From NCBI GenBank assembly GCA_016208745.1, contig JACQXN010000005.1, forward strand, positions 1 through 46,624: a stretch of 46,624 nucleotides of DNA. Reading direction: 5' to 3'. The number at the start of each line of letters is the position of its first letter. Position 1 is the first letter of the stretch. Position numbers and translations under genes: made by a program. The notes under the pieces are model-generated. The model searched no databases. It was not told the origin of the DNA and was given only the letters and a program-made list of their open reading frames with translations. This document shows, one piece after another, positions 1-46,624 of the stretch. The DNA comes from Candidatus Portnoybacteria bacterium. GTDB taxonomy: Bacteria > Patescibacteriota > Minisyncoccia > Portnoybacterales > GWB1-42-6.

Positions 1-332
1 TTAAATTTGATGTTATTCCAATCACCCTGCTGTGGAGAAGTGTTATTAGAGGTAAAAGTAATGGTTCCATTTAATGTGCCAATGGCTATTAATTCCCCAG
101 CTATAATTAAAGAGGTATTGGTGCTAAACTTTACCATTACTCCAGGTTCTACAGTTAATTTTAAACCCAGAGGTACAGTTACAGTACTTGTAACAATATA
201 GGTATTCCCTGTACTCCAAGCACCTGATACATTCCCACTTACCTCAATTACACCTGCATGTGCATGACTAATTCCTAAACTAATCATCAACCCGCTAATA
301 ACCAAAACTTTCCTAATAACCTTTTTTACCAT
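1..332 (-). CDS. Secreted protein, N-terminal part (beta-helix/pectin-lyase-like surface protein); runs off window edge
   Basis: Not in the ORF track. Minus strand reads MVKKVIRKVLVISGLMISLGISHAHA-GVIEVSGNVSGAWSTGNTYIVTSTVTVPLGLKLTVEPGVMVKF...ITFTSNNTSPQQGDWNNIKF. It has a signal peptide (AHA), LTVEPGVxVKF and ITFTS..GDW motifs, and an AGGAGG SD upstream. Confidence 0.75.
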   Translation of the reverse strand, partial: MVKKVIRKVLVISGLMISLGISHAHAGVIEVSGNVSGAWSTGNTYIVTSTVTVPLGLKLTVEPGVMVKFSTNTSLIIAGELIAIGTLNGTITFTSNNTSPQQGDWNNIKF

Positions 333-835
333 TTTTATATTCCTCCTTTTGTTTATTTATTATATTTAATTTCTTTTCATACACATACGAATAATGATCT
401 TTTATTAATTTCATGCTTTCTTTATATTTATTTAAAAAGTCCTGATAAAAATTCCCAAATGGAACAAAGCAATAAATTCTACCATTTATTTCTATTTCCA
501 TCGCTTTTTTATATTTACTTATACTTTCCTCATACCTCCTCAAATGTTGACAATAAATAGAACCTTGGATATCATATGAAGCAAGACAATTTACAATTAC
601 TTGTAATACCCACATAGGATTTTTAAAAATCATATCATTATCTTTTATATTCCTTATAAGAAAATTTTGGGGATATTTTTTTAACTCTTCTAATATTCTT
701 TTTCTATTTATAAATTTAGGTAGAAGCTTACAGAAAATCCCTTGAGGAATTAAAATATAATCCTTCGCAAGTGTTTCATCATACATTAAATATACAGGAC
801 GGGATATACGATCATTAGATATAATCTCCTTAATT
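313..835 (-). pseudogene. 3' fragment of a larger gene (DUF2723-like C-terminus with a TPR-like helix); 5' part missing
   Basis: Frame stays open upstream of ATG 786 (IKEIISNDRISRPVYL-MYDETLAKDYILIPQGIF) up to the junction with the flavoprotein gene. Family call is by motif resemblance only. Confidence 0.45.
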
Positions 836-1862
836 TTAATCCTTTTAACACCGAGATAAGTTTTTTGCGCTCTTCTTTGGTTATGGAATTCAATTTTTTA
901 TCCGGGCTTATTTTAGAAAAACGCACGATCAGCCCGCTTAGTTTTCGTGGAACGAGTTCGGGCAAATAATTTTTAAAGTTTTTATTGTTTTTAAAATCTC
1001 TCTGCAGCCTTTTATCCAAAGTTAAAAAGTCTATGGCCGGCTTAAGATCGATCTCTAAAACCACTTCCCCGACGGCTAATAGCTCTCCAATTTTTTTACT
1101 TAAATCCAAAATTATCGGCCCGCTTAAGCCAAAATGGGTAAACAGCATCTCTCCAAACCGATAATCCAGTTTTTTATTATTTTGAAAAAGCGCGACGCTA
1201 ATATTTTTTAAATTCAAACCCTGAACATCCAGAACCCAATTTTCCATGGTTTCAACCGGCACCAATGCCGGCTTGGGATTTATAATTTTATGCCCCATTT
1301 TTTCCGCCCACTCATATCCGCTGCCGGTCGAACCTGTTTGCGGATAAGATTTCCCGCCCGTACATAAAATAAACCGGTGAGCGGCTATTTCCCCTCCTTT
1401 TAATTTGACGCTTTCGATTATTCTTTTTTTGACATTAAAACCGATGACTTCCTGACCCAAAATAAATTTAACTTTATTTTTATGTAAATATTTCAATAAA
1501 ACATTAAGAACGTCTTCTGCTTTATCCGAAACAGGAAAAATTCGCCCGCCCCTTTCCTCTTTTATTTTTAACCCGTTGTTTTCAAAAAATTTTATTGTTT
1601 CTTCCGGCCCAAAAACCGAAAGCGCTGATAAAAGAAACTGGCCATTTTTGCCCAATTTTTCAACGAATTTTTTATCGTTAAATTCGGCTTGTGTAATATT
1701 ACAGCGGCCGTTTCCGGTAATTAAAAGCTTTTTTCCGAAGACTTGATTTTTTTCAATCAGAACAACCCTGGCGCCAAGCTCTGCCGCCCGGCCTGCGGCC
1801 ATAATCCCGGCCGGTCCGCCGCCAATAACCGCCAGATCAAATTTTTCTTTAATTTTTTCCAT
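786..1862 (-). CDS. HI0933/BaiN-family NAD(P)/FAD-dependent oxidoreductase, C-terminally truncated
   Basis: GGGPAG FAD motif, GKKLLITGNGRCNITQ, TGGKSYPQTGSTG, GEMLFTHFGLSGP. The family C-terminus (VTxGGV...GELLD..G.TGGYN) is absent after LKGLKL. Confidence 0.9.
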   Translation of the reverse strand: MEKIKEKFDLAVIGGGPAGIMAAGRAAELGARVVLIEKNQVFGKKLLITGNGRCNITQAEFNDKKFVEKLGKNGQFLLSALSVFGPEETIKFFENNGLKIKEERGGRIFPVSDKAEDVLNVLLKYLHKNKVKFILGQEVIGFNVKKRIIESVKLKGGEIAAHRFILCTGGKSYPQTGSTGSGYEWAEKMGHKIINPKPALVPVETMENWVLDVQGLNLKNISVALFQNNKKLDYRFGEMLFTHFGLSGPIILDLSKKIGELLAVGEVVLEIDLKPAIDFLTLDKRLQRDFKNNKNFKNYLPELVPRKLSGLIVRFSKISPDKKLNSITKEERKKLISVLKGLKLRRLYLMIVYPVLYI

Positions 1863-1867
1863 TAGTT

Positions 1868-1914
1868 TAAAAAACGCCCCGCGCCCTACAAACTGCGGGG
1901 CGGGGGCGTTTTTT
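1868..1914 (-). terminator. Intrinsic terminator downstream of cold-shock gene
   Basis: aaaaaacgcccc...ggggcgtttttt inverted repeat with T-tracts on both strands. Confidence 0.7.
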
Positions 1915-1926
1915 ATAATTTATCCC

Positions 1927-2124
1927 TTAGGCGCGGGACACTCCAGTCGCATTGGGTCCCTTTTCGCTTTCCCCGATTTCGAAAGTAACGGCATCGCCGA
2001 CTTTCAATTCGTCAAAAGTCACGCCCTTCAACTCATTGGAATGGAAAAAAAGATCCTTTGTTTCGCCTTCGCGAGAAATGAATCCAAATCCCTTATCCGT
2101 CAATGTTTTGATAGTTCCAGTCAT
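1927..2124 (-). CDS. cspA: Cold-shock domain protein (65 aa)
   Basis: MTGTIKTLTDKGFGFI (RNP1)...DLFFH (RNP2)...KGPNA. Start at ATG 2124 fits the family length. Confidence 0.95.
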   Translation of the reverse strand: MTGTIKTLTDKGFGFISREGETKDLFFHSNELKGVTFDELKVGDAVTFEIGESEKGPNATGVSRA

Positions 2125-2356
2125 TTTTTTATTCTTGATTATGGTAGAAACTCGACTACGTCTCTTGCTCTTTATAAGCATAACTATTATACATCCAATT
2201 AAACCCAAAGTCAATCTTTTTTAGCACGGGGTAGCAAACAGCGTTAAAACCTACTTTAAATTAGCGCAGAATTGCATTTATATACCAGATTTAAAATAAA
2301 AAAGGCCGTGAATTTCGTCGTTAACGACCACGGCCTCATAACCTTTTTATTTCTCC

Positions 2357-2659
2357 TCATCTCTTTTTATAGATAATTACGATCGTTGTATTGATGCCCT
2401 CGTCCCTAAAAGCCTTGTCAGCTTGAACCGTTGCTACGCTTGCGCTAAGAACAGTGGCTTTATTATTTGAAAGCCAGTCCGATATCTCCTTTTCGACTTC
2501 AGCTACTTTTTTTTCATATTCATTGGAACCCGAAGGATCGAAGCTGAAAAAGTTAAAAATCTTTACTCCATCGCCACCCGCGTCTTGAGCTACAGCCAAA
2601 GTCGGCACAAAAAATACCGGCATTAACAAAAAAGGTCCTAACAATAATACTTTTTTCAT
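2357..2659 (-). CDS. Hypothetical secreted protein
   Basis: 100-aa ORF with signal peptide (MKKVLLL...AVAQ), GGAGGGTG SD, and a downstream hairpin at 2300-2336. Confidence 0.7.
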   Translation of the reverse strand: MKKVLLLGPFLLMPVFFVPTLAVAQDAGGDGVKIFNFFSFDPSGSNEYEKKVAEVEKEISDWLSNNKATVLSASVATVQADKAFRDEGINTTIVIIYKKR

Positions 2660-2724
2660 TTTCTCACCCTCCGCAAAATTTTTTTAGAACTAAAAACAGC
2701 ATAGCGTAAACTATGCTGTTTTGT

Positions 2725-2765
2725 CAAATCTACACACGAGCGTAAGGGAAGTTCGAATTTTCTAT
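2725..2765 (+). repeat. 41-bp direct repeat, copy 1
   Basis: caaatctacacacgagcgtaagggaagttcgaattttctat; 35/41 identical to 3316-3356. Confidence 0.85.
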
Positions 2766-2842
2766 CAAAATAATCTTATAACCGAAAGATAAAGACATCT
2801 GAAGTAATCATATAAAAAGTCCCGCTTTTGACGGGGCTTCTA

Positions 2843-3184
2843 TTATTCTATCTCAACTCCGAGTTTTGCTTTTATTACTTTTTCAACCTGCGTCATCTTA
2901 TACTTCATAATCTTGAATTCTTCCCGAAAGTCTTCTTGGGCCTTAACATAACCGTCGATCAAACCCCATGTCTGATCAATCTTCTTTTCAAGAATATCAA
3001 AACGTTTATCATGCTCGGTGAGCTTAGACCCTAATAATATAAACCGGGTATCGACATGTTCAAATTTCTTATCAATATTATCGAATTTCTTATCAATATG
3101 TTCGAATTTTTTATCAACCGCGTCAAAACCCCTTTTCACCATTCCCGCCAAACTATTAAATTCTTTTTTAGTTTCCCTATCCAT
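2843..3184 (-). CDS. Hypothetical coiled-coil protein with heptad repeats
   Basis: VDKKFEH/IDKKFDN/IDKKFEH/VDTRF repeats, matching 21-bp DNA repeats at 3050-3120. Confidence 0.8.
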   Translation of the reverse strand: MDRETKKEFNSLAGMVKRGFDAVDKKFEHIDKKFDNIDKKFEHVDTRFILLGSKLTEHDKRFDILEKKIDQTWGLIDGYVKAQEDFREEFKIMKYKMTQVEKVIKAKLGVEIE

Positions 3185-3315
3185 ATTAGTACAATTATAT
3201 TAGCACTTACATAATATCGCTGATCCGTGAATTGTCAATCAACGCTAATTATTCTTAATTTATCTCACTTCTGATAACTTATCCACAACAAGACGGAAAA
3301 AGTTACCTTTTTGGG

Positions 3316-3356
3316 CAAATTTGCACACCAGCGCAGAGGAAGTTCGAATTTTCTAT
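3316..3356 (+). repeat. 41-bp direct repeat, copy 2
   Basis: caaatttgcacaccagcgcagaggaagttcgaattttctat. Confidence 0.85.
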
Positions 3357-3420
3357 ATTTAGGAAAGGGTTAAAAGAATGCTTGAGGTAATTGGAAGAAC
3401 ATCCAGGCGCTGGCGATAAA

Positions 3421-3963
3421 TTAATGGGTTGACCCTATCTTTTTCCACTCTTCGTATATCCTTGAAAGAGTACTAATTCTAGACGTCCATTTCTCCGGAT
3501 TGCTCTTTAGCTCTTCTATGATTTCATCAATCGACATCCATTTTATCTCGACCACCTCACCATCGCTAAAATTGACAGAATCGCCTTCGCGCCATTTATA
3601 ATAAAAGACATTATTGAATTCTCTATTTATTCCTCCGTTCCATTTATAAGAAGAACCTCTTATCAAGTCGCCTATCGCGACTTTAATACCGGTTTCTTCT
3701 TCTAGCTCTTTCACAGCTGTGTCCTCAATTGTTTCCCCTGCCAAAACATGCCCGCCAAAACGCGTATCCCAACAATCCGGACGCAAATCTTTAAAAGGAG
3801 CGCGCAAGTGAACTAAAAGCTCGTCTTTGTTATTAAATACATAAATATGGACAGAGTTATGCCAATCGCCCTCTTTATGCACCAAAGAACGCTCCTTTTT
3901 TATTCCAAGAGGAACGCCGTTTTCGTCTAGGATATCGAAGAGTTCCGGGGTTTTGTCATTCAT
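3421..3963 (-). CDS. NUDIX hydrolase (IDI/NUDT-like)
   Basis: GGHVLAGETIEDTAVKELEEETG Nudix box; N-terminal VHKEGDWHNSVH motif. Confidence 0.9.
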   Translation of the reverse strand: MNDKTPELFDILDENGVPLGIKKERSLVHKEGDWHNSVHIYVFNNKDELLVHLRAPFKDLRPDCWDTRFGGHVLAGETIEDTAVKELEEETGIKVAIGDLIRGSSYKWNGGINREFNNVFYYKWREGDSVNFSDGEVVEIKWMSIDEIIEELKSNPEKWTSRISTLSRIYEEWKKIGSTH

Positions 3964-4049
3964 AGTATAGCAAGAGATACTGGTCTTGAGAATCCATAAT
4001 CCTTGCTGGGTCTGGATGACGAAAAAATATCATACATACGGAAATAAAA

Positions 4050-4676
4050 TTAAATTTCTCCTTGTTTAACCTTGTCTCTTATAAAAGCGTTAAGTGATGA
4101 AAAATTATTTAATTCCGATTTTAATTTTTCAGAATTACCTACATATTTTTCTAAGAAAATATTTACCCTGTCTTTTAGCTCAAACGGTAAGGGTTTATCA
4201 TCTCCCTCGGGAATATTTTGAGCTAATGTCGCCTCTCCATAAATTGGATAGGCTTTTTGCAATTCCAATACCCTTTCTCCTTCCGATAGACCACGCTCAT
4301 TTAAAGAGATAAGTAGTGCCGTCTGATAAAAAAGATCTACTTGCTCCTGCATTTTTCTTTCAACATCATATAGATTCCACCATTTTTTTATATCGTCATT
4401 CCTAACACCTTCTTGTTTTTTATAATCTAATTTTCTCCTAAATATTTGGGCTGCCTTTTCAAACCGATCTTCTTTGGCTTTTGATTCTCCTAAAATTATA
4501 TCACCAAAATTATGCGGCAAATAATAAGTTCCGTATTTTTTAGATTCTTCAATAGCCCTATCAAGTAATTGACCAGCCGTAACACTAGGACTTGGAATGC
4601 CAGTATTTGTAAAAAATTCTATATAATAATTTAGGAGTGATTGCTCTGTGTCGTTATATTTTGAAAAAAATCCCAT
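4050..4676 (-). CDS. Hypothetical protein
   Basis: Long ORF. ATG 4676 (MGFFSKYND) avoids overlap with the upstream gene. Confidence 0.7.
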   Translation of the reverse strand: MGFFSKYNDTEQSLLNYYIEFFTNTGIPSPSVTAGQLLDRAIEESKKYGTYYLPHNFGDIILGESKAKEDRFEKAAQIFRRKLDYKKQEGVRNDDIKKWWNLYDVERKMQEQVDLFYQTALLISLNERGLSEGERVLELQKAYPIYGEATLAQNIPEGDDKPLPFELKDRVNIFLEKYVGNSEKLKSELNNFSSLNAFIRDKVKQGEI

Positions 4677-4746
4677 ATATTTTTTTAAAATAAGATAGGC
4701 TCTCGGGTCGTTTGAACCTGCCCCCTGATGGCACTTACTATAGCTC

Positions 4747-5307
4747 TTATAATTTCTCATGTGCCTCCCTAACTTTTAAACAATACTTTTTAAGATCCTT
4801 AAAATCCTTTATCCCTAGCTCCCAAGAATCCAATCCCTTCCAACATATAGTAAATCTTTTTCCAGCAGGCCAAGCGTAATCTAAATTAATAGTTCCGACA
4901 GTCGGATCTGTGATTCTCCATTGTCTATCTATATATAGATCTACGAAAACATGCCCACTAATGATTTCTCCTTGTGATTTCAACCATTCAGTATCAAGCG
5001 CTTCTACAATCTTCGCAGGAATGCCATTGGCGCGCATTAGAGAAGCAAACACTACTGCCCTATCGCCACAACCTGAAGCTTTTTTACTTTTTATAACCTG
5101 TGCCGCGGTCCTCTTACGTAAATTATCTCTGCGCCAAGGCCAAGATTGAATATGTTTTAGATTCGCTTTTATCCAGCGAAAGGTATTAAAGGCAGTTTCA
5201 TAATCATTTCTTCCGAGCAATCGCTTGGCAATTTTTTTGATTTTCGGCGTGATTTTTGTCTGCTCCCCAGATTGCAAAAAATGCTTCGGACTTATAGTTT
5301 TAGTCAT
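4747..5307 (-). CDS. Transglutaminase-like domain protein
   Basis: Cys-His-Asp triad motifs GCGDRAVVFASLMRANGIPA, GHVFVD and WRITDPT. Confidence 0.85.
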   Translation of the reverse strand: MTKTISPKHFLQSGEQTKITPKIKKIAKRLLGRNDYETAFNTFRWIKANLKHIQSWPWRRDNLRKRTAAQVIKSKKASGCGDRAVVFASLMRANGIPAKIVEALDTEWLKSQGEIISGHVFVDLYIDRQWRITDPTVGTINLDYAWPAGKRFTICWKGLDSWELGIKDFKDLKKYCLKVREAHEKL

Positions 5308-5395
5308 ATCTTTATCCACTGTTATCCTAGAGTTTACTGGAAACAAAAAGTGAAGAATTGCGCGAAGAGGCAAATTTCACCCCGAAAAAAGATGA

Positions 5396-5770
5396 GCACG
5401 GGCTGAGGGTATCCTACGCTAAAGCTTCGGAATACCTAATTATAGACCAGTCTTATCATTCTTCAATGCTACGGAATTAAGTAGCCTTTTATACGCAAGT
5501 GCTTTACCGGAACCTGATTTTATATATCGCTCAAAATCTTTGGCCAATTTTTTCGTTTGGAATGCCGCGTAGAATACCAGCGTCCATGGCCTAAACGGTG
5601 CTGTGGCTTTTGAAAACCCGTTATTATGCTCCCCAAGTCTCTTTCTTAAATCTTCCGTGTAGCCGTAATAAAAGTTCTTAGATTTTAAGCTATATAAGAT
5701 GTAAACATAGAACATTTTTGTGGGCCAAAGCCATTCCGTAGCCTTGGCGAAGGATGGCACGGGATGAGGG
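5396..5770 (-). mobile_element. GIY-YIG mini-element: 23-bp inverted repeats plus duplicated tRNA-Trp 3' end
   Basis: IRs at 5411-5433 and 5733-5755 (19/23); direct repeat gcacggg(c/a)tgaggg at 5396-5409 and 5757-5770. Confidence 0.6.
5440..5715 (-). CDS. Small GIY-YIG nuclease family protein
   Basis: MFYVYILYS...YYGYTEDLRKRLGEHNNG...T...RPW.LV.Y...A..FERYIKSGSG. Confidence 0.9.
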   Translation of the reverse strand: MFYVYILYSLKSKNFYYGYTEDLRKRLGEHNNGFSKATAPFRPWTLVFYAAFQTKKLAKDFERYIKSGSGKALAYKRLLNSVALKNDKTGL

Positions 5771-5828
5771 AATCGAACCCCCGCCTACTCTTTTGGAGAG
5801 AGTCATACTGCCACTATACTAATCCCGC
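5755..5828 (-). tRNA. tRNA-Trp(CCA)
   Basis: GCGGGAU acceptor, anticodon arm ACUCU-CUCCAAA-AGAGU, GGUUCGAUUCC T-arm, G73, encoded CCA. Confidence 0.92.
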
Positions 5829-5837
5829 ATTTTTTAA

Positions 5838-6512
5838 TTATGCGCTAAATTTTTCTAAAAATGCCTTTCCCAAACCCAGCAATTCGCGTGCAACCGTGGC
5901 GTCATAATATTTGATATTTACACAGCCAGCGTATCCTGATTTTATATTTTTGCCCGCATTTGGCTTTATATAAGGTTTTATAAATTGAGAGCTCGGAATT
6001 TTTGCGACATCCGACCAAAACTTTATCTGCTCTTTCACTAAATGATATTTATGTATATGCAAGGAAACTCTAAACTTTGATTCGACTAACTGGAATGATC
6101 GTCTTAGTAAATTAAGAAATGCTCGAATCAATTTTGGATCAGAATTTGTGAATTGAACTTCCCCATCGTGACTTTTGCCACCCTCGCAGTAGTACATAAG
6201 GGCGCACATAATTTTAAGAATACCTTTATCGCATAATATCTGATTTCTATCATCTATTAGGTCTACGCCAGCCATAAAGCAGGCAAGACGACTAGCGTCA
6301 GTTTTTTCCTTTCTGTTTTTAGCCGAGATAAGCTGCCCCGATGTTAACCGCTTAGATAATCGGGCTGAAGCCTTATCCGAAAGAATAAAGTCGCGGAGCC
6401 AAAGAGAAGCAGTGCTCTTGGAAATCTTTAGCTTTCCGCTAATTTCATTCAGCGATAATCCCCTTCTTCTTAAGGCTTGGGCCTTTAAAAATTGCTTTTT
6501 TAATCGCGGCAT
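5838..6512 (-). CDS. tRNA-adjacent HTH + LAGLIDADG-like protein
   Basis: N-terminal HTH (LRRRGLSLNEISGKLKISKSTASLWLRD), then ALMYYCEGGK...FTNSDP...FWS...G.V.I. Resemblance to a LAGLIDADG fold is inferred. Confidence 0.65.
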   Translation of the reverse strand: MPRLKKQFLKAQALRRRGLSLNEISGKLKISKSTASLWLRDFILSDKASARLSKRLTSGQLISAKNRKEKTDASRLACFMAGVDLIDDRNQILCDKGILKIMCALMYYCEGGKSHDGEVQFTNSDPKLIRAFLNLLRRSFQLVESKFRVSLHIHKYHLVKEQIKFWSDVAKIPSSQFIKPYIKPNAGKNIKSGYAGCVNIKYYDATVARELLGLGKAFLEKFSA

Positions 6513-6598
6513 ATTGAACTGCTTTTATGGATTACTTAACCCCTATAATCAGTTTATCATTCTAGTGTCTTGCAGCAAGTCCAATATCCACACAAAAG

Positions 6599-6678
6599 CT
6601 ATTTTTTCGATTCCTTATGTGGCGTGTGTTTCTTGCACCATTTGCCCTTCGACTTCGCTCAGGATAAAACTTCCTTAA
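6599..6678 (-). pseudogene. rpmG: Second, diverged 3' fragment of rpmG interrupted by a 20-bp insertion
   Basis: Reads LRKF-C-KWCKKHTPHKESKK* after removing 6646-6665. Confidence 0.8.
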
Positions 6679-6694
6679 TATTCTGCTGTTTTGT

Positions 6695-6853
6695 TTATTT
6701 TTTAGATTCTTTATGCGGTGTATGCTTGCGGCACCAACGACAGAATTTTTTTACTTCAATTTTGCGCTCAACTTTGCGCTTGTTTTTGCTTGACCAATAA
6801 TTAGTCCTCTTGCAAACTGTGCACTGCATTTTGATTAAATTTGGTTGCGGCAT
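6695..6853 (-). CDS. rpmG: 50S ribosomal protein L33 (Zn-ribbon type, 52 aa)
   Basis: Not in the ORF track. Reads MPQPNLIKMQCTVCKRTNYWSSKNKRKVERKIEVKKFCRWCRKHTPHKESKK. Confidence 0.95.
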   Translation of the reverse strand: MPQPNLIKMQCTVCKRTNYWSSKNKRKVERKIEVKKFCRWCRKHTPHKESKK

Positions 6854-7031
6854 GTTCACTATCGCTCAAGTTAAAAGTTAAAAATGAAAAGTTCAAATTT
6901 TTCTTTTTTAATTTTAAGATGTCGTTTTTATATTTTTTTGCTAAAGGCGAATCAGCCTCGGGCTGAAATTTTTACTTTTTAATTCCTCTTGAGCCGTTGG
7001 TCCCGCATCTTGCGGGACGACCCGTCTCTTG

Positions 7032-7301
7032 AGCCGTTGTCCGGAATCGAACCGGAGACCTACTCCTTCATTTTGTACCTCTTTTTATATAATACTTATA
7101 AGAGGATTAGACTGTATATTTGGCGTGTCTCAAATGAGATTTAGCCACCCTTGTCAGTCGTTCGTCCGCCTAAGGCGGAACGGTCTTAACCTAGTATAGG
7201 CCTTTAACCGTTATTCGGGATTCGCAATTAAATTTCTCTAATTGTGGGCATAGCCTCTGCGGCTTACCATGGAGTTGCTCTACCGACTGAGCTACAACGG
7301 C
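7032..7301 (-). tRNA. tRNA-Thr(GGU), split by an intron; exons 7266-7301 and 7032-7068
   Basis: Joined exons give GCCGUUGUAGCUCAGUCGGUAGAGCA-ACUCC-AUGGU|AA-GGAGU-AGGUCUCCGGUUCGAUUCCGGACAACGGCU, a complete cloverleaf. Confidence 0.92.
7069..7265 (-). ncRNA. Group I self-splicing intron (197 nt, no ORF)
   Basis: 5' exon ends in U and intron ends in G. P1 CAUGGU/GCUAUG with U.G; P2 AAUUAGA-GAAA-UUUAAUU; P4 AACGGU/ACCGUU; P7 GACUG/CAGUC; P9 CCUCUU/AAGAGG. Confidence 0.9.
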
Positions 7302-7346
7302 AAAAAATAACTTTGAACTTTTAACCTTAAACTTATACCTATCGTG

Positions 7347-7430
7347 TGGGCAGGGAGGGATTCGAACCCCCGTAGGCTAGAAGCCAGCAGTTTTACAGAC
7401 TGCCCCGGTTAGCCGCTTCGGTACCTGCCC
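7347..7430 (-). tRNA. tRNA-Tyr(GUA)
   Basis: GGGCAGG acceptor, GCAGU-CUGUAAA-ACUGC anticodon arm, long variable arm, GGUUCGAAUCC; CCA not encoded. Confidence 0.95.
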
Positions 7431-7459
7431 GTATCCAAAAATTCGAAATCTAAGTTTTT

Positions 7460-7535
7460 TGGAGCCATCCCGCGGAATCGAACCGCGAACCTACTGTTTA
7501 CAAAACAGTTGCTCTGCCGATTGAGCTAGGATGGC
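7460..7535 (-). tRNA. tRNA-Thr(UGU)
   Basis: GCCAUCC acceptor, ACUGU-UUUGUAA-ACAGU, U73, encoded CCA. Confidence 0.95.
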
Positions 7536-7612
7536 TGATGGAACTCCTTATAATTTAAAACGATAGCCGGCGGCTATCGTAGAACCTCCGACTTAAAACA
7601 TATTTTAAGTCT

Positions 7613-8302
7613 TTAATCCAGTTCCTTTATTTTTTCAGCTACTTCCAAGTCTTCGGGATTTAATTTTAAAACCTGCTTAAAGCAACCTATGGCATCCTCT
7701 TTGTTGCCTTGATTCAGATAAAGAAAGCCGAGCTTCCGATAAGCCTTGATATTTCGCGGATCCCGCGCTATCAAATCAATACAGGCCTTTTCTTCGGGAG
7801 CCTCAAACCCATTATTTTTGCTTTCCGGCAACGCCTTATTCTTACCATTATTTTCTTCAACCTTCACTTCCTCTTTGGCCTTCTGGATGCTTTCTAAAAT
7901 TTGGGCCTGATCTAATTTTTCTAATACCTGAAGCTTCTGAATTTTTTTCAAACGATGTTGTTCCATCCAAGCGCGGGAACGGACTGTCCAAACCTGTGAT
8001 TTCTCTCTTAATCTCTCAATGAGAAAAACAAAAAAGTTGTCTATTTTTAAAATAGATAGGCGCAATTTTCTTAAAAGCTTCTCAAGCCAGCCGGAAACCG
8101 CCGGCTGGAAACTTGAGTATTTAACCCCTCTGATTTTTATCTTAAACTTTTCAAGTAACGGAGAAGAAATATTAGCTTCTTGCGGTTTTTCGGGCAACTT
8201 CAGCAAAAGCTGCATTTTTCGCAAAACAATAACCACCATCCCCACAAAACATATAGCCAGAACAACCCAAGGCGTATAAGTTAGAATCAAATTAAGATTC
8301 AT
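7613..8302 (-). CDS. Membrane-anchored TPR-repeat protein
   Basis: N-terminal TM helix; C-terminal TPR (AYRKLGFLYLNQGNKEDAIGCFKQVLKLNP). Confidence 0.85.
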   Translation of the reverse strand: MNLNLILTYTPWVVLAICFVGMVVIVLRKMQLLLKLPEKPQEANISSPLLEKFKIKIRGVKYSSFQPAVSGWLEKLLRKLRLSILKIDNFFVFLIERLREKSQVWTVRSRAWMEQHRLKKIQKLQVLEKLDQAQILESIQKAKEEVKVEENNGKNKALPESKNNGFEAPEEKACIDLIARDPRNIKAYRKLGFLYLNQGNKEDAIGCFKQVLKLNPEDLEVAEKIKELD

Positions 8303-8883
8303 AATTCAAACCTTATAAATCTGCCAACTTTTATTTTCTCCCCGATTTTGCCGACATACTCGCTGACTAAATCTTTTATTTTTTGGTCAGGATTTTTCAC
8401 AAATGCCTGCTCCAAAAGACAAATCTCGTCGCCTATTTTTCTTATCTTGCCTTCAATAATCTGGCTAATCACTGCTTCTGGTTTGCCAGAATTTTGAAAT
8501 TCTTCGCCAAAACCCTGTTTTTGTTTATCTAAATATTCCTGCGGAATGTCTTCTGGTGAAAGATACAAAGGATTCATCGCCGCAATATGCATAGCCAAAT
8601 CATGAGCCAGTTCTTTGAAGGTCTCATTTTTGGCCACAAAATCTGTCTCGCAGTTTAGCTCAACTAAAACTCCGATTTTTTTGTTGGGATGAATATAGGC
8701 TTCAACAACTCCGGCTTTAGTTTCTTTTTCAGCGCGTTTTTCCGCGATTTGCTTTCCCCGCCTCTGCAGAAGTTCCAACGCCTTATTAAAATCCCCGCCT
8801 GCTTCCTCAAGCGCCTTTTTGCACTCCATCATTGAAGACTGGGTCTTATCTCTTAATTGTTTGACTTGGTCAGAAGTAATCAT
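8299..8883 (-). CDS. tsf: Elongation factor Ts (short form)
   Basis: VKQLRDKT..MMECKKAL, ELNCETDFVA, LLEQAFVK. Confidence 0.97.
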   Translation of the reverse strand: MITSDQVKQLRDKTQSSMMECKKALEEAGGDFNKALELLQRRGKQIAEKRAEKETKAGVVEAYIHPNKKIGVLVELNCETDFVAKNETFKELAHDLAMHIAAMNPLYLSPEDIPQEYLDKQKQGFGEEFQNSGKPEAVISQIIEGKIRKIGDEICLLEQAFVKNPDQKIKDLVSEYVGKIGEKIKVGRFIRFEL

Positions 8884-8890
8884 GAGATCT

Positions 8891-9054
8891 CTACAGATTA
8901 CAGATAAATTACTGATATACGGATTAAATTCAAAATCCCTCCTAGCCTCCCTTTTTAAAAAGGAGAGGCTATTTTCGCTCCCTCCTTTGGAAAAGGAGGG
9001 CTGGGGTGGATTTTTATTTTTATACGAGTATCCGTATTTATCAATATTCCGTAG
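8891..9054. repeat. CTAC...GTAG-bounded inverted-repeat element with a nested CCCTCC/GGAGGG palindrome
   Basis: Arms 8891-8924 and 9021-9054 resemble the arms at 12748-12830 and 21540-22000. Confidence 0.75.
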
Positions 9055-9780
9055 CTAAATTTCTTTCGCTTGCTTTATCGCCCCGACTATCGCATCTAAA
9101 ATAATCCGCACAGAAGACGAGGCATCGTCGTTGGCTGGAATAGGATAATCCACTAAAGTCGGGTCGGTGTTTGTGTCGCAAATTCCCACAACCGAAATGC
9201 CAACTCTCCTTGCTTCTCTGACAACTAAATTATCTTCTTTGATATCGGCGACAAAAATCGCTTCGGGCAATCTAGTCAAGTTCTTTATTCCTTCAAGATT
9301 AGTTTTTAAGCTTTCCAACTCCTTTTGAAATGCCAGCCGTTCTTTCTTGGTGTATTTTTGCAATTCATCTTGGGCAATCTGCGTTTCCAGGTTTCTGAAA
9401 TATTCAATGCGCTTGCCAATGGTTTTAAAATTCGTCAATGTGCCGCCAAGCCATCGGCCAATTACATAAGGCATGCCACAGTTTTGCGCTCCTTCTTGAA
9501 TAATTTTTTTGACGGTTGGCTTTGTACCGACAAAAAGAATTGTGCCGCCTTTGCTAGCTATTTCACTAATAAAATTCACTGCTTCCTCCAGCTTAGCCAA
9601 AGATTTATCCGCGTCAATAATATGCACCGCGTGCCTGACGCCAAAAATATACGGCTTCATTTTAGGATTCCAGCGGGAAGTTCTGTGGCCAAAATGCGCG
9701 CCAGCTCCAACCAGCTCCTCAACCGAGGGCAGTTTAAAATCTATTTTTTGTGGTTCTTGTTTTTCTTCAGTCATAATCAT
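9055..9780 (-). CDS. rpsB: 30S ribosomal protein S2
   Basis: AGAHFGH..RWNPKMKPYI, RWLGGTLTNF, DTNTDP, PANDDA. Confidence 0.98.
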   Translation of the reverse strand: MIMTEEKQEPQKIDFKLPSVEELVGAGAHFGHRTSRWNPKMKPYIFGVRHAVHIIDADKSLAKLEEAVNFISEIASKGGTILFVGTKPTVKKIIQEGAQNCGMPYVIGRWLGGTLTNFKTIGKRIEYFRNLETQIAQDELQKYTKKERLAFQKELESLKTNLEGIKNLTRLPEAIFVADIKEDNLVVREARRVGISVVGICDTNTDPTLVDYPIPANDDASSSVRIILDAIVGAIKQAKEI

Positions 9781-9829
9781 ATCTCTTTCTTGCTTAGGTA
9801 ATAAAAATAAACCAATAAATTTTTTATTA

Positions 9830-10198
9830 TTAGCATTTATCCTCCTTATCTAATACAAAATCAGTATATAATAAGGCGGGAAATAAATCAACTCCAAAGA
9901 CGACTAAAAAATAAATTTTATGCATCCCCTCCTTAGATGAGGAGGGGAAATAAAGGGGTGGTGCTGAAATAATATCAGCACCACCCCTCAATCCTCCCCT
10001 CATCTGAGGGGAGGAGGAAATAATACAATAATCTTTATATTTAAAAACCGACTCCTCCGAGTCGGTTTTGTGTTTTTGTTTCCTGCTGTAGCCCTTTCTA
10101 CCTCTCTTGGTAGTCTGAGCGCCTCCTTTGCTCCGGAGCGCTTGCACCATTTCCCCGGGCAGACGCAATCCTAATTTCTTCTTACGCCTTTTCCTCAT
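9830..10198 (-). CDS. Small basic ArfA-like protein; probable non-stop product of ~50 codons
   Basis: AGGAGGTG SD; KRGRKGYSRKQKH motif; terminator hairpin inside the ORF. The tail to 9830 is read-through into a repeat. Confidence 0.6.
   Translation of the reverse strand: MRKRRKKKLGLRLPGEMVQALRSKGGAQTTKRGRKGYSRKQKHKTDSEESVFKYKDYCIISSSPQMRGGLRGGADIISAPPLYFPSSSKEGMHKIYFLVVFGVDLFPALLYTDFVLDKEDKC
10043..10069 (-). terminator. Intrinsic terminator inside the ArfA-like ORF
   Basis: AAAACCGACUC-GGAG-GAGUCGGUUUUU, a perfect 11-bp stem with U-tract. Confidence 0.75.
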
Positions 10199-10964
10199 AG
10201 CGCACCTCCTAAATAAATTACCCCTCCCTTTTTAAAGGGAGGCTGGGAGGGATTTTAAAAATCCCCCTTAATCCCCCCTTTTTCAAAGGGGGAGATAAAT
10301 TTATGCTAATCGCCACAGGGCTGGGGCAGATGCGGGGTAACTTTCTCTGCCTCCACAGCCCTCTGACGATTAATTATTTTAAAAGTTTTCCTTCTCTGAA
10401 TCCGCTATTTTTCATACCGGACTCGGAAATGGAGGGAACCGCGGAAAAATTTTTTTGCGGTTCCCGTTTATAAATTACTCTCGGTGGCTTCCTCCCTCTG
10501 GCTTGCCAGATGCCTAATCCTGCCCTAATTTTGATTATTGGACTGAAAGATTTTGGCAACAGCAGGTCAGTCGCGGTTTTTTATAGTTCCGCGGCTGCCA
10601 TACGCCTGGGCCGTCCGTTGTCTTGGGCCATAATTGCGGACTGGATTTGTCCATCGCCCGTAATAACGCCCACCGAGAAATTAATTTTGAAAAAAGAACA
10701 TTCCTTTCTCTGAAACTTCATAAACATTTATTATAAAGTCTCGGAGAAAGGGAGGGCTCGTAAATATTCGCGTGAGCCCTCCAAGATGTCCAATTATCGG
10801 ATTGGACTTCCGGCAGGATTCAGTTCCAGGCTCCTGCAAGCCTGCGCGTTTTTTTCACAGGAGTCGCTTCCCTCCTCCGAGTTCCATTCCTCTGACTTGC
10901 TCCTTTCTTAGAAAATTTCGGGTGGCATTTTGATATTTGATAGCTGCCCGTAACCAATACTTAT

Positions 10965-11579
10965 TTAGAGCAACATGCTCAGGGCCTTCTCGGTCTCCTG
11001 AATTTCCTTTTCTATCCACCCCCGACTGTATTTGTTATTTACTCTCGAAAGCTCTTCCTTCTTCGCGTTAATTTTCCAACGCAGAAAAGCTTCCTCGGAC
11101 TCGAAGCGTCCTGCTTCGATGCGCGCCTTGGGGTACCCAGCGTCCCAGTCCATCCAACGTAGGTTCTCAGGCGTGAGGGCGAAGTCGGCCGGATCGTCGT
11201 TGAACTTGGCGTTACAAGCGAAGTTATAGACGAGCCGATCGGAGCAGTTGGAATCGTCAAGCTCATTGGCGCCTTTGAAGGACACCTCGTTGAACTTCTT
11301 GATCCAGCCGTCCATCCGACGTTCCCATAGAATCTGGGTGAAGTGCGAGAGGCTGTGCACCCAACCGCCATGCTTATTGCGTCGATTCTCCCGCGCAGCA
11401 AGGAAAGTCTCGAGCGCTGCCTCCAACAATTCCGGCGTGGATTTATCCTCACTCAGAACCGTGAGAACAAAATTCTCGCCCTCTATGTAGTCCTTGACGC
11501 TCCGAACCATTTCAATGGCTCGGTCGGTCTGTCCGTCATGGATCAAGCCTTTTAGTTGATCATTGCGTTCACTCATCAT
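10965..11579 (-). CDS. Hypothetical protein, GC-richer than its flanks
   Basis: 204-aa ORF abutting the upstream receiver gene; AAAGGAG SD. Confidence 0.75.
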   Translation of the reverse strand: MMSERNDQLKGLIHDGQTDRAIEMVRSVKDYIEGENFVLTVLSEDKSTPELLEAALETFLAARENRRNKHGGWVHSLSHFTQILWERRMDGWIKKFNEVSFKGANELDDSNCSDRLVYNFACNAKFNDDPADFALTPENLRWMDWDAGYPKARIEAGRFESEEAFLRWKINAKKEELSRVNNKYSRGWIEKEIQETEKALSMLL

Positions 11580-11948
11580 CTATCTCCTTTCAACGAGATT
11601 GTCCACGACCGTTTTCAAATCGTAGGGGTTTCTGTTTGCTGTTCCGTCAACTTCCACGCCAGCTCGGTTGAACTGTTCTACACCGCCACCGCTGTTAGCG
11701 ACGATATATCCGCTGTATCCTCCTTTAGAGAGAGAACGGACAACATCTGCTCCGGTGATATCGGACTTTCCCAATCCATAACCGACCAACACCACATCCG
11801 GCTCGAGAGCATTCACCATCTGGCAAGTCCGTTCGATAGAATCGAACGGCTCCAGAGTCAACAGCTCATGATTGCTTGCGCAACTAGAGAGCTCCCATTG
11901 ACGCACAACCTCATTGAGTCGATCGTCTACAAAGAAGACTTTGGCCAT
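11580..11948 (-). CDS. Response-regulator receiver-like protein (atypical)
   Basis: KVFFVDD...PDVVLVGYGL..ITGADVVRSL...IVANS; the phospho-acceptor Asp position reads Gly. Confidence 0.7.
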   Translation of the reverse strand: MAKVFFVDDRLNEVVRQWELSSCASNHELLTLEPFDSIERTCQMVNALEPDVVLVGYGLGKSDITGADVVRSLSKGGYSGYIVANSGGGVEQFNRAGVEVDGTANRNPYDLKTVVDNLVERR

Positions 11949-12747
11949 AGTCCTGCTCCTTTCTTATTTTTTATCTCAACTGAGACAAAATAGAAACTAG
12001 TTTTTCAATTCCCATTTTGTCTCAGTCAAGAATTGTATAAAAGAACATTTCTCTCCAGCAATCGAAGAGAAGGATGGAGGCGAAGAAAAATATTTCCCTC
12101 CCCCATCCTTCTATCAAATTGCGGCATCCGAATGGCGTAAAATTCTATGCGAATTACGCCCATGCGAATAGATAACATTGAATGACGAAAATTCACCCGA
12201 ACGCGCTCACCCGAATATTTCATAACTCACCCTACCCCTCTCTTATCTTAAGAGAGGGAAAAATACCCGGAAAACAAATAAGGCGGCTAAGAAATATCAT
12301 CTATAATATCTATATAGAGGAGACTTCCCAACCGCCTTTTCTGCCTTGGCTATATGCTATAAGCCATATGCCATAAGCTACACTTTAGTCTCTCCTCTAA
12401 AGTTATATTTTAAGCTAAAAAGTACCTTTATTTATCGTGCGCTCTCATTATAGCATATTTCAGAAACATTGTCAAGTCTTTGGCTATTTTTTTATTTTTC
12501 CATTCTTTTCCGCCTTGCCGATATCTTTTTTCCCTTGTTTCCTTATCGCCCAGTTTTGGCCTCTAATAATGACCGATTTGCAGTATGCGCTAGTATAGCA
12601 TATATTAGATTCATTGTCAAGGATTTCTCTCTCCCCTCCTTTAGGAGGGGCTGGGGGAGATTTTTTAAAAATCCTCCCTAACCCTCCTTAAAAGGAGGGA
12701 AAATTTATCTCTCCTCTTGCAAAAAAGCTCTTTTATTGATAAGATAG

Positions 12748-12830
12748 CTACGGAATACGGATTTTGTACTGACATACGGATAAGAACAAAATTCGTAATC
12801 TGTATATCCGTAATAATCTGTAATCCGTAG
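12748..12830. repeat. Empty CTAC...GTAG inverted-repeat element upstream of rpmE
   Basis: ctacggaatacggat...atccgtaataatctgtaatccgtag. Confidence 0.75.
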
Positions 12831-12837
12831 AGAAATC

Positions 12838-13071
12838 ATGAAAAAAGATATTCATCCAACCTATCATCCCGCCGCCACCGCCAAATGCGCTTGCGGCAAC
12901 ACTTTCAAAGTCGGCTCAACTAAACCGGAACTTAATGTTGAAATTTGTTCGGCTTGCCATCCTTTCTATACCGGCAAAGAAAAACTAATTGATACTGCCG
13001 GAAGAGTTGAGAGATTCAAGAAGATGGTGGAAAAAGGGAAGGGAATGAAAAAGGGCAAGAAATCTAAATAA
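12838..13071 (+). CDS. rpmE: 50S ribosomal protein L31 (Zn type)
   Basis: MKKDIHP.Y...CACG...[12 protein letters not shown]...DTAGRVERF. Confidence 0.98.
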
Positions 13072-13241
13072 ATTTCCAATTTCTAATTCCTAATTTCTAA
13101 TAAAAATCCCGATATCCAAACCCAAAATTTAGTCATTGGACATTAACTCATTGGGGCTTGATTAGGTTAATTAGAATAATTAGGTCAATTAGAAATTTAT
13201 TTGCCCGATAAGACAGGCTTTGTCTGGCAAAGTAAAACGCG

Positions 13242-13973
13242 ATGAACACTCCAAGGGGTATTATACTAGAAATCCGTGCTGGTACTGGCGGCGATGAAGC
13301 CGCTCTTTTTGCTATGGATTTGTATAAGATGTATTCCAAGTTTGCCCAGTATCAAGGCTGGAAACAAAGCGTTATTGACTCAAGCCAAACAACTATTGGC
13401 GGGTTAAAAGAAATCGTTCTTGAAATTGACGGCCCTGAAGTTTATAATTCATTAAAGAACGAGGGCGGCGTGCATCGGGTGCAAAGAATTCCCAGAACCG
13501 AGAAAAACGGCCGGGTTCATACTTCAACTTCAAGCGTCGCTGTTTTGCCAAAAATAGAGGCTTCGGAAATTAAAATAAATCCAGCGGATTTGGAAATTGG
13601 CACAACTCGTTCCTCTGGTCCGGGCGGCCAAAACGTTAACAAGGTTGAAACAGCTGTCAGGGTTGTTCACAAACCAACGGGCATTATGATTCTTTCGCAA
13701 ACCCAGCGCTCGCAATCGCAAAACAAAGAAAAAGCAATGGAAATTTTGCGCGCCAAACTTTATGAAAGACAACAAGAACAGCAAAGCTCGCAAATTGGCC
13801 AACAGCGCAGAGAACAAATAAAAAATGCCGAGCGTTCCGATAAAATAAGAACCTATAATTTCCCGCAAAATAGAATTACAGATCATCGCATCGGAAAATC
13901 GTGGCATAATCTGGAAGAAATTTTGGATGGAAAATTGGATGTTATAATAAAGGCGTTTAGGAAACAATCATAA
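13242..13973 (+). CDS. prfA: Peptide chain release factor 1, lacking N-terminal domain 1
   Basis: [20 protein letters not shown] (PxT), SGPGGQNVN (GGQ), [15 protein letters not shown]. Confidence 0.93.
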
Positions 13974-14311
13974 TTATCCTGAATTACGAAACGCACAGGA
14001 CGGATTTAAAAATCTCCCCTAGCCCCTCCTAAAGGAGGGGAACAACTCCCTCCCTTTAGGGAGGGTTGGGGTGGATTTTAAAAATCATCCTCTTTAAAAG
14101 AGAGGCCAACTATTTCGCAATTCATAGGACTTCAGTTCTTAAACAATTTTTAGGAGGAAACTGGGTCGCTTTCGTCCTGCTTTGCGGGGCTACGGCGAAC
14201 CAAGGAGGATAAATAATTAACAACCATAAGACCTTCTGCTATCAACTTTAAAGCAGGGCTTTATGGTTGATGGCAAAGAAGTTTTCATGGTTTGCAAAGG
14301 AGGTGTGAATT

Positions 14312-14959
14312 ATGGAACAGATAAAATCAGGATCCAACCAACCCCTAATAATGCCGGGGCCGAAATTCAATGAGCCAGAAGAATCTTGGATGAAAAGAAA
14401 TGGCCAAAGAATTATTCTGGGCATCATTGCTGTTTTGATTATCGCTGGCGGAATTTATCTTTATAACAATTATAAAGATACAAATTCCCCGATAACCCAG
14501 GAAACGCAAGAAGAAAATACAGAAGAGATAACTCCAGACCAGGTAAAAGTCGGCGAATCTAATCAGACTGCACAAGGCAACCAGACAGACCAAACAGGCG
14601 CATCAACAAACCAAACTCTGACATCATTAGAAAAAGCGGTGTTATTAAAAATAGAAGGCGGAAAAGTAGCAGTTAAGGCAGAAAAAGGAGCCGGCGTCAC
14701 TCACCTATCAAGAAAAGCGCTCAAAGAATACGCGCAGGCGCATCAGGATATAAAACAGAATTTGACTCCGGAAAAGAAAGTTTATGTTGAAGATTATCTC
14801 ACTAAAAAATCAGGCCCGATGAGAGTGGCTGTTGGCCAAGAATTATCTTTTGACGAAAACCTTATCAAAGAAGCGATTGATAAATCCAACCAATTAAGCG
14901 AGTCCCAGCTCAAAAATCTTCACAAATATGTTTTGCTAGCCCCCTCTTTGTCAGCGTGA
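14312..14959 (+). CDS. Membrane-anchored hypothetical protein
   Basis: AAAGGAGGTG SD, one TM helix, Q/T/E-rich linker, globular C-terminal domain; terminator follows. Confidence 0.85.
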   Translation: MEQIKSGSNQPLIMPGPKFNEPEESWMKRNGQRIILGIIAVLIIAGGIYLYNNYKDTNSPITQETQEENTEEITPDQVKVGESNQTAQGNQTDQTGASTNQTLTSLEKAVLLKIEGGKVAVKAEKGAGVTHLSRKALKEYAQAHQDIKQNLTPEKKVYVEDYLTKKSGPMRVAVGQELSFDENLIKEAIDKSNQLSESQLKNLHKYVLLAPSLSA

Positions 14960-14970
14960 AATTAGTTTCT

Positions 14971-15010
14971 AACATAAAACCCCCGCGATAAGCTTAGGGG
15001 GTTTTATGTT
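14971..15010 (+). terminator. Intrinsic terminator
   Basis: aacataaaaccccc...gggggttttatgtt. Confidence 0.7.
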
Positions 15011-15025
15011 GTTTGCACCGGGTTA

Positions 15026-15065
15026 GATGTCCGACGTCAATATTTAAATATTGACGTCGGACATC
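15026..15065. repeat. Perfect 40-bp palindrome
   Basis: gatgtccgacgtcaatattt|aaatattgacgtcggacatc. Confidence 0.9.
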
Positions 15066-15091
15066 GATAATTTTTTAAATAATTTCTATTT

Positions 15092-15270
15092 TCGCCATCC
15101 AAAAATTTTGCCATAAATTCGGCCGAGGCGAGCGTTAAAAATTTGCGTGCTGTGGTCGTCAGCGCGAAGCGCTGGGCATAGCAAATTTAGCGAGCCGAGG
15201 ACCAGAATTTATCAAAATTTTATGGCTGGCGAGAGTTTTTTGCCTACTTTTTGTCGGCACAAAAAGTAGG
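15092..15270 (+). repeat. Long covarying hairpin family, copy 1 of 5
   Basis: AAAATTTTG...CAAAATTTT long stem plus terminal TTTTGCCTACTTTT...AAAAGTAGG hairpin. Confidence 0.8.
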
Positions 15271-15300
15271 TCTTTACCACCTTTAGATAAAGGTGATTTT

Positions 15301-16770
15301 CTATTTCAACATTATATCCAACTGCTCTTGAATTACCCTAGCCAGTTCCATAACCGAATCCCCGTAAAATCTGTAAACTGATTTATTCCAATTGGAGCCG
15401 GCAAAATAGATCATTGCCGCTTTCCATTCGGCATCCTGCGTCTGCTGATTGGCGCCGTTGCTTGAAAGCTTAACCGCCGCGGCTGTAAAGGCATCATCTA
15501 TGTTCCAAGGCGAAGGCGGATTGTGGCCGGTTAACTGCGCTACTCTGTCTTTATAACCAAGCCAGGTGGTTGGCAAAAATTGAGCTGGGCCCATTGCTCC
15601 GCCCCAACCATATGAAGGCTTCCGCGAAACCGGCATTTGGTCAGGGTCAAGATTTAGTTCATCGCAAATCTGAACAAATGCTTTTTGATCAGCTGGCCGC
15701 ATATCTTTTTTCCAAGTGCCTGTGCCGACATTTGTTCCCCAGCTTGATTCTTGTTTTAAAACCGCCAGCAAAAACGCGGGGCGAACGCCGGTTCTATCGG
15801 CGGCAAATTTGGCGTGCTTATAAGCCTCTTCCAAAGTCATTGATAAGCCAACGCCTTCCAAAAGATACATCTGCTTTTTAATTTCTGTTGCGCTTGATTT
15901 TGCTTTTTGCAAAAGCTTCTGATAAGCGCTTTCTTCGCCTTTTGTCTGAGTCAGCAATTTATTCTTTTCGGTCTGCTGCAATCTTAAGGCCTGGCGTTGA
16001 ATCTCCTGTAGGGATTTTAATTGCAACTCTTCTTCTTGCCTCTGAGAAAGATCATTTTTTTCTTCCTGCAAATCTTCTTTAATGGTTTTTATTTCCGTTA
16101 TGGTGGCGTATGTTCTTTCCTGAATTGTTTCCAGGGCATTCATTTCGCTAAAAACATCCGATAGTCTTTTCTGGCTGAAAATTAATTCTATCATATTCTC
16201 CTGATCAAATTCATGAATACCTCTTAGGTATTGAACCAGCAATTCCCTTTCTCTTTCAAGCTTTGTCTCTTGCTTGCCAATCTCGCTGGATTTATCAATG
16301 ATGGCTAATTGCGTCTGCCTTAAAACAAGCTCTGTCTGTTTTATCTCAAGCTCCACCTGCTTTTTTTTATTGTCTAAATTTTTAATTTCCTGATTTAGAG
16401 TTTTAGACTGGCTTTGCGCCCGGCTGATTTCTGAACGATATTGATCTATTTCCGCCTGAATCTCATCCAGCTCTTTCTGAAGACTATCTCTTAAATCATC
16501 TACCGAAGCGCGGCTATTGAGAACAGGGGCGAATAAAAAGAGCAGTAAAAAAACAAAAATAAATCCCCACACCATAAACCCGCATCTATAATTTTCTAAC
16601 CTACCCACTGAGTCACTAGAACATTTATGCGCTTTGTTGCCCTGATGGGCTTTTGGTGTGGGGATAAAAAAGCGCCAAGCCATAAATATTGCGGACCTGT
16701 ATCCGTTAGTATTTCTTGCCGATGGCTGGCGCGATTTCTTAATATTGACTAAATTTAGAAAAAATTTCAA
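15301..16770 (-). CDS. Coiled-coil + lytic transglycosylase (SLT-like) peptidoglycan hydrolase
   Basis: Hydrophobic signal region, long coiled coil, LAVLKQESSWG catalytic Glu, GAMGPAQFLPTTW. True start uncertain (ATG 16683 or later). Confidence 0.85.
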   Translation of the reverse strand: MKFFLNLVNIKKSRQPSARNTNGYRSAIFMAWRFFIPTPKAHQGNKAHKCSSDSVGRLENYRCGFMVWGFIFVFLLLFLFAPVLNSRASVDDLRDSLQKELDEIQAEIDQYRSEISRAQSQSKTLNQEIKNLDNKKKQVELEIKQTELVLRQTQLAIIDKSSEIGKQETKLERERELLVQYLRGIHEFDQENMIELIFSQKRLSDVFSEMNALETIQERTYATITEIKTIKEDLQEEKNDLSQRQEEELQLKSLQEIQRQALRLQQTEKNKLLTQTKGEESAYQKLLQKAKSSATEIKKQMYLLEGVGLSMTLEEAYKHAKFAADRTGVRPAFLLAVLKQESSWGTNVGTGTWKKDMRPADQKAFVQICDELNLDPDQMPVSRKPSYGWGGAMGPAQFLPTTWLGYKDRVAQLTGHNPPSPWNIDDAFTAAAVKLSSNGANQQTQDAEWKAAMIYFAGSNWNKSVYRFYGDSVMELARVIQEQLDIMLK

Positions 16771-16875
16771 TTGACCTAATTCCTAATTTCTAATCAAATC
16801 CCAATCTCTAAATACCAAATAATAAAATTTTTGGAAATTGATGGTTGGGTATTATTTAGGTTAATTAGAAATTCT

Positions 16876-17553
16876 CTATTTTTCTCCGGACTCTTTTTCT
16901 GCCGAAGCCTCAGCTTCCTTGGCTGCCGCTTCCTCTTCGCCAACAACCTTAACTTCCTCAATCTTCTCTTCAATCTTTTCTTCCAAAGTGGCTAACTCTT
17001 CTTCCGAGCGTGGCGGCACAACAGAAGCCACAATTTCATCTGGCTCAGCCAAAATTTCAACGCCAGACGGGACTAAAAGATTTTTAATTAAAATGTGGTC
17101 TTCAAAAGTCTTTAGCGCCGAGATATCAACATCTAAATGATGAGGTAAATTTCCGGGCAGAGCCTTAACTTCTATCTCTTGGATATTTTTAACCAAAACC
17201 CCGCCCTCTGATTTAACTGCCGCTGATTCACCGGAAAAAACCAAAGCCACCTTGGCTTCAATTTTTTCATCCATTCTTACCTGATAAAAATCGATGTGTA
17301 AAATCCGTTCGCTTAACGGATCGCGGACAATATCATGAATTAAAACATTGGTTTTTTTGCCATCAATCTCAAGAGCCACCAATGATGATTCTCCGGCTTG
17401 ACGATATAGTTTATCGAAATCTTTCTCGGACACAGAAACAGGCTGCGATTTTATTCCCCGGCCATACAAAATAGCCGGTATCTTATCGGCTTTTCTTAAT
17501 TTATTAACCTTTCTGCCAACTTCTTGTCTTGATTGCGCTTTTAGAGATAGCAT
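16876..17553 (-). CDS. rplY: 50S ribosomal protein L25/CTC
   Basis: LRKADKIPAILYG, ILHIDFYQV, AVKSEGG.L, LPGNLP. Confidence 0.96.
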   Translation of the reverse strand: MLSLKAQSRQEVGRKVNKLRKADKIPAILYGRGIKSQPVSVSEKDFDKLYRQAGESSLVALEIDGKKTNVLIHDIVRDPLSERILHIDFYQVRMDEKIEAKVALVFSGESAAVKSEGGVLVKNIQEIEVKALPGNLPHHLDVDISALKTFEDHILIKNLLVPSGVEILAEPDEIVASVVPPRSEEELATLEEKIEEKIEEVKVVGEEEAAAKEAEASAEKESGEK

Positions 17554-17688
17554 ATAAATCTTTGAGCTTAATCAATTTAACACAAGCATCTTATCATAAG
17601 TTTACAAAAAAAACAAGCACTTAGACGTAAAAAGTGTCAGGCAACTTTATACAAGGCGCCCGACACTTTTTCTAACATAAAAAGGCCT

Positions 17689-17907
17689 TTACTGAATTTT
17701 TATCACCTGCACCGGGCAAATATCTGCCGCATCTTTGCAGCAACCCGGATCCAAAACCTCCAGCTCCTCTATACCTATTCTCTCTGTATTTTTAATTGCG
17801 TTTTTTAAATGAGATAACCCGTCTTCTGCCATCTCAAAAAAAGCCGGGCAAATCGCGGCGCAACTTCCGCAACCAATGCATTGAGAACGCTCTAATATAA
17901 TTCGCAT
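17689..17907 (-). CDS. Ferredoxin (single [4Fe-4S] cluster)
   Basis: CIGCGSCAAICP...CPVQVI. Confidence 0.93.
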   Translation of the reverse strand: MRIILERSQCIGCGSCAAICPAFFEMAEDGLSHLKNAIKNTERIGIEELEVLDPGCCKDAADICPVQVIKIQ

Positions 17908-17913
17908 ATCCTA

Positions 17914-17996
17914 AGCGACCCCGACACCCTGATTACACCCGGATTATCCAGATAAATTAATCCGGGTCATCCGGGTGTATCCGGATATCGGTGTCG
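17914..17996. repeat. Inverted-repeat element built from ATCCGG-type short units
   Basis: gcgaccccgacaccctgattacacccggat...atccgggtgtatccggatatcggtgtcgc. Confidence 0.7.
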
Positions 17997-18962
17997 CTAT
18001 ATCTTTACTGGCGTTTCTGGCTCCCCGCCTTTTAAAACCGCAATTATATTTCTAGCGGCCAGCTCCGACATCGCGCCTCTTGTTTCTTCTGTGGCGGAAG
18101 CGGTATGAGGCGTTAAAACCGTGTTCTGAAGGCCAGCTAAACCTTCGGCCATCTTTGGCTCCTGCTCATAAACATCCAAAGCCGCGCCCCTAATATCGCC
18201 AGCTTTTAGTGCTGCGACAAGGGCATTCTCATCAATAATTGGCCCGCGCGCCGTATTTATAAGATAGGCTGTTTTTTTCATCATTTTAAACTGCGGACCC
18301 CCTATTAAATGTTTGGTTTCCGGCGTCATAGGCACGTGTACTGAAATAAAATCAGAATCTTTTAATAGACTTTCTAAATCCCGGTATTCTAATTTGTATT
18401 TCCCCTCCGCTTCCTCATTTCGCTTGACGTCGTAATAAAGAATCTTCATTTCAAAACCATCAAACATTCTTTTCGCCACCGCCTCGCCAATGCGGCCAAG
18501 ACCAACTAGCCCCAAAGTTTTGCCAACCAAATCATTGCCCAAAAATAGCATCGGCGCCCAGCCAGTATACTTTCCGTCGCGCATATATTGATCTGACTCA
18601 ACTATCCGATGAGCGAGAGCAAAAATTAAAGCGATTGCATGTTCAGCAACTGATTCTGTCAAAACTCCGGGAGTATTAGTAATAATAAGATTATGCGCCG
18701 CCGCATCCTGCAAATTTATATTATCATAGCCGACCGCATAATTGGCAATGATTTTTAACTGCGAACCGGCTGCCTGCATTAATTCCGCGTCCATTTTATC
18801 GGTCAGAAGCGACAAAATCGCGTCAACGCCTTTAACTTTTTCTAGGAGTTGCTGGCGCGGCAAGACGCCGTCAAAATCCGAAACTTCAACCTCAAACCCC
18901 TCCTTCTTTAATAACTCAATCCCAGATTCTGGGATTTTTCTTGTGACAAAAACTTTTGGCAT
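17997..18962 (-). CDS. D-2-hydroxyacid dehydrogenase (glyoxylate reductase/D-glycerate dehydrogenase)
   Basis: NYAVGYDNI, NTPGVLT, GLGRIG, LINTARG, LDVYEQEP, TPHTASAT. Confidence 0.93.
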   Translation of the reverse strand: MPKVFVTRKIPESGIELLKKEGFEVEVSDFDGVLPRQQLLEKVKGVDAILSLLTDKMDAELMQAAGSQLKIIANYAVGYDNINLQDAAAHNLIITNTPGVLTESVAEHAIALIFALAHRIVESDQYMRDGKYTGWAPMLFLGNDLVGKTLGLVGLGRIGEAVAKRMFDGFEMKILYYDVKRNEEAEGKYKLEYRDLESLLKDSDFISVHVPMTPETKHLIGGPQFKMMKKTAYLINTARGPIIDENALVAALKAGDIRGAALDVYEQEPKMAEGLAGLQNTVLTPHTASATEETRGAMSELAARNIIAVLKGGEPETPVKI

Positions 18963-18986
18963 GATTTTATTTTTTATTATTAATTA

Positions 18987-20657
18987 TTATCTAAGAGAGA
19001 AACAATTGTCTTTATTGGGCAAAGTTTTAGTTTCTACAAAGCCTTTTTCATTAACTAAAGCAAAAGTGGCCTGGCTTGTAGTTTTAAGTTTTGTCCAGAC
19101 GCAATAACCGCCCCCATTTCTGCTTGAATCGGTCCAATAATAGGCGTATTCGGCATCAGTCTCGTTAGACAAAGGAATCAAAAGATTATATGGTGCCAGA
19201 ATTTCTGAATTAGGCGGTATTGGAACTGGATTATTTGGCAAGTCTGGATATCTAGTATTCTCATCATAATACATCTCCATCACTAAAACCATCTGATTTA
19301 TGGTCGCTTTTCTTTGCGCATCCTCTGCTTTGGCTCGCGGCACCTCAATAACTGATTCTAAAAATTCACTTAATGGCTTGGAGTCTGCTGGCTTTTCCAA
19401 TTCCATCGACTCATTAAAATTAGATAAAGACAAGCTTATTGCAGAAAATTCTTTAATTTTGGACTCTGCGACAACCGGCTCTTCCTTTTTAAGAACAATT
19501 TTATGGATCATCCTGTCTGATTTTCCTACCCAAATTTCTCCGCTAATTTTAGCAAGCTCATCGGCAAATTCCCTAAATACTTCTTCGTTTTCAAAATAAT
19601 CTTTTTCCGTTTTTAGAATCTCCGCGACTCGAGATAAAAAGTTTCTGATTTCAGACGCATTAAGAGTCACAAGGTAATGAAAAGATTTTATTTTATTGTC
19701 GTCTTCCAAAAGAATGTCATTTTCTTTTTCCTCTTTTATATTGAAAAGGTTGGTTTGCTTAATCAAGTCGCGAAGCTGCTCCTCTTCTGCTTGGCTTAAA
19801 GCATTATCAATGCTGCGCAGACCGAGCTCTTCTCTCTGTTGTTCATAGTCATCAAGAGCGCTCTCCATGCCTAAATCCTTTAATGACTTCTCCAAATCCT
19901 CCTTGGTTACCCTTATCCATTTATTATCAAACGTTGAATCTCCGGCAAACGGAATAGGAAAATTTTCTAATTTAAAATAGGTTTCCTTGTCAATATGCTT
20001 GAGTTGGCCAGAAAAAGAAAAGTTAATCGGTGATCCAAGCGTATTGAGCTCAAAATTAATATCAATTTTTGGTTGTTTGATATCTTTAAAATCAAAAAAA
20101 CCAGCTGATTCAATGGTTAGCTCTGTTTCGGAGTCCTGCGCGTTTAGAGTGATTGAAGAATTATCTGCTATCGCTGAAAAAATAGCCCCAAAAATATTAT
20201 TTTCGAAAACAGAGGATATTTTCTTTGTGCCTATCTCAAATAAAAAATCATATCTAAAACTTCTTAAATCCTTCCCCATTTTTCCAATCGCCTGCTTAAC
20301 TACCCTCTCTGGCGATGGAGATAAAAACTGGCTATAAGCAAAAAAGGCTAAACCAATAATCCCAAAGAGACAAATAAGCCCGAGCGCCACCGGTTTCATT
20401 TTGGAAGACAGCGGAGATCCAATACTTTCCTCTTTAATTGCTGGTGATTCAGAAATTTCTGATCCGAAGGAAGGGTAAATTATCTTTACTTCCTGAGGTT
20501 GCGCCTGTTGTTGGCTAGGAGGAAACAAAGAATCTAATGCTTCTTGCACCTGACCTTCGCTCCAGCCCACCTGCAAAAGATCTTCGCGGGTTTTTTCTTT
20601 AGAAAATCCGCTGGCCAAAGATTGTTTAATATAATCTGCTAATTTTTGATCAATCAT
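18987..20657 (-). CDS. Membrane-anchored surface protein with C-terminal pilin-like domain
   Basis: N-terminal L.DYIKQ...G.S...L...GW domain, TM helix, beta-rich middle, RAKAEDAQRKATINQM...EMYYDENTRYP and a Cys pair. Confidence 0.7.
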   Translation of the reverse strand: MIDQKLADYIKQSLASGFSKEKTREDLLQVGWSEGQVQEALDSLFPPSQQQAQPQEVKIIYPSFGSEISESPAIKEESIGSPLSSKMKPVALGLICLFGIIGLAFFAYSQFLSPSPERVVKQAIGKMGKDLRSFRYDFLFEIGTKKISSVFENNIFGAIFSAIADNSSITLNAQDSETELTIESAGFFDFKDIKQPKIDINFELNTLGSPINFSFSGQLKHIDKETYFKLENFPIPFAGDSTFDNKWIRVTKEDLEKSLKDLGMESALDDYEQQREELGLRSIDNALSQAEEEQLRDLIKQTNLFNIKEEKENDILLEDDNKIKSFHYLVTLNASEIRNFLSRVAEILKTEKDYFENEEVFREFADELAKISGEIWVGKSDRMIHKIVLKKEEPVVAESKIKEFSAISLSLSNFNESMELEKPADSKPLSEFLESVIEVPRAKAEDAQRKATINQMVLVMEMYYDENTRYPDLPNNPVPIPPNSEILAPYNLLIPLSNETDAEYAYYWTDSSRNGGGYCVWTKLKTTSQATFALVNEKGFVETKTLPNKDNCFSLR

Positions 20658-21532
20658 AATTTAATTTTATCTTGTGAACCAAATAATTTTATTTTTTCTT
20701 CCACGACCTCTCTTAGTGCTTCAAGAATCGGCTCCAAAATTTTATAAGGCGTGGTCTCTTCGGGGTTATCCTCTAATTGCTCGCTTAATCTTTCTTTATA
20801 AACAACGCGTAAATCAGTATTAACATTCACCTTCACAATGCCAAGCCTAATTGCCTCCTTAACGTCTTCTTCGGGAATGCCCGAACCCCCGTGTAAAACT
20901 AGAAATGCTTTGCCTTCCAGCTCATTTCTAATGTCGGTCAAACGCTCCAAATTTAATTTTTCCCCGCCTTTTGAAAAAATACCATGCGCATTGCCAATGA
21001 CAACCGCTAGAGAATCAACGCCTGTTTTTTCAATAAAATCCCTTGCCTGATCTGGACTAGTTAAGTCTTCCTCTTTTATTTTAAGCTCCTCTTTATGCAA
21101 GGAAGAGCTGCCACGCAAATACCCAAGCTCGCCCTCAACTATTATCTGGCGGTCAAAAGTTTTTTCTACTTGGCGGATATAATCAACTACTAATTTTGTT
21201 TTGGCTACATTTTGCTCATAGCTTAATTCTGAGCCATCAAAATGAATCGCGTCATAGCCAGCGGCCAATGCCTTTTTTATTTTTTCAAGCGATTTCCCAT
21301 GGTCTAAATTTAAAATTATCGGCAATTTTGTCCCAATGCGCCAAGCCTCAACCAAAGCCACTGCTTCTGGCATGCCGACAAATTCCGCCTCGCCTTCAGA
21401 AGTTGAAACAATAATTGGCGCGTTTAGGTTTTTGGCAGCCAAAACTATCGCCTTTAATGTCTCGGCGGTTGAAAAATTGAAAGATCCTACCGCGTATTTA
21501 CCCAATTGTGCCTGTTTTAAAATCTCCTTCAT
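20654..21532 (-). CDS. fba: Fructose-bisphosphate aldolase class II
   Basis: YAVGSFN, LDHG, FDGS, VEGELG, GNAHG, LVLHGGSG, KVNVNT. Confidence 0.95.
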   Translation of the reverse strand: MKEILKQAQLGKYAVGSFNFSTAETLKAIVLAAKNLNAPIIVSTSEGEAEFVGMPEAVALVEAWRIGTKLPIILNLDHGKSLEKIKKALAAGYDAIHFDGSELSYEQNVAKTKLVVDYIRQVEKTFDRQIIVEGELGYLRGSSSLHKEELKIKEEDLTSPDQARDFIEKTGVDSLAVVIGNAHGIFSKGGEKLNLERLTDIRNELEGKAFLVLHGGSGIPEEDVKEAIRLGIVKVNVNTDLRVVYKERLSEQLEDNPEETTPYKILEPILEALREVVEEKIKLFGSQDKIKL

Positions 21533-21572
21533 AGCCTTGCTACGGAATACGGATTTATTACGGATATACGGA

Positions 21573-21964
21573 TTAATTTATATTAACGACTCTTTTAAAT
21601 TTTACGCCGCTCTTTGTAAAATGGGCAATAATTCCAAGTTTTAGATTTTTGGCTTTTAAGTAAGAATACAGCTGGTCTATGTCCTTTTTAGAAAAAAATT
21701 ACGGATTTTTATTTCTAAAATAATCTTGTCTTCTATTAAGAAATCGAAATAATATATACCGATATTTTTTCCTTTATAGGATATTTTTGCCGGCAATTGC
21801 TCTTTAAAAATGAATCCTATCTATTCTAGCTCTCGCGACACGCCTTTCTGATAAAAACTCTCTTTGTGCCCTGATCCAATATTATTAAAAACACTAAATA
21901 GCGCGCCGATAATTTTATGGGTCAAGTCTGAATAGATTAGGGGTTTTCTCAAATTAGTCGGCAT
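21573..21964 (-). pseudogene. GxxExxY-family (PD-(D/E)XK-like) protein pseudogene
   Basis: Not in the ORF track. Reads MPTNLRKPLIYSDLTHKIIGALFSVFNNIGSGHKESFYQKG..EL(TAG)...YFDFLIEDKIILEIK, then a frameshift in a T-run, then QLYSYLKAKNLKLGIIAHF...KRVVN. Confidence 0.9.
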
Positions 21965-22000
21965 TTTATCCGTATATCCGTATTTATCAGTATTCCGTAG

Positions 22001-23251
22001 CTATTTTAACTCAATATAACCACGTTCCATATTTTCCACCACCATTTCTTCCAACTTTTCTTCTCCCATATATTCAATAAAAATTTTATTCCAAAGAGCC
22101 TCTTGTTGATGATAAAGATATTTGCCCAACCCCCCATGGGTTAAAGAAATAACATTATCTACCAAATCAAAACTAACTATCTCTTCCCCTTTTTTCCCGG
22201 CTGGGAATATTTCGCCGGCAAAATCGTCTATATCGCGCCAAAAATCAAATTTTATCTGCGGATTCTTTTGCCCCATTGCGTCCATTTCTTTTTCAGCCTT
22301 TAACCAATGAATGGTTTCGGGATTAACGTGGGGCTTAAAAAGTCGGGGGTCATTGGGATCTATTTTAGCTAAATAACGGACGATTATTCGCCACAATGTC
22401 CCGCCATTATCAGGCATAGATTCAACAATAGAACCCGACAAAAGACTAACTAGACGCTGGCCAAAATTTGGCTCGCTTGAATATTTCAAAAATAGCTTTG
22501 AATAAAAATCAATTTCGTGAAGATAATGTAAAACGAGACTAAAGGTTTCCAGAGATTGACCAACCAGTTGCTCTTTTTTAATTGGTAGGATAAATACAAA
22601 ACCTAGCTCTTTTAGATGGCTGATGTTATGGAGTTTTTTGCCAACAAATTTTTCCCCAATTTCAGTCCATTTTTCGGACAATACCCTAACTTCAATTTCT
22701 CTTTCTTCAAAACTATCAACGGTTAAATCGTTATACGGTCGGAAAAAAGTCTCATTCAACCAACGCTCATTTTCTACGAATCTTAAAGCAGCGAAAATCT
22801 CAAAAAGATCTTCTTTTTCCAGCAATTCCTTAATCTCTGAATGCCCCAGAGCCTTTAAAATATTGCGAGGCGGATTCAAAAAAAGAAAATCCCGCATCTT
22901 TTCTTTTTTAAGAAAAAAGCCTTTTTTTATGTTAGCTGTAGTCTTTAAAATATCTATCATTTTTTGGCAGCAGACGTTCTTGCTAAAATCGGGCCGGCCC
23001 AAAAATTCAAAAAGGGCATCGTCAGCTTCTTTGGTTTTTTTTAAAATTTCTCGCTGGACATATTGAGCATCTGCCTTATCTTGAGCAATGCCCAAATCAG
23101 CTAGCTTTTGCCGGACAATCCGTTCGTTTTCCTCAAAGATTTTTTCCGGAATGCCCTTTTTACCGGTTATTTTTTCCATTTTATCAAATAGATCGACCAA
23201 AACATTTTCTGGCGTTCTAAGAAGTCTGGCTATGTGTTGAATCTCGTTCAT
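22001..23251 (-). CDS. Conserved hypothetical protein in sugar-phosphate operon
   Basis: 416-aa ORF between pfkB and fba; His/Glu-rich motifs HNISHLKELG, HYLHE, PHVNPETIHW. Confidence 0.85.
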   Translation of the reverse strand: MNEIQHIARLLRTPENVLVDLFDKMEKITGKKGIPEKIFEENERIVRQKLADLGIAQDKADAQYVQREILKKTKEADDALFEFLGRPDFSKNVCCQKMIDILKTTANIKKGFFLKKEKMRDFLFLNPPRNILKALGHSEIKELLEKEDLFEIFAALRFVENERWLNETFFRPYNDLTVDSFEEREIEVRVLSEKWTEIGEKFVGKKLHNISHLKELGFVFILPIKKEQLVGQSLETFSLVLHYLHEIDFYSKLFLKYSSEPNFGQRLVSLLSGSIVESMPDNGGTLWRIIVRYLAKIDPNDPRLFKPHVNPETIHWLKAEKEMDAMGQKNPQIKFDFWRDIDDFAGEIFPAGKKGEEIVSFDLVDNVISLTHGGLGKYLYHQQEALWNKIFIEYMGEEKLEEMVVENMERGYIELK

Positions 23252-23262
23252 AAGAATTTATT

Positions 23263-23410
23263 CTTGCATGGCAAAAATTTTGTGATAAAATCGTGGCGAG
23301 ATGAGCGTAAAAATCGCGTGTATCGCACTCCGAAGGCGGGGCGGGCATAGCGATTTTATCCGCCTTGGGCGGAGAGCCTGATTTTATCAAAATTTTATGC
23401 CCAAAGTAAC
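23263..23410 (+). repeat. Long covarying hairpin family, copy 2 of 5 (3' hairpin partly deleted)
   Basis: Near-identical to 24461-24636. Confidence 0.85.
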
Positions 23411-23418
23411 GAGAAAAG

Positions 23419-24426
23419 TTATATTTTAAAACTCTTAACCTCAATCTTTTTCCATTCCCCCCATTCCCCTTTTTTTAATAAACCATTTTTAGCTCCAAAA
23501 TGCTGGACAGTTGAAGTCGCATTAGCTGTTCCAAGCTGAATTGCGTGCTCAATGATAGAAGGCTGAATTTTTGTCTGCGAAGATTTCTGGATAAAACCAG
23601 CGACAAACCCTGAACCAAAAGCATCGCCAGCGCCTGTCCGGTCTAAAATTTCAGATTCCGGGATCCCAGCCCGATAAATGTTTCGGCCGTCAGAAACTTT
23701 AACGCCGTCTGGACCTTTAGTCATAACCGCAATTCCCCTCACCCAAACATCTAGCCGCTTAAAAATTTCTCTCTCTTCGTTATATGGCAAACAGGTTAAT
23801 TTTGCCGCCTCTTCTCTGTTTAAAATAAAAATGTCAATTTTATTTAATAGCGGCTCAAGTTTATTAATGCTTAATTTTAGTTGATCTGCGCCGGGATTAA
23901 CCGCGATTTTTATCCCTTCTTTATGGGCAAAATTAATCAGCGGTTCAAATAATTCTGCTGATTTTCCCGAAAGACCGGAGATATAGAACCATTCGCTTTT
24001 CAGCTCTTTCCAAGAAACATCACTTTTTGCAAGCTCATGACAGGCGCCTTCATAAACCAGAATGCTTCGCTCGCCAGAAGGAACTGACAAAACAACAGAA
24101 TAAGCTGTTTTATTTTTTTTATCTTTAACAATAAAACCGGTATTTATATTAAGTTTTTTTAACTCGCTAAGAATTGTCTCTCCGCCCGCATCCCCGCCAA
24201 CTTTTCCAACATAAGCGGTTTTTAATCCCTGCAGAGCAAAGGTCGCGGCCGTATTCGTCCCTCCGCCGCCTGTGGCAAAAATCACGTCTTCAACATATAT
24301 TTTTGCGCCCTGCGGCACGCATAATCCCTTGCCAGTCGCAAAAACATCGTCTTTTAAACGCTGAAAATTCTTGCTGACAACAAACATATCGCGAGTGGCA
24401 GAGCCGAAAGTAATGATATCAAACAT
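23419..24426 (-). CDS. PfkB-family carbohydrate kinase
   Basis: GGGGTNTA, DRTGAGDAFGSGF. Confidence 0.95.
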   Translation of the reverse strand: MFDIITFGSATRDMFVVSKNFQRLKDDVFATGKGLCVPQGAKIYVEDVIFATGGGGTNTAATFALQGLKTAYVGKVGGDAGGETILSELKKLNINTGFIVKDKKNKTAYSVVLSVPSGERSILVYEGACHELAKSDVSWKELKSEWFYISGLSGKSAELFEPLINFAHKEGIKIAVNPGADQLKLSINKLEPLLNKIDIFILNREEAAKLTCLPYNEEREIFKRLDVWVRGIAVMTKGPDGVKVSDGRNIYRAGIPESEILDRTGAGDAFGSGFVAGFIQKSSQTKIQPSIIEHAIQLGTANATSTVQHFGAKNGLLKKGEWGEWKKIEVKSFKI

Positions 24427-24460
24427 AAATCAGAATTACGAATCAAGAATTACGAATAAC

Positions 24461-24636
24461 CTTGCATGGCAAAAATTTTGTTATAAAATCATGGCGAGAT
24501 GAGTGTAAAAATCGCGTGTATCGCACGCCGAAGGCGGGGCGGGCATAGCGATTTTAGCGAAACGAGCCTGATTTTATCAAAATTTTATGCCCTGCAAGTA
24601 ATCTTTTGGTTACTTTTCTGTTAGCAGAAAAGTAAC
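24461..24636 (+). repeat. Long covarying hairpin family, copy 3 of 5
   Basis: cttgca...tgcaag closing stem; ttttggttacttttctgttagcagaaaagtaac tail. Confidence 0.85.
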
Positions 24637-24644
24637 AAGAAAAA

Positions 24645-26894
24645 CTATATCGCCTTCATTATCTTCTCCTTTAACCCCTTCACATCAAATTCCGCTAATT
24701 GATAAACTTCATTCACCGGGCCGGATTTTAAGAAATGATCCACACCGATAACTTGATTTAGGTAATTGGGCGGCAATAAGAATCTGTATAAAAATCCGGG
24801 CCAGCCATTGTGCAAGGTGATAACATGCGGCCGCTCATCGTCGGACAAAATTAGATTAGCTTTCTGCGGATCGTTTTTCTTTAATTCTTCAAATAATTCC
24901 GGCGAGGTAACCGCAATAATTTTTATATCAAAATCATTTTCAAGTTCAGGCAGAATTTCCAAAACATTAGCCAAAACCTGCCCGCCGCAAATTGCCAAAA
25001 CGACTTTCTTCTTATCATTCTCCGAAAATGGTTTAAAAACATAAGCGCCATTTGTCGCTTCGCTAGCCTGCGGCACAACCCAGCCTGGGCGAATTTCCCC
25101 GCGTTTAAGCACGGGGGTCCCGGGCCTCATCACAGACAAAGCAATCGGCTCGCCTTGTTTAAGCGCGTAAAAAAGCATCTCAATTGTTTCATTGGCATCC
25201 ATGGGTTTATAAACCTTTATCCCCGGATAAGCGTCAAACAAAGACATCCAATACATGCCATGGTGCGTTGGCCCGTCTTCGGCTGTTTCCATTCCGTCGT
25301 GCGCGGCCAAAACTATAAAAAATCCCTTGGAGGCTTCATCCATTGCGTTATTTATCAAAGCCATACGGACAGGGTTGCTCATAATGGTTGTGAAAACGCC
25401 GTAAGAAGCAAAAACGCTCATTGGCCGGAAGCCCCCCGGCAAAGAATCAAGAGTCAGCGCCGTTGACATCATAGCCATGTTGGCTTCGGCAATACCAAAA
25501 CGGATGCCCCGACCAAGCGGATTTTGACCATTGATAATGCCATAAACATTTTCTGCTGCGCCGGTTAAAATTGATTTCATTAAATCCCCTGCGCCGATAT
25601 AGAAAAATCCGTTTTGCCCCATCAGCCATTTAAAAAATGCTTCGGTGGCTTTTCTGGTCGCGATTTTTTCGCCTTCCTTAAAGATGAGTTCTGGCGGCAA
25701 CTCTTCGGGCCGCTTAATGGATTTATAATCTGCCATTGGCCGTCCATTTAAGATTTTTTGCATTTGCGACGATAATTCGTTTTCTGGCTTTATTTTTGAT
25801 TTGCAAATTTCCAACCGGCTTAAAATATATTTGGCATCATCTTTATCTAGTTGCGAGATTACAACATCAATATCTTTTTGGATTTCTCCGTCAATTCCCG
25901 GAACATCAAAGCCAATATTTTTCATAATCTGAACGTATTCTTCGTGCGGCGCGGGTGTACCGTGAGAATCAGCTGTGCCTTCAAGCTTGCCATAATATTT
26001 ACCCTTGATAGCATGACAGATAACAACAGTTGGCCGACCATTGGCAAAACCCTCATATGCCTTTTGATAAGCATGGCATAATTCCAAAACATTGTGGCCA
26101 TTAGCCTCAATCACATTCCAGCCTAAACCCCACCAATGATTGATATAAGGCGAAGCAATAACTTCTGTTATTGGTCCATCAATACCAAAACCATTAAAAT
26201 CCAAGGTAACAATAACATTGTCCATACCCATTGAAACAATGGAATTCCTTGCTTCATAACTTATACCTTCTTCGGTTTCCGCATCGCCGGCAATAACAAA
26301 AACTTTTGCGCCAAGCCCGTTTGATTTTTGTAAAGTCGCCAAACCTAAAGCCGCGGAAAACCCGTGACCCGATGAGCCGGTTGAGACATCAGCCAAAGCA
26401 TAACGCGATTCAACGTGGCCTGATGGCCCGGAACAATGCCTGAAATATTTTAGGCAGCTTGGCAAAACTGCCCCTAATTTTTCTTTGTCAATTTCAACGC
26501 CTTGACGCTCTAATGATTCGTATATCAGAGCTAATGTTGCGTGAAAAAGCGGCGTGCAATGTCCGGCTGACCAAACGACTCTGTCTCTGCCCGGATGTTT
26601 TTCCTGCATTGGATCAAAAGCGATAATGCCTCCAAGAATCATTGCTAAAATTTGCTCAACTTTTGAAGATGAACCGCCCGGATGACCAGATTTTATTCCT
26701 TCAATAGCCGAAAAAGCCAACCCGCGAACAATCCGCGCCAGATTTTCTATCTTTTTTAAATCAACTCCGTCAATTGGCTCAAGCTCTAAATTTTTTAAAT
26801 TCAAATACGCTCCCCCTTCTGGGCTATATTTAAATCTCTGCGGTTCTTTTTCTTTTAAATCTTCTAATTCTTTTTGATTGAGAATGTTATACAT
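24645..26894 (-). CDS. tkt: Transketolase (single chain, divergent)
   Basis: SGHPGGS, RDRVVWSAGH, STGSSGHG, GDAETEEG (ThDP motif), FGIAEANM, EDGPTHH. Confidence 0.9.
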   Translation of the reverse strand: MYNILNQKELEDLKEKEPQRFKYSPEGGAYLNLKNLELEPIDGVDLKKIENLARIVRGLAFSAIEGIKSGHPGGSSSKVEQILAMILGGIIAFDPMQEKHPGRDRVVWSAGHCTPLFHATLALIYESLERQGVEIDKEKLGAVLPSCLKYFRHCSGPSGHVESRYALADVSTGSSGHGFSAALGLATLQKSNGLGAKVFVIAGDAETEEGISYEARNSIVSMGMDNVIVTLDFNGFGIDGPITEVIASPYINHWWGLGWNVIEANGHNVLELCHAYQKAYEGFANGRPTVVICHAIKGKYYGKLEGTADSHGTPAPHEEYVQIMKNIGFDVPGIDGEIQKDIDVVISQLDKDDAKYILSRLEICKSKIKPENELSSQMQKILNGRPMADYKSIKRPEELPPELIFKEGEKIATRKATEAFFKWLMGQNGFFYIGAGDLMKSILTGAAENVYGIINGQNPLGRGIRFGIAEANMAMMSTALTLDSLPGGFRPMSVFASYGVFTTIMSNPVRMALINNAMDEASKGFFIVLAAHDGMETAEDGPTHHGMYWMSLFDAYPGIKVYKPMDANETIEMLFYALKQGEPIALSVMRPGTPVLKRGEIRPGWVVPQASEATNGAYVFKPFSENDKKKVVLAICGGQVLANVLEILPELENDFDIKIIAVTSPELFEELKKNDPQKANLILSDDERPHVITLHNGWPGFLYRFLLPPNYLNQVIGVDHFLKSGPVNEVYQLAEFDVKGLKEKIMKAI

Positions 26895-26955
26895 AATATT
26901 TTTGCCTCCTTTATAATATTGCTTTTTCGTTTATACTAGAAAATGATCTTATTTT

Positions 26956-28818
26956 TTATCTCTTAAGCCCTCCCCATTCAACCAACGTGAATCCATTCCT
27001 CTGAAAACCAAAAAAAGTCTGCGGTTCGATTATTCGGTCTGGCTTATTAAGTAGCGGCTCCCAGTCTAAAAATATGCGTAAAACAGAATTCGGCCTTGGC
27101 GAAATCTTCATTGGAATCAATTTATTAAGTTCCTTGGTTTGCAAAAAAGACAAGCGATAATAGGGGGCGTTTTTCCTTTGCAATTCTGGCAACCAATACG
27201 AAATCATGTCTGATTTTTCTTTCTCGGTCAGCCCAAGTTCGAATAATTTTTCATTTAAAAAATTTCCCAATTCATTATTTTTAACTATCCAACCTTTTTC
27301 TGGCTTTTCGTAAGACACAAAAAAAATTTGACCGCTCCAATAAAGATACGGATATTCATTCGCCAGACAAGCTAATTTAGCATATTCCAGACCGATCTCT
27401 TTGTTATTGATATCGTTGCAGTCTGTTAGTTGTGGCTGCAAGTCTTGGATTCTGCCATCAGGATAAGCCATTACATCCCAGTTGGCTAAATAATTTGGCA
27501 TAACAGTTGAAAACTCAACAGGCCGGATAAAGCTAGTTTTTACTTCTGTCGGTTCTGTGGGATATAAATATATAACCGGTTTTCCGCATCCGCCGGGTAT
27601 TAAATACTCAACTTCGCCCAGCGCCAGCCAATTGCCCCACGGATCTTTTAATAATAAGACTGGATTTTTTGAGACATACTCATCATAATTAGGAACTACA
27701 ATCTTATTGAGCTCTTCAAAGAAATCCTCGCTTTGAATCACCTTATTATAATATTCGGCTTGATTTAAGAGATGGTTTTTTTCTTTCAAGGCGTAGAGGT
27801 TAGCCCCGCTTTTAGTAGTCCCGATTTTAATAAGATCTGTATCGGAAATATTTTTAACTATGTATGTAGAATCAGTCGCTCCGCAGCCTCCCGGCAATAA
27901 TGTTCCGTAGGTTTTATACAATGGAATGATTGAAGCAATTTCGCTATCAACGATAAAATCCCCGTAACTAACGTATGGCTCTTCAGTAGACTTAGAACGC
28001 TCATATGACTCTTTTGAAGTAATCAGATATGTAAATATTAATCCCGAATCGTCTTGAGCTAAAATATAGGTTCTGGCAGACAAAAATTGATTTGTGGCGG
28101 ATTCCAAAAGTTTCTGTCCTGAAGTTTTTTCTCCCTCTTCCCGTCCTGAGGAATTAATTGATGGAACCGATTCATAGTACAGTCGAACTCCCGGTATATC
28201 GCTTTCTATCGCAAGGTCGCCTGGATTAATCTCGTATAAATCAATAAGCTGGCGAATTAAAATGAAATCGCCAAGTTCTATAATCTTTGGCTGTTTAAAA
28301 TTAAGGTCTGCGAAACCAATGACTTTTTTGTTTTCAATCCCGCTCTCTTCTAAATTTAAATCCAGAGGGAAAGACATGCTGTTTTTATCTAATAAATAGC
28401 TTTTATAATCATTAGTAGCAAAAATAGCAATAAAATAGCCGGTCATGCTTTCCGCGCTACGCGCCCCCAGAATAAGCTGATAACCAGCGTATTGGCCCGA
28501 ACTAATGATGCCGGCATCATAATATTCATAAGTTGGAATAAAATTATTAAGCTTGTCCGACTCTGTGGCCCTGAATAAACCTAAATCTTGATCTATCTTC
28601 TTTAATGGAGTGCTTCTTTCGTTTTGATTAACTGGTTTCGCAATATTTATATTCTGCGTATTCTGCGATTCTGGCTCCGTCTTTATCCAATAGAACGCCA
28701 CGCCTGCGGCGACAATACAAATAACCACGATCGCAATACTTAAACCAAATTTAATCCCGCCCTTTCCTATAAACTTATTTGGTTCTTCGGATAAAAACGG
28801 CTGGTTAATATTTGACAC
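26956..28818 (-). CDS. Membrane-anchored protein with C-terminal KPVIYLYP-family domain
   Basis: TM helix; GGCGKPVIYLYP...YLYW.G...FTLVEWGG. Confidence 0.85.
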   Translation of the reverse strand: MSNINQPFLSEEPNKFIGKGGIKFGLSIAIVVICIVAAGVAFYWIKTEPESQNTQNINIAKPVNQNERSTPLKKIDQDLGLFRATESDKLNNFIPTYEYYDAGIISSGQYAGYQLILGARSAESMTGYFIAIFATNDYKSYLLDKNSMSFPLDLNLEESGIENKKVIGFADLNFKQPKIIELGDFILIRQLIDLYEINPGDLAIESDIPGVRLYYESVPSINSSGREEGEKTSGQKLLESATNQFLSARTYILAQDDSGLIFTYLITSKESYERSKSTEEPYVSYGDFIVDSEIASIIPLYKTYGTLLPGGCGATDSTYIVKNISDTDLIKIGTTKSGANLYALKEKNHLLNQAEYYNKVIQSEDFFEELNKIVVPNYDEYVSKNPVLLLKDPWGNWLALGEVEYLIPGGCGKPVIYLYPTEPTEVKTSFIRPVEFSTVMPNYLANWDVMAYPDGRIQDLQPQLTDCNDINNKEIGLEYAKLACLANEYPYLYWSGQIFFVSYEKPEKGWIVKNNELGNFLNEKLFELGLTEKEKSDMISYWLPELQRKNAPYYRLSFLQTKELNKLIPMKISPRPNSVLRIFLDWEPLLNKPDRIIEPQTFFGFQRNGFTLVEWGGLKR

Positions 28819-28843
28819 GGATTTTTTATTTAAAAATTGTTTT

Positions 28844-29488
28844 TTATATTACTGATCTTTTTAACTCCTCAATTGCCTGCCCGACATCTCCTGCCCCAAA
28901 TATCGCTGAGCCGGAAATTAAAATATCGGCGCTGGCTCCAATGGCTTTGGACGCGGTTTCTTTGTTGATGCCGCCGTCAACCGCAATTTCAATATCAGGG
29001 TATTGCGCTCGTAATGAAAATATTTTAGAAATCACCCGCTCGTCAAACGGATGACCATAGAAGCCAATCTCTGAAATGCCCATCAGCTGGACAATCGCTA
29101 AATCTTTCGCGGGAATTGGAAGGTTGCCCAAAACGCTAATTGGCGTTTGGAGAGCCAAAACCAACCCCATCTCCAATCCCGCGGCTTTTATTTTTTTATA
29201 AATTTCTTCAATTTTTTCTGTGGATTCAAAATGAATTAAAATTCTTTTGACGCCCGAGCTAATCCATCCATCAATCACTTTCTCTGGTTCAGAAATCATC
29301 AAATGCGCTTCCAGGCTCAAATTTGTGTTTAGCTTCTTTAGTTCTTCTGGATTACTCCATGTTTCTTCTTTTGTAAATTTGCCGTCGGAAATATCAAGTT
29401 GAGCCCGACTTACATAGGGCTCAATTAATTTAATCTTACCTTCCAACTCCTGAAAATTTTTAGCGATAATGGCGGGAACGATCTCCAT
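28844..29488 (-). CDS. rpe: Ribulose-phosphate 3-epimerase
   Basis: IVPAII, QLDISDGKF, EAHLMI, IAVDGGIN, SGSAIF. Confidence 0.93.
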   Translation of the reverse strand: MEIVPAIIAKNFQELEGKIKLIEPYVSRAQLDISDGKFTKEETWSNPEELKKLNTNLSLEAHLMISEPEKVIDGWISSGVKRILIHFESTEKIEEIYKKIKAAGLEMGLVLALQTPISVLGNLPIPAKDLAIVQLMGISEIGFYGHPFDERVISKIFSLRAQYPDIEIAVDGGINKETASKAIGASADILISGSAIFGAGDVGQAIEELKRSVI

Positions 29489-29495
29489 AAAAATT

Positions 29496-29610
29496 TCCAA
29501 TTTTCAATTTCCAATTTCCAATCCAGCCCGCCTTACCGGCGAGGCAGGTCCCGCAAAACGGGACATTTTGAGAATTGGACATTAGAAATTTTGTTGGAAA
29601 TTAGGAATTA
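29496..29610. repeat. 115-bp direct repeat, copy 1 (flanks rpiB)
   Basis: One mismatch against 30081-30195. Confidence 0.92.
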
Positions 29611-29619
29611 AGAATTTTT

Positions 29620-30063
29620 TCAGCTTCGTTCTATATTCTCTATCTTCTCAATCCTTCGCTCGTGTCTTTCGTCTCCGGAAAACTCCGCTTCCAGCCAAAT
29701 TTTTACAAGTTTTTTGGCTGTCTCTAAATCCGTAACTCGACCGCCAAAACAAATTACATTAGCGTCCAAATGCTCAGCGGCGCTCAAAGCCGTAAATTCA
29801 TCGTGAACCAACGCCGCTCTTATGCCGTTAACTTTATTGGCCGCGATACAAACTCCTTGCCCTGTACCACAAATTAAAATTCCTTTTGAATCCTCGCTGT
29901 CCAAAATATTCTGCGCCAAGCGATAAGCAAAGTCCGGATAATCATCCGAAGGATCAAGCTCTTCGTTGCCCAAATCCACAACCTCAAGCCCCATCTCTTC
30001 CAAAAATGGTTTCAGTTCCTCTTTTAACGGATAACCGGCATGGTCGGCGGCAATGAAAATCAT
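29620..30063 (-). CDS. rpiB: Ribose-5-phosphate isomerase B
   Basis: IAADHAGY, DDYPD, GILICGTGQG, ANKVNGIRAA, RHERRI. Start at ATG 30063. Confidence 0.96.
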   Translation of the reverse strand: MIFIAADHAGYPLKEELKPFLEEMGLEVVDLGNEELDPSDDYPDFAYRLAQNILDSEDSKGILICGTGQGVCIAANKVNGIRAALVHDEFTALSAAEHLDANVICFGGRVTDLETAKKLVKIWLEAEFSGDERHERRIEKIENIERS

Positions 30064-30080
30064 AACTTTAATTCTTAATA

Positions 30081-30195
30081 TCCAATTTTCAATTTCCAAT
30101 TTCCAATCCAGCCCGCCTTGCCGGCGAGGCAGGTCCCGCAAAACGGGACATTTTGAGAATTGGACATTAGAAATTTTGTTGGAAATTAGGAATTA
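30081..30195. repeat. 115-bp direct repeat, copy 2
   Basis: One mismatch against 29496-29610. Confidence 0.92.
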
Positions 30196-30915
30196 GGAAT
30201 TGGAAATTTTTTGCGACATTTTTCTCCTCCATCCCCCTATCTCCTTATGGTTCCCGCTCAAAAGCACTTTTGGCACTTTCCATTTTTTAAAATTCTCCGG
30301 TCGTGTATATTGTGCGTATTCTAAATACCCTTCTTTGCTATGACTTTCTTCATTCAATGACTCCTTTTTTCCCAAAACTCCCGGGATTAATCGCGAGATA
30401 GAATCTACTAATATCATAGCAGGAATTTCGCCGCCAGTTAAGACAAAGTTACCCACAGAAATCTCCTCATCCGCGATATGTTCTGCTACCCGCTCATCAA
30501 CACCCTCATATCGCCCGCAAATTAAAATCAGCTGGTCGTATTTTGCCAATCTTTTTGCGTCCGCCTGATTAAATTGCTTGCCCTTGGCGGAAAATAAAAC
30601 TACTCGGTTTTTCCCCCTCCTGTCATTCCGGCCTTGAGCCGGAATCCATGTTTTAAGTCTGGATTCCCGCTTTCGCGGGAATGACAAATCGGATATATCC
30701 TTCACGGCTCTGTATATTGGTTCTATCTTAAAAATCATACCGACTCCTCCGCCATATGGCTTATCATCAACCGTTTTATGCTTATCGCTAGCCCAGCGCC
30801 TTAAATCATGCGCTTCAATTTTAATCAGCCTCTTTTTCTGCGCGCGCTTCAAAATGCTCTCATTAAAATAAGAGTTAAAAATTTTGGGGAAAATTGTGAT
30901 GATATCAAATTTCAT
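30193..30915 (-). CDS. trmD: tRNA (guanine37-N1)-methyltransferase with in-frame palindromic insert
   Basis: VDDKPYGGGVGM, ICGRYEGVDER, VLTGGE, QYTRP, VPKVLLSGNH. Confidence 0.97.
   Translation of the reverse strand: MKFDIITIFPKIFNSYFNESILKRAQKKRLIKIEAHDLRRWASDKHKTVDDKPYGGGVGMIFKIEPIYRAVKDISDLSFPRKRESRLKTWIPAQGRNDRRGKNRVVLFSAKGKQFNQADAKRLAKYDQLILICGRYEGVDERVAEHIADEEISVGNFVLTGGEIPAMILVDSISRLIPGVLGKKESLNEESHSKEGYLEYAQYTRPENFKKWKVPKVLLSGNHKEIGGWRRKMSQKISNS
30621..30686 (-). repeat. RPE-like palindromic element inside trmD
   Basis: TGTCATTCCCGCGAAAGCGGGAATCCA...TGGATTCCGGCTCAAGGCCGGAATGACA; sister copy at 46021-46087. Confidence 0.9.
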
Positions 30916-30986
30916 GATAGTAATAGAAAAGCCGCGCTACTTAAATTGTAGCACGGCTTTTCTGAACTGCAATATACTGAAAAGTT

Positions 30987-31319
30987 TTACAGCTGTAATT
31001 CGTCAACCACCTGGTCAACGTTTTTTGGAGCGCTGACAGAAGCGTCTTCTCTACGAGGAACGCGTCCGCCTTCTGGCTCTTCGATTTTGAAATTCACCCG
31101 AGCATTGTGCTTTGCACCAATCACTCTAAGCAAAGTTCTAATCGCCCGAGCAGTGGAGCCCTGTCGGCCGATAACTTGGCCCATATCAGCAGGATTGACT
31201 TTAAGCGTCAAAAGAACGCCCATTTCATCAATCTTGCGGTCAGTGGAAACCTCGTCAGCATGGTCAACAATGCTTTTAATCACATACTCGACAAACTCCT
31301 GATCTACAAATTTAGCCAT
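30987..31319 (-). CDS. khpA: KH-domain RNA-binding protein
   Basis: DMGQVIGRQGSTARAIRTLL; rpsP-khpA-trmD context. Confidence 0.92.
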   Translation of the reverse strand: MAKFVDQEFVEYVIKSIVDHADEVSTDRKIDEMGVLLTLKVNPADMGQVIGRQGSTARAIRTLLRVIGAKHNARVNFKIEEPEGGRVPRREDASVSAPKNVDQVVDELQL

Positions 31320-31459
31320 ATCTTTCTTTGAATCTATTTAATCGTTGCGATATTTTAATCCCATAGTAGCCCGACCGTTTCAAGCTTTTTGACTTGTAGC
31401 GCTACTACCTTGTTGTATATTATACTCTTTTTAAACTATTAGTCAATAATTTGACTTTT

Positions 31460-32914
31460 TTACGGGTTGAGAATCGCTTTTAAATCATTGGCTGCTTTTT
31501 TTAATGTTCCATCTTGATTAGTGATGGCAAGCCCCCCAAAGGGCGGACCAGCGCATTCCATATCGCCCGGACCAGGTTTCCAGCCCCAAAGGTTAAAACC
31601 ATAAGCTTTTGATAAAGCGTGAGAGACTATGGTTGTATCAACTCGCGCCTGATTTGCATCTTGAGCATTACAGCTGGTGGCGCCAAATTCACCAATTATT
31701 AATGGCTTTGCCGGATGAAGGGCTTTGAATCGCGAAGCCCGCAAATCAATTTCGTCTTTAATCTGCTGATCGGTTTTACTCTCAAAGCCATAGGCAACGG
31801 TGCTTAAAAAGTCAAAGGGATTAGGGTTGAGGGTTGGCGACACGCCTCCCGCCCAATTAAGAGTGATTAAAGAATAATCATGATAGCCCATTTTAAATTT
31901 TGACCGTAAATCTGCGGGCAGACGATTTGGCAAAGAGCCAAGCGTTGCGCGTAGCAAATCAGCGATTTCTTTGGCATCTGTATAGGCATTCCAATCACGG
32001 CCAGCGCCTGGTTTTGGCCCGCAAGGCTCTGAATTTTCAGTAAAAAAGAGGACATAAGCCATATCGCCATACGAAGAAATCCGGGTCATAAATTCTTTAG
32101 CATAAGCTTCAAAAGAATTATACATTACAGAATCAGTAATCCATTTACATTTATCTATGCCTTCAGGTTCCCAGCCTTTGCCAAGATAATTTAGCCCGAT
32201 TATCGCTTTCATGTTATTCGCCCTCAATAAATCTAAAACCTTTTTAAGGTCAGAAAAAGATTGTTCGTTATAAATAGGCGGAGTTGCTAGGGGTTGAGGA
32301 TTAAAATTTCTCCAAGCGTTAACCAGCCAAACGGTGTTAAAGCCAGTTGATTTCATTTTTGGCAAAGCGGCCTGTAAATTTAAATAAGATTGCGCCGCAG
32401 TAACGCCAAAATCATACCAGGTAACACTTTTTATATTACTAACTAATGTAGCTGGCGGAGGAGTTGTAGTTCCCTGAATTTTAAACGGACTGTTGCTTGT
32501 ATCATTGCAAGTATTATCAACGCATTTTACATTAACTAAATAATCGCCTGATTTAACGTTTGACGCGACAGCATAAAGAGTAACGCCATCGTTTTGCGTG
32601 TTTTTTTCAACTGTTACAGTCGACTGCCCCAAAGCAGTCGTTGACGGCTTAAGCGAAACATCAACTCGTTTATTGCCGTAGCCCGCTTTAACGCTCCACT
32701 GAATTACATAAGATTTGCCGATATTCCAGGTTTCTCCGCCATTTGGCGAAAGCACGACAATTGGCGGAATGCTCCAATAAAAACCGAAAATCAAAACACC
32801 GCCGCCAACCAACCCAATTAATACAATGCCAATCAATATTCTAACTACTACTTTTTGCTTAGTTGCGGTCATGGTATTTTGTTTATTGCTATTTTCTCCT
32901 TCTATGTTTTCCAT
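31460..32914 (-). CDS. Membrane-anchored glycoside hydrolase-like protein (Ig-like domain + clan GH-A TIM barrel)
   Basis: TM helix; VLSPNGGETW..G....IQW Ig-like domain; GFNTVWL, TENSEP and PLIIGEFG nucleophile-like motif. Confidence 0.75.
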   Translation of the reverse strand: MENIEGENSNKQNTMTATKQKVVVRILIGIVLIGLVGGGVLIFGFYWSIPPIVVLSPNGGETWNIGKSYVIQWSVKAGYGNKRVDVSLKPSTTALGQSTVTVEKNTQNDGVTLYAVASNVKSGDYLVNVKCVDNTCNDTSNSPFKIQGTTTPPPATLVSNIKSVTWYDFGVTAAQSYLNLQAALPKMKSTGFNTVWLVNAWRNFNPQPLATPPIYNEQSFSDLKKVLDLLRANNMKAIIGLNYLGKGWEPEGIDKCKWITDSVMYNSFEAYAKEFMTRISSYGDMAYVLFFTENSEPCGPKPGAGRDWNAYTDAKEIADLLRATLGSLPNRLPADLRSKFKMGYHDYSLITLNWAGGVSPTLNPNPFDFLSTVAYGFESKTDQQIKDEIDLRASRFKALHPAKPLIIGEFGATSCNAQDANQARVDTTIVSHALSKAYGFNLWGWKPGPGDMECAGPPFGGLAITNQDGTLKKAANDLKAILNP

Positions 32915-33087
32915 CTTTTTTAAAAAATAACCCGACTCAAAATTGAGCCCGGCTAATTTTTGCTTTTATTTTCTGTTTGTTCATTTAACCTTATTATATC
33001 GCGCCCAGAGATAATATTCTATACAATTTGTGGATAATTATTCGTAACAGAAAACACCCCGCCTTGGGCGGAGTGTCTTTTAAAATC

Positions 33088-33591
33088 TTAACTCTCTTTA
33101 TTGTTTTCTTCTTTTTTTTCTTCTTGCTTAATCTCGCTTGATCCTTCGGGCTTCTCTTCTTTTTGCTTGACCGTTTCTGGCTTGGATTCTTCGGTCTTTA
33201 ATCCTTTCTTATTATCGACGACCTCAGGCTTCTCGTCTGCCTGAGACTCGCTGACCTTCTTTGTTTCTTCCTCTGATTTTTCCGGAGCATCTGATACTTC
33301 TTTTTCCTGCGCGCTGCCCTCTTTTTTCTTTGGCCGCCAGGCTTTAACTTTCTGCCCTTGAATGATCCCTTCGCTCACTAATAAATTATGAATTGTTGGT
33401 GAACATTTAGCTCCCTGTTTTATCCAATGTAAAATTCTTTCCTTGTCAAAGGATTTTTCTTTTAACTTCGGGATATAATAACCAAGCTCCTCCAAAAACT
33501 TGCCTCTTATTGGATTTGAGGCTTCGGTAACAACAATTTTGAAACTTGGATCATTCTTTTTCCCCCTTCTCGTTAATCTGATTATTAACAT
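33088..33591 (-). CDS. rpsP: 30S ribosomal protein S16 with charged C-terminal extension
   Basis: MLIIRLTRRGKKNDPSFKIVV...GKFLEELGYY.P...WIKQGA. Confidence 0.95.
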   Translation of the reverse strand: MLIIRLTRRGKKNDPSFKIVVTEASNPIRGKFLEELGYYIPKLKEKSFDKERILHWIKQGAKCSPTIHNLLVSEGIIQGQKVKAWRPKKKEGSAQEKEVSDAPEKSEEETKKVSESQADEKPEVVDNKKGLKTEESKPETVKQKEEKPEGSSEIKQEEKKEENNKES

Positions 33592-33652
33592 ATTTTATTC
33601 TTTATTTTCTATATTTATTATTAACTGATGAGCTGACAAACTGATCAACTGA

Positions 33653-34348
33653 TTACCCGTTCCCCCATTCTTTTTTTCTCAAAGCGTTTTCCGCCGCGTG
33701 CTGTTGAGCCTCCTGTTTTGATAAACCGTCTCCTTCAGCCACTAATTCTTCGTCCAAAAAGACTCCAACTCTAAAATGTTTTGCATGATCTGGTCCTGAT
33801 TCAGATAAAACCTCGTAACTTGGGGTAATTCCGACTCTTTCTTGCGCTTCTTCCTGAAATTTGCTTTTAGCGTCGCGATAACTGCCTTCTTCAAGAATTT
33901 CCGGCAAATGAGTCAAAATATTTTTATTGACAAATTTCGTGGCGCTCTCAATCCCTTGATCATAATAAATTGCGCCGATTAATGCTTCCAGCGCGTTAGC
34001 CAAAATATAACTTCTTGCCCGGCCGTTATCTTTGGCCTCTCCGCGGCTAAGCATTACATAATCATTTAAATTAATCTCTGAAGCCACTTCAGCCAACATT
34101 TTCGCATTGACTAAAGCCGCCCGCCAATTAGTTAATTCGCCCTCGGGGTTTGGGTAGTTGCGATAAAGATATTCTGTCACTATTAATTCCAAGACCGCGT
34201 CGCCCAAAAACTCCAGCCGCTCATTTTGACCTATCTCAAAGTCTGGATTTTCATTTAGATAAGAACGGTGGGTTAAGGCTTGCAAAAGCAAATCCTTATT
34301 ATTGAATTTAATACCGATTTTGCCTTCAAGACCCGATAAATCGTTCAT
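33653..34348 (-). CDS. rnc: Ribonuclease III
   Basis: ALTHRSY, NERLEFLGDAVL, dsRBD GPDHAKHF...SKQEAQQ.AA. Start at ATG 34348. Confidence 0.97.
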   Translation of the reverse strand: MNDLSGLEGKIGIKFNNKDLLLQALTHRSYLNENPDFEIGQNERLEFLGDAVLELIVTEYLYRNYPNPEGELTNWRAALVNAKMLAEVASEINLNDYVMLSRGEAKDNGRARSYILANALEALIGAIYYDQGIESATKFVNKNILTHLPEILEEGSYRDAKSKFQEEAQERVGITPSYEVLSESGPDHAKHFRVGVFLDEELVAEGDGLSKQEAQQHAAENALRKKEWGNG

Positions 34349-34453
34349 CTGATAATTTCCAATTACCAATTTCCAATTTCCAATAATATTCACCCGCCGT
34401 GGCGGACGGACTGGATTAGAAATTAAAAATTAGACATTGTGTATTTTTAAAGA

Positions 34454-34891
34454 TTATTCATCTTTCTGCGGTTCGCCTATCTCGCGATAGACTGTGCCTA
34501 AGACTCCATTAACAAACTTTCCGCTTGATTCGCCGCTGAAATTTTTTGCCAGCTCAATCGCTTCATTAATCGCCACCTTTGGCGGCACTTCATTTCTGTC
34601 GCCAAAAAGCAATTCATAAAGACCCAGCCTTAAAATATTTCTGTCCACTATTGTTATCTGTTCAATCGGCCATTCGGGCGCCGACTTTTCAATAATTTTG
34701 TCTATCTTTGGCAAATTCTCAATTACGCCATTGACTAAACGGGAAATAAAATCTTCCGAATCAAGGCCCGGACCAAATTCTTTTATGTTCTGCCCAACAA
34801 TCTCCTTTATCTTTTTATTATCCCTTCCCAAAAAATCCCACTCATAAAGAGATTGCATGGCAATGGAACGAGAAAGATGTCTATTAGCCAT
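34454..34891 (-). CDS. nusB: Transcription antitermination factor NusB
   Basis: [39 protein letters not shown]. Start at ATG 34891. Confidence 0.97.
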
Positions 34892-35024
34892 CTTAAAATT
34901 TCTAATTGACCTAATTACACTAATTGCTCTAATCAAATCCCAATAAATATCTAATGTCTAATATTTTAGGATTTAGGAATTGGGATTTATTTAGATTAAT
35001 TAGGTTAATTAGAATAATTAGAAA

Positions 35025-35309
35025 TTATTTTGCGGATAATCTTTCCATATTCAAACTTTCCGCTTCCCCTCTTTGCTCTCTTGCTTCTTCCATTTCTTTT
35101 TCTTTGGCTTTTCTTTCTTTTTTGGTTAATTTTTTCAAAACATCTATTACTTCTCTGCCCTTAAAACTGCCGCAATTTGCGCATAAATGATGCGGCAAAA
35201 CGCTCTGGCCGCATTTTAAGCACACACCTAAAATCTGCTCTTTTAAAGCATGGTGCGAACGCCTTCTATTTCTTCTTGATTTTGTGTGTCGCTGTTTGGG
35301 TAATGGCAT
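35025..35309 (-). CDS. rpmF: 50S ribosomal protein L32
   Basis: MPLPKQRHTKSRRNRRRSH...CLKCG...PHHLCANCG. Confidence 0.96.
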   Translation of the reverse strand: MPLPKQRHTKSRRNRRRSHHALKEQILGVCLKCGQSVLPHHLCANCGSFKGREVIDVLKKLTKKERKAKEKEMEEAREQRGEAESLNMERLSAK

Positions 35310-35658
35310 ATGCGCTATCGCTAAATTAAAAGTTAAAAATTAAAAGTTTAAAGTTGAATCTAAAACAAAAACGGCACAAATCTTGTGTCATCCTGAATTT
35401 GCTTGCCCCGCTTGGCGGTGGTTTCAGTATCTCGTCTTAGGGACGCTGAAATAAGCCCAGAATGAATGTTAATAATAATATATCAAATAAATTTTAATTT
35501 GGCAAGCTTATGCAGAGATTTAAGAACTGGAAAAACCGCCGGGCTTAATCCCCCACGCTTGTATCATTCCTGCTCGATCGTATCAATAATGATACATTAT
35601 ACCAATCGGGCAAAGATGAGATTGGTTTTGCCCGACAACAACAAATTGGTATATCGTT

Positions 35659-36405
35659 TTATTTTAACCGAAAGCTTTTGCGATGAATTTTACACGGCCC
35701 GTGTTTTTTTAACGCCTCGCAATGCAAACGCGTGCCATAGCCTTTATGTTTTTCAAAGCCGTATTCGGGGTATTTTTTAGCATATTTTGTCATTAGCCTA
35801 TCGCGCGTGACTTTAGCAATAATTGAAGCCGCCGCGCAGGAGAATATTTTCTCGTCGCCTTTTATTACGGCTTTTTGGTTAATAGATAAATCTTCCAGGA
35901 TGAAATTCCCATCAAGCAATAAAAAATCCGGCTGAACGCTAAGTTTCTCCATCGCTTTTTTCATTGCTAGTTTTGTCGCTTCAAAAATATTTATCCGGTC
36001 AATAATTTTTTCTGAAACCACACCAACCCCCCATTTGATATCGGGGTGACTGGTTAAAAATTCATACCAGATTTCGCGTTGGACTGCGCTTAATTGCTTG
36101 GAGTCACGCAATACCATACACCTCCTCCCCTCAAATGAGGGGAGGGTTGGGGTGGGGTGATGAAAACCATTTTTATCAACACCACCCCTCGATCCCCTCC
36201 TCAACTGAGGAGGGGAGGAAAATTTAAAAATCACCGCCGAAGCAACCACTGGCCCTGCCAACGGTCCCCTGCCAACCTCATCTAAACCAACTACAACCCT
36301 ATAGCCGCGCTTCCAGTAATTCTTTTCTTCATTAAAATTAGGATAATTTTTAATTTTTCCCGCCAGAGGCGGACCAGCCTTTGGCTGGAATTTTTCCTTT
36401 TTCAT
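35659..36405 (-). CDS. rnhB: Ribonuclease HII with in-frame palindromic inserts
   Basis: GLDEVGRGPLAGPV, DSKQL, LLDG, IKGD, AAASIIAKVTRD, HKGYGT. Confidence 0.97.
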   Translation of the reverse strand: MKKEKFQPKAGPPLAGKIKNYPNFNEEKNYWKRGYRVVVGLDEVGRGPLAGPVVASAVIFKFSSPPQLRRGSRGGVDKNGFHHPTPTLPSFEGRRCMVLRDSKQLSAVQREIWYEFLTSHPDIKWGVGVVSEKIIDRINIFEATKLAMKKAMEKLSVQPDFLLLDGNFILEDLSINQKAVIKGDEKIFSCAAASIIAKVTRDRLMTKYAKKYPEYGFEKHKGYGTRLHCEALKKHGPCKIHRKSFRLK

Positions 36406-36467
36406 TTTTATATTTTAAATTTTATCACGCCTTGTTTGAGATTAGCAATTCGCATATAATAGATCAT

Positions 36468-37076
36468 ATGCTCGAAAACACAACAAAACTAAACCTTAAT
36501 TGGTCAGCGGTTGAAAAAGCTTTGGCCGAAGGAACTTTTTCTGGCTATAAAATCGGGGTTCTGGAAACAGAAAAATTATTTAACGATTTTTTAAACCAGA
36601 AAAAAATACCAGGCCGCAATATTGAAACTAAAATAAAATATGTAAAGGATTTTTTAAGCCGCGCCGAACAATTAAAATATGGCCGGGAAATTTATAAAAA
36701 AATCATCCAGCGGCCAAATTTTGGCTTAAGCCAAGAAGAAACCAAACAAGCTATCGGCGGCTACTGGCAGGCAATGCTTGATTTAGAAGAAGCAATTGTT
36801 ACGCTTTCGGTTTGGGAAAAACTAAAACTTAAATATCAATATTTCTTGGGGCTGGCAGAAAAAAAGATAAAATTAATCGGGCTAATTTTTGCGCTGACTC
36901 TAGTTGTAATTCTATTCTTAAACGACCTTAACGCCGGCAGAAAAACCGCGCTAGCCATCGGCTCTGCCGCGCATTTTTTTGTTTTCAAAATCGGCCCGTG
37001 GATTCTTGGCGCGGCCTTAGTCGTGTCTCTGTTTTGGCTGGGAATGAAGATTTTAAAAAAGAAAAGAGAATTTTAG
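36468..37076 (+). CDS. Hypothetical membrane protein
   Basis: ATG 36468 follows a TATAAT box; two C-terminal TM helices. Confidence 0.75.
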   Translation: MLENTTKLNLNWSAVEKALAEGTFSGYKIGVLETEKLFNDFLNQKKIPGRNIETKIKYVKDFLSRAEQLKYGREIYKKIIQRPNFGLSQEETKQAIGGYWQAMLDLEEAIVTLSVWEKLKLKYQYFLGLAEKKIKLIGLIFALTLVVILFLNDLNAGRKTALAIGSAAHFFVFKIGPWILGAALVVSLFWLGMKILKKKREF

Positions 37077-37119
37077 AATTTAACCTGCGTATAATAAAAA
37101 CCCTGATTTTGCTTTTCTC

Positions 37120-37294
37120 CTTGCATCGAAAAATTTTGTGAGAAAATTGAGATGAGCGAAGCGTAAAAAATTGGCGACGGAGGAGTGAAGCGACGAGTTT
37201 ACGAGACAATTTTTAGCTGAGCGAATCCAATTTTCTCAAAATTTTATCGCTGCAAGTAATCTTTTGGTTACTTTTCTGTTAGCAGAAAAGTAAC
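37120..37294 (+). repeat. Long covarying hairpin family, copy 4 of 5
   Basis: Same architecture; tail identical to copy 3. Confidence 0.85.
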
Positions 37295-37307
37295 CAAATT
37301 TTAATTG

Positions 37308-40300
37308 ATGAAATTTACCCACCTCCACGTCCATAGTCACTACAGCTTATTAGACGGTCTCGGAAAAATCGATGGATTGATTGATTTGACGTTGGCACAA
37401 AATATGGACTCGCTAGCCATAACCGACCATGGCGCCTTATACGGCGCTATTGAATTTTATAAAAAAGCTAAAGCCAAAAAACTGAAACCGATTATTGGCT
37501 GCGAAATGTATGTGGCGCCAGGAGGCATGTTAAATAAACGGCCAAAAATTGATGACAAAAGGCATCACTTAGTTGTTTTGGCAAAAGACAAAACTGGCTA
37601 TGAAAATCTGGTTGAAATGACAACTAAGGCATGGTTGGAAGGATTTTATTATAAACCAAGAATTGACAGAGATTTATTAAGAGAAAAAAGCCAAGGTCTA
37701 GTTGGCCTCTCGGCTTGTTTGGCCGGCGAAATTCCAACTGCTATTTATAACGGCGACCTTAAAAAAGCCGAGGCCTTGGCTCTTGAATATCAAGAGATTT
37801 TTGGCAAAGATAATTTTTTTCTTGAGATTGAACACCATCCCGGCATAAAAGAACAGGAACCGACCAATCAAGAAATAATTAAAATCGGCCGCAAATTAAA
37901 AATTCCGATTGTGGCTACCAACGATGTCCACTATTTAAGGCCCGAGGACTCTGAAGCCCAAGATGTCCTGATGGCCGTAAATACCGGGGTGCAGCTTGAT
38001 CAGAAAGAACGCCTTTCAATGCGGTCGGATGATTTTTCCCTAAAATCTCCGGAACAAATGGCTGAATGGTTTAAGAAAATTCCCGAAGCGATTGAAAACA
38101 CTCAACAAGTCGCAAGCCTCTGCAACCTTGAATTTAAATTAGGGAATATTCAGTTGCCACACTTTAAGGTTCCAAGCGGCAAATCGCCAAACGAATTTTT
38201 AAAAGAGTTGGCTTATCGAGGCTTGAGCCGCCGCTATAAATCAACTAGTCCGGATATTTTAAAGCGGCTGGAATATGAATTAGATGTTATCTCCCAGACT
38301 GGCTTTGCTTCTTATTTTTTAATTGTGCAGGATTTTGTTAACTGGTCTAAAGAAAATGGCATTGCGGTTGGCCCAGGACGCGGCTCAGCTGCCGGCTCTA
38401 TAATTGCTTACCTCTTAAATATTACTGACATTGATCCTTTAAAATACGATCTTCTTTTTGAGCGCTTTTTAAATCCTGAAAGAATTTCTATGCCAGACAT
38501 TGACTTGGATTTTGCTGATGCCAGACGCGAAGAAGTCATTGAATACGTCAGGCAAAAATATGGAAACGACCATGTTGCCCAAATCATCACTTTTGGGACA
38601 ATGGCTGCTCGCGCCGCCATTCGAGATTCTGGCCGCGCTATGGGTTATTCTTATAATCTTTGCGACCAAGTGGCTAAAATGATTCCCTTTGTGCCTGGCC
38701 AGACCTTGGAACGCGCGCTTCACGAAACCATTGAACTGCATCAGCTTTACGATTCTGACGAACAGGTTAAAAAACTTATTGATACCGCTATGAAGCTTGA
38801 AGGCGTGGCGCGCCACGCCTCAACTCACGCAGCCGGCGTGCTTATCTCAAAAGATTCGCTGACACGAAGCGTTCCTCTCCAACACCCAACGCAAGATGAT
38901 AATATTATTGTTACACAATACGAAATGCATGCCATTGAAGATTTGGGGCTTTTGAAAATGGACTTTCTGGGCCTAAAAACCCTAACCCAGATAGAAAACA
39001 CTCTTGAAATTGTCAAAAAAACAAAGCAAAAAAATATTGATATAACTTCCCTGCCGCTTGACGATAAAGATGTTTTTAAATTATTGCAAGAAGGCAGAAC
39101 AACTGGCGTTTTCCAGCTTGAGTCTGGCGGCATGAAAAGGACGCTTCGTGACCTTGGGCCAACAGAGCTTGAAGATATTATCGCTATTGTCGCTTTATAT
39201 CGGCCCGGCCCAATGGATTTTATTCCTGAATTTATCGCCAGAAAACATGGCCTTAAAAAAATAGAGTATCTTCACCCAAAGCTTGAAACAATTCTTAAAA
39301 AAACATACGGCGTCTGCGTTTATCAGGAACAATTAATGCAGATTGCCAGAGAATTGGCTGGCTTTTCTCTGGCTGAAGCTGACACCTTAAGAAAAGCGGT
39401 TGGTAAAAAAATTAAAAAACTTTTAGACGAACAACGAGGAAAAATGATTCAAGGCATGGAAAGAAACGGCATTGAGACAAAAACTGCCGAAGAAATCTGG
39501 CAATGGGCTGAGCCATTTGCCCGTTATGGGTTCAATAAATCTCATGCCGCCTGCTACGCCACGCTTGGCTATCAAACCGCTTATTTAAAAACTCATTTTC
39601 CGACAGAATTTATGGTAGCGATTATGAATTCTGAACAAAACGATATTGAAAGAATCGCCTTTTTGGTTAATGAATGCTCGCAAATGAAAATCGATGTTTT
39701 GCCGCCTGATATTAATGAAAGCTTAGAAAATTTTACGGTTGTTAAAGATGGCGTTATTCGTTTTGGTTTGGCAGCCGTTAAAAATGTCGGCCGCAATGTA
39801 GTTGAGGCGATTGTCAAAGAACGTAAAGCCAGCGGACATTATAAATCAATCTCTGATTTTGTTGAAAGAGTGCGCGATAAAGATTTAAATAAAAAATCTC
39901 TGGAAAGCTTAACCAAATGCGGAGCAATGGATAAATTAGGAGAGCGCGGCCAATTGCTTTTTAATATGGAGTATATTTTGGGATTCTCCCGCGAAATCCA
40001 AAAATCAAAAAACAATGGCCAAGTCGGGCTTTTTGACGTTTTAAAAACAAACGGCGATCTCCAAAGCAGCGGCTTACCGCAATTAAAACTTCAGGATACA
40101 CCGCCCGCCATAAAAAGAGAACGGCTAACTTGGGAAAAAGAATTGCTCGGACTTTATATTTCCGACCATCCGGTTAAAGAATATGAATCTTACATTGAAA
40201 AAAATGCTCTGCTTTGTTCAAAAATTTCGCCCCAAATGCTCGGCAAAAATGTGAAAGTTGGCGGAGTAATTAGCAAAATCCATAAGATTATTACCAAAAC

Positions 40301-40523
40301 CGGCCGGCCAATGCTTTTTGTGACTATTGAAGACACAAAAGCAAAAATTGAAGTTTTGGTGTTTCCAAAAACCCTTGAGCAAACTGCCACTCTCTGGCAG
40401 GAAGATAAACCAATTATTGTTTCTGGCCGGCTAGACGACAAAGACGGAAATTTAAAAATTCTCTGCGAGGAGGTTCGAGAATTAAATGGAAATCATCTAA
40501 ACCATTTAAATAATTTTCGATAA
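37308..40523 (+). CDS. dnaE: DNA polymerase III alpha subunit
   Basis: PHP domain HLHVHSHYSLLDG, GPGRGSAAGS, MPDIDLDF, LLKMDFLGL, YGFNKSHA, OB fold; no intein. Confidence 0.98.
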   Translation: MKFTHLHVHSHYSLLDGLGKIDGLIDLTLAQNMDSLAITDHGALYGAIEFYKKAKAKKLKPIIGCEMYVAPGGMLNKRPKIDDKRHHLVVLAKDKTGYENLVEMTTKAWLEGFYYKPRIDRDLLREKSQGLVGLSACLAGEIPTAIYNGDLKKAEALALEYQEIFGKDNFFLEIEHHPGIKEQEPTNQEIIKIGRKLKIPIVATNDVHYLRPEDSEAQDVLMAVNTGVQLDQKERLSMRSDDFSLKSPEQMAEWFKKIPEAIENTQQVASLCNLEFKLGNIQLPHFKVPSGKSPNEFLKELAYRGLSRRYKSTSPDILKRLEYELDVISQTGFASYFLIVQDFVNWSKENGIAVGPGRGSAAGSIIAYLLNITDIDPLKYDLLFERFLNPERISMPDIDLDFADARREEVIEYVRQKYGNDHVAQIITFGTMAARAAIRDSGRAMGYSYNLCDQVAKMIPFVPGQTLERALHETIELHQLYDSDEQVKKLIDTAMKLEGVARHASTHAAGVLISKDSLTRSVPLQHPTQDDNIIVTQYEMHAIEDLGLLKMDFLGLKTLTQIENTLEIVKKTKQKNIDITSLPLDDKDVFKLLQEGRTTGVFQLESGGMKRTLRDLGPTELEDIIAIVALYRPGPMDFIPEFIARKHGLKKIEYLHPKLETILKKTYGVCVYQEQLMQIARELAGFSLAEADTLRKAVGKKIKKLLDEQRGKMIQGMERNGIETKTAEEIWQWAEPFARYGFNKSHAACYATLGYQTAYLKTHFPTEFMVAIMNSEQNDIERIAFLVNECSQMKIDVLPPDINESLENFTVVKDGVIRFGLAAVKNVGRNVVEAIVKERKASGHYKSISDFVERVRDKDLNKKSLESLTKCGAMDKLGERGQLLFNMEYILGFSREIQKSKNNGQVGLFDVLKTNGDLQSSGLPQLKLQDTPPAIKRERLTWEKELLGLYISDHPVKEYESYIEKNALLCSKISPQMLGKNVKVGGVISKIHKIITKTGRPMLFVTIEDTKAKIEVLVFPKTLEQTATLWQEDKPIIVSGRLDDKDGNLKILCEEVRELNGNHLNHLNNFR

Positions 40524-40543
40524 AAATTTCTGGATTTGAACGG

Positions 40544-40572
40544 TTGACAGATGCTGCAAGCGGTCTTAAAAT
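40544..40572 (+). promoter_or_regulatory. Sigma70 promoter of thrS leader
   Basis: TTGACA-17 bp-TAAAAT. Confidence 0.8.
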
Positions 40573-40578
40573 AAACCT

Positions 40579-40699
40579 AGAGCGACGAAGCAGACTCACC
40601 ACCTGTTGAGCTCTCGTTAGTTGCCAACGAAATTGGCGCAAAGAGTGCCCAGAAATCATGGGAAGCCAAGTGGAACCCCCCGTAGTTGCGGGGCTTGGC
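40579..40699 (+). promoter_or_regulatory. T-box riboswitch (ultrashort stem I, Thr specifier ACC)
   Basis: Stem I AGAGCGA..GCAG-ACUCACCAC-CUGU-UGAGCUCU; stem III CCCA/UGGG; antiterminator GCCAAG-UGGAACC-CCCCGU/GCGGGG-CUUGGC. Confidence 0.82.
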
Positions 40700-40814
40700 A
40701 TCAAATGATTTTTGGGTATTTTTATTTAATTTTTAATTTTGTAATTTTTAAAAATATCCTGCAGAGCAGGATTGGATTAAAAATTAGAAATTAGACATTA
40801 GAAATTACGCTGCG

Positions 40815-42620
40815 ATGAAGAATCAAAATTCCAATAGAGAAAACCAGCTAGAAATACTCCGTCACTCCACGGCACACATACTCGCGGCCGCAGTGTTTAA
40901 TATGTTCCCCGAAGCCAAATTTGGCATTGGCCCAACAATTGAAGATGGCTTTTATTATGACTTTGATTTGCCGCGAACTTTGATTCCCGAAGATTTGCCG
41001 ATTTTGGAAGAAAAAATGCGCGCCATTATCAAGCAAAATCTGGCATTTGAAAAAGAAAAAATAGATGTAAAAAAAGCACAGACTCTTTTTAAAAAAGCCA
41101 AACAGTTATATAAAGTTGAATTAATTAAAGAGATTAGCGAACAAGGGATAAGTGAACAAGTAGATAAGGACAAGAGACCCAAAAAACTTGCGACTAGTTC
41201 ACTTGTCACCATCTATAAAACCGGCAATTTTGTTGACCTTTGCCGCGGCCCGCATATTGATTCAACCGGCGAGATAAAACCGGATGCTTTTAAGCTCTTG
41301 AAGATCGCCGGCGCTTATTGGCGCGGCGATGAAAAAAATAAAATGCTCCAGCGAATTTATGGAACTGCCTTTGAAAGCAAAAAAGATTTAGGCGAATATC
41401 TGAAAAAGTTGGAAGAAGCCGAGAAACGAGACCACAGAAAACTTGGCGAATATTTAGACCTTTATAGTTTTCCCGAATTAACCGGCGGCGGCCTACCTGT
41501 CTGGCATCCAAAAGGCGCGCAAATTCGCAAACAAATTGAAGATTTTTGGAAGACAGAGCATGAAAAGCGCGGCTACAGCCTCGTCTATTCTCCGCACATC
41601 GCCAATTTAGAGATCTGGAAAAAATCTGGCCATTGGGATTTTTATCGCGAAAATTTATATTCCCCTATTAAGATTGACAACGAGGAATATATGCTCAAAC
41701 CCATGAACTGCCCTTTTCATATTTTTATTTATCAGCATCAAATCAGAAGCTACAATGATTTGCCCATAAGATACGCCGAGCTTGGAACGGTTTATCGCTA
41801 TGAACGATCGGGCGCGCTTCATGGTTTAACCCGCGTTCGCGGCTTTACTCAAGACGATGCCCATATTTTTTGCCGGCCTGATCAGATAAAAGAGGAAGTG
41901 GTCAATGTTTTAAAACTAGCTGGCCTTATGATGGAAACGTTTGGCTTTGAAAAATATAATGCTTATCTTTCAACGCGGCCGGAAAAAGCTATCGGCTCTG
42001 ATGAAAACTGGAAAAAAGCAACTTCTGCTTTGGAAGCGGCGCTTGGAGAAGCAAATATCAAATATGAAATTGATCCGGGCGAAGGAGTTTTTTATGGTCC
42101 GAAAATTGATATAAAAATAGAAGATGCGCTTGGCCGGCAATGGCAGGGGCCGACCATTCAAGTTGATTTCAATTTCCCGGAAAGATTTGAACTCTATTAT
42201 ATTGACGACAAAGGCAAAAAACAACAACCGGTTATGATCCATCGCACAGTCCTTGGTTCAATGGAGCGCTTTGTGGGCGTTTTAGTGGAAAATTTTGCTG
42301 GCGCCTTTCCTTTGTGGCTTGCGCCAGAACAGGTTTGGGTTTTGCCGATTGGCTCGCGGCATGAAGAATATGCGTTGAAAGTAGCTGAAAAAATAAAAGC
42401 GGAAAATATCCGCGTTATTGTTAAAAGCGAAAACGAAACCATCGGCAAGAAAATCCGCGAAGGCGAAATGCAAAAAATTCCATACTTATTAATCGTTGGC
42501 GATAAAGAAATAGAATCTGGTTCTGTCGCGGTGCGCGAAAGAAATAAAGGAGATTTGGGACCGATGAAAATGGAAGAGTTTTTGGAGAAAATCAAAACAG
42601 GGATAAAAAACAAAAAATAG
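40815..42620 (+). CDS. thrS: Threonine--tRNA ligase
   Basis: LRHSTAH, DLCRGPH, GAYWRG, RDHRKLG, KPMNCPFH, RVRGFTQDDAH, FYGPKID, IHRTVLGSMERF. Confidence 0.98.
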   Translation: MKNQNSNRENQLEILRHSTAHILAAAVFNMFPEAKFGIGPTIEDGFYYDFDLPRTLIPEDLPILEEKMRAIIKQNLAFEKEKIDVKKAQTLFKKAKQLYKVELIKEISEQGISEQVDKDKRPKKLATSSLVTIYKTGNFVDLCRGPHIDSTGEIKPDAFKLLKIAGAYWRGDEKNKMLQRIYGTAFESKKDLGEYLKKLEEAEKRDHRKLGEYLDLYSFPELTGGGLPVWHPKGAQIRKQIEDFWKTEHEKRGYSLVYSPHIANLEIWKKSGHWDFYRENLYSPIKIDNEEYMLKPMNCPFHIFIYQHQIRSYNDLPIRYAELGTVYRYERSGALHGLTRVRGFTQDDAHIFCRPDQIKEEVVNVLKLAGLMMETFGFEKYNAYLSTRPEKAIGSDENWKKATSALEAALGEANIKYEIDPGEGVFYGPKIDIKIEDALGRQWQGPTIQVDFNFPERFELYYIDDKGKKQQPVMIHRTVLGSMERFVGVLVENFAGAFPLWLAPEQVWVLPIGSRHEEYALKVAEKIKAENIRVIVKSENETIGKKIREGEMQKIPYLLIVGDKEIESGSVAVRERNKGDLGPMKMEEFLEKIKTGIKNKK

Positions 42621-42680
42621 TTATATTAAAAAAACGATTCTTGTAAAAGAACCGTTTTTTTGTTAATATCCGATTCATGC

Positions 42681-42858
42681 CGCGCATGTGAAAAATTTGT
42701 AGAAAAATCGAGATGAGCCGAGAGATAAAAATTGCCGAGCGACCCGCCCTAGGCGGGGAGTTTACGAGACAATTTTTATCAGAGGCGAATCCGATTTTAT
42801 CAAATTTTTTCACCCGCGCGCAGTCTTTTGGTTACTTCTCTGCTGACAGAAAAGTAAC
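42681..42858 (+). repeat. Long covarying hairpin family, copy 5 of 5
   Basis: Same architecture with compensatory changes. Confidence 0.8.
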
Positions 42859-42869
42859 TTGATTAAGAT

Positions 42870-44384
42870 ATGCAATATTACATAATCACCTACGGCTGTC
42901 AAATGAATTTGAGCGACTCGGAAAGGATTGAGGCGCTGCTGCAAAAACGCGGCGGGAAACCCGCTAAAAATGAACAGCAGGCTGATTTAATTGTGATTAA
43001 TGCCTGCTCGGTGCGCCAAACGGCAGTTCATCGGGTTTATGGAAAAATAAATAAATATTTTGTGGCAAAAAATCCCCCACCCCATCCCTCCCCCTTTGCA
43101 AAAGAGGGAGGGCGCAAGGAGAGGGTAAAAAGAATCATCCTCGCCGGCTGCCTAACGGAAAAAGACAAAAACGCGCTCAAAGATAAGGTTAGCGAAATTT
43201 GGCATCCTGATGAATATTTCTACAACGAGTCATTGCGAGGAGTCTCGCGTAGCGAGGATCCTTCGTTATACTCAGGACAGGCTCCGCAATCTCGTTGCAT
43301 ACAGCTGTCCTCGGACGAGATTGCCGCGCTCCCTCATCCCGCTACGCGGGATTCGGTCGCTCGCAATGACAAGACTACCGCCTATCTCCCGATTATGACA
43401 GGGTGCAACAATTTTTGCTCTTATTGCGTTGTCCCTTTTACTCGCGGCCGAGAAAAATCAAGACCAGCAAAAGAAATTATTAAAGAAATAAAATCGCTGA
43501 CTAAAAAGGGCTACAAAGAAATAGTTTTATTAGGACAAAATGTGAATTCGTATAAATCGAACGAGGCCTCCTCCCCTCAGATGAGGGGAGGATTGAGGTG
43601 GGGTGCTGAAAAAGCAACACCTCCCCCTACCCCCTCCTCAACTGAGGAGGGGAGGAATATTTTAAACTTCGCAGCCTTACTCAAAACAATCAACGCCCTC
43701 CCCGGCAATTTCTGGCTTTCATTTTTGACCTCTCATCCCAAAGATATGTCTGAAGAACTTGTTGAAACTATCGCCAAATGCAAAAAAGTTATTCCCTATG
43801 TTCATTTGCCGGTTCAGTCGGGCGACAATGAAATTTTGCGGAAAATGAATCGCCGCTATAGCGTTGCGCATTATAAAAATCTCATTAAAAAAATCCGCGT
43901 TGCCTTCAAAAAATACCGGCCCGCCTTCCCGCCAGTTGCTGTAACAACCGATATTATTGTCGGATTCCCCGGCGAAACAAAAAAACAATTCCAAAATACG
44001 CTCAAACTTGCCAAAGATATAAAGTTTGATATGATTTATTTTGCGAAATATTCGCCTCGCCCAGGCACCGCTGCCGCCAGATTAAAAGACAATGTGCCGC
44101 CAAAAGAAAAAGTAAAGCGATGGAAAATGCTCAATGAAGTTCTTAAAAAAACAGCGCTGGAAAGTAATAAAAAATATATCGGAAAAATTGTCCCGGTTTT
44201 AACAAACAGCGGCCCCCTCCTTTGCAAAAGGAGAGCTGGGGTGGATTTTCTTTTTGGAAAAACAATCACCGGAAAAAATATTAAAATAGAAAATCCGCAC
44301 CTGAAGATCGGGCAGATTGTAGAAATAAAAATAACCAACGCGACGCCATGGAGCTTAAAAGGAAAACCCCCACACCTAATTTGA
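42870..44384 (+). CDS. miaB: tRNA-2-methylthio-N6-isopentenyladenosine synthase with four in-frame palindromic inserts
   Basis: TYGCQMNLSDSE, NACSVR, GCNNFCSYCVVP, LLGQNVNSY, HLPVQSG, DIIVGFPGET, YSPRPGT, TRAM domain. Confidence 0.95.
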   Translation: MQYYIITYGCQMNLSDSERIEALLQKRGGKPAKNEQQADLIVINACSVRQTAVHRVYGKINKYFVAKNPPPHPSPFAKEGGRKERVKRIILAGCLTEKDKNALKDKVSEIWHPDEYFYNESLRGVSRSEDPSLYSGQAPQSRCIQLSSDEIAALPHPATRDSVARNDKTTAYLPIMTGCNNFCSYCVVPFTRGREKSRPAKEIIKEIKSLTKKGYKEIVLLGQNVNSYKSNEASSPQMRGGLRWGAEKATPPPTPSSTEEGRNILNFAALLKTINALPGNFWLSFLTSHPKDMSEELVETIAKCKKVIPYVHLPVQSGDNEILRKMNRRYSVAHYKNLIKKIRVAFKKYRPAFPPVAVTTDIIVGFPGETKKQFQNTLKLAKDIKFDMIYFAKYSPRPGTAAARLKDNVPPKEKVKRWKMLNEVLKKTALESNKKYIGKIVPVLTNSGPLLCKRRAGVDFLFGKTITGKNIKIENPHLKIGQIVEIKITNATPWSLKGKPPHLI

Positions 44385-44526
44385 ATCGGGCCAAAGGTTC
44401 AGAATTAATAAAGCCGGAAATATTTTTATTAGAAAGTCAAAATGACAAACAAAAATACGATAGAGCTTTTAAATTAAAATTGGGTGTAGGGAAAAAATAG
44501 AAAACCGTTATCAAAAATGATAACGG

Positions 44527-44946
44527 TTAAGATGTGAGACCTAAAAAGAAAAGGACCATTAGCCTAATAGCATTAAAAAATAAAATAACAAAAAGAGTAT
44601 ATCGTAATCCTAGAATCTGGCCGGAAATAAGCGCTGTTTCCTTAAGCAAAGGCAGAAAGGGAATTAGGCATAAAATGATAAGGCCAGTATAGCCAAATCT
44701 GCATATAATGCCTGAAGATAAACGGCACGCTTTGGAAGAAATATTTTCCGCCTTTTTTGAAAAAAGGCTCCAGCCGATTTTATTTAGCCCATAGAGAGCT
44801 AAAATGCTCAAAGAGCTGAATAGAATGACCGCGGATATAACTATTACGGGGCTGGCTTCTGCCATTCCCAAGGTTAAAAAAGAACTGTCCGGATGGAATA
44901 AGGCATGAATAAATCCGCCCAAAAACCATAAGATTTTTTCCACCAC
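44527..44946 (-). CDS. Hypothetical membrane protein
   Basis: GTG start with AAGGAGGTG SD; several hydrophobic helices; hairpin at 44502-44527. Confidence 0.7.
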   Translation of the reverse strand: MVEKILWFLGGFIHALFHPDSSFLTLGMAEASPVIVISAVILFSSLSILALYGLNKIGWSLFSKKAENISSKACRLSSGIICRFGYTGLIILCLIPFLPLLKETALISGQILGLRYTLFVILFFNAIRLMVLFFLGLTS

Positions 44947-45152
44947 TCACCTCCTTGGTCCGCTGTAGTCCCGCAAGGCGAGACAAAGGCGACCTTTTGG
45001 ATTTTGTTAAACAAAAAATGCCAAAAAGTTGGCTAACTAAATTATAGCTTTTTTAAGATAAAATGCAAAATAAATTGTCCACAGATAAATATAAATTAAA
45101 AAAAGAGGACCGATTTCTCGGTCCTAAAATTAAATGCAAAACAATTATAATT

Positions 45153-45419
45153 TCAATACCAAACTGCAACAACATCATAACTCAAGTCGCTCACTAACTG
45201 TCCTGCTATAAGCAGCAGGCCCGCCGCCTCTGATTCTGGCCCGGAAACTCGTATGAATGGCTTGTTTTCTCCTTTGAGGTTTTTTACCTCATCGGAGCAA
45301 ATGATAATAACAATATTGTCCGCTAGACTTGGCAAACATAATTTGAGTAGATAATCCCTAACAATCTTTCCCACAATTTGGGAACCTTCTTGCCCATATC
45401 CATGAATTTCAATATTCAC
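45153..45419 (-). CDS. Small hypothetical protein
   Basis: GTG start with AAGGAGG SD; downstream hairpin aggaccga/tcggtcct. Confidence 0.65.
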   Translation of the reverse strand: MNIEIHGYGQEGSQIVGKIVRDYLLKLCLPSLADNIVIIICSDEVKNLKGENKPFIRVSGPESEAAGLLLIAGQLVSDLSYDVVAVWY

Positions 45420-45481
45420 TATATCCCCTCCTTATTTATTAAAGAAATTTTATTTTAGAATCATAGCTTTTTTCAATTAAG

Positions 45482-46459
45482 ATGTCAATAAAAACCCGAA
45501 ATCAAAAATTAATAATCGTTCTTGGCCCGACTGCTTCTGGCAAGTCGGATTTGGCTGTGTCTTTGGCTAAAAAAATTAATGGCGAAGTTATTTCGGCTGA
45601 TTCGCGGCAAGTTTATAAAGGACTGGACATTGGTTCAGGAAAAATCACCAAAGAAGAAATGCAAGGAATCCCTCATTGTCTCTTAGGGGTTGCCGACCCA
45701 AAGCGGCGTTTTTCTGTGGCGCAATATAAAAAACTGGCGCAAGTTGCAATCAAAAAAATCCAACGACAAGGCAAAATTCCAATTATCTGCGGCGGCACGG
45801 GATTTTATATTCAGGCTGTGGTTGACAATATTGCATTGCCAGAAGTTAAACCCGACTGGAAATTGCGCAAGCAATTAGAAAAATTCAATACTGATGAACT
45901 TTTTAAAAAATTAAAAAAACTTGACCCGCGCCGCTCCAGAAATATTGATTCGCATAATCAAAGACGTCTAATCCGGGCTTTGGAAATTGTAATAAAAAGC
46001 GGGAAGCCGGTGCCTCTTTTTGTCATTCCCGCGAAAGCGGGAATCCAGAATTTAAAATCTGGATTCCGGGTCAAGCCCGGAATGACAGATTATAAAAATC
46101 TTACGCCTCCGAGCACTCTTATCCTCGGCATCAAAAAATCGAAAAAAAAATAAAAAAAACTAATTCATAAGCGTCTGATTAAACGTCTAGATCAAGGAAT
46201 GATAGAAGAAGTTAAAAAACTACGAAAATCAGGCGTTTCCTGGCGCCGCCTAGAAGAATTCGGCCTTGAATATCGCTGGATTGCCAGATTTTTACAAAAT
46301 AAAATAAGCCGCCAAGAAATGCTTGAGCGGCTGCAAAAAGACATAGAACACTTTGCCAAAAGGCAACTGGTTTGGTTTAAAAGAGACAAAAGGATTCGCT
46401 GGATTAAAGATAAAAAAGAAACTAAAAAATTAGTAAGTAATTTTTTAACCAGAACCTAG
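45482..46459 (+). CDS. miaA: tRNA dimethylallyltransferase interrupted by one in-frame TAA (46151-46153)
   Basis: GPTASGKS, ISADSRQVY, GGTGFY, RRLIRALE. The downstream ORF is in the same frame (GLEYR, FAKRQLVWF). Confidence 0.92.
46021..46087 (+). repeat. RPE-like palindromic element inside miaA
   Basis: Encodes VIPAKAGIQNLKSGFRVKPGMT; sister of the trmD insert. Confidence 0.9.
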
Positions 46460-46484
46460 AAAACCCCGCTTAAGCGGGGTTTTT
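46460..46484 (+). terminator. Intrinsic terminator after miaA
   Basis: aaaaccccgc-ttaa-gcggggttttt. Confidence 0.8.
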
Positions 46485-46495
46485 GATTACTTGAT

Positions 46496-46624
46496 AAACC
46501 GCCGGCTTTAGCCGGCGTGTGCGTTTAAAGCGTAGCTCGCGGATATATAATAAAATCACCGCCCAAGGAAGGAGGTGATTTTATGTTTTCCAATCGAAGA
46601 TTATATCAATTGGACCACTGCACA
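46496..46624 (+). mobile_element. Possible left end of an IS200/IS605-family element and start of tnpA (ATG 46583)
   Basis: Hairpin cgccggc-ttta-gccggcg, TATAAT, AAGGAGGTG SD, MFSNRRLYQLDHCT resembling the TnpA N-terminus; cut by window edge. Confidence 0.45.

Follow-up and report, generated by a model that had tools for sequence, protein, structure and literature searches.

The only tRNA-Thr(GGU) gene of the genome examined here is interrupted between nucleotides 36 and 37 by an insert that we read, with a probability of about 0.88, as a compact group I intron lacking an open reading frame, which would catalyse its own removal and leave a working spliced tRNA. The window, meaning the whole 46,624-nt stretch of DNA that was analysed, is contig C4 of a 29-contig, 859-kb genome of ~40% G+C rated 97.8% complete, and all features described below lie on its minus strand. 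A group I intron had already been proposed in an earlier note made on this DNA, and the assignment is now backed by what is observed, namely the boundaries of the insert (U-1 and omega-G in 95/95 full-length copies), the conserved helices in canonical order with their P3/P7 pseudoknot and their covariation, the distribution of the family and the existence of intron-less alleles with matching junctions, as well as by the absence of protein splicing machinery from the genome.

The interrupted gene and its boundaries

The whole gene, insert included, spans positions 7301-7032. Its first exon (7301-7266, 36 nt) comprises the 5' strand of the acceptor stem, the D arm, the 5' strand of the anticodon stem and the loop nucleotides A-U-G-G-U, with a 3' end that reads ..CCAUGGU, and its second exon (7068-7032, 37 nt) starts with AAGGAG. 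Between them lies the intron (7265-7069), which starts with AAGCC, ends with ..AAAAUG, contains no ORF and scores 216.4 bits against R1, the covariance model of the family; its final base, 7069, is the terminal G (omega-G). The earlier note had placed a 197-nt insert directly after the anticodon, at 36/37, and its length was confirmed exactly. Scripted excision of 7265-7069 also restored, as had been anticipated, the 7-nt anticodon loop AUGGUAA, and the resulting molecule was recognised by ARAGORN as a canonical tRNA-Thr(ggt). When introns were allowed, the same program reported the gene as Thr(ggt) i(37,197). Folding of the pre-tRNA gave a minimum free energy with z = -5.03, none of 200 shuffles being equally good.

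From the window alone, the boundary can slide by up to 3 nt because the intron and the second exon both start with AAG, and it is the homologous introns that fix the site at 36/37, since these start with other letters (G, U or AG). The rule requiring a U before the 5' splice site and a terminal G selects only 36/37, giving the anticodon GGU, in 110 of the 122 ARAGORN calls made across loci, and two further loci inspected by eye (L004 and L010) obey the same order of GGU, an insert ending in G, and AAGG. In the model-based alignment, U-1, omega-G and the anticodon GGU occur in all 95 full-length copies, and the two splice-site bases first noticed in the window copy are in this way a property of the family. 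Intron length ranges in these copies from 171 to 243 nt. The idea that the intron stands near the small end of group I holds for the family, whose members would be among the smallest natural group I ribozymes, whereas the window copy is of ordinary size within it (197 nt against a median of 194, with 58 of the 95 full-length copies being shorter).

Forty-five uninterrupted tRNA genes were reported by ARAGORN in the genome, Thr(UGU) and Thr(CGU) among them, and no second Thr(GGU) gene was found among these 45 others in the 859-kb, 97.8%-complete assembly: the split gene is the sole tRNA-Thr(GGU) gene of the genome. The same program, with introns allowed, reported introns in none of the other tRNAs. 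The gene belongs to a cluster with the order tRNA-Thr(UGU), tRNA-Tyr, tRNA-Thr(GGU), rpmG and, after further genes, tRNA-Trp (5828-5755). Both upstream neighbours, tRNA-Thr(UGU) at 7535-7460 and tRNA-Tyr(GUA) at 7430-7346, are uninterrupted, and the latter is separated from the split gene by 44 nt. Default ARAGORN and the Rfam tRNA model both failed on the split gene, as had been suspected of standard tRNA finders, which is why tRNA-Thr(GGU) seems to be missing from genomes of this sort. For annotation purposes, R1 finds the intron cleanly and the U-1/omega-G rule sets its boundaries.

The conserved core and the predicted splicing reaction

As read from the alignment, the helices follow one another in the order P1-P2-P3-P4-P5-P6-P7-P3'-P8-P7'-P9, with the P3/P7 pseudoknot included. 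In P1 (7247-7268; alignment columns 5-7 with 75-77), the exon triplet GGU (7268-7266) pairs with an internal guide GCC (7249-7247), and U36 (7266) forms with G 7249 the U.G wobble of the 5' splice site. The extension of this helix, AGCC (7264-7261) with GGCU (7255-7252), is variable across the family and carries one or two bulged bases. Conservation of the exon-guide pairing is almost complete, with G-C, G-C and U.G present in 99, 99 and 100, respectively, of the 101 alignment rows that have letters at these columns. A different P1, CAUGGU/GCUAUG, had been drawn in the earlier note; it can be formed by the window copy, yet most relatives are unable to form it, and it was rejected as the conserved register in favour of GGU with the invariant GCC.

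The remaining helices are found downstream of the guide. P2 (7223-7246) is a hairpin closed by a GAAA tetraloop (7236-7233), and compensatory change is seen in all 10 of its pairs. The 5' strand of P3, CCC (7217-7219), pairs with its 3' strand GGG (7148-7150) in a pseudoknot with P7; this helix is nearly invariant and thus offers no covariation. P4 (7211-7206 with 7185-7180) encloses P5 (7202-7198 with 7192-7188), the whole element covering 7180-7211 with A-rich J4/5 and J5/4 segments, and is followed by the P6 hairpin (7165-7179), which shows compensatory change in 5/5 pairs. The two P7 strands, GACUG and CAGUC, were located at 7159-7155 and 7114-7110 as the earlier note had read them, with J8/7, here AAUAUA, just before the second. 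P8 (7121-7147) is made of an outer part (7147-7144 with 7124-7121) and an inner part (7139-7135 with 7132-7128), with compensatory change in 8/8 pairs, and the P9 hairpin (7078-7105) pairs 7105-7100 with 7083-7078. P3 is a helix of only 3 bp (CCC/GGG), and it has been kept so because a fourth pair, between a U and the base after GGG, would clash with the first, well-supported pair of P8; this fourth pair was accordingly discarded.

Support for this fold comes from two sets of sequences. In an alignment of 12 related copies, RNAalifold recovered P1, P2, P4, P5, P6, P7, P8 and P9, with compensatory change in 24 of 51 pairs, and from this alignment, in which the window intron is one of the 12 rows, the covariance model R1 was built. 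Alignment of the R1 matches from the window and 99 loci gave 103 copies, 100 of them strong (108.9-216.4 bits) and 3 weak. With P3 added as a pseudoknot, 94.8% of the cells in this larger alignment can pair, compared with 75.8% in shuffles, although the rows were fitted to the structure of the model, which favours pairing counts. Change on both sides was found in 41 of 54 pairs, and the covariation score reached 0.460, as opposed to at most 0.076 when the partners were slid by 1-3 columns. Strong covariation is seen in P1 (at its extension pair), P2, P5, P6, P8 and P9, whereas covariation is silent on P3, P4 and P7 because these helices pair but hardly vary.

The joining segments and loops are conserved as well. 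L2 is a GNRA tetraloop in 97/99 copies, J6/7 reads CGAAC in 97/99, J7/3 is ACAA in all 99, and J8/7 is AAGAUA in 78/99, the form of the window, AAUAUA, being found in 10/99. The wide-set invariance of P7 (its 5' strand GACUG at 7155-7159 included), J7/3, P3' and part of J8/7 is partly a matter of construction, given that the scan pattern demanded them; these same stretches are also invariant in the set of 12 relatives found by BLAST. The invariant blocks around P4, around the P7 5' strand with J7/3 and P3', and around J8/7 with the P7 3' strand resemble the classical P, Q, R and S core elements and may correspond to them. Docking of L2 to an 11-nt receptor in P8 was also considered as a family feature and set aside, both halves of the motif being present in only 4/99 copies.

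On this architecture the intron is very probably self-splicing, and we infer that the RNA itself would carry out the catalysis and that the spliced product would serve as the working tRNA-Thr(GGU) of the cell. In the folded pre-tRNA, the anticodon GGU would pair with the internal guide GCC and so present the U36.G wobble in P1, and a free guanosine bound in P7 would attack after U36. The terminal G at 7069 would then occupy the same P7 site, and the freed 3'-OH of U36 would attack after 7069, joining GGU to AAGG and restoring the 7-nt loop. In size and position the intron resembles the IC3 subgroup: the location in the anticodon loop, the length of 171-243 nt and the inventory of helices fit, and L2 is a GNRA tetraloop in 97/99 copies, the comparison having been made with the description of the subgroup (introns of about 200-250 nt with P2 and P9 as their only peripheral helices and with loop-helix tertiary contacts).

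The check suggested by the earlier note, an Infernal search with the Rfam model RF00028 (Intron_gpI), was made on this copy and on related loci. The window copy gave no match at the gathering score, nor at E<=10 in an 801-nt search region (6800-7600), and a search of the whole genome at E<=10 returned six matches that included a 23S rRNA intron and not the one studied here. Full-length matches placed exactly on the intron and on the right strand were nevertheless obtained below the threshold in 3 of 12 loci, with 19.1, 18.3 and 16.6 bits against a gathering score of 50. According to Williams 2020 (bioRxiv 10.1101/2020.01.27.920355), no bacterial sequence is found among the 12 seed sequences of Rfam Intron_gpI, and a threshold of 18-20 bits was used for discovery in that work.

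Alleles, distribution and competing readings

A BLAST-type search revealed homologous inserts, with 73-79% identity, in 11 of 60 relatives, two further matches of 21-22 nt being dismissed as noise. Each of these 11 inserts sits behind the GGU of a tRNA-Thr gene belonging to the same tRNA cluster, and its final G precedes AAGGAG; three of the genes were labelled Arg or His by ARAGORN because the program placed the boundaries differently. Seventeen syntenic loci from relatives of the same order keep an uninterrupted tRNA-Thr(GGU) in the same place. The junction of the window, ..CCAUGGUAAGGAG.., is present letter for letter in 12 of these intron-less loci; in the remaining 5, AA comes after GGU and the anticodon stem is not the same. 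The intron-less allele nearest to the predicted spliced product is identical to it at 66 of 73 positions. Among 16 genomes of the same family, 7 carry the intron, 6 others the uninterrupted junction motif and none both, while three, which are 80, 90 and 94% complete, have neither. As the intron and an uninterrupted gene never occur together, a single functional Thr(GGU) gene, interrupted or not, seems to be maintained per genome.

Beyond the closest relatives, a scan of a species-representative genome collection for two conserved core blocks separated by a gap detected at least 120 contigs. Among those listed, the record titles are mostly of Patescibacteria, including Saccharibacteria, many Parcubacteria/Paceibacteria groups, Peregrinibacteria and others. 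Some ten of the listed contigs bear other labels, namely one Pedobacter, five Gammaproteobacteria and three Bdellovibrionales metagenome bins, with labels as given in the record titles, and Niastella populi. In Niastella populi, which is a cultured isolate, an integrase gene lies 37 nt after the intron-bearing gene. The distribution of the intron is patchy even within genera. In other contigs, tRNA-Tyr(GUA) and tRNA-Asp(GUC) carry inserts that give weak full-length matches to R1 (19.5-21.5 bits), which indicates that related introns occur in other tRNAs of these bacteria.

It could be argued that the window copy is a group I descendant that no longer splices, in which case its tRNA-Thr(GGU) would be a pseudogene and the codons ACU and ACC would be read by tRNA-Thr(UGU). 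The genome does carry Thr(UGU) and Thr(CGU) genes, the J8/7 of the window (AAUAUA) departs from that of the family majority, albeit in a form shared by 10/99 copies, and its P2 contains an A.C mismatch, between alignment columns 29 and 50. This decay is nonetheless improbable: the window intron has the top score of all against R1 (216.4 bits, though it is among the 12 copies used to build the model), every invariant position of the core is intact, both exons are canonical, and the occurrence of either an intron or an uninterrupted gene in each genome of the same family fits one working copy each.

Removal by proteins, as in archaea and eukaryotes, where an endonuclease cuts a bulge-helix-bulge and a ligase joins the exons, would also account for an insert in the anticodon loop beside the canonical 37/38 site, and some archaeal-like features of translation have been described in Patescibacteria (PMC5370408). 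Searches for the tRNA-splicing endonuclease (PF01974) and for the RtcB ligase (PF01139) found neither in the 97.8%-complete genome, while control genomes were matched, and the lack of an archaeal-type endonuclease and of RtcB with positive controls argues against protein splicing. The conserved structure is moreover a group I core and not a bulge-helix-bulge, and U-1 and omega-G, kept in 95/95 copies, have no role in such splicing, all of which makes this explanation highly implausible.

The group I reading leaves general knowledge of these introns unchanged. The host gene is an apparently required single-copy gene in organisms with genomes of about 0.6-1 Mb, and it is this circumstance, together with the small size of the introns, that would make them handy minimal ribozymes and marks of horizontal traffic among Patescibacteria. 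Something new might come only from two observations described below, the scar next to the gene and the possible association with helper endonuclease genes located at the 5' ends of tRNAs.

Neighbouring genes, locus rearrangements and known systems

Close to the tRNA-Trp of the cluster, and ending 10 nt upstream of it, a gene at 5838-6512 encodes a protein of 224 aa that combines a helix-turn-helix at its N terminus with a LAGLIDADG-like domain. By homology this protein is a paralogue of the products of genes that adjoin intron-bearing tRNA-Thr(GGU) in other genomes, since it matches ORFs of ~197 aa lying directly upstream of such tRNAs (28% identity over 111 residues, E 1e-14). The profile of five family members, searched across loci, retrieved 62 ORFs, of which 42 end between -44 and +131 nt from an intron-bearing tRNA-Thr(GGU); in many of these 42 the stop codon falls within the first bases of the tRNA. 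Three of the 62 lie at tRNA-Trp (in the window, L152 and L067), 4 at tRNA-Tyr, 2 at tRNA-Met and 1 at tRNA-Thr(UGU), whereas 10 are not beside a tRNA. A gene of this family immediately precedes the intron-bearing tRNA-Thr(GGU) in 31 of 94 evaluable loci (6 of 11 relatives, plus 25 of the 83 public loci in which the upstream sequence measures 700 nt or more), and is directly adjacent to the intron-less gene in 0 of 17; in one intron-less locus (L139) it stands 4 nt upstream of the neighbouring tRNA-Tyr and 148 nt from tRNA-Thr(GGU). These figures describe an association and are not a test, as relatives are not independent. The intron of the window has no adjoining LAGLIDADG-like gene, because only 44 nt separate the split gene from tRNA-Tyr, and the homologue present in the window adjoins tRNA-Trp instead.

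The nature of this putative nuclease was approached through both its sequence and its predicted structure. All 19 aligned members share the motif ..YWGEG.. with invariant E and G, and the Pfam family LAGLIDADG_3 gave weak matches in 2 of the 19, with a best E of 0.0052. An AlphaFold model of the 224-aa protein has a pLDDT of 87.3, and structural comparison of residues 94-224 with VIA-align placed I-DmoI first, with a middling Z of 6.5 (rmsd 2.5, 82 aligned residues), followed by E-DreI (6.0), an intein endonuclease (6.0) and WhiA (5.8). Foldseek returned no match for the protein in the PDB at E<=0.001, and a profile search of PDB sequences matched the helix-turn-helix part only, not the LAGLIDADG-like domain.

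Just downstream of the split gene, the stretch 6986-7031 holds a degenerate second copy of the 3' part of the tRNA, formed by a T-arm-like hairpin after which the final 8 nt of the tRNA and 6 nt of trailer recur without a mismatch, which makes a direct repeat of 14 nt (7039-7026 and 6999-6986). A 10-nt probe taken from the 3' end of the tRNA is found again in the 150 nt that follow in 6 of 116 intron-bearing Thr(GGU) loci, while the same recurrence was seen in 0 of the 45 tRNAs of this genome and in 2 of 300 uninterrupted tRNAs in all loci. An nhmmer search for exon remnants found mostly neighbouring whole tRNA genes, with clear partial copies only in L011, where the extra copy starts at the intron-less junction, and L036, whose extra copy opens with the final bases of an intron; the remnant of the window is itself too degenerate to score in this search. 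In three sister genomes (L172-L174), an uninterrupted tRNA-Thr(GGU) with a 10-bp inverted repeat on both sides is nested in the D-loop region of another copy that is broken. Altogether, these rearrangements suggest that incoming DNA has targeted the tRNA-Thr(GGU) gene repeatedly. That the insert itself might be an unrelated structured element, such as a miniature mobile element or a fragment of a group II intron that landed in the anticodon loop by chance, could be proposed for a lineage whose tRNA-Thr(GGU) locus draws other rearrangements (the 3'-end remnant here, the nested tRNA copies in relatives), and is nevertheless most improbable in view of its single copy in the genome by R1 search, its restriction to one site of one tRNA in 95/95 full-length copies, the absence, on either side of the intron, of terminal inverted repeats and of a target duplication, and a helix order and sub-threshold Rfam matches that are those of group I.

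For a group I intron at this site, a conceivable though rather doubtful scenario is that it spreads with the help of the free-standing LAGLIDADG-like genes at tRNA 5' ends, whose stop codon lies inside the first bases of the tRNA, with tRNA-Thr(GGU) as a recurrent landing site. The window would then keep the traces of this process in an intron without its helper, in a paralogous helper at tRNA-Trp and in the scar at 7031-6986, and the nesting found in L172-L174 may have arisen from the same process. In phages, free-standing homing endonucleases act together with ORF-less group I introns in what is called collaborative homing. The likeness consists in a LAGLIDADG-like gene that immediately precedes the intron-bearing tRNA-Thr(GGU) in a third of the evaluable loci (31/94) and in none of the 17 intron-less ones; unlike in collaborative homing, the homologous gene of the window adjoins tRNA-Trp and not the intron, and the protein is a putative nuclease with a middling fold match (Z 6.5).

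As regards prior work on bacterial tRNA introns, Williams 2020 (bioRxiv 10.1101/2020.01.27.920355) brought the number of settings to 21 from the four classical ones (Leu, fMet, Ile2 and Arg, all IC3), and for 'metagenomic assemblies from unnamed phyla' it gave a figure of 0.49 interrupted tRNA genes per genome. Self-splicing introns have also been shown in CPR tRNA according to a 2023 review (PMC10221324). The earlier note had named Leu, fMet, Ile(CAU) and Arg(CCU) as the classical settings and had been cautious about novelty; the same four are listed in Williams 2020, and an intron of this kind was already known. A literature search whose reach did not extend to the names of the 17 settings added by Williams 2020 found no paper that names bacterial tRNA-Thr(GGU) as the host of a group I intron. 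Group I introns in many bacterial tRNA settings, and in Patescibacteria, have already been published, and the Thr(GGU) class cannot be called unpublished.

The closest counterparts are the introns of Azoarcus tRNA-Ile(CAU) and Agrobacterium tRNA-Arg(CCU), designated Ile2.5Ug and Arg.5Ug and assigned to subgroup IC3 in Williams 2020 (bioRxiv 10.1101/2020.01.27.920355), where we infer that site '5' stands for 36/37. On this equivalence of sites, the insertion after anticodon nucleotide 36 is common to all of them, as are a U-1 that is the last base of the anticodon, a short exon-guide pairing of 3 bp, a terminal G, a length of about 200 nt without an ORF, and a P2 with a GNRA loop in the absence of large peripheral domains. 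The Azoarcus intron, of 205 nt, has an exon-guide pairing of 3 bp and loop-receptor contacts. Compared by description, the Thr(GGU) family differs from the Azoarcus and Agrobacterium introns in a P3 of only 3 bp and in an 11-nt P8 receptor motif that is kept in just 4/99 copies. Unlike the classical introns, the family is too diverged for its window member to reach the threshold of RF00028, and in contrast to the Azoarcus and Agrobacterium introns its host tRNA is Thr(GGU) and its host phylum, among the matches listed, is mainly Patescibacteria.

Repeats and tRNA copies around the split gene

At the 3′ end of the split tRNA-Thr(GGU) gene, a 14-nt direct repeat lies on either side of a T-arm-like hairpin (window 6986-7039), each unit consisting of the last 8 nt of the tRNA plus 6 nt of its trailer, and this arrangement is the 3′ part of tRNA-Thr(GGU) in a degenerate second copy. 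Comparable tRNA 3′ remnants were found at 6 of 116 loci with the intron; for other tRNAs the count was 2 of 300. The split gene and its trailer are also enclosed by the arms of an imperfect, A+T-rich inverted repeat of 39 nt (window 6869-6907 and 7302-7340; 77% complementary), which may be a chance product of low-complexity sequence.

Three genomes of the same family contain a tRNA within a tRNA, in which a full, uninterrupted tRNA-Thr(GGU) lies within the D-loop region of another copy, flanked by the 5′ fragment and the 3′ part of the outer copy and bracketed by a 10-bp inverted repeat (L172, G002:C42:1250-1650; L173, G015:C57:2050-2450; L174, G013:C3:5650-6100).

Nuclease-family genes in the tRNA cluster

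A gene for a 224-aa protein with helix-turn-helix and LAGLIDADG-like parts (window 5838-6512, minus strand) has its stop 10 nt upstream of tRNA-Trp (window 5755-5828, minus strand). Homologues of this protein are encoded in other genomes: of 62 profile hits, 42 lie directly upstream of an intron-bearing tRNA-Thr(GGU), and the stop codon of these genes frequently falls within the tRNA itself; other hits are located beside tRNA-Trp, tRNA-Tyr, tRNA-Met or tRNA-Thr(UGU). The second nuclease-family gene of the cluster encodes a 106-aa GIY-YIG domain protein (window 5440-5760, minus strand; Pfam E 3.4e-17); the annotated start of this gene and the 3′ end of tRNA-Trp share 6 nt.

Inserts and a probable intron in other RNA genes

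In other Patescibacteria, inserts of 185-253 nt occupy the same loop position as the tRNA-Thr(GGU) intron in tRNA-Tyr(GUA) (L033:7625-7895 and L095:7162-7436) and tRNA-Asp(GUC) (L066:1513-1802 and L078:5619-5946). R1, the covariance model built from 12 related copies of the tRNA-Thr(GGU) intron, gave weak full-length matches in L033 and L066 (19.5 and 20.8 bits).

Within the window's own genome (G000), the Rfam model Intron_gpI matched over its full length, below threshold, in the 23S rRNA gene (L166, G000:C28:20627-20798, minus strand; 34.4 bits, E 1.5e-7), probably a group I intron. A weaker match to this model lies at C27:413-553 (18.9 bits). The same genome encodes a tRNA-Ile with anticodon UAU (G000:C1:5778-5850) and only two CAU tRNAs, so that AUA may be decoded without a lysidine-modified tRNA-Ile2.

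The intron family outside Patescibacteria

Niastella populi, a cultured isolate of the Bacteroidota, carries a tRNA-Thr(GGU) with a 181-nt intron of the same family (L070, positions 8001-16000 of NZ_LWBP01000002.1; 5196-5450 of L070, minus strand), and therefore the range of the family extends beyond Patescibacteria. This tRNA is followed 37 nt downstream by the start of an integrase gene; nearby are genes for a conjugation-type ATPase and for a serine recombinase, so the intron family may move together with integrative elements.

Follow-up and report, generated by a model that had tools for sequence, protein, structure and literature searches.

The thrS leader in the window (the whole 46,624-nt stretch of DNA that was analysed) is a real, conserved T-box of reduced and re-wired type. 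The complete model, in which the leader RNA (approximately positions 40579 to 40727) would sense uncharged tRNA-Thr, is considered likely. The evidence shows the structure, its conservation, the match of codon and discriminator to the tRNA, and two mutually exclusive pairings which are both conserved. Binding of the tRNA, sensing of its aminoacylation, and termination as the output are inferred without RNA data. The initial annotation had proposed that thrS is controlled by a T-box whose stem I is ultrashort and carries the specifier at its apex. This proposal was supported by the comparative data, and all of the elements it had listed were present at the positions assigned to them.

The leader lies in a 291-nt spacer between dnaE (37305-40523) and thrS, in a genome of 859 kb (0.86 Mb) that is 97.8% complete. 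Relatives of ThrS labelled 'Patescibacteria group' and 'Candidatus Saccharibacteria' are 61-62% identical to it and those from other phyla 50-59%, a weak hint of affiliation. Its elements span 40544-40727, from promoter to U-run, and are as follows, together with the regulated gene and the predicted ligand.

40544..40572, + strand: sigma-70-type promoter, with -35 element TTGACA (40544-49), 17-nt spacer, and -10 element TAAAAT (40567-72).
40579..40614, + strand: ultrashort stem I, 36 nt, with lower helix 40579-83/40610-14 and upper helix 40590-93/40603-06.
Within stem I: K-turn GAGC-GAC-GAA/UGA-GCUC, with bulge GAC at 40584-86 and G.A and A.G pairs of 40587-88 with 40608-09.
40594-40602, + strand: apical loop of stem I, 9 nt, ACUCACCAC.
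40598..40600, + strand: specifier codon ACC (Thr), complementary to anticodon GGU and followed by conserved A40601.
40615..40638, + strand: F-box-like CGUUA and hairpin 2, a 5-bp hairpin (40622-26/40634-38), with GCCAA/UUGGC at 40623-40637.
40615-17 (CGU) with 40627-29 (ACG), + strand: proposed IIA/B-type pseudoknot, pairing inferred.
40640-40647, + strand: purine string, AAAGAGUG, with RRRxG represented by GAGUG (40643-47).
40648-51/40659-62, + strand: stem III, 4 bp, CCCA-GAAAUCA-UGGG.
40663-64, + strand: linker AA, closing the 5' part of the discriminator (40640..40664).
40665-70/40694-99, + strand: helix A1, GCCAAG/CUUGGC, of the T-box 'antiterminator' element (40665..40699).
40671-40677, + strand: 7-nt bulge UGGAACC between helices A1 and A2.
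40678-82/40689-93, + strand: helix A2, CCCCG/CGGGG, with loop UAGUUG.
40646..40727, + strand: putative intrinsic terminator, a 14-bp long-range helix (40646-59/40705-18) enclosing A1 and A2, followed by a U-run.
40815..42620, + strand: thrS, the regulated gene, encoding threonyl-tRNA synthetase (601 aa; domains tRNA_SAD, tRNA-synt_2b, and HGTP_anticodon).
7031..7301, - strand: tRNA-Thr(GGU) gene, interrupted by an intron of 197 nt and bearing U73; once spliced, its product is the predicted ligand.

A K-turn, a specifier followed by a purine, the RRRxG-stem III-AA signature, and a UGGNACC bulge are among the features by which the T-box family is described (PMC7583486), and all four were found in the thrS leader. 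The K-turn of stem I is textbook-like, with the C-stem GAGC/GCUC, the bulge GAC, and then the pairs G.A, A.G, and A-U. The discriminator signature 5'-RRRxG-stem III-AA-3' is present as GAGUG-CCCA...UGGG-AA (40643-40664). Stem I and stem III are separated by only 30 nt with a single 5-bp hairpin; stem II, which is optional in the T-box family, and its S-turn are absent from the leader. Neither an S-turn internal specifier loop nor a distal double T-loop platform for the tRNA elbow is present in the leader, since a stem I of 36 nt with an apical codon leaves no room for a distal domain. The terminal pair of A2 is C40678-G40693 and not the G.U wobble.

The promoter matches the consensus at 11 of 12 positions and ranks among the three best within 20 kb. 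The same TTGACA...TAAAAT arrangement recurs at equal distance in orthologous leaders. The inferred transcript start is at approximately 40579-81, the foot of stem I. Folding of the 245-nt leader gave a z score of -7.95 relative to shuffled sequences. This value, together with helices that covary across genera, places the structure of the leader far beyond chance. Of the listed sequencing runs, four contained the segment 40300-42300; all were DNA runs from a single groundwater study, and none was an RNA run.

To obtain homologous leaders, the spacer was compared by BLAST with 60 relatives. The core was recovered in same-family genomes, and compensatory changes were evident once the leaders had been oriented. 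Nine leaders were aligned with MAFFT (alignment A1). RNAalifold predicted 39 pairs in this alignment, 21 of them with compensatory changes. Pairs were also counted against a hand-written structure comprising stem I, hairpin 2, the 3-bp pseudoknot, helices A1 and A2, and the long-range helix. By this count, 96.5% of cells were paired and 22 of the 41 pairs showed compensatory changes, a result equalled by none of 500 shuffles, and controls in which the structure was slid along the alignment reached only 35 to 45% pairing. A second alignment (A4) included 20 leaders from many families and was cut at the end of helix A1, so that it is free of the terminator. Here, 90.7% of cells were paired and compensatory changes were found in 23/25 pairs, which again no shuffle equalled (0/500).

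The individual elements were evaluated in the same way. All 9 to 10 pairs of stem I covary. In the GA/GA dinucleotides of the K-turn, three bases never vary among the 20 leaders and the fourth is retained in 90% or more. Hairpin 2 covaries among the nine leaders. Each of the three CGU/ACG pairs is 100% paired in these nine; two are invariant, and one covaries (U-A to C-G in 2/9). Distant relatives have counterparts in the form of CACC/GGUG or CGG/CCGUUA, and we read this pairing as a probable pseudoknot of the IIA/B type, by inference. Stem III could not be distinguished from shuffles among the nine closest leaders, and across 20 leaders all four of its pairs show compensatory changes. Helices A1 and A2 are 100% paired in the 20 leaders, with compensatory changes in 5/6 and 4/5 pairs, respectively.

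The specifier was a threonine codon in every one of the 20 leaders (ACC in 16, ACU in three, and ACA in one). It varies only at the third base, and the A that follows is invariant; ACC was also read by eye in ten further leaders. The bulge is UGGAACC in 19 leaders and UGGGACC in the remaining one, and GUGG.ACC is invariant throughout. Lack of conservation of ACC or UGGAACC in orthologous leaders had been named beforehand as an outcome that would refute the reading; a threonine codon and UGGNACC were kept in all 20. The genome contains 46 tRNA genes, three of which are for threonine (GGU, UGU, and CGU). U73, the partner of A in UGGA, was found in all 15 tRNA-Thr genes examined from six genomes; both tRNA-Thr genes located within the window have it. 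The match of UGGA to U73, which had been pointed out previously, held for 15/15 discriminator bases, and the comparative data likewise support the match of ACC to tRNA-Thr(GGU). We also considered covariation of UGGN with N73 within the threonine leaders and rejected it: the genome with the UGGG leader (G005) still has U73 in its tRNA-Thr, and the substitution is tolerated through a possible G.U pair and is not a compensatory change.

The initial annotation had further predicted that the ligand is an intron-containing tRNA. The match to tRNA-Thr(GGU) held, whereas its intron is only incidental. This gene is the sole intron-bearing one among the 46 tRNA genes. The intron follows position 36/37 of the anticodon loop, is visible only to aragorn -i, and matched no Rfam family, group I introns included, at E <= 1. 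Two relatives (G004 and G005) carry intron-less tRNA-Thr(GGU) orthologues yet have the same leader.

Similar leaders were also observed in front of genes for other synthetases. The same ultrashort stem I precedes a class I synthetase gene in G329 (L141), with AUC in the loop and UGGU as the bulge, and in a congeneric genome the discriminator base of tRNA-Ile is A73. Three leaders (L204, L206, and L211, from G265, G254, and G283) combine a GGC apical loop with a UGGA bulge and precede class II synthetase genes of approximately 465 aa. Since these GGC and AUC leaders precede other synthetase genes, the class with an ultrashort stem I seems likely to serve glycine and isoleucine too. A further T-box-like locus (L143, G308:C7:25830-25976) has an AUC-like loop with a UGGA bulge, in a genome whose tRNA-Ile has A73; it precedes a 70-aa ORF without a Pfam family.

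In the search with the Rfam T-box model RF00230, no match was obtained in the window at the gathering score. The 401-nt segment 40450-40850, searched against Rfam at E <= 10, returned no T-box and only snoRNA-like families at chance level, and RF00230 did not match anywhere in the whole 859-kb genome up to E <= 10. Homologous leaders, in contrast, were matched weakly, with 33 to 40 bits (E of 1e-3 to 5e-8) against a cut-off of 93. Three of 18 loci (L045, L050, and L046) scored 33 to 38 bits, the window's own locus not being among them, and the loci detected with our model R1 (described below) in G242 and G302 scored 40 and 38 bits. When relatives are aligned to RF00230, hairpin 2 falls on the IIA/B-F-box region (CG...CGUUA) and AAAGUG on the purine string. 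These sub-threshold matches tie the leader to the classical T-box family. Some thrS leaders of the phylum (L160 and others) combine a classical terminator with a long stem I of the classical kind, and the element of the window appears to stand at the reduced end of a T-box continuum.

It should be noted that T-boxes as such are common in the phylum, because RF00230 at E <= 0.01 matched 53 of the 151 genomes sampled. Full-length classical T-boxes above the Rfam cut-off were seen in five of the 151 (L152-L156). No paper on T-boxes in Patescibacteria or candidate phyla was found in the open-access literature searched (PubMed Central and bioRxiv), only general T-box papers, and TBDB applied its translational model in Actinobacteria only. 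The earlier comment on the scant documentation of patescibacterial T-boxes thus held for the literature searched, yet not for want of matches in the genomes.

The distribution of the reduced type was evaluated with two models of our own. Model R1 was built from orthologous leaders with the terminator helix included. It found one true copy in its own genome and matched 15/59 genomes of the order (13/15 in family f1, 1/1 in f7, and 0/36 in f6), 5/151 genomes of the class sample, and 22/151 of the phylum sample. The models thus recover the leader in many relatives with small genomes, and in 34 of the 38 matches examined thrS lies downstream; of the other four, one is followed by a class I synthetase gene, another by a 70-aa ORF, and two run into a contig edge. 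Model R2, built from alignment A4, matched 34/151 genomes of the phylum sample, and in its own genome at E <= 1 it detected the thrS leader alone. A script searching for TGGNACC flanked by helices of the A1 and A2 type returned seven places in the genome, only the thrS leader being both compact and perfect. As R2 and this script single out the same leader, the genome seems likely to carry a single T-box, located before thrS. A reading of the element on the reverse strand was rejected, with the minus strand scoring 26 bits or nothing with R1 and R2.

Some leaders accept large insertions, of approximately 130 nt in the A2 loop (L043, G006) or approximately 25 nt in A2 (L038, G008). Extra hairpins occur within the specifier loop region in G011, G007, and G013 (L041, L042, and L045). 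In L045 and L046, from same-family genomes (G013 and G010), 413 and 486 nt separate a leader of classical type from thrS.

Downstream of the antiterminator, the initial annotation had seen only a weak G.U-rich hairpin and had left the output unclear. This description did not hold. Helix A1 is followed by AUCAA and then by AUGAUUUUUGGGUA (40705-40718), which is the 3' strand of the 14-bp long-range helix and is directly abutted by the U-run UUUUUAUUU (40719-27). The 5' strand of the helix (40646-59) starts with the final two purine-string bases, runs through the 5' strand and the loop of stem III, and ends at the first base of that stem's 3' strand. Within the window, no downstream complement to 40689-99, the 3' strands of A1 and A2, was found; therefore, the terminator is built differently, on 40646-59. 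Stem III and the long-range helix share CCCA, so that they are mutually exclusive, and both are conserved. Across the nine leaders, pairing in the helix reaches 98.4% and three of its pairs show compensatory changes; a U-run directly follows it in every close relative. In G161, G133, G302, and G242, as well as in the AUC leader, the helix is formed again by quite different sequences. The output is most likely transcription termination through the long-range helix and U-run, an inference made without an experiment.

Computed energies were -35.7 kcal/mol for the terminated fold and -21.9 kcal/mol for the fold with stem III. Based on this difference, the model predicts that termination is probably the default state, as in other T-boxes. 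Terminator types were assigned by script in 38 leaders, resulting in 22 of the long-range type, nine classical, six with a separate hairpin after A1, and one unresolved. The share of the long-range type (22/38) is biased, as R1 contained the terminator helix, and the calls for L136 and L138 are doubtful. G013 and G010, of the same family, combine the same stem I with a classical terminator. The window as a whole is enriched in terminator-like sites (42, versus 24.9 +/- 5.6 in shuffles).

An AT-rich palindrome was observed between the terminator and the thrS AUG (40728-40807), with the tip CCUGCAGAGCAGG and arms built of TAGAAAT-like heptads. Similar arms occur at approximately ten places in the same genome and at many places in relatives, and G004 has the palindrome at the identical spot with a covarying tip.

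In the proposed mechanism, anticodon GGU would pair with ACC in the apical loop of the K-turn-bearing ultrashort stem I, and the tRNA 3' end, U73-C-C-A, would pair with UGGA of the bulge between A1 and A2. Uncharged tRNA is predicted to hold the discriminator together, comprising GAGUG, stem III, AA, A1, and A2. With the purine string and stem III locked onto A1/A2, CCCA would be withheld from the downstream strand; the base of the terminator would then be unable to close, and RNA polymerase would read into thrS. Without uncharged tRNA, 40646-59 would pair with 40705-18, leaving A1 and A2 at the tip, and transcription would stop near 40720-27. Because A1 and A2 can form in both states, the switch would rest on the 4-bp stem III.

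Several observations speak against the model. RF00230 is silent on the window and the genome, and a terminal G.U pair of A2, described as a steric sensor of aminoacylation, occurs in only 5 of the 20 leaders (the others being AU in five, CG in four, GC in four, and UA in two). The S-turn of stem II is lacking, as is the distal T-loop platform, which is described as needed by transcriptional T-boxes for fast tRNA capture (PMC7583486). The 4-bp stem III, on which the switch would rest, lacks statistical support among the nine closest leaders, and one relative (L201) has a similar long-range helix without stem III. The bias in the share of the long-range terminator type also counts against the model.

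Among the alternatives is a T-box acting on translation, in the manner of the ultrashort ileS T-boxes of Actinobacteria, or on mRNA stability, with the long-range helix serving as a sequestrator or in RNA processing or stability; we consider it unlikely. In its favor, an ultrashort stem I has so far been known solely from translational T-boxes (bioRxiv 10.1101/2023.02.28.530422; PMC7583486), and in one relative, L145 (G214), GAGGUGA stands in the 3' strand of the equivalent helix, 9 nt upstream of the thrS AUG, where pairing could additionally mask the ribosome-binding site. However, the helix of the window ends 97 nt short of the AUG and contains no Shine-Dalgarno-like sequence. Furthermore, the U-run directly follows the helix in close relatives and also in more distant leaders of the same type, and relatives with the same stem I carry classical terminator hairpins and U-runs.

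Another reading takes the leader as a T-box-derived relic that does not sense tRNA and acts as a constitutive or protein-controlled attenuator, bound, for example, by ThrRS. The E. coli thrS operator is bound by ThrRS itself. The silence of RF00230 would fit a relic, as would the lack of a platform, of stem II, and of the G.U wobble. Against this, the threonine codon is kept in 20/20 leaders with changes at the third base only, and UGGNACC is invariant across many families, which leaves the relic very unlikely. Mimicry of a ThrRS operator was rejected, as the apical loop shows the codon ACC and not an anticodon mimic. Equally improbable is a T-box of classical logic in which stem III is idle and the bound tRNA keeps the long-range helix from forming, either by steric hindrance or because the purine string alone is docked. 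Such a reading is favored by L201, which has a similar long-range helix and lacks stem III, by the involvement of U and G of GAGUG (40646-47) in the long-range helix, and by the length of stem III, which is merely 4 bp. It is contradicted by CCCA, which is common to both pairings, each of them being kept by compensatory changes in the distant G161, G302, and G242. Leader-peptide attenuation was set aside without a peptide search, given that it fails to explain the conserved loop codon and UGGNACC; the ORF list contains only a 57-aa TTG frame (40621-40794) in the leader. The preferred reading remains a tRNA-sensing T-box with termination as its inferred output.

Compared to classical transcriptional T-boxes (RF00230; Bacillus tyrS, thrS, and glyQS), the leader shares its position before an aminoacyl-tRNA synthetase gene, the K-turn at the foot of stem I, the specifier with its purine, an F-box-like region with a proposed pseudoknot, RRRxG-stem III-AA, UGGNACC between A1 and A2, and a putative terminator with a U-run, with read-through expected on uncharged tRNA. 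It differs in that stem I is only 36 nt long with an apical codon, in that the S-turn loop, platform, and stem II are lacking, in the C-G instead of G.U pair at the end of A2, and in not being scored by RF00230. Moreover, the terminator draws its 5' strand from the 5' half of stem III, where a classical one uses the 3' strands of A1/A2, and A1 and A2 would persist in the terminated state.

The ultrashort (US) ileS T-boxes of Actinobacteria (Sherwood, Grundy and Henkin 2015, as cited in PMC7583486 and bioRxiv 10.1101/2023.02.28.530422) similarly have a short stem I, a specifier in the terminal loop, no elbow platform, and the same discriminator. The US class controls only ileS, translationally via a Shine-Dalgarno sequestrator, and the S-turn of its stem II supports the codon-anticodon helix (bioRxiv 10.1101/2023.02.28.530422). 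In contrast, the element of the window precedes thrS in a different phylum, displays ACC, has no stem II, and ends in a putative terminator with a U-run. Minimal T-boxes of the glyQS type resemble it in being compact and without stem II. However, glyQS has a long stem I with a platform and no IIA/B pseudoknot, whereas the thrS leader, with its inferred pseudoknot, would show the opposite combination. What is new here is the combination of an ultrashort stem I, the absence of stem II, and a differently wired terminator, the mechanism of which is inferred.

A bolder reading would be that these leaders represent a distinct co-transcriptional T-box architecture with only two tRNA contacts, the apical codon and the UGGA bulge, and without platform or stem II. 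A stem III stabilized by tRNA would compete, together with the purine string, with the terminator, A1 and A2 being folded in both states. Along with the GGC and AUC sister leaders, such elements would form a minimal class typical of small Patescibacteria-like genomes. At present, we see as much reason to doubt this reading as to accept it.

T-boxes are a model system for one RNA reading another. In current accounts, transcriptional control goes with a long stem I holding the tRNA elbow, and the ultrashort form with a translational control of ileS in Actinobacteria that is slow and reversible. If true, a thrS T-box of approximately 150 nt that combines an ultrashort stem I and no stem II with an intrinsic terminator would call this separation into question, and structural work and engineering would gain a very small natural tRNA sensor. 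The class of thrS leaders with an ultrashort stem I is entirely missed by standard Rfam annotation, and the 0.86-Mb genome retains exactly one detectable T-box, on thrS. For the T-box family, basing the terminator on the 5' strand of stem III would, if confirmed as real, represent a second route by which the discriminator is coupled to RNA polymerase.
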